NCBI GenBank assembly: GCA_964016885.1
Contig: OZ024740.1
Span: 271,870,001-271,934,000, forward strand
DNA: 64,000 nt
Origin: Eledone cirrhosa
Lineage: Eukaryota
Direction: 5' to 3'
The translations under genes were made by a program, and so were the position numbers. The notes beneath the pieces are model-generated. The model ran no database searches, was not told the origin of the DNA, and was given only the letters and a program-made list of their open reading frames with translations. Below are positions 1-64,000 of this stretch, in pieces. Within the stretch, counting starts at the first letter, position 1. The number at the start of each line of letters is the position of its first letter.

Positions 1-1004
1 CTGTCTTTTTCCATTACTGTTTAGTCAGTGAGGGAAGGTCAGTGCCTATAACTCATTATTTTTTTAGGTACTCTAAGACTGGTTGTAGGAAGAAAGAAAG
101 TTATTCTCAAATGGGTGATCTGGCTTGAATGCTTGCAACAGAGTGGGCTCTGCTAAAGGCTCCCAAGAATCAGTAGGTTATGTTCAACTGAACAATGGAT
201 TAAGTCAACAACATAAGAATGGAAAGAGCTGGGACAAATATCAAAAGGCGTCTCAATCGATGCTTTAACTGTTCCACCAATACGCTTCTCTGGACTGGTA
301 CCTTATTTTATTGGCCCTGAAAGGATGGGAAATGAAGTTGGCTTTAGCAGGATTTGAACACAGAACATAGGGTCAGAACAAATTAGATAAGAAAGGCCAT
401 GTTGGATAATGTAGTATAAGTAATAAAACAAAAAATATTGGTTGGTCATAGTAGGAATCAGGGCTGATCTGGGGTGAAATAACAACAACCTACTGGAGAT
501 ACTAATTATAACTATTCTGGGTCATATAGAATTACGTATATTGGTAATGGAAACAACTACCATATATACTCAAATATAAGCCAAGGAATATGTGACCCAA
601 AAACTGATTGTAGATGGCGGGGGTCAGCTTTTATTCGGCATCAATATTTTGACGATTTTCACCAACTTCAAATTCTATGTAAATAAGGTTTGGCTTTTTT
701 TCTCAGACATAAAATAGTGGGGTCAGCTTTTATTTATATTGGCTTATATTCGAGTATATATGGTAAATGCTAATGTCAGGTTGTAAACTATTGCTTTCTC
801 AGATGGTTGTTTGGTACTTTATTTACTTGCCTATCTGTGCTGAAAGGAAAACATACAATTAGTTGTTTCAAGGGAGCATGGGTTGTAGTAGTATTGGTCA
901 AAGCAAACTGCTTGCCAAGTAAGTTAATAATAGAAGTGTATATGAAGGCATATACAATATGTTTATGCATAATAAATATATATAAGTTTCATTATAACTG
1001 TTCT

Positions 1005-1442
1005 GAAGGCGCATGGCTTAGTGGTTAGAGCATTGGGCTTGCAATCGAAAGGTTGTGAGTTCAATTTTTGGACCAGGTGATGTGTTGTTTCCTTGAGCAA
1101 GACACTTTATTTCACATTGCTCCAGTTTACTCAGCTGTAGAAATGAGATGATAGGACTGGGGTCCCTATCATTCCACTGCAAAGTGGTCGTGGAGGTGCC
1201 ATGGCAAAAAAGCACCCAGCTCATACTGTAAAGTGGATGTGTAGGCGCCACGGAAAAAAAGCACCCAGCATCATTGTAAATGAGGTTGGTGTTAGGAAGG
1301 GCATCCAGCTGTAGAAATCAAGCCAGAATCAGTTCCCGTATGAGCAAGACATGGTCAGCTGACCGGACACTGCCCACAACAGGACAACCCGTCTAACCCA
1401 TGCTAGCGTGGAAGAACGGACGTAAAATGGTGATGATGATGA
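1005..1442 (+). mobile_element. tRNA-derived CORE-type SINE with RTE family-1 3' tail
   Basis: A box TGGCTTAGTGG, B-box-like GAGTTCAATT, CORE-like CCTTGAGCAAGACACTTTA..CAGCTGTAGAAATGAG; last ~260 nt match the LINE 3' UTR; (GAT)n tail; possible TSD TGTTCT. Confidence 0.88.
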
Positions 1443-2039
1443 TGTTCTAAGCTGTGGTGTCACAGCTATCTCAGTAGCCGAGTGAGAATGCCAGACTCTA
1501 GAGTTTCAGAATTTTTTAATCCATCATCAGTGATGTTTTCTCACTTGGGACAGAGATAAGAATAAGCTATAGCTTATATGTTCTTTGCATATAAAACATC
1601 TGGAAAAGTTCATTTGCATTTAGTGCATGTCTAACTTGGCTAGGATTAATTAGCAGTAGCTCTAGCATAGCCTGATTCATAAGAGAATTATATCTTAAAG
1701 CATATATAATATATTTATGTAAAATAAACATATATGTCTCGCTATGAATATTCTAAAGCTATCTCAGTTGCCATGTGAGAATGCCAGACACCAGTGTTTC
1801 AGGATTTTTAAATCCATCCTCAGTGATGTTTACTCACTCAGTACTGAGAAAAGAATAAACTATAGCTTAGCAGATGTTTTATATGCAAAAAGTATATAAG
1901 CTTATTAAAACATTCTGAAACAACTAAAAAACATTCATAGTGAAACCTATATATGTTTATTAAACATAAACATATCATATATACCTACACATACACCTCT
2001 ATTACAAATCATGTTATGTTAGTGCTGCTGTTAAATGGG

Positions 2040-2690
2040 ACAATGGTTACAGGGTATTAATGTATGAGGGACTATTCAATTTATTTTTATTTCTGAATCC
2101 AGTGTTGGAAGGTAGGAGGCTGAATTAAATGCAAGAATTGCTGGAGCTGGTGCAGTGATGCACCAACTTTAGCATTCGGTAATCAGAAGAAGGGAGGTAG
2201 GTGTAAAAGCCAAACTCGCTATCTTTAATTCGGTATTCATGCCATTCCTTACCTATGGTCATGAATCTTGGGTAATGACCCAAAGAATATGATCACAAAT
2301 ACAAGCAGCTGAAATGGGGTTCCTTCAAAGGGTCTTTGGAGTAAAGCTACTTGATTGAGTGCGTAGCTTGGAGATCAGAGAGTCACCCCAAGTAGAGCTG
2401 CTTCTCCGAATTGAGAGACCACAGCTCTGATATGGGCATGTGGTTAGAATGTCTCAGGTAACAATCGCTGGACAGATTTTACGGGCAAAACCAACCAGCA
2501 GGAGACCCAGGGTTAGACCCCAAGCAAGATGGTTGAAATAACATCCATGAGCTCCATTTAGTCTTGCTTAGGGATCCAGCCGGATCAGTTGGCAGCAGTT
2601 GCTTCTGACAGGACCTGCTGGAAGGAGTGTTTAAGCACTCTGTTCCCATGAACCGCTCAGAAATAAGTAGGCGAATAAGAAAAAGAAGAG
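2040..2690 (+). mobile_element. Third RTE family 3' fragment with (GAA)n tail; shorter copies ~9083-9418 and ~34111-34335
   Basis: LTYGHESWVMT..QAAEMGFL..YGHVVRMS..GRP.ARWLDNI with stops; three homologous copies. Confidence 0.8.
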
Positions 2691-2964
2691 AAAAATCTAG
2701 TGTAGAAGTAGCAGGGTATTAAGTACTGACACCTCAGTTAGCAATGTTGCACCCAATTGACTTAGCTGACTGTGAGTCTTTAAAAGTAATATTTGTAACT
2801 AATTTGCATGTTGGAACAATTCTACTAACTAGTTTTCCCATTGTGTATTGTGTAGATATATGTAAGAATTTAAGGTCAGCACTGCAGGCTGACAAAACAC
2901 TAATCGATTTTATGGTTCTTTTTGATCTGTTTTCATATATTATGAATAAATTTTTTTTTTTTAG

Positions 2965-3092
2965 ATCTTCACTCTCTCATCGCTCATACAAACGAAACAT
3001 CGATAGGTCCAGCTTCCATCATAAGTGTTATCATTGTGGCAAATCTTTTCAGAAACCAAGTCAAGTGGAACGACATATTCGTATTCACACAG
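2965..3092 (+). CDS. ZNF236: ZNF236-like exon w1 (finger [16 protein letters not shown])
   Basis: poly-T + AG acceptor, G|GTAAG donor; phase 2 to 1. Confidence 0.9.
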
Positions 3093-3917
3093 GTAAGTTA
3101 AGTTACCTGATATTACTACCATTTTTTGATGGAAGCAAACATTCATCTTTTTACTTAAGAGCAAATGTGGTAAAACAAATCCTAAATCCATACAAACTGT
3201 ATAAAAAGGTGCAGGGCGGTCAAAGTTGATGGAAGCTATGGAGTAGGAAGACCTAAAAAGACTTGGGATGAAGTGATAAAAGCTGACCTTGTATAATTGC
3301 ATCTCTCAGGAGCAAGATCTTTGGTGTTATGCACTAAAAAAAGAAGACCCACATTCCCATGTGCACTGGTTGTTGAAGCATACATCTAGTATGCACCACC
3401 TAACCCCTATCCTCCCTCCTCCTTCCATACACTTCACCCACATCTTAATCACCCAACCTTTCCCCCATGCCTTTACACCCTCACCACTATGCCAGTCCCT
3501 AGTCCACACTGTAATGTGGTTGTATTGGTCTCCCGACAAAAAGCACTCAGTCCATACTGTAAATGTGGTTGGCATTAGGAAGGGCATCTAGCTGTAGAAA
3601 CCAAGCCGGAAACAGTTCTGTATGAGCATGACACGGCCACCTAACCTGACTTGCTTCAAATGGGACAACCCGTTTAACCCATGTGTGGAAAATGGATGTT
3701 AAATGATGATGATGATGATGACAATGAAAATACAAACTCCAAAAAATAAAAATCTTTCAAAGAAGAATTTTTTAAAGGGCTATGGGGAGAAAAGAAGTGT
3801 TGCTTTCATATTGATGTTTATTTATTGATGAAACCTACTAGAACATAGATATATTAATAAAACTAATTTTTATTTTGATATTATCCAGTTGACACTTGAA
3901 ACACTTGCTAGTGTTTA

Positions 3918-4152
3918 TCCTATCGTTTTATGTCTGTTTTTCTTCACTTGCATCGGTTAGATGGTTCCTTTCCAGCACATCTTCTTTCCACTCAACATGT
4001 TCCTTCGTCATCCCCTCTGTGAGTCTCAGCAATTTGAGATCAGCTCTCACCATCTCCGCCCAGGTCTTCCTTGGCCTACCTTTACTGTAGCTTCCTTCTA
4101 CTGGGATTTTCTGGCACTTTTTCACCCAGTGATCATCATCCATATGCAGTAT
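3918..4152 (-). mobile_element. Older RTE family-2-like 3' fragment
   Basis: KKCQKIPVEG..GRPRKTWAEMVRADL..LTDASEEKQT*. Confidence 0.8.
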
Positions 4153-6557
4153 ATGTTTTATAGAGGTAAAATGCAAGCCCTACACCTAACTTTTATCTTG
4201 AAGAGGTGGACTTTTTGTCATGGGAATATTAGAACTAAGCGCTGTTAGCTACTTAAATATACATAAAGAAGGTACTCTGGAGATTTGTTCAACCTATACT
4301 GACATAACATAGAAAAAGCATTCAATTTAATTTTTTTTTCTTTTTCTTATCATTTATTTCACGAGCCGTGTATAAATTTGAAATATAAAAAAGTTGCATG
4401 AAAGGAAAAAGTATGACTCACTATTTACAAAGAAGAGATTAAAAAGTTCTTAGGAGTGGAATGAAGTTGTTCATCATTGAGGATGTGCTAATTAGACTAG
4501 GGATGCTATCGAGGAGGATTATAATTTAAAAAAAAAACTATTGGCCTGTAAGCAGAGCACTTTATGCAAAGTCATTTTTTATTTTATTTACAAATTTAGA
4601 AATGTTTTTTTAATGTTACTAAAAATGGTAGGTTTTTACCAGAAACAGCATCTTTTTTTAATATTTTTATTTTTTTAACATTTTTGGAGTCTGGAAGTGT
4701 TGCATCTTTGCACACAAAATGATTCCAGACAATTGGTCCACGATAGGGATAGTTGAATTTATTAAATTTTGTTATGTCATAACTATAACTGCTGAAGCAT
4801 GGAACAAACTACCTGCATCAATTGTTAGCTGTCGAAACACTGCATCCTTTAAAACCTCCATGCTTCCTGAAATTTGTCAACACTACACCTAATATTCCCC
4901 CTCCATACACACATGTATATCATGACTCATACACTATTCACTTCCCTGACATTTGTATATTATTCTATGTACTATACATGCACATTTGATGAGTTGTAGT
5001 GCACCTGAGCACTTTACACAATAATTTCATTATTATTATTACATTTGAATGTTGCCTGAGAATACTTTGTCAGATATTTGTGAATATTCTTTATAATTTT
5101 TTTTCTAAATAGACACAGAGCTAATATTTGGAAGGGAGATAAGACTGATAGATTGGATCAGATACATGTAGATACACCTTTCTATCCTTATTATATTGAA
5201 CCCGTAGAAAATATAAATTATATATTTTATGTTCTCTTTCATTTTCTATTTACAATCAGGAAAGCATCTACTAGCTTAAGATTTTTTTTTTAGCACAAGG
5301 TGCCATGCCATAGGATTGAACTTCTTATCAACTGGGTCTATGATAATTCAATAAGGTTAAACAGCAAGTGTATATACTGCTGAAACTTTGTAATTTAGGG
5401 ATTTAAAGGTTGACTTTTTGAATTACAGGTACAGGTCATCTACAATTTTCATGTACCCAATTTCACCCAAAAGCCTCGTCCTGAGGCTATGGTAAATGAT
5501 ACTTGCCAAAGATGCTACACATCATCACCATTTAATGTCTGTTTTCCATGCTAGCATGGGTTAGACATGTCCCATTGTGAGACAAATCAGATCAGGTGAC
5601 CACGTCTTGCTCATACAGAACTGTTGCTGGTTTGGTTTCTACAGCTGGATGTTCTTCCTAACACCAACAACATTTACAGCATGGACTGGGTGCTTTTGAT
5701 CATGGCACTAAAGGTGCTTTGTGAGATCAAATTAGAAACCTAATGATTGCAAAGCAAATTCCTTAGTCATTCAGCCATACTGTATTTACATTATGTTATG
5801 AAAGTTGTGGAAAGTCATCATCATCAAGGCATGCTTATTGCAGATCACTATGCCTCGTTCACTCCAGTCTGTTCAGTCTGCCACTGCTTGTGGTAGATCT
5901 TCTCAGGTGAACTCATAATCTTTGCACAGTTGCTTTTTGTAAGTTTGATGTGGTCTTCCAACATTTATGTATCCATGCTTCGGTTCCCAAAGAAGAATGT
6001 TACTGATGATCTCATCCTTTGCTCTCTAGCAATGTCCAGCAAATCTTTTGGAAAGAGTTATTGCAAAATTGACCATAGACTGCTTCTTATGCGGTTATCT
6101 GTTCAATCTCCTACCAACATCCACATGTAGCAATCATTTTTTCTCTCTTTTATTACTCTTTTTCTTACCATCCCATATCCCCACTTCCTTCTCTTAGTTA
6201 TTTCTCCCTTTAGACATATTTGCCTTGAAGGAATGGAGATTACATGGAGTAGATACTTTAGCCTTGCAGGGGATAAGGTGACTTCTCTTAGTGTTGGTGC
6301 CATGATAAAATGCACTCAGTACACTCAGTTAAATGGCTGGGGATTGAATAGTAACAATGTGGGGTAGAGACAAGAGTGAAACATATGAGCAAGACATGGT
6401 TCCCTAACCCATCTTAGAGAACAATAACTCAAATTAAATCCTGATTTTGCATATAACAATTTGTTCAACCCATGCCAACATGGACATAAAATGAGGATGA
6501 TATATTTGAACTACTGATATAAACTGTTATATAAACTAAATATTTTCTCATTTACAG

Positions 6558-6715
6558 GTGAACGCCCATTCAAATGTTCAATGTGCGAGAAATCTTTTAA
6601 TCAGAAGGGTGCACTTCAAATTCACATGACTAAACATACTGGGGAAAGACCTCATACCTGTGAATTTTGTTCTGCAACTTTCTCTCAGAAAGGAAATTTG
6701 CGGGCTCACATACAG
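6558..6715 (+). CDS. ZNF236: ZNF236-like exon w2 (2 fingers)
   Basis: tttacag|GT GAA CGC CCA; encodes [30 protein letters not shown]; GTGAG donor. Confidence 0.93.
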
Positions 6716-7651
6716 GTGAGATAAATTGATTTTGAATGGGAATACTTTTCTGTTAAAAAACAAAACCAAATAAAAGAAAAATCCTTGTTATTGTTGATTC
6801 TTAGACATAGTAACTTCTCTTCTTGTCTCAGTCAAACAAGTTCTGTTGAAAGATGTATGAATATGTGTATGAGGTTAGGCTGATAGGTTCATAGGCTGAC
6901 TATGAAGGAGTGATGCTAGTGCTGTGAAATCTTGCATGCATTAATTTCAACTCTTATGAATTGTTTCTTTCCAGGGACTATATTGAAAAATAAACCTCAT
7001 TTGTCATTCCATGAGAGTATCTTGGTCAGCCTATGAACTTTTCAGCCAACCCTTGTATGTGTACATGCATGCACATGTATAGTGTTATAATTAGAATTCG
7101 ACATAACTCCACACTAACAGTGGTTTCAAGACGAAAACACGTCTAAATTATCAGGTGTATTGAAGAAAAGTAAAACAAGATGGAGAATGGAGTTTGAGAC
7201 AATGAAAAGAAGAGAATTGTCATCTCCCTGAATACACCCCATCATTTCCCTCACTGGTCCTAGTAATAAATATAAATGTAATAAATTTTCATAGACCACC
7301 TAATGTCATGGGTTCAATTCCTGGGTTGTGTGTTGTGTTCTTGAGCAAAATACTTAATTTCACGTTGCTCCAGCTGAAAAGGAGTACCAGCAATAGCTGT
7401 TTCTTATTGGCGTCCTGTCCGGGTGGGGGTGGAGTCTTGTACTCTCAGTCGCTTCATGCCATGAAACCGGGATAAGCACTGGCCTAATAAGCCTTAACTG
7501 GCTTAAGACAGACTTTAGACCTAAGAGGGGAGATAAGAATTTGAAAGGATATGGTATTCTAATTAAAAACAAAATTGACAGTTACACTCTCATATATAAT
7601 TAATATTTTTTTTTATTTTATGATTAAAGCTGTATCTTCAATTTCTTTCAG

Positions 7652-7771
7652 CGCGTCCATTCTTTGACTAAAGATTCTGACAGTCCTAATTTCCAGTGTG
7701 AAGAATGTAGCTGTGTCTTCCGAAAACTTGGTAGTTTAAATGCTCATATAAGTCGTTCTCATTCTGAAACT
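7652..7771 (+). CDS. ZNF236: ZNF236-like exon w3 (1 finger)
   Basis: ctttcag|CGC GTC CAT completes the previous finger; [22 protein letters not shown]; GTGAGT donor; 120 nt. Confidence 0.92.
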
Positions 7772-9742
7772 GTGAGTAATTATTTTAGTTTATTTTACTT
7801 TTATTTTGTAGTGAATGGCTCTATTTTTCTATTTGAAAGCTGCTCGATTTGTGAGAATACAAAATTGCAAGAATTGTAATTTTTTGACAACCTAAAATTG
7901 TAGAAACAATAGAAAAATAATGATTTTTTAAAATACAGGCATTGAAAGAATGAAGAAAATATAATTGTGGAGTGGTGTCAGTGGTAACAGAAGCAGGGCA
8001 TACATAATCATCATCATCATCATTGTCATCGTCATTTTTAATGTCTGCTTTCCCTGTTAGCAAGGGTTGGATGGGTCCATATGAACTAAGTCAGTACTGA
8101 AGTGGAGCCATAGATTTTCCAGGCATGCCAGGGACATGTGTCTCGCTTATGTATGGTTTCTCATTCCATCGAGTGCACAGGAGAGGTTAAGGCCATACAT
8201 TTTAGGAGAGGAAATGGTTGATTTCATCAAGCCCAGTACTTATTTTATTGACTCCTTGATGGATGAAAGGGAGCAATGAAAAAAAAGGAAAAATTAATTG
8301 TTTTGTAAATCATTTTCATTAAAATATAAAAACAATGTCTTGTTATACATAGCATTTGCAATGAATATAAAGCTAAGAGAGGGTTCCTAAACTTTACAGA
8401 TATCAAGGCTTTAAAAGAAAGGATGAGATTTATTGAAACAGAGTTGAGTTATGCAAAATCATCAAGAAGCTGATTATTATTTCGTACCACAAATAACATC
8501 TAAATAATGTGAAGTTAAAATGGTTAATAACTCTCTATTTACTTCTAAAATATGTATGAATGAATTTAATACTGAACAGCTGTGAGGTTAAGATGGAGAC
8601 AGTTGTCTACATTGTCACAAGCTCACATTTTGTGATATAATCATGTCCATCATCGTACATATAGACTTTTATATCTGAGTTAACTTATTTGAAAAATAGC
8701 AGGAAGGGCATCCAGCTGTAGAAACCAAACCAAAATCAGTTCTGTATGAGTAAGACATGGTCATCTGATCTGGCTGGTCTCACAATGGAACAACTCATCT
8801 AACCCATGCTAGCATGGAAAAATGGATGTTAAACGGTGATGATGATAATGATGTCAGTTAAATTGACATTAAGAAAAGCTTACAGTTGTAAAAAATATAT
8901 GACAAGAAAAGCATTTAGCCAGTAGGCACTGTCTTAGAAAAGCTCTCCAACCCATGCAAGCATGGAAAAAAATACGTAATATGATGATGATGATGATGAT
9001 GTGAAATTTTAAAGCTATTTGATTTAATGTAGTTTGAACACTGAACTATAAAACTTAACAAAATAAATACATAATATTAAAGTGTATAGCTTAAAGATCA
9101 GAGAGTCACTTCAGGTAGAGCTGCTACTTCTCCAAATTGAGAGATCATAGCTCCGATACTATGGGCATGTCATTAGAATGTCTCAGGAAAGAATCGCTGG
9201 ACAGATTTTATGGGCAAAACCAACTGGCAAGAGATCCAGGGGTAGACCCCGGGCAAGATGGTTGGATAACATCTATAAGTTTGGCTGGTCTCGCTTGGGG
9301 ATCCAACTGGATCTGTTGGAGACGGTTGCTTCTGACAGGACCCGCTGGATGGAGTGTTTGAGGACTCTGCCCCCATGACCCTCTCAGGAATAAGTGGGTG
9401 AAGAAGAAGAAGAAGAAGTATGTTTAGAAACATGAGTAAAGTTTGAAATTGAAATAGAAATAGGTGTCACTGTAACATTTTGACTAAATAACGGGGTATA
9501 TAAAGCCACTGAACAGAAAACGATGGGTATCAACTGGTACCCATCTTTCTCTGTTTGGTGGATATATATGCCCTATTCATCATCATCATCGTTTAATGTC
9601 CATGTTCCACGCTTGTAAGACTATTTAGTCAGAATGTTACAGCAAAGCTTTTTATTTCAATGATTTTATTAAAAACATCCCGAAATACTTTCTTGTAACT
9701 TTCTGTGAATAATAGTATATGGGTTGTTTTCTAACATTGCAG

Positions 9743-9850
9743 GAATTAAATACCAAAGAAGGTGTGCAACATGGTGATGATAGTGATAAAATGCTCCACG
9801 AAATTCTTGAACAGTCTGTGCAGTCAGACAACAAAGAATTAATTGGTCAG
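9743..9850 (+). CDS. ZNF236: ZNF236-like exon w4 (linker)
   Basis: ttgcag| ... CAG|GTAAG, 108 nt, open, phase 0-0. Confidence 0.8.
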
Positions 9851-9883
9851 GTAAGATTGGATTTTACTTATCTCCATTTAGTG

Positions 9884-10255
9884 CAGAGTTCTCAAAGTGG
9901 GTGCTACCCCACCCTGGTCGGGGTGGGGGTGAGAAGGTCCAAGGGCACTGGGGCCTAAGGAGGCAGTGGGGGCAGTAGAGATGATATAATAGTATATTAA
10001 ATATCAAATGATACATATTATATATAAATGTAGTAAAATAAAAAATATATAATATTTATTTATACATAGTATATATTATTTATTATATTATATATAAATT
10101 AAAATATATTCTGGATGCAGTCCTGCACTCCTTTCTTTATTATAGTTTAGATTTACAATTTGCATATAGCCTGGTCTCTCTGGAAATAGGGTGGGGGTAG
10201 TGAGGGTATTACGTGGCCATGAGAGGGGCAGTGGGGCAAAAGTTTGAGAACTTTG
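9884..10255. mobile_element. hAT-type MITE (uninterrupted relative of 18732-20170)
   Basis: CAGAGTTCTCAAA..TTTGAGAACTTTG, imperfect 8-bp TSD ATTTAG(TG/CA). Confidence 0.75.
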
Positions 10256-10969
10256 ATTTAGCAGAATTGATGCAATTGTATTAAGGATCCACTGACAATA
10301 CAAAATTCCCTTTAGTGGTGTTGCTCATGTAGGATTTTGACATTTTATTATGTCACCAGTGCTTAGGGAGATTGTCATGTCTGTTTGACAGGTTTTTTTT
10401 CCAACTGGATTCCATTCCTATCATCAACCATCTTACAGAGTGTACTGGGTGCATTTATAGGGTAAACCACCAACATATTTTATCATGACACCAGCACTTA
10501 AGGAGATTGTGGTGTCTTTGTTTGACAGGTTTTTTTTACAGCTGGATTCCCTTCCTATCACTAACCATCTTACAGAGTATATTGGGTGCATTAATAGGGT
10601 AAATCACCACCACTAGGGTGGTTGTCATGTCTTTGACACAGCTAAAGAGACCTTCAAACTCTATAGGGTTAAACAACATGTGTATATATTTACAAAACTT
10701 TGTAATTTAGAGATTTGAAGGCTGGCCCTTTGAATTACAGGTACAGTCCATCTGATGGACTGTTTTGTTTGATGAGTTTTCTATAGCAGGGTGCTCTTTC
10801 TATCACCAATTACATTACAGAGTGTACTGGGTGTAGTTATAAAGTAAAGTTAGTTGAAGTAATAATCTGCCACTGAAAAATAGAGACAAATGAATTTTTA
10901 CAGAAATGTTTTTTTTACCTCTCCACTCACTATAAATATCATTGTTAAAGTCCACCCTGTATGCTGATC

Positions 10970-11335
10970 TGGCACCACAACAAAAGTACCCAGTCCATCC
11001 TGTAAGGTGACTATGATGGTGACACAAGAAAAAGCATCCAATCCACACTGTAATGTGGTTGTGCTGGTGACATACCAAAAAGCCCCCAGTTCACAGTGTA
11101 AAGTGGTCGTGTTAGTGACATGACAAAAAGCGCCCAGTTCACCCTGTAAGGTGGTCGTTTTGGTGCCATGATAAAAAGCATCCAGTTCACACTGTAACAT
11201 GGTTGATGCTACCTAATCAAAATACAGATCCATATGAGCAAGATGTGGTCATTGGACTTGACTTGTCTCATAACATGGCAACCCATCTAATCCAAGCATG
11301 CATGGAAAATGGATGTTAAACAATGATGATAATGG
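10970..11335 (+). repeat. RTE 3'-UTR-derived element with five ~47-bp subrepeats
   Basis: AAAAGCACCCAGTCCACACTGTAAAGTGGTCGTG-like units followed by the RTE terminal motif; similar array at 63850-64000. Confidence 0.75.
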
Positions 11336-11402
11336 AGATGGTATGTCATAAATTATCTTCAAGATTTTATAAATTTGCTCTTTTTCTTCTTAAATATTTC
11401 AG

Positions 11403-11606
11403 AATGAACCAATGAATGCTGACATTCTGCAGCAAGCTCTTGAAAACAGTGGCCTTCCAAGTGTAAATATTACAGGTGATCAAGAATCGAATGAAGGGGG
11501 TGTTTCTAGTTCTGTTCAAGCTGCAACCTCTACAACACAAGCTATATCTACTATGGCTGTGCATGATGCTGCAACTGGTGCTCCTAAGATGCATACTATT
11601 CGAAAG
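11403..11606 (+). CDS. ZNF236: ZNF236-like exon w5 (linker, DILQQALENSGL)
   Basis: tttcag| ... AAG|GTTTGT, 204 nt, phase 0-0. Confidence 0.87.
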
Positions 11607-12699
11607 GTTTGTACATCTATGAATTACCTAAGCTTTCCTTGTTTCCTCTTTTGTTTTTCTTATAGATAATCAGCCTGCCATTAGCCTTCAATATTTGAAA
11701 TTTTATTTTTATTTTTTTCTTCCCTTTTTATTGATTCTTTTTTATTACCAACTATAAGGAGTACTTAATACTTCCACTAGTCTGTCATGACTTTCTAGCT
11801 CTATACGGACGTTTAAATTGAATAAATAAATAAATAATAAATACCTAAATCTCATCATTATCATCAGCATTTTTTTTTCATAGTAGCATGAGTAGGACGA
11901 GTCTTACTGCTTCCCACTATGACCCTTTACTATTTGCCACACATAACTACAGAAAAAAACTGGACATTTTTTATACACTACACGGGTCAGTTGAAAAGTT
12001 CATAGGCTGATTATGAAGCCGTGATGCTAGAGCTATGAAATCTTGCATGCGTTAATTTCAACTCTTCTTATTGATAACTGCATTGTTTTTTTCCAGAGAC
12101 TATGCTGAAAAATAAACCTCATTTGGTCATTCCATGAGAGTCTCTTGGTCAGCCTATAAAGTTTTCAGATGACCTTCGTAAAGAAGTTGTTTTGAATAAG
12201 ACTAGAAATTCTCCTCTACCTTACATTATTGCCATTATTTATTCCTACCAGTATTATAGTGGGTGCCATTAGACTCTGTGCATCATCATCATCACCTCTA
12301 GTATTAGAGTGGCTGCCACACGCTTATGTCTTTTTCATTTGTTCTTTTATTTTTGACATAGTTTTTACACCAGGATGCCTTTTATCATCCACCATGTTGA
12401 GAGCATGGATTGAGTGCATTTTATTGTGTCACCAGCATTAGAGAACTTGATTGTGGCATGATTAAAGAAAGAGTCAACTTTATCCTGTATAGCTTTTATT
12501 CAAATTTTCTGCTCTTCTTGATATAGATATGACTCTCCAATATGTAGGTAGAAGGGTCTGACTAAAAAGACTGTCACTGTGACAATCTAATGCTTCTTGG
12601 AATAATGGTTTGTCTCACTGATGTGGGCTTGAGGATTGATTACAGTTATAATAATGCTCAGTGTGACACTCCTTGTAAAATGTTCCCTCTATCCAGAAT

Positions 12700-12906
12700 T
12701 ACCGTATATACTCGAATATAAGCTGATGCAAATATAACCCAACTATTTTACGTCTGAGAATTGGGCAAAAATCCAAACCTTAGATATGTAGAATTTGAAG
12801 TTGGTGAAATTTGTCAAAATATTGACCCCAAATGTAAGTTGACCCTCACTTCTACCATTGTTTTTTTGGTCACAAATTCCTCAGCTTATATTTGAATATA
12901 TATGGT
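12700..12906. mobile_element. pogo-like MITE (TIR CCGTATATACTCGAATATAAG); copies ~560-764, ~17132-17334, ~47191-47315, ~58285-58463
   Basis: Dispersed ~205-bp repeat with inverted ends. Confidence 0.78.
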
Positions 12907-13618
12907 AGTATTTATTCAAGTTTTCTGCTCTTTTAGACAGGCTTCTTCAGCTGTAAAACATTGACTCAAAAATTCCTGTCCAAGTCATGCGAGCATGGAA
13001 AAAATCAACTTAAAAATAATGATGATGATGATGATGATGGTGATATTATATATATAATACCGAAACAAAGTCATCGAATAGGGCCGATCGATATACCTTC
13101 GATCCTTTTCCCACTCATTCAATGCTTTAATTAAGTTAGTATCATTAAAATACCAACTAAAAGAAAATAGAGTGTATACTAACTAATACATTAAATAGTG
13201 AGAAATACAATTTTCTGTGAGTAGATAATTTGATTTTCTAGCATTAGTTTCTGCTACTCCATCTGCTGGCGACAGTCCATATGGAACTGGCTTGCACAAA
13301 AATTAGGTAATGCTATTAAGCATTATATAATTGGCTAAGAGCAGCTTTATCAGCAAGGAATTAGCCTCTCTGGAACAGGTTTGCTAAGAACCTACTGCCC
13401 TGGTGTAAATTCGCCATTACAGTAGTAAACTCAACCTTCAGTGTCACGTGACAGTGAAGGGGAGGTAAGCTAGTTCTGCCTATTCTCAGAAAATATGTTG
13501 GCAGATTTTTTTTCAAATTGAAAAAATAAAAAAATAAAAATGGGCCATGAAGCACTCAATAGAAAGCAAAGACAAAATTGCTAACAATTAATTAATAAAA
13601 ATCGAACTATAATAGAAT

Positions 13619-13716
13619 AAAAAGTTAAATTTACAATTTGGATGCGAGTTATACGTGGGAGTTTATATATATATATAAACTCCCAGGTATAACTCGCATC
13701 CAAATTGTAAATTGAA

Positions 13717-13722
<6 letters not shown>
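13619..13722. repeat. ~100-bp palindrome centred on (TA)n
   Basis: Arms differ at about 2 positions. Confidence 0.9.
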
Positions 13723-13748
<26 letters not shown>

Positions 13749-13752
13749 CGTA

Positions 13753-14525
13753 CCGTATTTTTCGGAATATAGGATGCGCTTTTCTTTCCAAAATTTGACC
13801 CTCAAAAGCACTTTATGTCTTATAAGGCAAAGGGCAGGTTTGCCCTATGTAAACATTTTATAATTAAAAAGTAGGAAATATTTAGACTTTTGTTTAAATT
13901 CTTGAAAGTATACCTTTTTGTTTGGGACCAATTTATTGCACATACGGCTGAGAATACAGTAAGGAGGGTAAAGAACTTAAACACTGAAATAGCTGTCATA
14001 CCTGGTGGACTGACTTCTCAATTACAACCCCTTGATGTTTCACTAAACAAGTCTTTTAAGGCACACATGAGAGAGGAATGGGATAATTGGATGAAGGACC
14101 TGAAACATGAACTGACACCAACAGGATGTATGAAGAGGCCTATGTTTTCCCAGGTAACCCAGTGAGTGAAAAGCTCGTGGGGTGGTGTGAAAACGGAGAC
14201 AGTTATAAAAGCTTTAAAAAATGTGGTATCTAAAACACCCTAGATGGCACCAAAGATGATTTTCTGTATAATGATAGCGACACAAGTGATCCTGGAAACA
14301 GTGATGACTTCGAGGAAGGTTATGAATTTCAGGAACTATATGAAGGTGACAGCCAGGAAATCAATGAGGATGACAATAGTCATGATTTTATAAGATTTGA
14401 AAGTGATTAAAATTGTAATAGCGTTAATAGCGTTAATTCCCCTTAATTTTATTTTTCCTGGATACTCATGTTAAATTTAGAATACGTCCTATATTCTGGT
14501 GCCTTTTATATTCCAAAAAATACGG
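13753..14525 (+). mobile_element. Internally deleted pogo/Tigger DNA transposon
   Basis: TA-flanked TIRs CCGTATTTTTCGGAATATA / TATATTCCAAAAAATACGG; transposase remnant WDQFIAH..IPGGLTSQLQPLDVSLNKSFK (DDE_1 type), acidic tail. Confidence 0.88.
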
Positions 14526-14527
14526 TA

Positions 14528-14529
<2 letters not shown>

Positions 14530-14603
<74 letters not shown>
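14530..14603. repeat. (TC)n microsatellite; also (TG)n 24252-24302 and (TA)n 40878-40946, 42139-42181, 47316-47381
   Basis: Direct reading. Confidence 0.95.
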
Positions 14604-14607
<4 letters not shown>

Positions 14608-14798
14608 GTATATTTAGGAAACTTTTGTATACACAAACAAACATACATACCTGCAAGCATAAATCATAACCATAACATGAACTTCTCTAGTTTTTACATA
14701 TTTTCTACCTATTTATATTGAATGCTGTCTTTTGTATCCTTCTTATATTTATTTGTTATCAATTCATTATCTAATTTTATTTCTGGAAACATTTTCAG

Positions 14799-15057
14799 GT
14801 TAATGGTGTTCGTTGGTACCAATGCACATACTGCACGAAGGAATTTAAGAAACCAAGTGATTTGGTGCGGCATATTCGTATTCATACACAAGAGAAACCT
14901 TACAAGTGCAACCAATGTTTTCGCTCCTTTGCAGTGAAGAGTACATTAACTGCACATCTTAAAACTCACACAGGTATCAAGGAATATAAATGTGATTGGT
15001 GTAGTAAGATGTTCTCAACCTTAGGCAGTCTTAAGGTCCATTCTCGTTTACATACAG
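14799..15057 (+). CDS. ZNF236: ZNF236-like exon w6 (3 fingers)
   Basis: [38 protein letters not shown]; ttttcag acceptor, G|GTATG donor. Confidence 0.93.
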
Positions 15058-15149
15058 GTATGTTGATTTTTATTTGGGTTATGTATACTATATCCTCTCT
15101 TTCTCATTCTATATCTCTCTTCACATTTGCACACACACACACACACATG

Positions 15150-16185
15150 CAAGAGAGCATTTGCGGTACAAAGCTAAACTGCATCTTGTCTATGTTAATT
15201 ATATCCTTAATTAGTTGTGCAGTCCCTATTTCTGTAACTTTTTTGACTTGTTCCATCAACTTGATGCTTCTGTAGCTTCTCCTTTCTAGACCATCATTAG
15301 ATATGATGTCCAGTATTATTTGAGTTACTATGCACATGGTTAGCTTGTGTCCCACCTTACCAGATACTTTCAGCATTTCAATAACTATCCTAGAAGGTCC
15401 TGCTGCTTTACCTGTTTTCATATCCTTAATTTCTTTACCACACTGCTGCTAACATGGATGGCTGGTCCCTTTGCAGACCATCTTTCTCCCATGCATTCTC
15501 CTCATTTTACAATCTCTCATAATGGCACTACCATGCTTCTCTCTACTCCGTGTCAGTGAGAACAAGTGCACCACTGTCATTTCGGATGCTCTTCTACTTT
15601 ACACAGTCTTGCAATCCTGATCGCCTAATGCCTTTGGTCCTAACGATGCAGAACATGTTAATTTCTAACTTTTTGCTTCCATCCTTGTTAAGTGTGCTTG
15701 TACCTAGCTTATCTTCTAGCTTCTTGATACCATGTTTCCCTTGTTTTGCCAGTCTTTTGATGCCTGTTTCTTTGTTTTGTTCACCTCATCTACCCTATTA
15801 TTCCACCACCATGTCACTCTACATCACCCTGGGGTTTTGCACCAGCTACTGATCTCATTTGTATGTAGTTTTCAGCATGTTATCTCACAGGAACCTCCAC
15901 TGTTCTTCCTTGCTGTCATGAGCATCAAGTAAGGCATCCCTAAGTTTGTTACCAGTTGATAGCTCTTGCAGTTTCTATGTCCTCCAATTTGTCTTCTCTT
16001 TCCATGTTTGTCTAGTTCTGATTCTATATTTGTTGATCACTAAGTTATGTTGGGTTGTACACTCTGTCCCAGGAAGGGACTTTGTGTGTGCAACCATCAG
16101 TCTGTCTCGGTTTCTGGTGGAATAAAATCATTCTGGCTTGTATACTTATCTGACTTATAGGTGATCAAGTTATTGGTTATTTCTA
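15150..16185 (-). mobile_element. Old internal RTE fragment (APE end to RT start)
   Basis: [37 protein letters not shown], collinear with the intact ORF. Confidence 0.82.
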
Positions 16186-16737
16186 ATATCAATAAATAAA
16201 TAAAACAGCAATTCGGGCAGAGGGTGTTGGGAGAAGAGAAAGAAAACAAAGAGGAACTGAATTTGTTAAGAAGTAATGAAAGTGAATTTAACAGTTTTGT
16301 ATGCTTTTAAGTTGCTAACATGACACTTCCATACTTGTTTCAGTTTCAATACACATCTCAGATCAAATCACTTGCCTTGCTTATTACAACTCCTAAACAT
16401 ATAAATATATTTTTAAAAACTTAACACACATCTAATAAAAGACCGACAAGTTTTAAAAAAGCCAGTACGATGCAGTAGAAAAACATGAAGAGTAAATGAT
16501 GACAAATTAAAGAAATCAAGTTAATGTTTTACCCAATATATTTCAACATGATATTTTTAGTCTATTACCTTCTTTTCCAATGTGGACATATCGTTTGAAA
16601 AAAAGATGTATTAATTAAAAAAATCTAATACCAATTCAATTATTATTGAAATAGTTTTTCTTTTTCAAATAAATGCTTTTATTTTGATATTTTATTGTAT
16701 CTTCTCTTTTTGTTTTTTTGTTTATTTTGTACATCAG

Positions 16738-16938
16738 GTGCCAAACCTTTTGATTGCTCTCAATGTGATAAGAAATTCCGTACACCAGCACATCTCAAGA
16801 GTCACATTAATTCACACTTTCGAGAAAAAGACAACACTTTGCCACGCAAGCCACGACGAACAGTGCGCAAGTCTTCAAAACCAGACATTCCGCTGACAGA
16901 TATCCCTCTACAGGAACCAATTCTAATTACAGATACAG
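16738..16938 (+). CDS. ZNF236: ZNF236-like exon w7 (1 finger + PLQEPILITD)
   Basis: catcag|GT GCC AAA CCT; G|GTAAT donor; 201 nt. Confidence 0.92.
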
Positions 16939-17615
16939 GTAATACTATTAATATTTTCAGGTTTTAACATTATATGTATTACATATTTACCACAAAAACA
17001 CAAAACAAAAACATTTTAATTCAAAAAGTACTCTCATTTGTGAGAGAAAGTTTTAAAATGTGATGGTCTGTTTGTGAAACTTGAACACATGTTACCTATT
17101 GAGGTCCCAGTTTTACAACCATTCTAATATACTATATATACTCGAATATAAGCTGATACGAATACAACCTGATCCTACTATTTTATGTCTGAGAAATGGA
17201 CAAAAATCCAAACCTTATTTACATAGAATTTGAAGTTGGAGAAGATCATCAAAATATTGACCTCGAATATAAGCCGACCTCTCCTTTCTACCATGTGGTT
17301 ACATATTCCTTGGTGTATATATGAGTATACATGGCATGTCCTCAATAGCAATACATTTCCTACCTTAGCATCTTAATATTAGCGTGCAGTCAATTTTGGG
17401 GGTTGTTTTAAATCCTAGCAGATGTGAGGATTTGGTGGGATTTGAACTCCTGCCATTTTGTTAGCACCTCAGTATAAAAACCACTGTATATGTCTTCAAT
17501 AACACCATATCCTATATTAGCATCTTTGTATCAGCATACAATGGATTTTGAAATTGTTTTAAAACCCAGATTTGCTATTTCTGTCCCACATGTGTCTTTT
17601 GATTTAATTTCACTT

Positions 17616-18043
17616 TCATCATCATCATCATTTTACGTCCGCTTTTTCCTGCTTGCAAGGGTGGGACGGGTCCTATTCAGCACAGTATCTCTCCATTTGT
17701 CACAGTCCTTCGTCATCTCCACCGTGAGCTTCAGCGATCTGAGGTCTGCTCTCACCACCTCCGCCCATATTTTTTGCGGTCTTCCTCTACTACGTCTTCC
17801 TTCAATTGGCATTTCCTGGCAGTTCTTCACCCATCGGTCATCCTCCATGCGCATCACATGTCCATACCATCGCAGTCTCCTCTCCTGCACACTACAATCT
17901 ACCCCTCTCAACACATCCATGCTCGGTTGTTCACGCACATTGTGACATGTTTGCCTCATTTCTCTCCAGTCGTCGCATATCCTCTGCAGTTGCTGCCCAT
18001 GTCTCACTACCATGCAGCATCGCGCTCCTCACACAGGCATCAT
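17616..18043 (-). mobile_element. Short RTE family-2 3' fragment
   Basis: Nearly identical to 54264-54720. Confidence 0.9.
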
Positions 18044-18731
18044 ATATTGATAAGATTACAAAATCTCTTTTTTGTTATATAATGGAGAGATTGGTGATAT
18101 CTCATCAAATTTCTTCAGATTTTTAAAAAGTAATCTATTTATAGATTCAAGGTCAACTTTGCCTTTCATCCATTTAAAGTCATTAAAAAAGTACCAGTCT
18201 AATACTGGGGTTCATTCTTCCTCTATATCTCTTTTACACTTCTATTCTCTCTCATTCTGTATCCTTTTCTGGATGTTATCTGCTGTATTCAGATCTGGAG
18301 AGGAGATGGGTTCCACTAGGTTTTAAAATGCTCTAGAAATGCCATATGTCAATATGGCACTCTTACAACTCCCTCAGAAGTTACGGGTTCATACATACAT
18401 TTATAGATTACTTTATTGATCTGTAAGTTTGACATGTAAAATTATTTATTGTTTCTTACCCTACGATTGAATGGTGAATATATATTTACATCTGTTTAAA
18501 TAAACTGAAACGTTAATATAAAGACCACTCCTATAAGAGTGAATAAAAATATTCATAATAATACCCATTATACTATGTTAGTACTTTAGTATGTAATATT
18601 TTCCTTGGTTTTGTTCATTGTCATTATAATTGTATCATCATCATTGTCACCATCATCATTATCACTGCCATCATTATAACTTGCATTGTTACTACTACCC
18701 TCATTATCATAACCACTGTTATCACCTACAT

Positions 18732-20170
18732 CAGAGGTTCTCAAACTTTTTGGGTCACTGCCCACCTCACGGCCATATAATACCCTCAGCGCCCCCCAAC
18801 CCTATTTCCAGAGAGACCTGCCTACACTCAAATTGTAAATAATATATCTCTATATATATAAAACTGATGTTGTCTGTGTGTGTAAATGTGTTCTCATTTT
18901 TGCAAATTCTATACAAATCCACATTTCTACTCCGATTGACTTCAAACTTGCATTTATATATTCCTTGCGGTCTAAAGATATTAACTGCAGCTTTTATTTT
19001 TCAATTTTCTGTTGTTAAAGGGGTGTTAGGCACCGGTTATCCATCTCCCTAGTGCTCTTATAATATCTGTCTGTATGCCTGGCTGTCTGCATTACGACAT
19101 TCTGACGAACATTGATGACGTATTATGTTCGCTATTTTCCGTTCATTGCCAGGAAACGTCTTCACGAACCAAAGTATCGTCTTCCTGTTTTCCTTCGGTT
19201 GCAACGTTTTTCGAAATATTTACTTCTGCGTTCACAGATTGATGTTTTTAGTTTCAGAAGATCCTGTTAAGGATGAAAGCAACGATTCTTTGCTTAAACT
19301 TTAATCTGTTATTTTAATCTATATATGTATATATATAAAACTGGGGAAGTGTGTGTGTGTGTGACCTGAGAAGTACCCAACCGATTCTTTTCAAACTTTG
19401 CATGTGTATTACTTATGTTTCAGGGAGTGTTGTGCTCCAAAAAAAATTTGAACTTTTTGATCCCCTAGGGCCCGCATTAGGTGAAAAATTGAGCAATTCA
19501 GCATTTTAGGAGTTTTTTGAAGCGTTACGTCAGACCGATTTCCTTGAAATTGTAACTATGTATTAGTCAGTCTCTTCTTCACACCGTGAGCAAAGAAAAT
19601 CCAACTTTTTTATGGCCTAGGGCCCGCATTAGGTGAAAAACTTCATTTTTTCATCTTTTTAGGGCTCTTTTGAGGCGTTACGTCTAGCCGATTTTCCCGA
19701 AATTTCAAGGCATATTATGCACATAAAAAAAATTCATTTTCTTGATCCCCTAGGGCCCGCATTAGGTGAAAACCTGCATTTTTCCTGCTTCATCGGGGAA
19801 ATCTTAAAGATTATCCAGCCATCAGAGTATTCAGTTTATTTTCTTTACATATTGTTCAGGCATGCAGTTTTTCCCCGATTAGGTCTGTTGGCGGCTCGCG
19901 TTCCAAAATACCTTATCCCGTGCAACGCCAGTAGTAATAAATAAAATCGTTATTTATATATATAATAAATAATATAATATATACTATGTATAAATATATA
20001 TTATATATTATTTATTTTACTATATTTACATATAATATGTATTATTTGATATTTAATATACTATTATATCATCTCTATCGACCCTCACCCCCTTATTCCC
20101 AGCGACCCTCTGGACCTTCTCAACGCCCCCCTCCCCCGGGTGCGTGTAATGCCTACTTGGAGAACCTCTG
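18732..20170. mobile_element. hAT-type MITE carrying a nested insertion
   Basis: TIR CAGAGGTTCTC(A/C)AA, perfect 8-bp TSD ACCTACAT; uninterrupted relative at 9884-10255. Confidence 0.85.
18849..19935 (+). mobile_element. Non-autonomous Helitron-like insert(s)
   Basis: TCTATATATATAAAACTG..(GT)n starts at ~18849 and ~19318, CCGATT motifs, 3' CCCGTGCAACGCC..TAGT; three internal CCTAGGGCCCGCATTAGGTGAAAA repeats. Confidence 0.6.
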
Positions 20171-20399
20171 ACCTACATCATTATCATCTATATATCGTTA
20201 TCACAGCCATCATTCTTATCTTCATAGGTCTAGTGTTATCATATCCATTGTTATCATCATAAATATTATCATCTCTATCATTATTACCATCATCCCTACA
20301 ACATGCCTATCTTATCATCATCATCTTCGTTTAACATCCATCTTCCATGCTAGCATGGGTTAGACTATCACTTCTATTATTATCTTCATCTCTACTTTT

Positions 20400-20940
20400 T
20401 TTTATTATTGTCATAACCATTATATATCAACACTATTGTCACCATAACCATTATCATCTCCACTATTGTCACAACCACTATTGTCATCACAACCATTTCA
20501 CACATGTGTATATCATGACTCATGCTCTGTTCATTTTTCTGACATTTGTACATTACCCTATGTACTATACATACACTTTTGATGAGTTGTAGTGCACCTG
20601 AGCACTGTACACAATATTTTCATTATTATTTTTATTATTATTATTTATTACCATTACAACCATTGTCACCACAACCATTATCATCACTATTATCATCACC
20701 ACCACTATTGTTGTCTCCACTATTATCATCACAACCATTGTCATCATCCCTATTGTTATCACAACCATTGCTATCACCACTATTGTCATGACAACCATTG
20801 TCATTATAACCATTATCATCACCACTATTGTCACGACAACCATTATCATCACCACTATTGTCATCACATGTATCATCATCATCACCATTGTCATCATCAC
20901 CATTGTCATCACAACCATTGTCATCACAACCATTGTCATC
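20400..20940. repeat. Degenerate (CAT/CAC/TAT)n low-complexity tract with 15-18-bp subunits
   Basis: ACCATTGTCATCACA iterations; source of spurious His/Asp-rich ORFs. Confidence 0.85.
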
Positions 20941-21109
20941 GCAACTAACAATCTTAGATGCCAACCACAGCATGCTACCTGAGTCACAGTGTAGCTTTTG
21001 CCCAGGAAGAGGTACTCCAGACATGATTATCTTCTTTCACTAGCTCTGAGAGAAATGTCAAGAGCAAAACATTCTATTATACCTCATGTTCATTGATCTG
21101 CATTAAACA

Positions 21110-21790
21110 TTTGACATTGTAAATTGTCTTATGTTGTGGAATGTTATGATAAAGATGGGAAAATGAAGAAAACTGGTGGGGTTGACCACACCACTACATG
21201 ACAATGCACAGAGCTTGTATAACCAAATTCTGAGTAACCGGTTTGAAATGAACACTGGAGTAAAACATGACTGTGTCCTTGTGTTCACCTTCTTTGCAGT
21301 CTATCTTAGTTCCATTCTTGATGAAGCTTTCAAAAACACCCAAGAAGGTGTGGACCTTATTTATCTATCACACAGATGGAAAATTACTGAATACCAGATG
21401 ACTGAAGGCTCTGGTGAAAGTCAGCAAATTATCAGTGTGAAAATTACTGTGTGACTAAGTGTACAAGACTTCCTCTGGACATCATTCCAGTCTTTCACAG
21501 TCCTTCACAGAATATCAAATGAGAAATCCCCTGGCAAGCAAATTGCATCAACATAGAAACTATATGGAAGATTCCCCAAGATTTTGCTTCTGATATCATC
21601 TGCTGGCATTTGATCACTCGTGCTGGAGTAGAGGCTCTCCAAACAACCTGGCTGCCATCTAAATAGGCCTGCACTGCCAAAATAAAGACCAGCGTTGCAC
21701 AATAGCAAACCTTAACATCTGTATAAGTATACTGCAACAGCAGTAGATCCTATATTGGTCTTCACAGACACATGTGCACCCATTTGTGAT
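21110..21790 (+). mobile_element. Heavily decayed RTE-like RT fragments
   Basis: SNRFEMNTGVKHDCVL..FFAVYL resembles the RT GVKQG region. Confidence 0.5.
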
Positions 21791-22232
21791 CAACTATGAC
21801 AGACGGCTAAGGCAAAAAAGTGGTGCAAAATTTGTGCCCCTGAAAATTTATCAACTCCCTAAGTGTTTTCAATGACAGATTTTATGGGGAAAGTCGATCA
21901 CTAATAAATAATAGTTAATGTTTGTATCCACTGTTGCTGAGTTCAAATTCTGCCGAGGTCAATTTTGCCTTTCATCCATTCGAGGTCGATAAAAAAAGTA
22001 CCAGGGTCAATTTTTCCTCTATATCTCTCTCTCCTACTTCCATTTTCACTTTTTCTATTCTTCTCTGGTAGAAATCTGCTATATTCAAACCAGGAGAGGA
22101 TTGGGCTCCGCCAGGTATTAAAAAAGTACCCTAGAAACACTATATATCAATATGTCACCCTCAGGAGTTACAGCACCACACATGCATCCACTGTTAATCA
22201 ACTGTTAAGTAATCTATTCTATTCTTCAACAG

Positions 22233-22379
22233 GTCTCATCCAACAGCCACCCAGAAGTAATCTTTTCAACAACTACCTCACTGACATGAACAGTGGTGAC
22301 CGTCCATATAAGTGCACATACTGTTCAAGAGGTTTTAAGAAATCAAGCCATCTCAAGCAACATGTCAGATCTCATACAG
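22233..22379 (+). CDS. ZNF236: ZNF236-like exon w8 (1 finger KKSSHLKQH)
   Basis: caacag|GT CTC ATC; G|GTCAG donor; 147 nt. Confidence 0.92.
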
Positions 22380-22579
22380 GTCAGTCTTCTTCCTCTTCTC
22401 ATTTTTGTCTATTCTTTGTGCATATGTATGTGTGTGCATGTATGTATGTATGTGTGTGTGTGTGTGTGTGTGCGTTTTCTACTTTACTTTTGAGTTGTAG
22501 CATTATTTATCTGTGTTGACTGCCAGGTTGCCCAAATAATTAGTTTCAATACATGTATCCAGCACTATACGTCAATGCA

Positions 22580-22925
22580 GAAGGCCCATGGCTTAGTGGC
22601 TAGAGTGTTGGGCTTACAATCATGAGGTTGTGAGTTTGATTCCCTGACTAGGCGGTGTGTTGTGTCCTTGAGCAAGACACTTTATTTCACGGTACTCCAG
22701 TTTACTCAGTTGTAGAAATGAGTTGCATTGTTTCTGGTGCCAAGCTGTATTGACCTTTGCCTTTCCCTTGGACAACATTGGTGGCATGGATAGTGGAGAC
22801 TGGGATGCATAGGCAACTGTTGGTCTCCACAAACAACCTTGTCTGGACTTGTGCTTCAGAAGGGAACTTTCTAGGTGCAAATACCATGGTCATACGTGAC
22901 CAAAGGGGTCTTTACCCTTAGCCTT
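22580..22925 (+). mobile_element. tRNA-CORE SINE with a different tail (ends CTTTACCCTT)
   Basis: A/B boxes + CORE-like segment, unrelated 3' body. Confidence 0.75.
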
Positions 22926-23408
22926 TATGTCAATGCTTGCTGCAGTCTTTCACTTGAGGAAATGTTTTGGTCCTAACTGTTGTCATGATGTTCTTCCACT
23001 CAGCATCTAGTATGAATCACCATTGACTTAACTCTAGTTCTTCTCCTGATGTCACATGTCCACCATGCTGCTATCCCATGGTTGGATTTTTTTGTCATTG
23101 CAGTTTTCTCCTCTAGTGATCAAGGATTTGCCTGGCTCCTACCCTTTTGTCTATCTAGCATAGTTAGACTTAGCTGGAGTTCGACTTCTGCCAGTATAGT
23201 CTCCAGATCAAAAGGGCACTCAAGCCACTTCACCACAACAAAGTATCTAATCATATATGTACAAACATAGTTACACACTATTCTATAACTTGACTCTTTC
23301 TCCCTGTGATAGGTTTTGTTTTTCATCCCACAGGATGTTCAAAAATTACCTTCCTCACCAAGCAAGCTTGGTGGGGTTGCTAGTTTCGTCAAATAGTCAT
23401 GTAGATTA

Positions 23409-23607
23409 TGAGGGTCGGCTGAAATATTTCATAGGCTGACCAAGATACACTCATGGAATGACCAAACGAGGTTTATTTTTCAACATAGTCTCTGGAAAGA
23501 AACAATGCAGTTATTATTAAGAGGAATTGAAATTAATGTATGCAAGATTCCCCATCTCTAGCATCAATCCTTCATAGCCAGCCTATGAACTTTTCAGCTG
23601 ACCCTCA
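23409..23607. mobile_element. mariner-type MITE (~200 bp); copies ~6870-7055, ~11981-12178, ~24426-24608, ~50213-50632 (interrupted by an RTE tail), ~52480-52693
   Basis: TA flanks, TIR GAGGGTCGGCTGAAAAGTTCATAGGCTGAC. Confidence 0.82.
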
Positions 23608-24250
23608 TAATACAGATATTTAATATTTAACTCATTTGTTTTACCAATATGTGAAATGTATAAATATTTCATCTTATAGACAACAAACAAATATTGTTGC
23701 CCTTTTTGAAGCACATCCCATATCCTCCTATATCACTAGGTGAAGATGAATGCTTGGTATCTGAACTGTTGTCAGCCACTTACAGCATCCTATTGTCTGG
23801 ACAAACGAAGTTAGTGGAATGTTCACCTCACAATCTATGGCTGATTAGTGAAGGACTTGAATGCTGCTAAATTAGAAAATAACTTGAAGAAGAAACATTG
23901 CACATATTTTTTTGGAACTGATTAAACTCAAAGTCTAAAGTCTGTCTTGAACCCCGAGGCTCATCAGGCCTTATCCAGGTTTCTGTGGCATGAAGCAACT
24001 GAGAGTGTAGACTGTCCATCACAGAGTTAAACCCCCAGCTATTGCTGGTACTCATTTTCAGCTGAGTATACCACTAGGCCATGTGCCTCCACTAAGGTTT
24101 ATGGATACTACTCAAAATCCTCAACATGACAATGCTACTTAGTGATATTGTTAGTTTAAGGAAAGATATAAAGGCATGAAAATGTTTGTCAGTTGGACTT
24201 GACTGAGATGAAGATATTCAGACATGTAGCCAGATCTATTCATTACTTTC

Positions 24251-24304
<54 letters not shown>

Positions 24305-25444
24305 CTTTTATTGTTTTGATTTCAGTTTGGAATTGTTACATAAACTTATTTTATTGTTTTTAATTGTATTTAATTGCTATTGGTATTATTAGTTGTGAAT
24401 AGCAGAATTAGTATAGCTCAGAATATGAGAGTCAACTGAAAAGTTCACAGGCTGACCACGATACTCTCATGGAATGACCAAATGAGGTTTATTTTTTCTA
24501 CATATTCCTTGGAAAGAAATTATGCAGTTATTAATAAGAGTAGTTGAAATTAATGTATGCAAGATTTCACAGCTCTAGCCTCACTCCTTCATAGTCAGCC
24601 AACCCTCATAAATATGCCATTATCTTTATTTTACGTATATTTTCTATGACATGGATTTAACAGGTCGTCATAGCCTGGAACTAGACAGGCTGGAGAACCA
24701 TGTCTTACTTATATGTTCCATATTTAGCTTGGTTTCTACAATTGGATGCCCTTTCCTAATGCCAACCAGTTTACAAAGTATACTGGATGCATTTTATTGT
24801 GGCACAAGCATTACCACTTTACAGAGTGTATTGGGTGCATTTTATTGTTGAGAGGTTGTCATGTACTTGGGAAGACTGAACAGTCCCCTCTTCTCTATGT
24901 TGTCTTCATTTGATTGTCAACCATTTTACAGAGTGTATTGGGTACATTTTTACTGTGGTACGAACACAAGTTTTTGACAGGGCCAGAGTTTTTTTCTATG
25001 CTACCTTGTCTCAGTTTATTTGTCCACCACTTTACAGAAGGTACTGTGTGTGTTTCAATGGAACAATGACTCAAGATAGATTCTCTTATTCACTGCAGGC
25101 TAAAAGGTACCTCTCCACTCCATGTAGTTTCTGATCTCTCACTATATGCACTTTTACTGTCACAGTGCTAGTGCTGGTCGGTGGATATTTTCTCTGATGG
25201 CAAGTTGCCATGCCAGTCATCTCGATACTCTGTCATCTCTTTCATGAGGTTCAGTTTGAGATATTTAGTTGCAGCTCTTTATATTTTGAGTTCACTTTGG
25301 TTTTCATCCTTACGTGGTCGATAAAATAAAGTACCAGTCACGCACTGGGGTCGATTTAATCGACTTTGCCCTCCCCCAAAATTGCTGCCCTTCTGCCTAT
25401 ATAAGAAACAATTATTATTATTATTATCATCATCAGCATCATCA

Positions 25445-25520
25445 AAGGACGATGGATTGGCAGTATCGGTAGAGGGTCGGACGCCATGCTTTGCAGCAAA
25501 GAGTTACAGCCCTTTATGAT
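25445..25520 (+). mobile_element. 5' half of a SINE split by the RTE LINE (3' half at 31705-31830)
   Basis: GATGGATTGGCAGTATCGGTAGAGGGTCGGACG..ATGCTTTGC..CAGCCCTTTAT aligns with the heads of copies at 32797 and 25262; it continues as TTGAGTTCAAATCCCGCCGAGG at 31705. Confidence 0.72.
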
Positions 25521-28500
25521 CATCATCATCATCATCATCATCACCGTTTTACGTCCGTTCTTCCACGCTAGCATGGGTTAGACGGGTTGTCCTGTTGTGG
25601 GCAGTGTCTGGTCGGCTGACCATGCCTTGCTCATACAGGAACTGATCTGGCTTGATTTCTACAGCTGGATGCCCTTCCTAACACCAACCTCATTTACAGT
25701 GAGTGCTGGGTGCTTTTTCGTGGCGCCTACACGTCCACTTTACAGTGTGGGCTGGGTGCTTTTTTGCCGTGGCACCTCCACGACCACCTTGCGGTGGGGG
25801 GGGGGGGGCATATTGTTTATATGCTTCAGCATGTACCCATGGGAGGTCGGGTACCCTGTATTACTGCGTGACGCCAGAAGTCACGGTCGTGTGTCATTGA
25901 CTTTGAGAGGTGTAGTTGGGTAAGGTCGGCTTTTATCACCTCATCCCAAGTCATCTTGGGTCTCCCCACTCCGCGGTTTCCATCAACTTCTAGTGCTCTG
26001 CACCTTTTTATGCAGCTGTCATCCTTCATACGCATCACATGTCCATACCAGCGTAACCGCCTCTCCTGCACGCAGCATTTGATTCCTCTTATGCTCAGTC
26101 TCTCTCTCAATTCATTTATGCTTTGTCGTTCACGTATATTACTGTTACACATCCATCGGAGCATGCAGGCTTCGTTTCTCTCTAATCTACGTAAGTCTTC
26201 CACCTTCAGCGCCCAGGTCTCACTACCATGCAACATCGCTGTTCGGATACACGCATCATACAGTCTGCCTTTCATTCTGAGGGAGAAGCCTTTTGCAGCT
26301 AGCAGTGGTAGTAGTTCCCTAAACTTCTTCCATCCCGTTCTTACCCTAGTTATTGTACTTTCTGAGCACCCACCTCCGTTGCTAATTCGGTCACCTAGGT
26401 AGCAGAAGCTGTCTACTGTTTCTACAGGGCCCTCCCAGAGATTGGTGGTACTTGTTTCCTGTGGCTGTTTGCTTGCTGTTTCAGCACAGCTGCTGCATGT
26501 GAATCCTACATTCTTAATTAAGCTTCCTGAGATCCCGCTACATCTCTTGTGTACCCATTGTTTGCATTTGGGGCAGAGAATGGAGTTCCTACCTACACCT
26601 TTCCTACATACTGAGCAAGGCCATTTCCCTGAGGGGATCTGGGTTCTGTTTTCTCGTCTACTTATAAGGACCTTAGTCTTTGTCATGTTGACTTTGAGGC
26701 CCTTTCTCTCTAGTCCCTGCTTCCAGGTTTGGAATTTATTCTCTAGTTCTACCATAGATTCAGCTATGAGTGCGAGGTCATCAGCATACAGGAGTTCCCA
26801 TGGGCATCCGGTCTTAAACTCCTCCGTTATTGCCTGCAGGACTATGATGAACAGGAGAGGGCTAAGAACAGAGCCCTGGTGGACCCCAACCTGTACGCTA
26901 AATTCCTCGCTATACTCATTGCCAATCCTAACTTTGCTGACTGCTCCCCTATACATGGCTTGTACCGCTTTCACAAGCCATTCATCTACTCCTAGTTTTC
27001 TAAGAGCCCACCAGATTACTGCACGTGGAACTCTGTCAAAGGCTTTCTCAAGGTCGACAAATGCCAAGTAGAGTGGCTTACTTTTAGCTAGGTACTTTTC
27101 CTGTAATTGCCTCACAAGGAAGAGCGCATCAGTGGTGCCTTTCCCTGGAACAAACCCAAATTGCATCTCGTCTATATTCACCCGGTCCCTAATCAGCTGT
27201 GCTATAACTCTTTCTGTTACTTTCATGACCTGGTCCATCAACTTTATACCTCTATAGTTTCCTCTATCTAGTGCATCGCCTTTACCTTTGTAGCAGTTGA
27301 CAATGATGCTACTGCACCAATCTTTTGGTATGGCCCCCTCTAGTATTACCTGGTTAACGATACGTGTGGTTATAGTGTGACCTACAGACCCAGATGCCTT
27401 CAGCATCTCGGCAGCTATACCCGATGGACCGGTTGCCTTCCCTATCTTCATATCTCTGATTGCCTTACTTACTACGCTGCCGCTGACTTGTACTGCTGGT
27501 CCCTCTATAGGGTCTACGTGGGGTAGGGTCTCTTCTTCCCATGCATTCTCCTCATTTAGTAATCTATCATAATGACTCTTCCATGCATCTTTCTTCTCAG
27601 CACTTGTGAGGGCAAGCTCACCTTTATCATTCCGGATACACTTCTCTCCAATGACATCACAACTATCTCTGACACACTGCCTCGCAATCTTGAATACCTC
27701 CTGTTTCTGGTCCTCACGTTGTAAAACATGCTTGAATTTTCTATCCTCTGCTTCCCTCCTAGCTAAGTATACTTGTCGCCTAGCTTCCCTCTTGGTCTCT
27801 ATGTAATGTACCCTGCTCCCCCCGTTCTTCCATTCTTTCCATGCCTGTCTCTTGGCCTTGACTGCTTCATCTACCTTATTGTTCCACCACCAAGTCACTC
27901 TCCTCCTGCTTGAGGTCTTACTCCAGCCACAAACCTCATCCGTCGCCTCTAGTAAGTTATTTTTTAGGAACTCCCAGTTCTCTTCTACGTTAAATGTCTC
28001 TATCTGTTCTTCTTTACTGTCGTAGGCGTTGAGTAAAATATCTTTAAATCTGTTACTGGTTGAGGGGACTTTCAGCTTCCAGATCTTTCTTCTCCAGGTT
28101 GGCCTCTGTTTCAGGGCTCGTCTAGTTCTGACCGTGAGGTCGCTGACAACTAAGCTATGTTGGGATGTACATTCCTCACTAGGGAAGGCTTTTGTGTTTA
28201 CGACCGTCCATCTGTCACGTCCTCTGATGAGGATAAAATCTAACTGACTAGAGTGCTCCCCTGATCTATAGGTGATCAGGTGGTTGTCGGGTTTTTTAAA
28301 GTTTGTGTTACATATCGACATGTCATTGGCGTCGCAGAATTCTAGAAGTCTGAATCCTTCCTCATTCCTTGTGCCAACTCCATGGCCTCCATGTACTCTA
28401 TTGAAGCCGTCGCAGTGTTTACCTACGTGTCCGTTAAAATCTCCTGCAATGATTAGGAAGTCCTTGTCGTCTGTTAGAGCAGTAGTGTGTATTAGGGACT

Positions 28501-31500
28501 CGTAAAACCTATCCTTAAGTTCGTCTGGCAGCCCCGATTGGGGTGCGTAAGCTGATATTATTGTGGTAATTGTCTTATTCAGGACTAGTCTGAGTTTAAT
28601 GATTCTTGCATTTACCCTGTACACTGAGATTACTTTATCTACCCACTTGTCAGCTAATAGTATACCTACACCACCCATCCCATCGTCATTTCCCACCCAG
28701 AAAAATTTGTAGCACTGGCTTTTTCCTACAAGGACTCTAGCAGACCCTCCTCTCCATCTAGTCTCTTGCACACAGCATACATCAACTTCCTTTCGCTCTA
28801 GCATTTCTACGATTTCTCCTGCTCTTCCTTTCATTGAGCCTACATTGATGGTACCAACTCGGAGTTTTGGGCATTTGTCGACACTCGTAGGGGAGGGTCT
28901 CTGGGTTGGCGCTTCACGTGGGTGCTTGGTAGCTCGCAGATTCATATTTCATCTATTGATTCAGAGTTGCTCGTGTATTCCCAGCTCATCCATCCATAAC
29001 GGTGGGAAAATTGAGGGCTAGAAGGACAGTGGTGGTGGGGTAATGGCAGGGTGTGTTGGGATGCGCCAGAGGAGGAGAGAGTTAGTTAGGCAGGTAGTAG
29101 CAGCAGCAGCAGTGGAAATGGCATGCTAGGTTTGATTGGTCGAATAGACTATGGTGGTGAGTGGGGGTGGGGGGGAGGGAAATTGTGAGGTAGGAACTGA
29201 GGGTCGCATGGTAAATATCCAAGTTAATACTACATCAGTAAAATTAACAATAATAACGTCATGAAAAAAGCTACTAAGAGAAACCCTCGAAAATTTATCG
29301 CTAATACAGCAGGGAAAATTTAACGCTAATACAGCAGGGAACATCATAATATTAACGACATGAAAAAGCTACTAAGAGAAACCCTCGAAAATTTATCGCT
29401 AATACAGCAGGGAAAATTTAACGCTAATACAGCAGGGAACATCATAATATTAACGACATGAAAAAGCTACTAAGAGAAACCCTCGAAAATTTATCGCTAA
29501 TACAGCAGGGAAAATTTAACGCTAATACAGCAGGGAACATCATAATATTAACGACATGAAAAAGCTACTAAGAGAAACCCTCGAAAATTTATCGCTAATA
29601 CAGCAGGGAAAATTTAACGCTAATACAGCAGGGAACATCATAATATTAACGACATGAAAAAGCTACTAAGAGAAACCCTCGAAAATTTATCGCTAATACA
29701 GCAGGGAAAATTTAACGCTAATACAGCAGGGAACATCATAATATTAACGACATGAAAAAGCTACTAAGAGAAACCCTCGAAAATTTATCGCTAATACAGC
29801 AGGGAAAATTTAACGCTAATACAGCAGGGAACATCATAATATTAACGACATGAAAAAGCTACTAAGAGAAACCCTCGAAAATTTATCGCTAATACAGCAG
29901 GGAAAATTTAACGCTAATACAGCAGGGAACATCATAATATTAACGACATGAAAAAGCTACTAAGAGAAACCCTCGAAAATTTATCGCTAATACAGCAGGG
30001 AAAATTTAACGCTAATACAGCAGGGAACATCATAATATTAACGACAATATGTAGGCTAAAATACCTTCGTAGATTAGGTGGATGGCTGGCTGGGAAAATT
30101 TGAATCAACTCTAGTGGTACATTTTAGCAGAGAAGAATGGCAAAGTGTCTTATCTCTTCAATATTTTCAGATTGAATGAATTAGGTTAAAGACAGGGTAG
30201 TAAGCCTTAAAGAAGTGCATAGAGAGGGGGGGGGGGTAGGAACTGAGGGTCGCATGGTAAATAACTGAGAGAGATACAATAGGATTAGAATACCGCATGG
30301 TAAATATCCAAGTTAATAAGTTAATACTACATCAGTAAAATTAACAATAATAACGTCATGAAAAAAGCTACTAAGAGAAACCCTCGAAAATTTATCGCTA
30401 ATACAGCAGGGAAAATTTAACGCTAATACAGCAGGGAACATCATAATATTAACGACATGAAAAAGCTACTAAGAGAAACCCTCGAAAATTTATCGCTAAT
30501 ACAGCAGGGAAAATTTAACGCTAATACAGCAGGGAACATCATAATATTAACGACATGAAAAAGCTACTAAGAGAAACCCTCGAAAATTTATCGCTAATAC
30601 AGCAGGGAAAATTTAACGCTAATACAGCAGGGAACATCATAATATTAACGACAATATGTAGGCTAAAATACCTTCGTAGATTAGGTGGATGGCTGGCTGG
30701 GAAAATTTGAATCAACTCTAGTGGTACATTTTAGCAGAGAAGAATGGCAAAGTGTCTTATCTCTTCAATATTTTCAGATTGAATGAATTAGGTTAAAGAC
30801 AGGGTAGTAAGCCTTAAAGAAGTGCATAGAGAGGGGGGGGGGTAGGAACTGAGGGTCGCATGGTAAATAACTGAGAGAGATACAATAGGATTAGAATACC
30901 GCATGGTAAATATCCAAGTTAATAAGTTAATACTACATCAGTAAAATTAACAATAATAACGTCATGAAAAAAGCTACTAAGAGAAACCCTCGAAAATTTA
31001 TCGCTAATACAGCAGGGAAAATTTAACGCTAATACAGCAGGGAACATCATAATATTAACGACATGAAAAAGCTACTAAGAGAAACCCTCGAAAATTTATC
31101 GCTAATACAGCAGGGAAAATTTAACGCTAATACAGCAGGGAACATCATAATATTAACGACATGAAAAAGCTACTAAGAGAAACCCTCGAAAATTTATCGC
31201 TAATACAGCAGGGAAAATTTAACGCTAATACAGCAGGGAACATCATAATATTAACGACAATATGTAGGCTAAAATACCTTCGTAGATTAGGTGGATGGCT
31301 GGCTGGGAAAATTTGAATCAACTCTAGTGGTACATTTTAGCAGAGAAGAATGGCAAAGTGTCTTATCTCTTCAATATTTTCAAATTGAATGAATTAGGTT
31401 AAAGACAGGGTAGTAAGCCTTAAAGAAGTGCATAGAGAGGGGGGGGGGGGGTAGGAACTGAGGGTCGCATGGTAAATAACTGAGAGAGATACAATAGGAT

Positions 31501-31704
31501 TAGAATACCGCATGGTAAATATCCAAGTTAATAAGTTAATACTACATCAGTAAAATTAACAATAATAACGTCATGAAAAAAGCTACTAAGAGAAACCCTC
31601 GAAAATTTATCGCTAATACAGCAGGGAAAATTTAACGCTAATACAGCAGGGAACATCATAATATTAACGACATGAAAAAGCTACTAAGAGAAACCCTCGA
31701 AAAT
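25520..31704 (-). mobile_element. Apparently full-length RTE-clade LINE (family 1): tandem-repeat 5' region, single ORF, about 300-nt 3' UTR, (ATG)n tail
   Basis: Intact ORF; (CAT)n at 25520; the block interrupts one SINE whose head ends at about 25520 and whose B-box resumes at about 31705. Confidence 0.85.
25826..28945 (-). CDS. RTE LINE ORF: AP endonuclease + reverse transcriptase with inserted PHD finger, 1039 aa, uninterrupted
   Basis: APE motifs GTINV, QETRW, YAPQ, GDFNGH, LDFIL, SQH; RT motifs FVDLEKAFD, QGSVLSPLLF, YADD, YLG; RTE-type C-terminus RRLRWYGHV..GRP..TW. Confidence 0.97.
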   Translation of the reverse strand: MNLRATKHPREAPTQRPSPTSVDKCPKLRVGTINVGSMKGRAGEIVEMLERKEVDVCCVQETRWRGGSARVLVGKSQCYKFFWVGNDDGMGGVGILLADKWVDKVISVYRVNARIIKLRLVLNKTITTIISAYAPQSGLPDELKDRFYESLIHTTALTDDKDFLIIAGDFNGHVGKHCDGFNRVHGGHGVGTRNEEGFRLLEFCDANDMSICNTNFKKPDNHLITYRSGEHSSQLDFILIRGRDRWTVVNTKAFPSEECTSQHSLVVSDLTVRTRRALKQRPTWRRKIWKLKVPSTSNRFKDILLNAYDSKEEQIETFNVEENWEFLKNNLLEATDEVCGWSKTSSRRRVTWWWNNKVDEAVKAKRQAWKEWKNGGSRVHYIETKREARRQVYLARREAEDRKFKHVLQREDQKQEVFKIARQCVRDSCDVIGEKCIRNDKGELALTSAEKKDAWKSHYDRLLNEENAWEEETLPHVDPIEGPAVQVSGSVVSKAIRDMKIGKATGPSGIAAEMLKASGSVGHTITTRIVNQVILEGAIPKDWCSSIIVNCYKGKGDALDRGNYRGIKLMDQVMKVTERVIAQLIRDRVNIDEMQFGFVPGKGTTDALFLVRQLQEKYLAKSKPLYLAFVDLEKAFDRVPRAVIWWALRKLGVDEWLVKAVQAMYRGAVSKVRIGNEYSEEFSVQVGVHQGSVLSPLLFIIVLQAITEEFKTGCPWELLYADDLALIAESMVELENKFQTWKQGLERKGLKVNMTKTKVLISRRENRTQIPSGKWPCSVCRKGVGRNSILCPKCKQWVHKRCSGISGSLIKNVGFTCSSCAETASKQPQETSTTNLWEGPVETVDSFCYLGDRISNGGGCSESTITRVRTGWKKFRELLPLLAAKGFSLRMKGRLYDACIRTAMLHGSETWALKVEDLRRLERNEACMLRWMCNSNIRERQSINELRERLSIRGIKCCVQERRLRWYGHVMRMKDDSCIKRCRALEVDGNRGVGRPKMTWDEVIKADLTQLHLSKSMTHDRDFWRHAVIQGTRPPMGTC

Positions 31705-31706
31705 TT
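29261..31706. repeat. Hierarchical tandem array: 98-bp monomer (8+3+3+1.4 copies) separated by a thrice-repeated ~312-bp spacer (higher-order period ~606 bp)
   Basis: Monomer starts 29261, 29360, 29458...29948; spacers start 30046, 30653, 31259; copies nearly identical. Confidence 0.97.
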
Positions 31707-32006
31707 GAGTTCAAATCCCGCCGAGGTTAACTTTGCCTTTCATCCTTACGGAGTTGATAAAATAAAGTACCAGTAATGCACTGGGATAATTGCTGGCCTT
31801 GTGCCAAAAGTAGAAACAATTATTATCATCATCTATTATTGTTATTACTGTTTTTACTTCAGTGATGTCCCCTTTCCTTTACTTGATGCAAACCCCACTG
31901 TGTGTTGTATTGTCTTCGTCCTTGTATTGTCCCCACTGCCCTGGGCTCTTGTGGCCAATAAAATAAATTATTATTATTATTGTTGTTATTATTATATTTT
32001 ATTCAG

Positions 32007-32256
32007 GTGAAAAGCCATACCAGTGTAAACAGTGTCATCGGTCATTTGTGTCTAGTGGTGTTCTCAAGTCACACATGCGTACTCACACAGGCATTAAGGC
32101 CTACAAGTGTTCAGTTTGTGATAGTAACTTTACCACCAGTGGCAGTCTGAAAAGGCATATGTCAACACATACTGAGATTAGACCATTCATGTGTCCATAT
32201 TGTCAGAAAACCTTTAAAACATCTGTTAATTGTAAGAAGCACATGAAAACACACAG
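32007..32256 (+). CDS. ZNF236: ZNF236-like exon w9 (3 fingers)
   Basis: attcag|GT GAA AAG CCA; AG|GTAAA donor; phase 1 to 2. Confidence 0.93.
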
Positions 32257-32295
32257 GTAAAAAGAAATCTTGAAGTATTTTTTTTCCAACTTTAA

Positions 32296-32503
32296 CCCTT
32301 TAGCATTTAAACCGGCCATATCTGGCCAGAATTCTCTCACCTCTTTCTGTTCAAACTGGCTGCTCATACTTATGTTATAATATTCTTAATATAAATAATA
32401 TCAAAATCTCATAGATTCGATATTATGTTAAATAATAATGTGAGGTAAAGCCTTTACTGTGAAAATACAATAGTAAATATAGAGTAATGTAAATGCTAAA
32501 GGG
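32296..32503 (+). mobile_element. piggyBac-type MITE copy 1
   Basis: TTAA TSD, TIR CCCTTTAGCATTTA / TAAATGCTAAAGGG. Confidence 0.88.
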
Positions 32504-32796
32504 TTAAACATTTTCTTTTTATTTTATTTTACTTTATTTTGTTTTCTAGAATTCTTTAAAGATAGCATTGTATAAATGCTATTTTTGTAAACCTTGATAA
32601 CTCATTATAGTATTAGCATGTTACTGTTTGCTCTAGTGTCTGTTCTGATCAAACAGGCCTATGTTCAAAGGTGTTCCAGCCATGACCTTCCTGTCTTTTC
32701 TGTTTTAAAACATTAGATGATATGACTCTAGATACGTTATGTCTAATGGAAAGACAGGTTGTTAATTACTGAAATGTCTATGGTTTTCTGTATACT

Positions 32797-33125
32797 CAAT
32801 CAGCAAAGTCGTTAGAACATCAGATAGAATGCTTTGTGGTATTTGTTTTAGCTTACCACTCTCTGACTTCAAATCCTGCTGAGGTCGACTTTGCCTTTCA
32901 TCCATTCGAGGTTGATAAAAAAAGTACCAATCTAATACTGGGGTTGATTCTTCCTCTACATCTCTTTCTCTCTTCTATTCTCTCACTCTCTATCCTTCTC
33001 TGGAAGAAATCTGCTGTATTCAGACCTGGAGAGGAGATGGGTGCTGCCAGGTTTTAAAATGCCCTAGAAACGCTGTTGTATGGTGCCCCTATGACTCCCA
33101 CAGGAGTTAGGGACCATGCATGCCA
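32797..33125 (+). mobile_element. SINE with GACTTTGCCTTTCATCC..GATAAAA..GTACCA central domain (Meta-SINE-like); related copies ~18140-18395, ~21935-22185, ~25255-25430, ~62835-63040
   Basis: Repeated central domain after B box GAGTTCAAATCC; superfamily name from memory. Confidence 0.65.
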
Positions 33126-33758
33126 TGCATACTCAATTAAGCTGACAAATGGCTTTGTGAATGAGAATATTGTTATCAGTTAGTTCAAATAGGAGAGAGA
33201 AGGCAATGAAGTATAACAAACAAAAAAAAAAAAGCTTCATTTGTAGAGAATCAATTTAGAGCAAGTTTAAAATGTTAAAATGTTTCTAGATGCAAAAATA
33301 CTGTCTTTGGGGTTTATTTTTGATTGTAGATTTATTTATTTACTTAAAAAGAGAATGAAATGAGCTAAGGGAAATAACTTTTTCTTAGCACATTTTATTT
33401 GTTTAATTATGCAAATTATACTGTCTAAACATTATTTGTAACTCTTTTTATATATAAAAATCTTTGTCAACTAATCAGAAAGCCTTGGGTAGACTGTACT
33501 ATGCTGGTGAAGTCTAATAGACTGAAACATATCTGTAGTTGTCCTTTGCCTTCAAATAAAAGTTAGATTTTCCCTAAGCATGTAAATTCACTTCAAAGAG
33601 ATTAATTCTTAATTTCTTGAAATTATAAGTCCCTTTCCTTTGAGAGTTGCTAATAACTACTGCTAGGTTTTTAGAATTTATTGTGTTTAGTATTCAATAC
33701 ATCATCTCTTAACTGATTTATATATATATATATATATATATATTTTTGTTCCTGTCAG

Positions 33759-34053
33759 ACATGAACTGGCTATGCAAGCTCTGCAACAAGATCAAACTCT
33801 TCAAACTCATCAAGTAGAAACCATTGTGGTTGAAAAGGCTGAACCAGAGGACAAGACTGATAGTACATTAGTCACTAGTCAACCAGATGATAATTCTATA
33901 GCTGTTACACAACCAGTGACATTGTCTACTGCTGCTACACTTCAGAATGGAACTGTCAACACCAGCCTTAGTGATATTAACCAAAACGATTTGGCTGCAA
34001 CTAATGCAGCTGTTTTATCTCAGACAACTATTCCAGAAGCCTTATTAGAACAG
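33759..34053 (+). CDS. ZNF236: ZNF236-like exon w10 (Q/T-rich linker)
   Basis: ctgtcag|A CAT GAA CTG; CAG|GTAAA; phase 2 to 0. Confidence 0.88.
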
Positions 34054-34742
34054 GTAAAAAAAATCAAAAATTGCTAAGTATCATTTTTTTCTTTTTTTTT
34101 TATGCTAAAAAAGAGATCACAGTTCCAGTACTACGGGCATGAAGTTAGAATGTCCCAGGAAAGAAATCACTGGACAGATGTTATGGGTAAAATCAACTGG
34201 CAGGAGACCCAGGGGTAGACTCCAAGCAAGATGGCTGGATAACATCCACATTGTTTCTGACAGGACTCCGTTAGAAGGAGTGTTTGAGGACTCTGCCTCT
34301 TCTCAGGAATAAGTGGGAGGAGGAAGAAGAAGGTGGTAGTAGTAGTGATGAAGAAGATGAAGGTGAAGATGAAGAAAAAAAGAAGCAGCAGCAGCTGAAT
34401 ATCATTGTTCATCATCATCATCATCTTATTTATCAGTTAATTTTTGTTTTGCTTCTGTCTTTTTTGGTTTTTATTTTGGTATCCAGGGATTATACATATC
34501 AGCTCAACCACAACTGAGAGCATAATAATGCAATTCATAATCTGTGAACGTTTTATTTTAACCTCATTTATGCCAGTAAATGACCAAGGATAGGATAGAT
34601 TGTACCATTTCTCATGAGAATATTATATTATTTATTTATGATAGTTAAGCATAAATTTTTCCACTAATCATTCTTATAAATGATTTTATATAAGTTTAGC
34701 TGTGAATGAATTGATTGATGAATATAGAAATAAAAACTTGAA

Positions 34743-37003
34743 ATATAGAAGACACGAAATGTAGAAGACACAATATGTAGAAAACACAATATGTAGAAAA
34801 CATGAAATGTAGAAAACATGATATGTAGAAAACACGCAATGTAGAAAACATAAAATGTAGAAAACACGCAATGTAGAAAACACAATATGTAGAAAACATG
34901 ATATATAGAAAACACAAAATGTAGAAACACAATATGTAGAAAACATGAAATGTAGAAAACATGATATGTAGAAAACACGCAATGTAGAAAACATAAAATG
35001 TAGAAAACATGATATGTAGAAAACACGCAATGTAGAAAACACAATATGTAGAAAACATAAAATGTAGAAAACACAATATGTAGAAAACACAATATGTAGA
35101 AAACACAATATATAGAAAACACGAAATGTAGAAAACACAAAATGTAGAAACACAAAATGTAGAAACACAATATGTAGAAAACACAATATGTAGAAACACA
35201 ATATGTAGAAAACATGAAATCTAGAAAACATGATATGTAGAAAACATGATATATAGAAAACACAAAATGTAGAAAACACAATATGTAGAAAACATGAAAT
35301 GTAGAAAACATGATATATAGAAAACACAATATGTAGAAACACAATATGTAGAAAACATGAAATGTAGAAAACATGATATAGAGAAAACACAATATGTAGA
35401 AACACAATATGTAGAAAACATGAAATCTAGAAAACATGATATATAGAAAACACAATATGTAGAAACACAATATGTAGAAAACATGAAATCTAGAAAACAT
35501 GATATGTAGAAAACATGATATATAGAAAACACAAAATGTAGAAAACACAATATGTAGAAAACATGAAATGTAGAAAACATGATATATAGAAAACACAAAA
35601 TGTAGAAACACAATATGTAGAAAACATGAAATGTAGAAAACATGATATGTAGAAAACATGATATATAGAAAACACAAAATGTAGAAAACATGATATATAG
35701 AAAACACAAAATGTAGAAACACAATATGTAGAAAACATGATATATAGAAAACACAAAATGTAGAAAACATGATATATAGAAAACACAATATGTAGAAAAC
35801 ACAATATGTAGAAAACACAATATGTAGAAAACACAAAATGTAGAAACACAATATGTAGAAAACATGAAATCTAGAAAACATGATATGTAGAAAACATGAT
35901 ATATAGAAAACACAAAATGTAGAAAACACAATATGTAGAAAACACAATATGTAGAAAACACAATATGTAGAAAACACAAAATGTAGAAACACAATATGTA
36001 GAAAACATGAAATCTAGAAAACATGATATGTAGAAAACATGATATATAGAAAACACAAAATGTAGAAAACACAATATGTAGAAAACACAATATGTAGAAA
36101 ACACAATATGTAGAAAACACAAAATGTAGAAACACAATATGTAGAAAACATGAAATCTAGAAAACATGATATGTAGAAAACATGATATATAGAAAACACA
36201 AAATGTAGAAAACACAATATGTAGAAAACATGAAATGTAGAAAACATGATATATAGAAAACACAAAATGTAGAAACACAATATGTAGAAAACATGAAATG
36301 TAGAAAACATGATATATAGAAAACACAAAATGTAGAAAACACAATATGTAGAAAACACAATATGTAGAAAACATGATATATAGAAAACACAAAATGTAGA
36401 AAACACAATATGTAGAAAACATGAAATGTAGAAAACATGATATGTAGAAAACACGCAATGTAGAAAACATGCAATGTAGAAAACATGCAATGTAGAAAAC
36501 ATGAAATGTAGAAAACACAAAATGTAGAAAATATGCAATGTAGAAAACACGATATGTAGAAAACACGAAATGTAGAAAACACGCAATGTAGAAAACATGA
36601 AATGTAGAAAACACGCAGTGTAGAAAACATGAAATGTAGAAAACATGAAATGTAGAAAACATGATATGTAGAAAACATATGTAGAAAACACGAAATGTAG
36701 AAAACACGAAATGTAGAAAACACGAAATGTAGAAAACACGATATGTAGAAAACACTAAATGTAGAAAACACGAAATGTAGAAAACACGAAATGTAGAAAA
36801 CACGAAATGTAGAAAACACGAAATGTAGAAAACACGAAATGTAGAAAACACGAAATGTAGAAAACACGAAATGTAGAAAACACGATATGTAGAAAACACT
36901 AAATGTAGAAAACACGAAATGTAGAAAACACGAAATGTAGAAAATATACAATGTAGAAAACATGAAATGTAGAAAACACAAAATGTAGAAAACATGAAAT
37001 GTA
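34743..37003. repeat. Minisatellite, ~140 units of 16 (15) bp: ATGTAGAAAACA + variable 4-mer
   Basis: Direct reading; local 143-bp higher-order period around 35800-36150. Confidence 0.97.
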
Positions 37004-37037
37004 TTTCTTTAATTAAGTTTGACAAAATGTTTTGTAG

Positions 37038-37112
37038 GTATTCAGTGCTCAACCAAATCTGTTAGGAAACCAACAAAATTTATCTTTCAGTCAAGGATCA
37101 ATTACATTACCA
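37038..37112 (+). CDS. ZNF236: ZNF236-like exon w11 (75-nt linker exon VFSAQPNLLGNQQNLSFSQGSITLP)
   Basis: tttgtag acceptor, perfect GTAAGT donor, open frame, phase 0-0; not required for frame. Confidence 0.68.
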
Positions 37113-37986
37113 GTAAGTATTCATTTCTGCATTTTTTTTTTTTATCTTTCATTTACTTAATCATGTTGGTGTGATCGATGGGAGAATTTTTTTAAAATTT
37201 GGATATTTATGTTAGTCCTTTCTTGTTGATACAAGCAAGATATTTGGATTTTCATGTCTTTGACACAACTGAGGGTCCTCCCAACCTTTTGTTTGACAAT
37301 CTTTCTATGGCTGGATGCCCTTCCTACCACTTTTACAGTGTGTTTAACGTGTAGATACAATCAAATCTTTCAATATCTTAAGTAATTAATCTTTTTTCTC
37401 TTGTTATTACTTTTTACAGTGGCATCACTTTTCCTTGAAGGCATAGTTATGTTGAGGGGTGAGGTTTAACGTATTTAATTTCAAAAACGCGTAATAAATA
37501 TATACAAATAGTATAACATGCTCATTTGTGCTGGTAACTGGCAACATAATGAAGTGTAGTAGCAAAGACAAGAAGACAATGTCAGATCAGGTGGTCACTT
37601 TCAGCTATTTGCACACAATTTTCAAAGCATTGCAACCATGTTGGACCTCTGTTGTTTCCGACAATGAATGCTCCAGTTGATTCAATCAACAGAACTACTT
37701 GCTCGTGAAATTAATGTGTAAATGGATGAACATTCCACAGACATGTGCACCTTTAATATAGCTCTCAGTGAGATTCAGTGCAACACAGTGTGTAACAAAA
37801 CTGCCCCTTACAGGTACAACTCATTTTTGTCAGCTGATTGGATTGGAGCAATGTGAAATAAAGTGTTTTGCTCAAGGACATGAGACACTGCTTGATGTAG
37901 GAATTGAATTCATGACTTTATGATTTTGAGCCAAACACCCTAACCATGAAACTACATGCCTTCACAACCAAATTTATTCTTTTTAA

Positions 37987-38207
37987 CCCTTTAGCATTTA
38001 TATTATTCTATATATACTATTGTATTTTTGAGGTAAAGGCTTTATCTTACATAAATATCTTGCATAATATTGAATCTATATGATTTTTATGTGATTTATT
38101 TTGAGAACAATACCTTAATGTCAGTGTGAGCGGTCAGTTATGGTTGTTTTAAACAGAAAGAGGTGAGAGAATTCTGGCCATATACAGCTGGTTTAAATGC
38201 TAAAGGG
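37987..38207 (-). mobile_element. piggyBac-type MITE copy 2
   Basis: TTAA TSD, same TIR, opposite orientation to copy 1. Confidence 0.88.
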
Positions 38208-38418
38208 TTAAGTAAAAAATGGTTACAATAAATTTAATTTTGATAATTAAAACCATGTTCATTAAAACTGTGGTATGTAAGGGAGAGACAGCTGTTCTGT
38301 GGTTGATTCAAACAAATTGACCTTTATTCTACAAAAATTTCACCTTGTGTTTAGAAAGAAAGAAATTGATAATTTGGGATTTTTCAAATATTATTTTTAA
38401 TCTGTTTTATTTCTTCAG

Positions 38419-38519
38419 AGCACACAACAGTTAACGAATGTAATAGAGGCAACTTCTTTAAACACAACCTTTGCTCCTAGTTTGCCGACCAATTCTCTAC
38501 AAAATTTAATTCCAAACAG
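38419..38519 (+). CDS. ZNF236: ZNF236-like exon w12 (linker)
   Basis: cttcag| ... AG|GTAAGT; supplies the phase 0 to 2 change required by exon w13. Confidence 0.82.
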
Positions 38520-40176
38520 GTAAGTGTTGATCAAAAACAATATTAATGAGGTATTTATTGTTTTCAAATTTAATTAATTTCTTACACTCATTAAATTTTG
38601 ATGAGGATAATAATGATGATATTTGTATAAGTTGGGAAAAGCTTTCTTTCAAGAAAATATGAATGCTCAAGTTTCATCATTTTAATTAAGGGTTTTTCGT
38701 ATTTCCTTATTAGTTCTTTATGTTTGACTTGGAACAGTTGCATTTCTAAATCTATGTGTGTATTGATCATTCCAAAGCCTTCAGGACTCCATTTTCAGAA
38801 TCTGAATGGTTATACTAGTGGCATATTGGTTACATGCCTAGGAGTGGTAGGAAATCATGGACAGTTGAATCACAGCAGTTATTTAATTGGTTTCATGTAT
38901 GCTGTATGTGGAGGTGCATAACCTAATGGCAAGAGTGTGATCATAATGCCGTGGGTTCGATTCCTTGACTAGGTTGTGTGTTTAGTTCATATTGCTCCAG
39001 TATACTCAACTGAAAATGAGTACCAGCAGTAACTGGGGGTTTAACCCTGTGATGGACTACTGTCATGTCCAATGGGTAGTCTTGTACTCTCAGTCACTTC
39101 ATGCCATGGAAGCTTGGATAAGCACTGGCCTGATGAGCCTCCAAGCTTGAAACAGACTTTAGATGTATGCTGTATATGCATGTTAATTTTGGGGTTATAG
39201 TCTAATGTTATCTCCATAGGTTATTGACCTTATTCTGTGTGGCAGTCTGTATGCAATTACAGTATTATCAACTAATGTAGTCCTGTCTAATGTTTTTGTC
39301 TATGGCTCCTTGTTGTATGTGCATGGTTAACTAATGAGAAAGAATTGTGTTTGCGAGACCTATGTAATATTTTTGGTCATGAAGTACACAATTTTCATGT
39401 CACTCTTTCAAATCATGAATTGCATGCAACTCAAACCCTCACAATTGCTAACATGTGTTAGGTCTCACCACTCGTGGTCTTTTTTGGTGAACATGTATCA
39501 ATAACATGACCTCTTTGAAAATAAATAAATTGTTTAGGCCTGAACAACTGTTAACCTTCAAGAATATTGAGATGAGATTCACACAATGACATATATCTTG
39601 GCTGGTTCTGCTGCTACACATACATACATATATCCACGATGACATCCAAAGAAAGGGCACATAATTGACTGTTGTGAAGTCATTCCCCAACATATTCAAA
39701 CCTTTAGCCTACAAATATGCTGCCCTCTCTCTATCTTTTTGCCTGCTATTAAAGTGGCCCCTGCTTCTTTGAGCAGTTTTGACATGTGCCACTTCTACTT
39801 AGACATTTCCAACTCACATTTCTTCTCTTCTGGTATTGACCATAGGCTCAGGCTCTTACTCCAGACCAAACTAATTAAAAAGAAAGAAAATGCTAAAAGA
39901 AAACTGTTCTACCAATTGAGGCAACAGTTTTCTATATTTTTACTTATCCTAAGCCCCTCAAATCTGTGTTATATTGTTATTTTGTTAGTATTTTTTATGA
40001 GCTATTGATATTCAAAATAAAATGTCCATACACATAGTTTTATGTATTTAATATTTGATATTTAACTTAATTATCAGCTATGAGTTTCATTGTGTGTCTG
40101 TTATAGATTTTGTTATATGTCCATATGGTTGATGTTTAAAATACTTTATTGCCTTATTTTCACATGATTTCTACAG

Positions 40177-40325
40177 AGAACCAAAACATACTCCTGCTCA
40201 GAAACAACGCCAGGCTAATATGATGCGTGAGGTGGAAGAAGGAAAGCGTTCTTACAAATGTCCTTACTGTGGTAAAGGTTTCAAGAAATCTAGTCATCTA
40301 AAGCAACATATTAGGTCACACACAG
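40177..40325 (+). CDS. ZNF236: ZNF236-like exon w13 (1 finger KKSSHLKQH)
   Basis: ctacag|A GAA CCA; G|GTAAG. Confidence 0.9.
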
Positions 40326-40512
40326 GTAAGTTAAGAGTGAGTTCTTAGTTTAATTCATTTGGGCCAGAGTTCTCTGATCAGAGTTATTGTATCCTGTAAC
40401 TGGATATGGATCAAGAATGTTCTGCCTGAGAGATCTGTCAAAGTGTGTGTGTATGTGTGTGTGTGTGTGTATTTATATATACATATATATTTACACACAA
40501 ATATATCATCAT

Positions 40513-40853
40513 TCATCATCATCATTTCATTTTACGTCCGCTTTTCCCTGCTTGCAAGGGTCGGACGGGAACTGATTCTGGCATGATTTCTACAGCTGGA
40601 TGCCCTTCCTAACACCAACCTCATTTACAGTGAGTGCTGGGTGCTTTTTTGCCGTGGCACCTCCACGACCACTTTGCAGTGGAATGATAGGGATCCCAGT
40701 CCCTATCATCTCATTTCTACAGCTGAGTAAACTGGAGCAATGTGAAATAAAGTCTCTTGCTCAAGGAAACAATACATCACCCGGTCCGAGAATTGAACTC
40801 ACAACCTTTCGATTGCAAGGCCAATGCTCTAACCACTAAGCCATGTACCTCCC
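40513..40853 (-). mobile_element. Same SINE, subfamily with RTE family-2 terminal tip
   Basis: Reverse complement of the 47902 copy. Confidence 0.87.
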
Positions 40854-40872
40854 TTATATATGTATAAATATG

Positions 40873-40950
<78 letters not shown>

Positions 40951-41057
40951 CTCTCTCTCTCTCTCTCTATTACAATTTAGAAATTAAAAATTAAAAAATA
41001 TATGATCAACACTACTGTGTTTTTTTTGCAAAATAATATATTTATATTTATAAATAT

Positions 41058-41916
41058 CATCATCATCATCGTTTTATGTCCATTCTTCCATGTTAGCATG
41101 GGTTCGACGGGTTGTACTGTTGTGGGCAGTGCCCGCTTCGCTGCCCTTGTCTTGCTCATCCGGGAACTGATTCTGGCTTGATTTCTACAGATGGATGCCC
41201 TTCCTAATACCAACCTCATTTACAGTGAGTCCTGGGTGCTTTTTTCCATGGCGCCTACATAACCACTTTACAGTGTGGGCTGAGTGCTTTTTAGCAGTGG
41301 GAGGGGGTGGGGGCATATTGTCTATATGCTTCATCTTCGGCTTGTACCCGTGGGAAGTCGGGTCTTCTGTATTACTGCGCGACACCAGAGATGTGCAATT
41401 GGGTAAGGTTGGCTTTTATCACCTCTTCCCAGGTCTTGGGTCTCCCACTCCATGGCTTCCATCGACTTCTAGTGTTCTGCACCTTTTTATGCAGCTGTCA
41501 TCCTTCATATGCATAACATGTCCATACCAACGCAACCTCCTCTCCTGTACACAGCATTTGATTCCTCTTATGCTCAGTCTCTCTCTCAATTCGTTTATGC
41601 TTTGCCGTTTGCGTATATTACTATTACACATCCATCGGAGCATGCAAGCTTTGTTTCTTTCTAATCTACACAAGTCTTCTACACACAACACCCAGGTCTC
41701 ACTACCATGTAACATTGCTGTTCGTATGAACACATCATACAGTCTGCCTTTCATTTTGCAGTTAGCAGTGGCAGTAGCTCCCTGAACTTCTTCCATCCCA
41801 TTCTTACCATGGTTACTGTACTTTCTGAACACCCACCTCTGCTGCTAATTCGGTCACGTAGGTAGCAAAAGCTGTCTACTGTTTCTACAGAGCCCTCCCA
41901 GAGTTTGGTGGTGCTT
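41058..41916 (-). mobile_element. 5'-truncated RTE family-1 copy
   Basis: Frameshifted RT C-terminus nearly identical to the intact ORF, same 3' UTR and (CAT)n. Confidence 0.92.
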
Positions 41917-42134
41917 ATATATATATATATATATTTGTTTGTATGTATGTGTATGTGCAAATCCAGATGACAAGATTAGTTGACATTAAAGAAACATTTA
42001 TTACACAATAGGGTCTCAAACACGTGTTTCAATGCAATTATGCAATAACCTCTTCCATTTATTGTTATGCATATCCACTTTACACAAACATGAATTAACC
42101 TACATAAAATGGATACCCCTATTCGTCTATTTCT

Positions 42135-42185
<51 letters not shown>

Positions 42186-42291
42186 TATATATATAGTCTT
42201 TTTGCCTATTTTTGAATGCTGAATTAAGGATATATATGAATATATATAAATCTTCAAACATTTTATTCCTTATATTTTCCTTCCATTGCAG

Positions 42292-42555
42292 GGGAGAAAC
42301 CTTTCAACTGTGGACAGTGTAATCGAATGTTTGTATCAATGGGTGTGTTAAAAGCACACATGAGAACTCATACTGGTATCAAAGATTACTGCTGCCAAAT
42401 ATGTCATGCTGCTTTCACAACGAATGGTTCTCTCACTCGACATATGATGATACACAACACAGTAAACTCGTACAAATGTACCTATTGTCCTGAAATGTTC
42501 CGCACACCTATGCTTTGGAGACGGCACTTAAGAATGCATAAAGAAACTCAGAGTG
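42292..42555 (+). CDS. ZNF236: ZNF236-like exon w14 (3 fingers)
   Basis: ttgcag|GG GAG AAA CCT; G|GTATGT; 264 nt. Confidence 0.93.
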
Positions 42556-42571
42556 GTATGTATATTATTAG

Positions 42572-42738
42572 CAGTGCTGGATTTACCATTGTGCTTAGGT
42601 GTGCTTAAGCACAGGGCTCCGTTGACCAGGGAGGGCTCATTTTCCTTCCCCCCTAATTTTTTACATTGAATTTTTCAAATGTAAGGTGCCTCATAATTTA
42701 ACTAGCACAGGGCCTCATATGTCCTAAATTTGGCACTG
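42572..42738. mobile_element. Small hAT-like MITE
   Basis: CAGTGCTGGATTTA..TAAATTTGGCACTG with near 8-bp TSD ATTATT(A/T)G. Confidence 0.7.
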
Positions 42739-44370
42739 ATTATTTGGTCCTGTATATACTGATTCCAGACCAAAACCAGTTCTTCACCATATTGTAGTCG
42801 ACCTGGTGGTGTGTTCCATTAGGGCAGTGCCAAGTCCAGCACTGTGATGCCTTGTGCTCACCAAGTGTGTTAGCAAGCACCATGTCATTATAACTGGAAA
42901 ATTCAAGCAGGCGTAGCCCTTGCTTGTAGGTTACGGCATTACATATTAAGTCCACAGAATTCGTGCCAGTCTTTCACTGCATCCTCACCCACCTTGTCAT
43001 TCCAGTCTCCCTGTATAATAAGGATATCTTTCTTATTAACCTTGTTGATAATGTTTTGGAGTTTTGTGTTGAATTCTTCCACCTGATCATCCTCATAGTC
43101 CGTTGTTGGTGCATGTACCTGTGAAACTGTAATGTTGAATGGTGCTGCTCGAAGGTGGATAGTGATGAGCCTGCTGGATACTGGGCGGCACTCAAGTACA
43201 GCATTCTTGATGTTCTTGTTGACAAGAAAACCTGCCCCATGCACATGTTTGTCAAGTTCTCCACTGTAACAGAGTTCATGGCCTTCATTGGTGAGGTGTT
43301 CACTGAAATGTTTCCATCTGACCACACAGAGTCCCACGATGTGCCAGTTGCATCTCTCCAGTTCATGTGTGAGTTCCTGCAGTTTGCCATGTTGGGCAAG
43401 TGTTCTCAAGTTCCATGTGGCAAATGTGATGTTCTCCCTTATACAAATCTTTTTTGACGAGATTTCAGTTGCATATTTAACACCTCTGCCCTGATGTACG
43501 ACAGATGATGTGGTCCTTGTTAACCCGGCCGACGATTGAGCCAGTATTGACGTTGGTAATTCGTTCATTTTCATGCAGTGTGTGCCTAGTGGTGCCCTTC
43601 CCATTCCTAGCTTAACCACAGCCGAATTCCTCCAGCATGTGGCCATTGTAGTTTGTCTGGGAAATCATCCTTCCTGGCCGGTGACCTGCGTCAGGAGCTC
43701 CTTCACCCAGTGGTACCTCTTGGACGTAACTTCTGCTAGATATGGCATGGAGATCAGCGCTGAGAAAACCAAGCTGATGACAAACAGCACAAAACTAATA
43801 GAGAGAAGGATCACAGTCAGTGGTCAAGAGCTGGAGACTGTGACACAGTTAAAATACTTTGGCGCCATCATCAGTCAAGGGGGATCAAAGCCAGAGGTCA
43901 TTTCAAGGAGTGCTCTTACAACCACAGACTTGCTAAGCTGAAAGCTCTCTGGAGAGAGATAAAAACACCACTCTCAGATGCAAAATAAAAATCCTGTGTG
44001 AGTTGGTCCTATCCATCTTTCTATACGCATCATGGTCCTTGACTGCTGAACTGCAAAGAAAGAGTCAAACAGTGAAGATGAGCTGCTATAGAAGAATCCT
44101 GGGAATCTCCTACACAGAACACATCACGAACGAGGAGGTCTGCAAAAGAATCACCCAGCATGTGAACTACTTTGAAGATCTGCTGACTACAGTGAAGAGG
44201 AGGAAGCTGAGGTGGTATGGGCATGTAACAAGATTGGACGGCCTCTCTAAGGCAATTCTCCAAGGAACAGTGCAGGGAAAGAGTAGGCAGGGCAGACAGA
44301 GGAGGGAGTGGATAGATAACATAGTTGAGTGGACAGGAAAGAACTTTGCCACAACCCAAGCACCAGATTT
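42739..44370. mobile_element. Decayed RTE/BovB-like LINE with inverted 5' part (APE on -, RT C-terminus on +)
   Basis: 42939-43646(-) ATWNLRTL..GLCVVRW..HAPT..QGDWN; 43720-44370(+) YGMEISAEKTK..KYFG..RRKLRWYGHV..GRQRREWIDNI. Confidence 0.85.
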
Positions 44371-45456
44371 TGGAACAATACTCCATTGTGAGTCATTCCT
44401 GGGTTTTGTAGAAAGTCAGTAATTTTTGGAAGTTGAAATATTTTCTGGTTCTTTTGATGCAGTCCTAGATATGTTAAGGATGTTTGTTCACCAAGAGAAA
44501 TTGTTCCAAATGCTAGTAACAGGGACTGTAGAATTTATGTATGTGCAGATACCACCTTTCAGAGTGAAGTACACTGATATTAAAGAAGTGGAGGGAGAGT
44601 TGTCTAGCAGGCTTAGTTATAGTTTTTAGTATTTTGGGGAAGTGTAAAGAGTGATGGCACATCAAAAGTAGCATTTCTTTCAAAACAAGTTGACAGTATC
44701 TGTATATTGGATAGGAATATGAAAAGGAATCACTCTTAAGATTTTCTCTATTCCAAGAAAATATTAAACTTCTTGTGTGCTTTATAGCTCCCTAATCATC
44801 AAGAACAAAAACATGCCAGTTGTCTTGAAATGTCAAGTTTATGACTAGTGAATTCTGCTGACTTACACATACGGATTAGAAACCTAGAACCTAACAAAAA
44901 AGCAAACTCTAAAGCTATGGATAATGCAAAAAACCTATGAAAGGATCATGTTAAACATCACATGGTGAGATAGAAAAATCGCCGAATGGATAAAAACAAA
45001 AAAAAAACAAACAAACAAAAGTTCACATCTTAGAAATCATTAGCAAAGTAAAACGGAAGTGAATGGGTCACATTGCCAAAATGACTGACAATAGATGGAC
45101 CACCTACATCACCTGGACCCCATGAGGTCACACAAGAAGCCAAGGCCACCAGATGACCAGGTGGCAAGACAGCCTTGAAAAAATTGAAAAATTTTGACCA
45201 TGAATAGTTGAAGATTGGCAAGAAGTCCAACAAGTAACTTTGCCTGCTGTTTGCAAGGAGTTTTTATCAGACAGGTAAGTAGTCAGGCAAAGGTAATTGT
45301 ATCCGTGTACTCTGATTTCCCTTGTAAAATTAAATATTGCATTTAGAAGTATGATAATAGGCAATGAAAGTATTAAGACAGGTAAATAGTTAAAAAGGTT
45401 CTGCGCTACTGGTTTATTCAACTTTTTTTTCTCTCTTAAATTCTTTTTTTATACAG

Positions 45457-45641
45457 ATGATGATGATGACGAATATTCAGATGGGATAAGGAAAACAAGA
45501 GTGCCTATTATTCAGATAACTGAAGAACAAACTGAGCAACTTTCCAAGGCTGATACTTGTGAAGAAATGACTGTGTCGGAACGTATTCTCATTGAATCTG
45601 CCGGAGAAAAAGATCGAATCAGTGAAATAAAGCATACTCAA
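45457..45641 (+). CDS. ZNF236: ZNF236-like exon w15 (acidic linker, SERILIESAGEKDRISE)
   Basis: atacag|AT GAT; CAA|GTAATA; phase 1 to 0. Confidence 0.88.
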
Positions 45642-45734
45642 GTAATATACCATTACATTATTGAGCCAGTCTAGTTTAGCTGACTAATCTCATTCCATGT
45701 TGTCTTTATAGAGAGACAATAACTATAAGATTAA

Positions 45735-45955
45735 CCCTTTAGTATTTACATTACACTATATATACTATTGTATTTTTGTGATAAAGGCTTTATCTTATAT
45801 AATTATTTCACATAATATCGAATCTATGAGATTTTGATATTATTTATTTTGAGAACAATATCTTAACAATAGTATGAGCAGCCAGTTATGGCCAGTTTGA
45901 ATAGAAAGAGGTGAGAGAATTCTGGCTGGATAAAGCCAGTTTAAATGCTAAAGGG
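45735..45955 (-). mobile_element. piggyBac-type MITE copy 3
   Basis: TTAA TSD, same TIR. Confidence 0.88.
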
Positions 45956-47313
45956 TTAAAACGCTGCACCACTCACTATGTAGTCCAAGAACTTAAAATT
46001 TACTATGGCCATTGTGTGGCAACACATTTATATTTGCTTCTTTAGCTTGCTTAGATGGCAACAGGTTTTACTGCTACTTAATAGTAAAATCGAAATCAAA
46101 AGAAAGAGTATCCAGTTGTAAAAAAAATTGCTTCAACAAGTCAAGGGCTTACATGTGGTTGTTCAAACAGCTAGAAATAGTAGCCAAATCTTTCTCAAAT
46201 CGTTTTCAATAATATTCTATTATCTTTTAAAAAGGCAAAGCAAATTGGACAATGTAGTCCTAGAAAGATACACTATGTTTAAATAATAAGTCAGGATAAG
46301 TCACAGTTGGAATGCCTTTAATCATTGTTTTGTTGCTTAAACAGTGCTCACACGGGTTTAAACAACAATAACTCCAATTTAAAATAGGTGTAAGACATTA
46401 AATTTGTTAAGATAAGTTTCTTTTGTTATCTTGATTTAATGTTCTTCCTAATGCATTGTTTGGCTTTCAAAATTATTTAAATCTTTTCTAATTTAACATG
46501 TAATGTAAATTAGAAAATAAAATATACATCGCCCACACTCTAAAATCATCACCATCACTGTACACCCCTTCCACACCACTATCACCATCACCCCATCTAA
46601 GACTATCACTCTTTAACTATTTCCACCATCACTATATGTCACCTAAAATTCTGACACTCCTGTGAGTATTGCCCCTATGCTATTGACCACCCTGTCCATA
46701 CCCCCACCACTATCATCCCTTAGTAGCTATACTCATCATCACTAACACTCCTTCTATTTCTTGACACATGATGATCCCACTTCCTACTCATCACCCTGTC
46801 AATTCCACACTTGTCATTCACCTATAATGTCATACTTATCTTTCTTCTCCCCCTCTCCCATTGGACATGGAGGGCTCTTCAATTGGGACAAGGGTCAACA
46901 ACTTCTCTTGTACTGGTGCCACGAAAATGCATCCAGTACACCCTATAAGATGGTTGGCAATAGGAATGACACCCTGCTGTAGAAACCATGCCAAAAAGGG
47001 TCAAGTGGACCCTTCAGTTGTGTCAATGGGACCACAACCTTTCTAGTATTGGTAATCTACATGATAAATGTATCCAGTACACTCTGTAAAGTGGCTGGTG
47101 ATAGGAAGGGCATCCAATCTTAGAAAACTTGCCAAACAAAGGGTCGAGAGGACTCTCTAACTTTGTTAAAGACATAACAAGCTCCCTAGTGCGTATGTGC
47201 GTATATTCGGAGTCAACATTTTGATAATTTTCCCCAACTTCAAATTCTACGTAAATATGGTTTGGATATTTTACCGTTTCTCAGAGATAAAATAGTGGGG
47301 TCAGCTTATATAC

Positions 47314-47381
<68 letters not shown>

Positions 47382-47385
<4 letters not shown>

Positions 47386-47598
47386 GACAGGGGGGAAGAA
47401 AAATATGGCTTCACTTGTGCTTTCAACAAATTTATTTTCTTCACAAAATCAAAAAAGAATTTTTTTCCCGGATTAGAAAAATTTTTTTAAGAAAATTTTT
47501 TCTAATCCGGGAAAAAAATTCTTTTGGGATTTTGTGAAGAAAATAAATTTGTTGAAAGCACAAGTGAAGCCATATTTTTCTTCCCCCCCCTGTCTTAA
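47382..47598. repeat. Near-perfect ~217-bp palindrome (foldback element)
   Basis: TTAAGACAGGGGGGAAGAAAAATATGGC.. mirrored by ..GCCATATTTTTCTTCCCCCCCCTGTCTTAA. Confidence 0.93.
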
Positions 47599-47635
47599 TA
47601 TACCTAACTGTACCAAGGATTACACACATTTTCCA

Positions 47636-47667
<32 letters not shown>

Positions 47668-47854
47668 TAGAACATCATCATCATCATCACTATCACTGTA
47701 ATCAACATCATTTAACGTCCATCTTCCACACTATCATGGGTTAGACGGGTTTGTCCCATTTAGAGGCAAGTTGGGTCGGGTGACAGTGTCTCGCTCATAT
47801 AGGACTGTTTCTGGCTGGTTTTTCTATGGCTGGATGCCCTTCCTAATGCCAACC

Positions 47855-47898
<44 letters not shown>

Positions 47899-47901
47899 CA
47901 T

Positions 47902-48244
47902 GGAGGCACATAGCTTAGTGGTTAGAGCATTGGCCTTGCAATCGAAAGGTTGTGAGTTCAATTCTCGGACCGGGTGATGTGTTGTTTCCTTGAGCAAGCC
48001 ACTTTATTTCACATTGCTCCAGTTTACTCAGCTGTAGAAATGAGATGATAGGGACTGGGGTCCCTATCATTCCACTGCAAAGTGGTCGTGGAGGTGCCAC
48101 AGCAAAAAAGCACCCAGCACTCACTGTAAATGAGGTTGGTGTTAGGAAGGGCATCCAGCTGTAGAAATCAAGCCAGAATCAGTTCCCGTCCCACCCTTGC
48201 AAGCAGGGAAAAGTGGACGTAAAATGATGATGATGATGATGATG
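47902..48244 (+). mobile_element. Same SINE, subfamily with RTE family-2 terminal tip
   Basis: Head and core nearly identical to the 1005 copy; ends CCCGTCCCACCCTTGCAAGCAGGGAAAAGTGGACGTAAAA(TGA)n. Confidence 0.88.
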
Positions 48245-48249
48245 TATAT

Positions 48250-48290
<41 letters not shown>

Positions 48291-48402
48291 TATATATGTA
48301 TGTATATATATATATATATATGTATGTATATATATATATATATATGTATGTATATATATATATATGTATATATGTATATATATATGTATATATATATATA
48401 TA

Positions 48403-49556
48403 TCATCATCATCGTTTAACGTCCATATTCCACGCTTGCATGGGTTTGGACGGGAGTTTTACCACTTGAGGCAAGTGTGGTTGTCTTGCTCGCATAGGAC
48501 TGTCTGGCAGGTTTTCTACCGCTGGATGCCCTTCCTAACACCAACCACATTTACAGTGTGGAACTGGGAGGTTTTTACCGTGTTACCTACACGGCCACAT
48601 TACAGCGTGGACTGTGTGTTTTTTTGTCGTGATACCTACACGACCTCATTTGTTTCGGACTAGATGTTGTGGTACCAACATAACTTTACATTGTAAGGGG
48701 TGGTGTGGATGGGGTGGGGGATAGTGGGACGGGGGGTGTATTTTGTTAGAGGTGCCTACTGACTGTAGTAGGTTTTACTTTGTATTTAGGTAAGGCGGGT
48801 CTTCTCTATTACTGCGTAGCGCCAAAGATCTCGGTCCAGTGACATTGTCTTGGAGAGGTGTAAGTGTGTGAGGTCGGAATTTATCAAGTCGTCCCAGGTT
48901 TTTCTGGGTCTGCCTACTCCATGGCTACCGTCTATTTTTATTGCCCTGCACTTTTTTATACAGCTGTCGTCTTTCATGCGCATCACGTGACCTTACCAAC
49001 ATAGTCTTCTCTCGAGTAAACAACATCTGATCCCTCTTATTCCTAATTTCTCCCTTAGTTCGTTTATGCTTTGCCGTTCACGTATATTGCTATTACACAT
49101 CCAGCGGAGCATGCAAGCTTCGTTTCTCTCCAGTCTGCGTATATCCTCTGCACACAATGCCCAGGTCTCACTGCCATGCAACATTGCTGTTCGTATGCAG
49201 GCATCATACAGCCTGCCATTCATTTTTAGAGAGAACCCTTTAGCGGCCAATAGTGGTATAAGCTCTCTGAACTTTTTCCATCCAGTTCTGACTCTAGCTA
49301 CTGTACTTTCAGAGCACCCTCCCCCACTGCTGATTTTGTCACCCAGGTAACGGAAGCTGTCCACTATTTCTATAGAACCCTCTGCGCAATTGAAAGAGCT
49401 AGTATTCTGTGGGCACTTGCTGCTACTTATTGCACCTGAGCACCGGCCACATATAAAATCTATATTCTTTTATGCACCCATACTTTGCATTTGGGACATA
49501 AAATGGAGTTTCTACCTACTCCTTTCCTACACACTGAGCATGGCCATTTCTCGGAT
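48403..49556 (-). mobile_element. 5'-truncated RTE (PHD-type) copy, related subfamily
   Basis: ORF pieces 48786-48986 and 48993-49364; PHD remnant KWPCSVC..SILCPKCK; diverged 3' UTR. Confidence 0.9.
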
Positions 49557-49838
49557 GGGTGGCACGTGGCCTAGTGGTAAGAGTGTTGGACTTATGATCA
49601 TAATGTCGTGGGTTCGATTCCTGGGTTGTGTGTTGTGTTCTTGAGCAAAACACTTCATTTCATGTTGCTCCAGTATACTCAGCTGAAAATGAGTACCAGC
49701 AATAGCTGGAGGTTTAATCCTGAGATGGACTGGCGTCCTGTCCAGGTGGGTGTCTTGTACTCTCAGTCGCTTCACGCCATGAAACCGGGATAAGCACCGG
49801 CCAAATGAGCCTTCTGGCTTAAGACAGACTTTAGACTT
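49557..49838 (+). mobile_element. tRNA-CORE SINE with (AGACTTT)n tail; related copies ~7290-7520 (+), ~23930-24090 (-), ~38910-39162 (+)
   Basis: GTGGCCTAGTGG A box, GGTTCGATTCC B box, CORE-like segment, shared tail among four copies. Confidence 0.8.
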
Positions 49839-49923
49839 TTTTATATATATATATATACATAATATGCAGGTATAGTCATGTGGTTAAGAAGTTTTTAATG
49901 CTTTTCTTGGTGTATTATTGCAG

Positions 49924-50122
49924 GAAAAACACACAGAATTAGAGAGTCTTCCAAAACATCGACACGAGTGTAATAAATGTCCGAAAAGCTTCAAGAAACC
50001 AAGTGACTTGATAAGACATTTGCGTATACATACTGGGGAGAAGCCATTCACCTGTAATACTTGTTCCAAGTCATTTACAGTAAAGTCAACTTTGGATAGC
50101 CATATGAAGACTCATGGAACAG
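49924..50122 (+). CDS. ZNF236: ZNF236-like exon w16 (2 fingers)
   Basis: ttgcag|GAA AAA; [17 protein letters not shown]; G|GTAAA. Confidence 0.93.
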
Positions 50123-51317
50123 GTAAATTATTTAATTGACTTTTATTTTTCTTCTATTTCCTCTTGGTTGTCTGAAAATTCCATTATATATTTGCATTAT
50201 AAATCCATTATATAAGGGTCGGCTGAAAGATTCATAGGCTGACCAAGATAGTCTCATGGAATGACCAAATGAGGTTTATTTTTCAACAGAGTCACTGGAA
50301 AGAAGCAATACAGTTATTAATAAGAATTGAAATGACACAACAAAAAGCACCCAGTCCACACTGTAAAGTGGTTGTGTAGGAGACACGGTAAAAAGGCTAC
50401 CAGTCCACACTATAAATGTGCTTGGTGTTAGGAAGGGCATCCAGCCGTAGAAAATCTGCCAGAGACAGTCCTGAACAAGCAAGACACGGTCTCCCGACCA
50501 ATCTCGCCTTAAGTGGGACATGCTGGCGTGGAAGATGGACGTTAAACAATGATGATGATGATGCATGAAAGATTTCATAGCTTTAGCCTCACTCCTTCAT
50601 AGTCAGCTTATAAACCTTTCAGACGATCCTCATATATTTTCATTATAAAATCCATCATATAACTTCATTATAAAATCCATATATATTATTAAATCCATCA
50701 TATATTTGCATCATATATTTTCATCATAAAATCCATATATATTTGCATCATAAAATCCATTTTTCTAGGTTGTCTCTGTTAATTAAATAAAACAACAGAA
50801 TTAGTCATTTAGTTTACATATTGAGACCCCTGTAGCCGCACCCAATCGATTACGACGATGAGTCATCATCATCATCGTTTAACGTCTATCTTCCACGCTA
50901 GCATGGGTTTAGAGTGTTCCAATTTATATGATTAATGGAACAGCCTGCTCATGAAATTAATGTACAAGTGGCTGAGCATTCCAAAAACACTTGTACGCAT
51001 AATGTAATTCTCAGGGAGATTCAGCATGACAGAGAATCTAAGAAGGCTGGCCCTTTGAATTACTCATTTTTGCAAGTTGACTGGACTGGAGCAACGTGAA
51101 AAAGTGTCTTGCTGAAGGACACAGCATGCTGCCAGGAAACGAACTCGTGAGCTTATGATCTTGAGCTGAATACCCTAACCACAAAGCCATGCACCTACAC
51201 AAACCCCCAACTTATCCTATTTATTTTATAATGTATAGAATTTCTTGTAATGTACTTTTTTGTTATGTATAATGTTTTCTTAATGTATAAAGAAAATTAA
51301 TTGTTGTTGTAATGAGC

Positions 51318-51465
51318 ATATAGTGACTAGCGCCATCTCTCCGGGGAACCAAACATATAGTGACTAGCGCCATCTCTCCGGGGAACCAAACATATAGTGA
51401 CTAGCGCCATCTCTCCGGGGAACCAAACATATAGTGACTAGCGCCATCTCTCCGGGGAACCAAAC
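51318..51465. repeat. 4 x 37-bp perfect tandem repeat of the MITE left terminus
   Basis: TAGTGACTAG starts at 51321, 51358, 51395, 51432. Confidence 0.95.
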
Positions 51466-51785
51466 TATTTTGGAGTTACTTCCCCGTGGCCAGTATGTGA
51501 AGGTAGTTTTTCTTTATTCGTCAGCTTGTGCGTGTGTATTACAATGGTTAAATGACATACCTGTGACTTGCTTTGTTAATCCTTGTAAGAAGGATTGGAA
51601 TATATCTGAGCTGAGCCTTATGGTATAGGTCCTCAGCAGATGTGTTGCAGGTCGGAAAGGCTCGACCGAAAGAGGGTAAGTGAGCAAGAGAGGTCGAGTG
51701 ACGTCAGAACGCTCCCTTATATACTGGCCACGGAGAAGTAACTCCAAAATAGTTTGGCTCCCCGGAGAGATGGCGCTAGTCACTA
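51432..51785. mobile_element. MITE with ~65-bp TIRs starting TAG (Academ-like, tentative)
   Basis: TAGTGACTAGCGCCATCTCTCCGGGGA..TGGCCAGTAT is repeated inverted at 51721-51785. Confidence 0.7.
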
Positions 51786-51789
51786 CAAG

Positions 51790-52160
51790 CACCTTTTGAA
51801 TTCCATGTGTCTAACACTCGAGGGCATGCTTACAAAGTCAGAAAACAGCACAGCTCCCATGACTTTCGGAAACATTTTTTTCACACTCAGAGTTGCCGAA
51901 GCATGGAACAAACTACCTGCATCGGTTGTTAGCTGCCGAGTCACTGCATCCTTTAAAACCACCATGCTTCCTGAAATTCGCTGACACTACACCTGATATT
52001 CTCCCTTCTATACACACACATACATGTATATCATGACTCATACACTGTTCACTTTCCTGACATTTGTACATTATTCTATGTACTATACATGCACCTTTGA
52101 CGAGTTGTAGTGCATCTGAGCACTGTACACAATAATTTCATTATCATTATCATTCTCATT
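51790..52160 (+). mobile_element. CR1/L2-type LINE 3' end; related copies ~4790-5040 and ~20495-20640
   Basis: FFTLRVAEAWNKLPASVV..ASFK terminal motif, shared 3' UTR, (ATT)n tail. Confidence 0.75.
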
Positions 52161-52731
52161 ATCATTATAATATGTAATATATAAAATAAAATTTTGCTAG
52201 AGATAAATAAGCAAAATTTAATAAGCGGGAGATGGGGTGGTGGTGGGTGGTGTGTTGACCCGACAGTACATACGTTCTTGCACACTATGGGAGACAATAT
52301 GATTGGTTATTTTGCTTGAAATAGCAGTACAATTCCCACAAATCATATCCTAGTGTCCTAAAACAGGAAGAACACATTAAGTAATATTGTATAAATATAC
52401 AAAAAGATGGAAGGGTCACAGCTGGAATAAACAACAATATCATCTTCTTCACGATCTTGTCCAATTTTATGTGCTTGTACAAGGGTCGGCTGAAACGTTC
52501 ATAGGCTGACTATGAAGGAGTGATGCTAGAGCTGTGAAATCTTACATGCATTAATTTCAACTCTTTTTTTTTATTAATAGTTATTGATTATATAATTAAG
52601 TTTCTTTCCAGGAACTATGTTGAAAAATAAACCTCATTTGGTAATTCCATGAGAGGATCTTGGTCAGTCTATCAAATTTTCATTCAACTCTCATGAGTTG
52701 GTGGGACAGATGTTCATTTGTTATTGTTTAA

Positions 52732-52951
52732 CCCTTTAGCATTTACATTACTCTATATTTACTATTGTATTTTCACAGTAAAGGCTTCATCTTACATAAT
52801 ATCTCACATAATATTGAATCTATGAGATTTTGATATTATTTATTTTGAGAACAATACCATAACCTAAACATGAGTGGCTAGTTACAGCCAGTTTGAAAAG
52901 AAAGAGGTGAGGCAATTCTGGCCAGTTATGGCCGGTTTAAATGCTAAAGGG
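52732..52951 (-). mobile_element. piggyBac-type MITE copy 4
   Basis: TTAA TSD, same TIR. Confidence 0.88.
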
Positions 52952-53014
52952 TTAATCTCTTTGAACTCTGTATTAATAAATTCTGTATTTTTTTTCTTTT
53001 TCTTTTAATTGCAG

Positions 53015-53349
53015 GAGAAAAACGGTTCAAGTGTCATATTTGTGCGTCACCATTTTCTACAAAGGGCAGCCTGAAAGTTCATATGCGTTTACATACTGGT
53101 GCTAAGCCTTTTAAGTGTCCATATTGTGACCAGCAATTCAGAACATCTGGCCACCGTAAAAGTCACATGGCGTCACACTTAAAGTCTGACACTCCGAAAA
53201 AACGGAAGATTCATTTCAAAACAACAAACATTGCTCCAGAACTGACAACACTTGCAGTTGTCCAGCATCAGCCGAGTGAACAGGAATTGCAAGAACAGCA
53301 ACAACGACAACAGCAACTGCAGCAGCAACAACAGCAACAACAACAACTA

Positions 53350-53380
<31 letters not shown>

Positions 53381-54213
53381 TACCACCACCACAACCGCCA
53401 CCTCCACCATCACTACAACAACAGCAACAGCAACAACAACAAGAGATAGTTTCAGTGATAGCAAAAGAAGCAGGTCTAATTGAGCCAAATACTTCATCTA
53501 GTGAAAGTTCACGGCAAATTGTTAACTTGGACCAGTTGCTCATTCAGAATCAGACCAATTTGCTTCCTGTGTCTTTGGCTGTTGCCAGTAATGAACATTT
53601 AGTTAGCAACACTGCTATTCCTACTGGAAACGGTGCTGCCGTAGCTCCAGTTGCACCAGCTGCACAAGCTACTGGCAACCAAATCTCAGAAACTGCATTA
53701 GCAGCACATGTCCTCCAGGGCCTTGACGGCTTCCAGTTTCAACTGTCTGGAAACTTGGGACAAAGCATCCAGGTTATGGGTCTTGATCCAAGTTTGATGT
53801 CACAGACAATCCATATAGACGATGCTCTCCTCCAACAGCTGCAACAAGGCAGCCTCAATTTAACTCTTGCACCAAACTTTGTCAGCAGTCCACCAACACA
53901 AATACAACTGCAGACCCCAAATACACAAAACATAATGGCTTCCGTCAGTCAAGATCTGACCTCAAATGTTGTTACTACTACCGGTACATCAGCTCAGATA
54001 ATGCCAAACACCATTCAGATTCATCCAGTCAATATGCAAGACTCTAGTATTATCATGCAGCCAATGCCAGCTATCACTGTCACTCAGAACCAAGCAATTG
54101 CAGAGACCGCATCTGTGCAAGCTAATCAGACAGCTGTTGTGATGAATGGTGCAACTGATGCAGAATTGAGCACACATCATGGTTTTATTGTAGCTGAAGC
54201 TGCAGACACACAG
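53015..54213 (+). CDS. ZNF236: ZNF236-like exon w17 (2 fingers, polyQ/P tract, Q-rich domain)
   Basis: ttgcag|GA GAA AAA; long open frame (ORF 53083-54219); donor CAG|GTCTGA inferred from the phase 0 requirement. Confidence 0.88.
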
Positions 54214-54263
54214 GTCTGAGCATTTATTTACATATTTTTTTTTTTATATAACTCTTTCTTCAA

Positions 54264-55022
54264 CATCATCATCATTTTACGTCCGCTTTTCCCTGCTTGC
54301 AAGGGTGGGACGGGTCCTATTCAGCACAGCATCTCTCCACTTGTCACGGTCCTTTGTCATCTCCACCATGAGCTTCAGCGATCTGAGGTCTGCTCTCACC
54401 ACCTCCGCCCATGTTTTTTGTGGTCTTCCTCTACTACGTTTTCCTTCAACTGGCATTTCTTGGCACTTCTTCACCCATCAGTCATCCTCCATGCGCATCG
54501 CATGTCCATACCATTGCAGTCTCCTCTCCCGCACACAACAACTTATCCCTCTCAGACACAGTTTCTCTCTCAACACATCCATGCTCGGCCGTTCACACAC
54601 ATTGACATTGCACATCCAACGGAGCATGCTTGCCTCATTTCTCTCCAGCCGTTGCATATCCTCTGCAGTTGCTGCCCATATCTCACCACCATGCAGCATC
54701 GCGCACCTCACACGGGCATCATATAACCGGCCTTTCGTACGCAGGGAGAAACCCTTCTTCGTCAGCAGAGGAAGCAGCTCCCTAAACTTCTTCCAACCCG
54801 GCCTTATTCTAGATACTATAGCCTCGGAACACCCTCCTCCCATGCTAATCTGATCTCCTAGGTACCGGAAGCTATCCACCACTTCTATAGCACCCACCTG
54901 CATTTGAAAAACGTGTCTATCAATGCGACTTCTACTGTCAAATTTCCCTGTACATCTACTGCATACGTATTTCTCCCTACCTGTTAGTTTGCCTGCTATC
55001 CCACTACATCTCTTGTGTACTC
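54264..55022 (-). mobile_element. 5'-truncated RTE family-2 copy (ORF ends [13 protein letters not shown] directly at the tail)
   Basis: ORF pieces 54277-54474 and 54478-54903; PHD remnant VHKRCSGI..VCSRC at the 5' end. Confidence 0.9.
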
Positions 55023-55120
55023 AAGATCTGTTATGTGTTTAAATTCTTTTTGAGAAACATTTACTTTATAGTTCTTCATAATTCATAAAATATGTAGCAG
55101 TAATATACAATAATATAATA

Positions 55121-55281
55121 CAGGTAAAATTCCGTTATAACGAATACCATTATAATGAATTTTGCAGTATAATGAATTTTTTTTCAATCCCCAGCCACAT
55201 GCTGTTAGGTCGATCTCGTTATAAAGAATTTTTCATTATAACAAATTTTTTAAATAATTTCATTATAACAGAATTTCACTG
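55121..55281. mobile_element. Tc1/pogo-type MITE
   Basis: TA flanks; CAGGTAAAATTCCGTTATAA / TTATAACAGAATTTCACTG. Confidence 0.7.
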
Positions 55282-55288
55282 TATACCA

Positions 55289-58250
55289 CATCATCATCAT
55301 CATCATCATCACCGTTTAACGTCCATGTTCCACACTAGCATGGGTTAGTCGGTTTTGTTCCATTTGATGTGGGAATGGTTGGGAGACCATGTCTCGCTCA
55401 CACAAAAGCGTCTGTAGCAGGTTTTTTTTACAGCTGGATGCCCTTTCTAACACCAACCACATTTACAGTGTGGACTGGGAGCCTTTTCACTGTGTCTCCT
55501 ACATGGCCACCTTACAGTGTGGACTGTTGTGTCATTGACACAGTGGACAGAACGGGAGAGGGAGGATGGGGTAGGGTGTGGCGGTGTGGTGTACATTGGG
55601 TTACGAGGTGCCTACTGACTGTAGGTTTGTAGGCAATGGTAATCGGGTCTTCTGTACAACTGCATGGCGCCAAAAGTCTCGATCCAGTGTTATTGTCTTA
55701 GAGAGGTGTAAGTGGGCAAGGTCAGTTTTATCACCTTGTCCCAGGTTTTTCTTGGTCTACCGACTCTGCAGCTTCCATCAATTTTCATTGCCCTGCACAT
55801 TTTTATACAGCTGTTGTCCTTCACATGTCCACACCAATGCAATCTCCTCTCCAGAACACAACATTTGATACCTCTTATGCTTAGTCTCCCTCTTAGTTTG
55901 TTTATGCTTCGCCTTTCGCACACATTACTATTACACATCCATCAGAGCATGCAAGCTTTATTTCTTTCTAATCTACGCAGGTCTTCAGCACACAATGCTC
56001 AAGTCTCACTATCCTGTAATATTGCCGTTTGTATACATGCATCATACAATCTGCCTTTCATTTTTAGAGAAAAACCCCTTGTGGCCAACAGCGGTATTAG
56101 CTCTCTGAACTTTTTCCATCCCGTTCTAACTCTAGCTACTTCACTTTCAGAGCACCCTCCTCCACTGCTGATTTTGTCACCCAGGTAACGGAAGGTGTCT
56201 ACTATTTTTATAGAACTATCTGGGCAGTTGAAAGAGATATCATCTAGTGGGTCCTTGCTACTTACTGCACCTGATCATCGGCCACATATAACATTTACAT
56301 TCTTAGATAGCTTTCTTCTGATCCCACTACATCTTTAATGTACCCATAGTTTGCATTTGGGACAGAGAATGGAGTTTCTGCCTACTCCTTTCTTACACAC
56401 TGAGCATGGCCATTTCCCAGAGGGTACCTGTGCCCTATTCTCCTTTCTGCATACTAGAACCTTAGTCTTAGACAAGTTGTCTCTAAGGCCTTTTGATTCA
56501 AGGCCATGCTTCCATGTTTTGAACTTCCTCTCTAGTTCAGCCATAGAATCAGCTATGAGAGTTAGATCATCTGCATATAGAAGTCCCCATGGGCGCCAGT
56601 GTAAACCCCTCTGTTATAGCCTGTAGGAGGGGGCTAAGAACAGAGCCCTGGTGAACCCCTACTATTACGCTAAATTCATCACTATATTCTTCGTTAATTC
56701 TAACCTTGCTGACTGTTCCTCTATACATGGCTTGTATAGCTCTCACAAGCCATTCTTCCACTCCTAGTTTTCTAAGAGCCCACCAGATTAAGGTGCATGG
56801 GACTCTGTCAAAAACCTTCTCCAGGTCAACTAAAGCTAAGTAGAGGGGTTTACTCTTAGCCAGGTACTTCTCCTGCAATTGCCGTACAAGGAAAAGAGCA
56901 TCCGTGGTACTTTTACCTGGCACAAACCCAACCTGCATTTCATCTAGATCAATTTGGTCTCTAATCAGTTGAGTAATAACTCTTTCTGTGACTTTCATGA
57001 TTTGGTCAACTAATTTAATACCCCTATAGTTTCCTCTATCCAGGGCGTCTCCTTTGCCCATGTAACAGCTGATGATGATGCTGCTATGCCAGTCATTTGG
57101 TATGACCCCATTCTGTATTACTTGGTTTACTATCCGGGTGACCATAGTATGTCCCACCATGCCAGATACCTTCAACATTTCAGCAACTATCCCCGAAGGT
57201 CCAGCTGCCTTGCCTGTCTTCATATTTTTAATTGCCTTACTTACTACACTACCATTAACTTGCACAGCTGGTCCTTCTATTGGATCGATGTGGGGCAGAC
57301 TATCTTTATTCCATTCATTCTCCACATTCAGTAGTCTCTCATAGTGACACTTCCAAGCTACCTTCTTATCACTATCAGTAAGGGCAAGTACACCATCGTC
57401 ATTATGGACACACGTCTCCCCGACAATGTCACAGTTCTCCTTGACACATTGCTCTGCAATCCTGAATATCTCACATCTTTGGTCCTCCCGTTGTAGAATA
57501 TGCTTGAACTTACTATCCTCTGCTTCCCTCTTTGCAAGCTATACTTGTTGTCTAGCTTCTCTTCTAGCTACCCGATAGTGTTCTCTACTACCCCCATCCT
57601 GCCATTCTTTCAATGCCTGCTTTTTACCCTTGATGGACTCCTCCACCCTACTGTTCCACCACCATGTCACTCTCCTCCTGCCTAAAGGTCTGCTCCAGCC
57701 ACAGATTTCATCAGTCGCCTTCAACAGGTTAACTTTCAGGAATTCCCACTGTTCCTCTATATTGTATGACTCTAATTGCTCTTCCTTACTATCAAAAGCA
57801 TCAAGTAATATGCCTTTGAATTTGTTATTGGCTGCGGGGTTCTTCAACTTCCATAATCTTCTCCTTAAGGTATTCCTCTGCCGGCAATTACATCTGGCCT
57901 TGACTATGAGATCACTTGCTATTAAATTATGTTGGGAGGCGCATTCTTTGCGAGGGAGGGACTTAGTGTTCAAAACAGACACTTTGTCTCGTTTCCTAGT
58001 AAGGATAAAGTCTATCTGGCTGGTGTGCTCCCCTGATCTATACGTGATCAAATGACTGTCATGTTTTTTGAAGTTTGTGTTGCAGACAGTCAGGTCAGTT
58101 GCATCACAGAATTCCAGGATCCTGAAGCCTTCCTCCTTTCTAGTACCAAACCCATAGCCTCCATGGACACCATCATAGCCATCACAATGTTGTCCAACAT
58201 GACCATTAAGATCGTCAGCAATAATTATATAGTCACTGTTGTGTATCTGG
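55289..58250 (-). pseudogene. Near-full-length decayed RTE (PHD-type) copy
   Basis: Collinear APE, RT, PHD and C-terminal fragments (57539-58348, 56567-57325, 56335-56544, 55690-55938) with frameshifts. Confidence 0.93.
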
Positions 58251-60051
58251 GAGGTAGTGAGCATTAGAACCTCTCCTCGAAAGGTGATATATACTTGAAT
58301 ATAAGTCGACCCCACTAGTTTATGTCTGAGAAATGGGCAAAAATCCAAACATTATGTAGAATTTGAAGTTGATGAAATTTGTTAAACTATTGACCCCAAA
58401 TATAAGCTGACCACCTTCTACCATCGACTTTTTTGGTCACATGTTCATTGGGTTATATACAGTAATATAATATCATCATCATATCCCTTTAGTTTCAATT
58501 TTCCATACTAGCATGGGTTAGAGGATTTCTACCATTGTCAGACAAGTCAGATCAGGTGAATGTGTCTTGCTCATACGGAATTGTTTCTGGCTTGGATCCT
58601 ACGGCTGGAAACCCTTCCTAATGCCAACCACAATACATGGACTGGTTTTTATCATGGCACCAATATATATATATGTGCGTACATACATGCATACATATTC
58701 ATATATGTAGAAGGTTGTATGATTATAATTTCACCACAATCTATTTATCACCTAATTAATAGCTGTTATACGTATTTCAGTGGCATCTGTTACATAATTG
58801 TAAATCTTAAGATACAATCTCTTCAGACAGCTCTCACTTTTATGAATATTAGTAATGTAATTTTGTGATATATCAATGGGGAGGCTGGTATATCAATGAT
58901 TTACCTTGGTAATTAGTTAGTATAAACAGCTGAAACCTGCTTTAAATTTGTTTGGATAGCATTCTGTTTGTGTGTGTGTGTGAGGGGGTGATGGGGGAGA
59001 GAGTGAGAGAGAGTGGAGGGAGCATTGCTTATACCTTTCTAGGCTTGTCCTTTTCTTATTTAAGATAGTTAAATATGATTTGAGGGAGATTTGGCTGCAG
59101 CTTTTAACAGGCTAAGTGACCATGTAGAGACACACTTGTTGATTCAAAGTGAAATTCCTGTACACAGGGATGGTTCTGCCACTAAGCTCACAAATAGCTT
59201 AGACCACATTGAAATAGAAGGCCATCTGACTGATTAGCAAAGATTCAGTACACTGTGACTGCTAACCTGTAGACATGCTGTTCCTTCATTATGTATCTTC
59301 TTCCTACTACAACAACCTTTGCTTTTCTTGTAATCCAGGCCTATTTAATAGTTATGTTGCCCCCTTCATCACCCAAATCCTACATCTTGCACTAATCCTT
59401 ATACTAATCCTTGCAAGCAGGGAAAAAGCGGACGTAAAATGAAATGAAATGAAATGAATCCTCTCCAGAATCTTTGTTTTTCAATATGTGTATAGTTTGG
59501 ATAATTCTGCAGTGGATATTAATACTCTTGATCTTAGTCATTTTTTCTCTGAATTCACTACTTCCTGTTTTTACTTTTTAGTCTCCCTCCATCACAAATG
59601 ACTTCCACTGTCAGCATGTGTCACTCCTTTTTTGTTTTGTCTTTATTATACCAGCTTAGCTGCCTCTGCTCTACATATTGACCGATGCTTTTTAAAAATA
59701 AGTTTAGCCACTCTTAGCTCACTTGCACTGTTCTTTAACACTAATAGAAAAAAGAAAAGCATCCAGTCTACACTGTTAGTGCTTGGAAGGGCATCCAGCT
59801 GTAGAAACCAAGCCAAAATACAGATCCGTATGAACAAGACCTGACTTGTCTCATAATGTGACAACTCATCTAACACATGCAAACATGGAAAATGGATGTT
59901 AAACGATATTGATGATGATGATGATGGTGGTGATGAAAGAAATTCTAAGGTTCAGATGCATGTGGTAAACATTTATCCTGAATTTACTGCATCTAATAAT
60001 TGTGGTGTGTCTGTAACTATATATCAATTTTGTAATTTGAATTTTTCATAG

Positions 60052-60237
60052 ATTGCTGTTGATGGTGTTGGAGATGACCAAGAAGATGGATCAACTGTTA
60101 TTGGCAATGAGACAGACAACTTAGAAGAAGTGCATGATGCTGCCACGGCTATGATGCAAAATAGCAATGTTGATAACATTGAATGTGAGCCGAATTCCAG
60201 TGAAGAATTGGGGAAAGAGAAAGAAAATATCTGTCAT
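60052..60237 (+). CDS. ZNF236: ZNF236-like exon w18 (acidic linker, first Cys of a split finger)
   Basis: ttcatag|ATT GCT; TGT CAT|GTGAGT; 186 nt. Confidence 0.87.
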
Positions 60238-60473
60238 GTGAGTAAATGTTTATGTACATGTTATTCTTTTTTTCTGTTTGATTTTATTTTTCCTGCCATG
60301 CTGGGACACTGCCTTCAAGAGATTTTTGCCAATCATATTGAACCTCAGTACTTATTTTATTAGCATTTAAACCGGCTGTATCCGGCCATAATTCTCCATC
60401 ATCCATACAGTTACCACAAACAAGCTGGTTGCAGCTGCAATCACTCCAACCATGTAGCAGCTATTTTGTTTAA

Positions 60474-60687
60474 CCCTTTAGCATTTAAACCGGCCATATC
60501 CGGCCAGAATTCTCTCACCTCTTTCTGTTCAAACCAGCTGTAACCAGCTACTCATACTGATGTTAAGGTAGTGTTCTCAAAATAAATAATATCAAAATCT
60601 TATAGATTCGATATTATGTGAGATAATTATAATAAAGCCTTTATTACGAAAATATAATAGTATATATATAATGTAAATGCTAAAGAG
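60474..60687 (+). mobile_element. piggyBac-type MITE copy 5
   Basis: TTAA TSD, same TIR; partial end also at ~60361-60398. Confidence 0.87.
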
Positions 60688-61165
60688 TTAAGCTAAAAAC
60701 CTTGATAAAAATATTATTATAACATGAATAATAGGACACGATCGACAAGATCCCAGACCTCACTTACTTACTGAGTGAGGTGGGGGGACCCATGAAATCG
60801 GAGTGTTTTGCTCAAGGACATAACACATTACCTGAACTTGCAACCTCACAATTGCAAATCCAGTTCCCTGACCACTAAGTCTCGTGCCTCATGTGAATAA
60901 TTGTAAGATTTCAGTTGATTAACTCTAACATTATACAATAATATACTATATAGGTTCAGATAGTTTACAAACCCACTCCAAAGTCTTCATTATATCAAAA
61001 ATTAATTGAAACAGTTAAGCAGCCTGTTTGTTAGAAATATAGCCTCCTAAAGTTTAAATGAAACCATTTGCTTTGAATTTGAAGAAAAAACTTTAATACT
61101 CTTTAAGTATTTAGATGTAAAACAAAAAGAGCCCAAAAACTAAAGATATGCAATTTTTTTTTCAG

Positions 61166-61337
61166 TTGTGTCAGAAGAATTTTAAGCGTCTGGTCAATCT
61201 TAAAGAACATTTGATTAATGTACACGATACTTCGTTGCCGAATCAGAAGAAATTAAAACGCACTAATGCATGTTCGGCCTGTGGGAAGGCTTTCCAGAAA
61301 CCTAGTCAGTTGGAACGTCACATACGTATTCATACAG
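61166..61337 (+). CDS. ZNF236: ZNF236-like exon w19 (rest of split finger + 1 finger)
   Basis: tttcag|TTG TGT completes CHLC..HLINVH; [12 protein letters not shown]; G|GTAAT. Confidence 0.92.
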
Positions 61338-62079
61338 GTAATTTTGAAATATTTTGATTGTTTTTTTTCTTTTTTTCTTTTCTTTTCCCAGTTCATGTTA
61401 TTTTTTAAATTGCTGCGGACTGAGTCATTTAGGGCAACTGATCTTGGGACTGCACTATCATCCTTTATTCAGTCTACTTACCTTGAAAATAACTAACATA
61501 CATTATTAGGTTTAGTCAATTGGAGTATCTAGTGGGAGTACTGCATAAATGAAAGAAATGTTGAACCAACTTGAAGGGCCCATTTCAAATCCTCATATAA
61601 CATTAAAAGAGTTTGTTGTTGTTCTTTAGCCCCAGGTCAACCCTGATTAAGCAGACCTTTAATCAAAGGTATTCCAGCCATGGTGATCCCATGTTTTTGT
61701 TAATCCAGAGCTACATTGGGGGGGTCAGAGTCCCTAGACATCCCTTCCAGAGAGTTCTATTGAAAGCAGCTGCTGCTAAATGATCCAGCTGGATCCCTAA
61801 ATGAGATCAACTGAGTTTATGGAAGTTATCCAAACATCTTGCTCGTAGATTACGTCTAGGTTTCCTGTCGATTGGCTTTGCTCCTTAAAATCTGTCCTGA
61901 ATCTGAATATATGTGCATGTTAATTAGTTGGCTCTCAGTAGGCTGACCAGTTACTGTAACTGTATGAACAAACAAGCATCTTTAAAACAATGTTAGGAAA
62001 AGCAATAGGAAAATTAAAATGAAAACGGCTCCTTTTAATGAAACAAATTTCAATTCTATTATGTTTTTTTTTTTTGCAG

Positions 62080-62456
62080 GGGAAAGACCATTTATTTGTA
62101 GTAAGTGTAATAAGAAATTCAACCAGAAAAATGCCCTACAAATTCATCTAAAGCAGCATAGTGGAGAGAAACCGTACAAATGTACATACTGTGATTTAGC
62201 TTTTATTCAAAGAGGGAACTTGAAAACACATATCAAGAGGGCACATCATGTGGACATGGTTCAATCCATGAACCTTCCTCGAACAATGCTTCCTGCTGCT
62301 GGAACAACTGCCTGTATTTCTAATAATAGTACGACAAACAACACCACACCTACGTTAGGGGGCAGCACAACCACCACTTCTAAAGACAACTTGGACCTTG
62401 TTGAACTATTTCAGAGAAATGAAATTAATACTTGGGAAATGGATGTTGATGTATGA
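62080..62456 (+). CDS. ZNF236: ZNF236-like terminal coding exon w20 (2 fingers, stop TGA)
   Basis: tttgcag|GG GAA AGA CCA; [23 protein letters not shown]; ends MDVDV*. Confidence 0.92.
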
Positions 62457-62569
62457 CAGCAGGCGGGTGCTGGAGGAGTAGGTCATACCCAGTGGTAAAA
62501 CTATGTGCAGAAGTTCTAATTTAAACTACTACCATTACTTTGAAGCTAAAAAAGGAGATAGAGAGTATC

Positions 62570-62575
62570 AATAAA
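62570..62575 (+). promoter_or_regulatory. Candidate polyadenylation signal AATAAA (second at 62635-62640)
   Basis: First AATAAA about 115 nt after the stop; the hexamer is common by chance in AT-rich DNA. Confidence 0.3.
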
Positions 62576-64000
62576 TACTCCTGATTTTGATTGTTTTCAG
62601 TGAAACCTGTAAGAAATGTTAAGAAATACAGAAAAATAAAGAAAACAAAGAAAGGAGTAGGTGCTAAAGTAATGAAAACCTTGAAGAATATATATCTGTA
62701 AAGGATATATATATTTGTTTTTGAGGGCCAGTATTTTCATTACATGAAATCCCTAAATTAACTAATACAGACACACATGTACACACACACATACACATAT
62801 GTATATATATATATATATTTATTTATTATAATTAATTAGGGCAGTGGAGTTAGCACTGACAGAAAAGAGCTTGACTTCCCATTTCCGAGCTCCAAATCCT
62901 GTCTGGTTAATTTTGCCCTTCCTCCCTCAAGTGGATCGATAAATATGGAGTACAAGTATTAATATTGACTGAGAGTTATTTCAAGCAACAGTACCATCTT
63001 GCTTTACAAAATTGCCCTGGCCTTGTGCCTGTGCTTAATCAATTCAATTAGGATCATTGTTGTTATTACATTTTTTTTTTTAACATAAAAAATAATCATG
63101 TGCTTTTCAGAATTTCTTTGGAATTTTGAGAAATATGTTAACTCCAGATTGTTGTTGCACTCCATCTCTGCTTTGATAAAGTGGCAACTATACACAGCAG
63201 ATTTTAAATTTACTGTACTATATACATCTCTTAAACATACAAGAACATTCATGCGTACACAAATATCAAAAACTTTCTAAAACTGTTGTTGACACAAATC
63301 TTGCCAGCTGCCTTAAGTTGTACAAAGAACTAACAAAAAAGACAGTAAAACAGCAACAAAAAATGATATGGACTATGATTAATACAGATTAATTGTTTCA
63401 GTAAAAATTAAGAAGAAAACAATATTTGTTGGAAATATATATATTTGTTGTTGTTATTGATTAACCCAAGCTAGGTCAGCACTGATTTAGCTGACCTCTC
63501 ATCAAAGGTATTCTAGCTTTGACTTTCCTGTCATTTATGTTTCTACAACTAAATTATTGAATGGCTTTTCTTTTTTTAGGATTGTAGTGTGTGATATTTA
63601 GGGGAGATTTAACTGGTATTTCAAACAACCCAAGTGACTATATAGAGGCTTTCTAGTTGGATTGTGTGTGTATTTGGTGATTCAGTAGAATTGTGGTTTA
63701 CTGAGGAAGGTACCAATATTAGCACTCTATACTATAGCAGAATGTATACATTAAGAAGAACAAAACGAGGTTTCACATGTAAAACCTTGTGAAGCGTACA
63801 TACAGTATGCCCCCCCCCATGAGGACAGGCCAAAGTAAATACATCCAGTGAAGCCCCCTGCCCACACTGTAAATTGATCGTGATGATGACATGGCCAGAA
63901 GTGCCCAGCCCACACTGTAAAGTGGTCGTGTAGGTGTCACAACAAAAAGCACCCAGCCCACACTGTAAAGTGGTTGTGTAGGTGCCTTGACAAAAAGCAC

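Follow-up and report, generated by a model that had tools for sequence, protein, structure and literature searches.

Does a SINE that takes over the 3′ end of another LINE also change the enzyme that drives it? The question is raised by two tRNA-headed SINE copies with the same composite 3′ end, at 47902-48244(+) and 40852-40513(−), in which part of the 3′ UTR of one RTE family (F1) is followed at a CCCGT pentamer by the terminus of a second RTE family (F2). Both copies lie in a single 64-kb stretch of Eledone DNA (37% GC), referred to below as the window. Here, we describe the anatomy of these chimeric copies, identify the source of each part, weigh the routes by which the join could have formed, and consider which LINE drove the product.

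Anatomy and descent of the chimeric copies

The features of the two chimeric copies, subdivided for the copy at 47902, and of the related SINE that retains the older 3′ part were as follows.

47902-48244, + strand: chimeric SINE copy 1, junction CCCGT at 48185-48189
40513-40852, − strand: chimeric SINE copy 2, CCCGT at 40569-40565, with the same 48-nt collapse as copy 47902
47902-47972, + strand: tRNA-derived SINE head; Pol III promoter boxes A (47911-47921) and B (47956-47964)
47973-48044, + strand: central domain, recognized by BLAST to SINE copies at 22580, 49558, 37963, and 51198
48045-48070, + strand: perfect inverted repeat of 11 bp marking the older join of SINE and F1 UTR (fold, −19 kcal/mol; z, −3.46)
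48073-48189, + strand: 117-nt relic of the F1 RTE 3′ UTR, one 48-nt tandem unit collapsed
48185-48189, + strand: CCCGT junction, assignable to either parent (sequence comparison)
48185-48224, + strand: terminal 40 nt of the F2 RTE, a complete two-helix stem-loop (8/8 diagnostic sites, folds, and pair counts)
48225-48244, + strand: (TGA)n tail, then TA microsatellite (sequence)
1005-1444, + strand: parent-type SINE retaining all of the F1-derived part (1175-1427), CCCGT at 1335 and 1388, and a 6-nt TSD

The chimeric elements were short (about 340 nt), noncoding, and dispersed, with common ends (n = 2, plus the parent type); their 3′ end, common to a LINE, was followed by simple repeats, as in tRNA-derived SINEs (SINE2), and the repeats of copy 40513 start with TGAAA. 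A TSD was found at copy 1005 (6 nt); both chimeric copies are set in TA-rich repeats and have no clear TSD. Copies 47902 and 40513 aligned without gaps with 10 differences in 323 nt (96.9% identity; 3.1% apart), and all that their flanks had in common was microsatellite and other interspersed-repeat sequence. With flanks otherwise unrelated, the pair did not arise by segmental duplication of a single locus. The SINE copies sit between exons of a ZNF236-like C2H2 zinc-finger gene at 2723-62456(+) (e.g., 14775, 21941, 42240, 52948, and 61986), so their position is likely intronic; a search with the gene named ZNF236-like relatives and no cephalopod.

The head gave an Rfam tRNA match at 47911-47968 (26.7 bits; E, 0.0018) that fell below the gathering score of 29; ARAGORN found no tRNA gene there, and a box and pattern scan found no T4 run inside either chimeric copy. 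We infer that the chimeric master would have been Pol III competent. At gathering score, Rfam returned no match across the whole window, which thus holds no catalogued ribozyme. The central domain, putatively CORE-like, recurred in at least four other SINE copies (22580, 49558, 37963, and 51198) with different 3′ parts and tails. The 11-bp hairpin was also present at 40684-40709 and 1148-1172, and full-length matches to the hairpin linker occurred only at 1143, 40714, and 48040, that is, in the three related SINE copies; it is possibly the fold-back scar of an earlier capture.

The match of the chimeric copies to copy 1005 ran from the head through the central domain and hairpin linker into the F1 3′ UTR, where it broke off at CCCGT. 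The preliminary description had them sharing most of that UTR, which overstated the match, as 117 of the 253 nt of F1-derived sequence in copy 1005 are retained. Absent are the 3′-terminal 88 nt and a 48-nt tandem unit flanked by 14-nt repeats, the loss of the unit being, as read from the sequence, a second short-homology deletion in the chimeric lineage. The F1 terminal (recognition) hairpin lay within the lost 88 nt; what had been called the old tail kept as a relic is accordingly an internal UTR segment, and the functional old end is gone. The relic (48073-48189) was 94.7% identical to F1 LINE 25530 and 96.6% to SINE copy 1005.

Both chimeric copies carried a G>C transversion at head position 33, where copy 1005 and the outgroup copy 22580 agree, and two more common differences that were transitions. 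Trees built without the more decayed copies, and with the F1_3720 row as a long branch, paired the chimeric copies at 90/84 (head) and 80/85 (relic), moderate values under the strong-support bar, and grouped the relic with the UTRs of F1-25530, F1-41056, and 1005 at 87/90. The common junction, the 48-nt collapse, and the head transversion indicate that both copies came from one master, and the shared hairpin linker and single-nucleotide differences indicate that this master descended from a 1005-type SINE, the F1-tailed form being the older state. With CCCGT as the fixed junction in 2/2 chimeric copies of the window, no variation of the join among copies was seen, and the earlier claim that the chimera had amplified held: two copies, unrelated flanks, same junction, one master. 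The evidence on the chimera comes from these two copies. Two exact-match scans of prokaryotic genome contigs gave 0 additional copies.

Two RTE families and the source of the tail

The donors of the relic and of the tail were both represented in the window.

25547-29230, − strand: F1 LINE, near full-length, source family of the relic; ORF 25826-28945 and 279-nt 3′ UTR
54264-55020, − strand: F2 LINE, 5′-truncated, one in-frame stop, ORF running into the tail
17616-18046, − strand: second F2 LINE copy, 5′-truncated (sequence comparison)
59409-59459, + strand: isolated F2-type tail (33-34 nt) with (TGAAA)n repeats, an extremely 5′-truncated insertion

The F1 ORF (25826-28945) was intact, with 1040 codons encoding an endonuclease, a reverse transcriptase (RT), and a PHD finger; Pfam matches (RVT_1 and Exo_endo_phos), the single ORF, and the short 5′ UTR are those of an RTE-clade LINE. 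The highest-identity match of its protein, among 120 listed of 502, was an Octopus bimaculoides entry (61%). Four further, more diverged F1 copies carried the same 3′ UTR; that this UTR might be non-LINE sequence was ruled out, as it directly follows the ORF in 5 F1 copies. The F2 ORF runs into its tail, so F2 is without a 3′ UTR and the captured 40 nt are its last ORF codons. F2 and F1 shared 58% amino acid identity over 242 aa (DNA K2P distance, 0.39); the F2 fragments do not include the RVT_1 or endonuclease regions and are placed with RTE by that identity to F1. In a window-only tree, F2 and fragment 3922 stood apart from F1 at 100/100, and both families ended in a (GAT)n 3′ short tandem repeat tail. 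A protein search with the C-terminal 65 aa of F2 gave 18 candidates, none of which passed.

Other repeats were recorded around these elements. A distantly related, rearranged LINE at 42780-44422 (about 25-32% aa identity to F1) has its endonuclease part on the minus strand and its C-terminal part on the plus strand. A tandem array of 98-nt units (29228-31706; 96-98% identical) with interruptions about every 606 nt adjoins the 5′ end of the F1 LINE, and a long low-complexity tandem array (34660-37060) gives rise to spurious minus-strand ORFs.

The preliminary description had placed the junction at CCCGT, correctly in both copies (48185-48189, and 40569-40565 on the minus strand), and had read the sequence beyond it as the F2 terminus. 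Eight positions distinguish the F1 tails (1005 and 25530) from the F2 tail at 54264, and at these the F2 base was found at 8/8 in copy 47902 and 7/8 in copy 40513, the eighth in the latter being a private G. In the 35 nt that follow CCCGT, F2-54264 differed from each chimeric copy at 1 position, and the two closest F1 tails differed at 8 to 9. A 29-nt chimeric-tail probe with up to 3 mismatches hit exactly 4 sites in the window (48185, 40569, 54314, and 17670) and gave matches in 0/100 shuffles. A rough binomial model puts the probability that an F1 tail drifted to the chimeric pattern at about 1e-6 or less, and a simple 53-nt deletion within F1 followed by drift was ruled out, as the tail is that of F2 at 8/8 and 7/8 sites. 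A LINE that natively carries the composite 3′ end was likewise looked for; the F2 tail stood on 0/5 aligned F1 LINE copies.

The two families’ tails were close relatives, differing at 8 of 40 bases (about 80% identity). A two-helix model over 13 tails paired 93% of cells, against 27 to 44% in slid controls, a figure inflated by the derivation of the model from the very sequences scored; folds of single tails gave z scores from 0.15 to −2.11, with 5/6 no better than shuffles. For these two reasons, the support drawn from a conserved two-helix structure is moderate. The differences included one inner stem pair changed at both bases, from A-U in F1 to U-G in F2, and the loop, CUAG in F1 and CAAG in F2 and the chimera. 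A tail-type peptide pattern terminated 40/120 homologous proteins examined, and 9 and 6 more matched two shifted frames, the patterns being loose and without a control set. Because this motif ends so many homologous ORFs, the tail is taken as an old, widely shared trait of this LINE lineage, common to F1 and F2.

Formation of the join

At roughly even odds (about 0.5), we consider that the F2 RT, having copied the end of its own RNA, switched at CCCGT to the RNA of an F1-tailed SINE, and that F2 then mobilized the product. Target-primed reverse transcription of F2 would begin at the (GAU)n end and copy the 35-40-nt stem-loop; the cDNA end, complementary to CCCGU, would re-anneal at the upstream CCCGU of the SINE RNA, 53 nt 5′ of the in-register site; and synthesis would continue through to the tRNA head, giving a Pol III-competent master, which would then amplify. 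A single event of this kind would account for both the 53-nt offset and the change of tail. If only joins that kept the hairpin could spread, a near-minimal captured piece would be expected; the junction was placed at the 5′ edge of the tail’s outer stem, which puts the captured piece near the smallest whole recognition element. When the two parents were joined at random, junction homology of at least 5 nt arose in just 721 of 102,758 cases (0.7%), and the join was thus probably homology guided. The orientation of the chimera (SINE 5′, LINE 3′, same strand) is that described for RT template-switch chimeras in PMC13174262, and template switching has been proposed for SINE tail change in the relevant parts of PMC4824008, PMC7245038, and PMC4758252, the shuffling of modules being treated in PMC11481361.

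The template switch named in the preliminary description fared unevenly: a chimera with a fixed junction stands, but a switch specifically is not established by it. The parent has two CCCGT sites 53 nt apart (1335 and 1388), and the microhomology is therefore no proof of an inter-family template switch; according to the data given in PMC4245944, moreover, microhomology is usual at truncated LINE 5′ junctions. Against a one-step jump stand the CCCGT direct repeat in the parent together with another repeat-bounded deletion in the lineage, and the lone 34-nt F2 tail at 59409, evidence that F2 insertions can be very short. In favor of the jump, no intermediate forms were seen in the 64-kb window.

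Three other routes were weighed, the first two of which would lead to the same sequence. A nesting at the DNA level, possible though rather doubtful, would have a 5′-truncated F2 of 40 nt inserted into a genomic F1-tailed SINE, its 5′ end annealed at CCCGT; Pol III transcripts would then first carry the F2 tail, and copies primed there would drop the old end. The product is identical, an ultra-short F2-type insertion is present at 59409, and new inserts in HeLa cells were reported to have microhomology at their 5′ junctions in 55% (L1) and 77% (ZfL2-1) of cases (PMC4245944, in the part on junctions), yet the route requires a hit on a small target in a transcribable copy plus priming at an internal tail, and no nested master was seen in the window. 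Less likely again is a history in two steps, with slippage between the CCCGT repeats removing 53 nt of the F1 UTR and the tails exchanged separately and in register by recombination, gene conversion, or an RT jump. The parent’s pentamers at 1335 and 1388, the loss of the 48-nt unit between 14-nt repeats in the same lineage, the small internal deletions in other copies of the 14-copy F1-UTR alignment, and the roughly 80% identity of the tails all fit; two rare events would be needed, however, and neither intermediate was among the 14 aligned UTR copies.

A composite end acquired ready-made, from a recombinant LINE (F1 UTR plus F2 tail) or from a bipartite (5′ UTR plus 3′ end) derivative of F2, seems very improbable. 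The relic motif does occur both in the 5′ UTRs of RTEs and in the tails of bipartite hagfish SINEs, and the 5′ end of F2 is not present in the window. Set against this, the relic, at 94.7% identity to an F1 3′ UTR, grouped with the F1-25530, F1-41056, and 1005 UTRs (87/90); copy 1005 and the chimeras have the hairpin linker and SINE-specific bases in common; and none of the 5 F1 LINE copies bore the F2 tail. In bipartite RTE-derived SINEs, both parts come from one LINE by internal deletion; here, the relic is F1 and the tail F2.

The driver LINE and earlier tail exchanges

A change of driver from F1 to F2 is what we infer from the composite tail, and the earlier statement that the SINE had changed its driver goes beyond the tail itself, which is composite as described, to a change that the tail does not establish, since the two tails fold alike and differ at 8/40 bases. 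With tails about 80% identical and alike in fold, either RT might use either tail. The exchange may thus be real but functionally neutral, both RTE proteins recognizing a common hairpin and F1 perhaps still driving the chimera, which would have spread as a shorter variant; this holds independently of how the join formed, and we give it a tentative place, well below even odds. The two-helix fold is the same in both tails; the peptide motif at the end of 40/120 homologous ORFs marks the tail as old and widely shared; and F1 has a young intact copy, whereas the two longer F2 copies carry damage and have diverged more from each other than the chimeric pair has. Pointing the other way, a covarying stem pair and the loop are among the 8 differences, which both chimeric copies retain, and L2-clade elements discriminate by the loop: in zebrafish L2, a stem-loop swap abolishes retrotransposition, with specificity carried by the loop (PMC4176376, experiments on L2). 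These loop-specificity data come from L2 and not from RTE; no such test for RTE elements was found in the literature searched, where the specificity experiments encountered concern the L2 clade.

Escape from a dead LINE was not supported as the reason for the chimera, as F1 has an intact ORF. In simulations of 400 copies at a divergence of 1.6%, close to the distance of the chimeras from their master, just 1 to 11% kept that ORF intact, so F1 was probably active at the time of the chimera or later. Non-CpG divergence was 7/305 (2.3%) in the chimeric pair versus 20/370 (5.4%) in the F2 pair (Fisher p, 0.048), a comparison with a single pair per group and with F2 subfamilies possible.

The relic also bears on the origin of the F1 3′ UTR. 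A 34-nt stretch of it (48134-48167) matched the hagfish RTE-4_EBu 5′ UTR at 27/34 positions, by eye and without a computed alignment, and RTE-2_EBu was similar. In F1, the motif lies in the 3′ UTR (25547-25825, minus strand) and is absent from the 5′ UTR, and a decayed tail-like stretch occurs at the end of the F1 ORF. As the relic carries an RTE 5′-UTR motif, the F1 3′ UTR looks captured and may be a bipartite module, an idea based on a by-eye match in one window; if so, the SINE swap may be the latest of several tail replacements. A fuller series, in which F1 took the bipartite module as its 3′ UTR and kept a decayed tail at the end of its ORF, the SINE took the module, and the SINE then defected to a second RTE family with just a 40-nt hairpin while F1 was active, is conceivable but rather doubtful. 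If it were true, eight bases, one of them in the loop, would define driver specificity, and the two tails would be a natural swap pair for RTE protein-RNA recognition. Repeats carrying only the motif (47104, 37324, 10555, and 10418), considered as possible RTE 5′ ends, had no endonuclease match beside them. The motif GGAAGGGCATC was absent from the Kojima 2018 supplement, and the motifs were not found in the portion of the PMC9115989 supplements covered.

Further tails and UTR units were noted in the window. A different, older SINE at 51198-50863(−) with the same central domain represents a further acquisition of a tail, as it ends in an F1-like RTE tail and lacks the UTR segment, and an older tail at 8027-8075(−) has the F2-type inner stem pair. 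Relatives of the F1 UTR repeat unit, variable in tandem number and some of them tailless, were found at 63850-64000, 10980-11340, 24700-24960, 46880-47150, and 10400-10650; to judge by these copies, the unit expands and contracts.

Replacement of one RTE tail by another with a relic left behind has already been published. In the hagfish SINE2-1_EBu, RTE-2 sequence has supplanted the 3′ part of a SINE tailed by RTE-4, and an RTE-4 relic is left, the exchange being ascribed to recombination or template switch (PMC7245038, account of SINE2-1_EBu). The Eledone chimera resembles SINE2-1/1B_EBu and SINE1-1_EBu, as portrayed there, in having a relic of one RTE upstream of the end of another. In hagfish SINE2-1/1B_EBu, however, the relic is 5′-UTR sequence, the incoming piece is a whole bipartite module, and the two RTE tails are unlike (PMC7245038, same account); in Eledone, a relic that is proximately 3′ UTR is followed by no more than the final 40 nt of an ORF, and the two tails are closely homologous. 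In the squid IdioSINE2 and in ERE4B, the tail was replaced by that of another RTE, with a short remnant of the earlier RTE-like sequence (23 bp in IdioSINE2); these are old events known from consensus sequences, and the relevant part of PMC5786205 resolves neither junction nor parent copy, whereas here parent, both donors, and junction lie in one 64-kb window and the chimera is young (about 2-3% divergence). Mosaic bivalve SINEs and MetaSINEs, as presented in parts of PMC11481361 and PMC4824008, also combine one central domain with several LINE tails, but their switches are between LINE clades (CR1, L2, and Nimb), in contrast to two families of one lineage with 58% protein identity. The octopus CORE-SINEs OR1 and OR2 are named in passages of PMC4824008 and PMC4758252. 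OR1 and OR2 are alike in that a tRNA head and central domain are common to families with different tails. No paper on this particular subfamily was found in the literature searched, and it may have a catalogue entry already.

The survival of SINEs beyond their LINE partners is ordinarily explained by tail exchange, and most earlier cases are old and were drawn from consensus sequences. The Eledone chimera is young and resolved to the base, with two products beside the parent and the donors, and it formed while the old partner was probably still active. It adds an example and leaves the concept of tail exchange unchanged, and its two 40-nt tails provide a test pair for RNA recognition by RTE elements.
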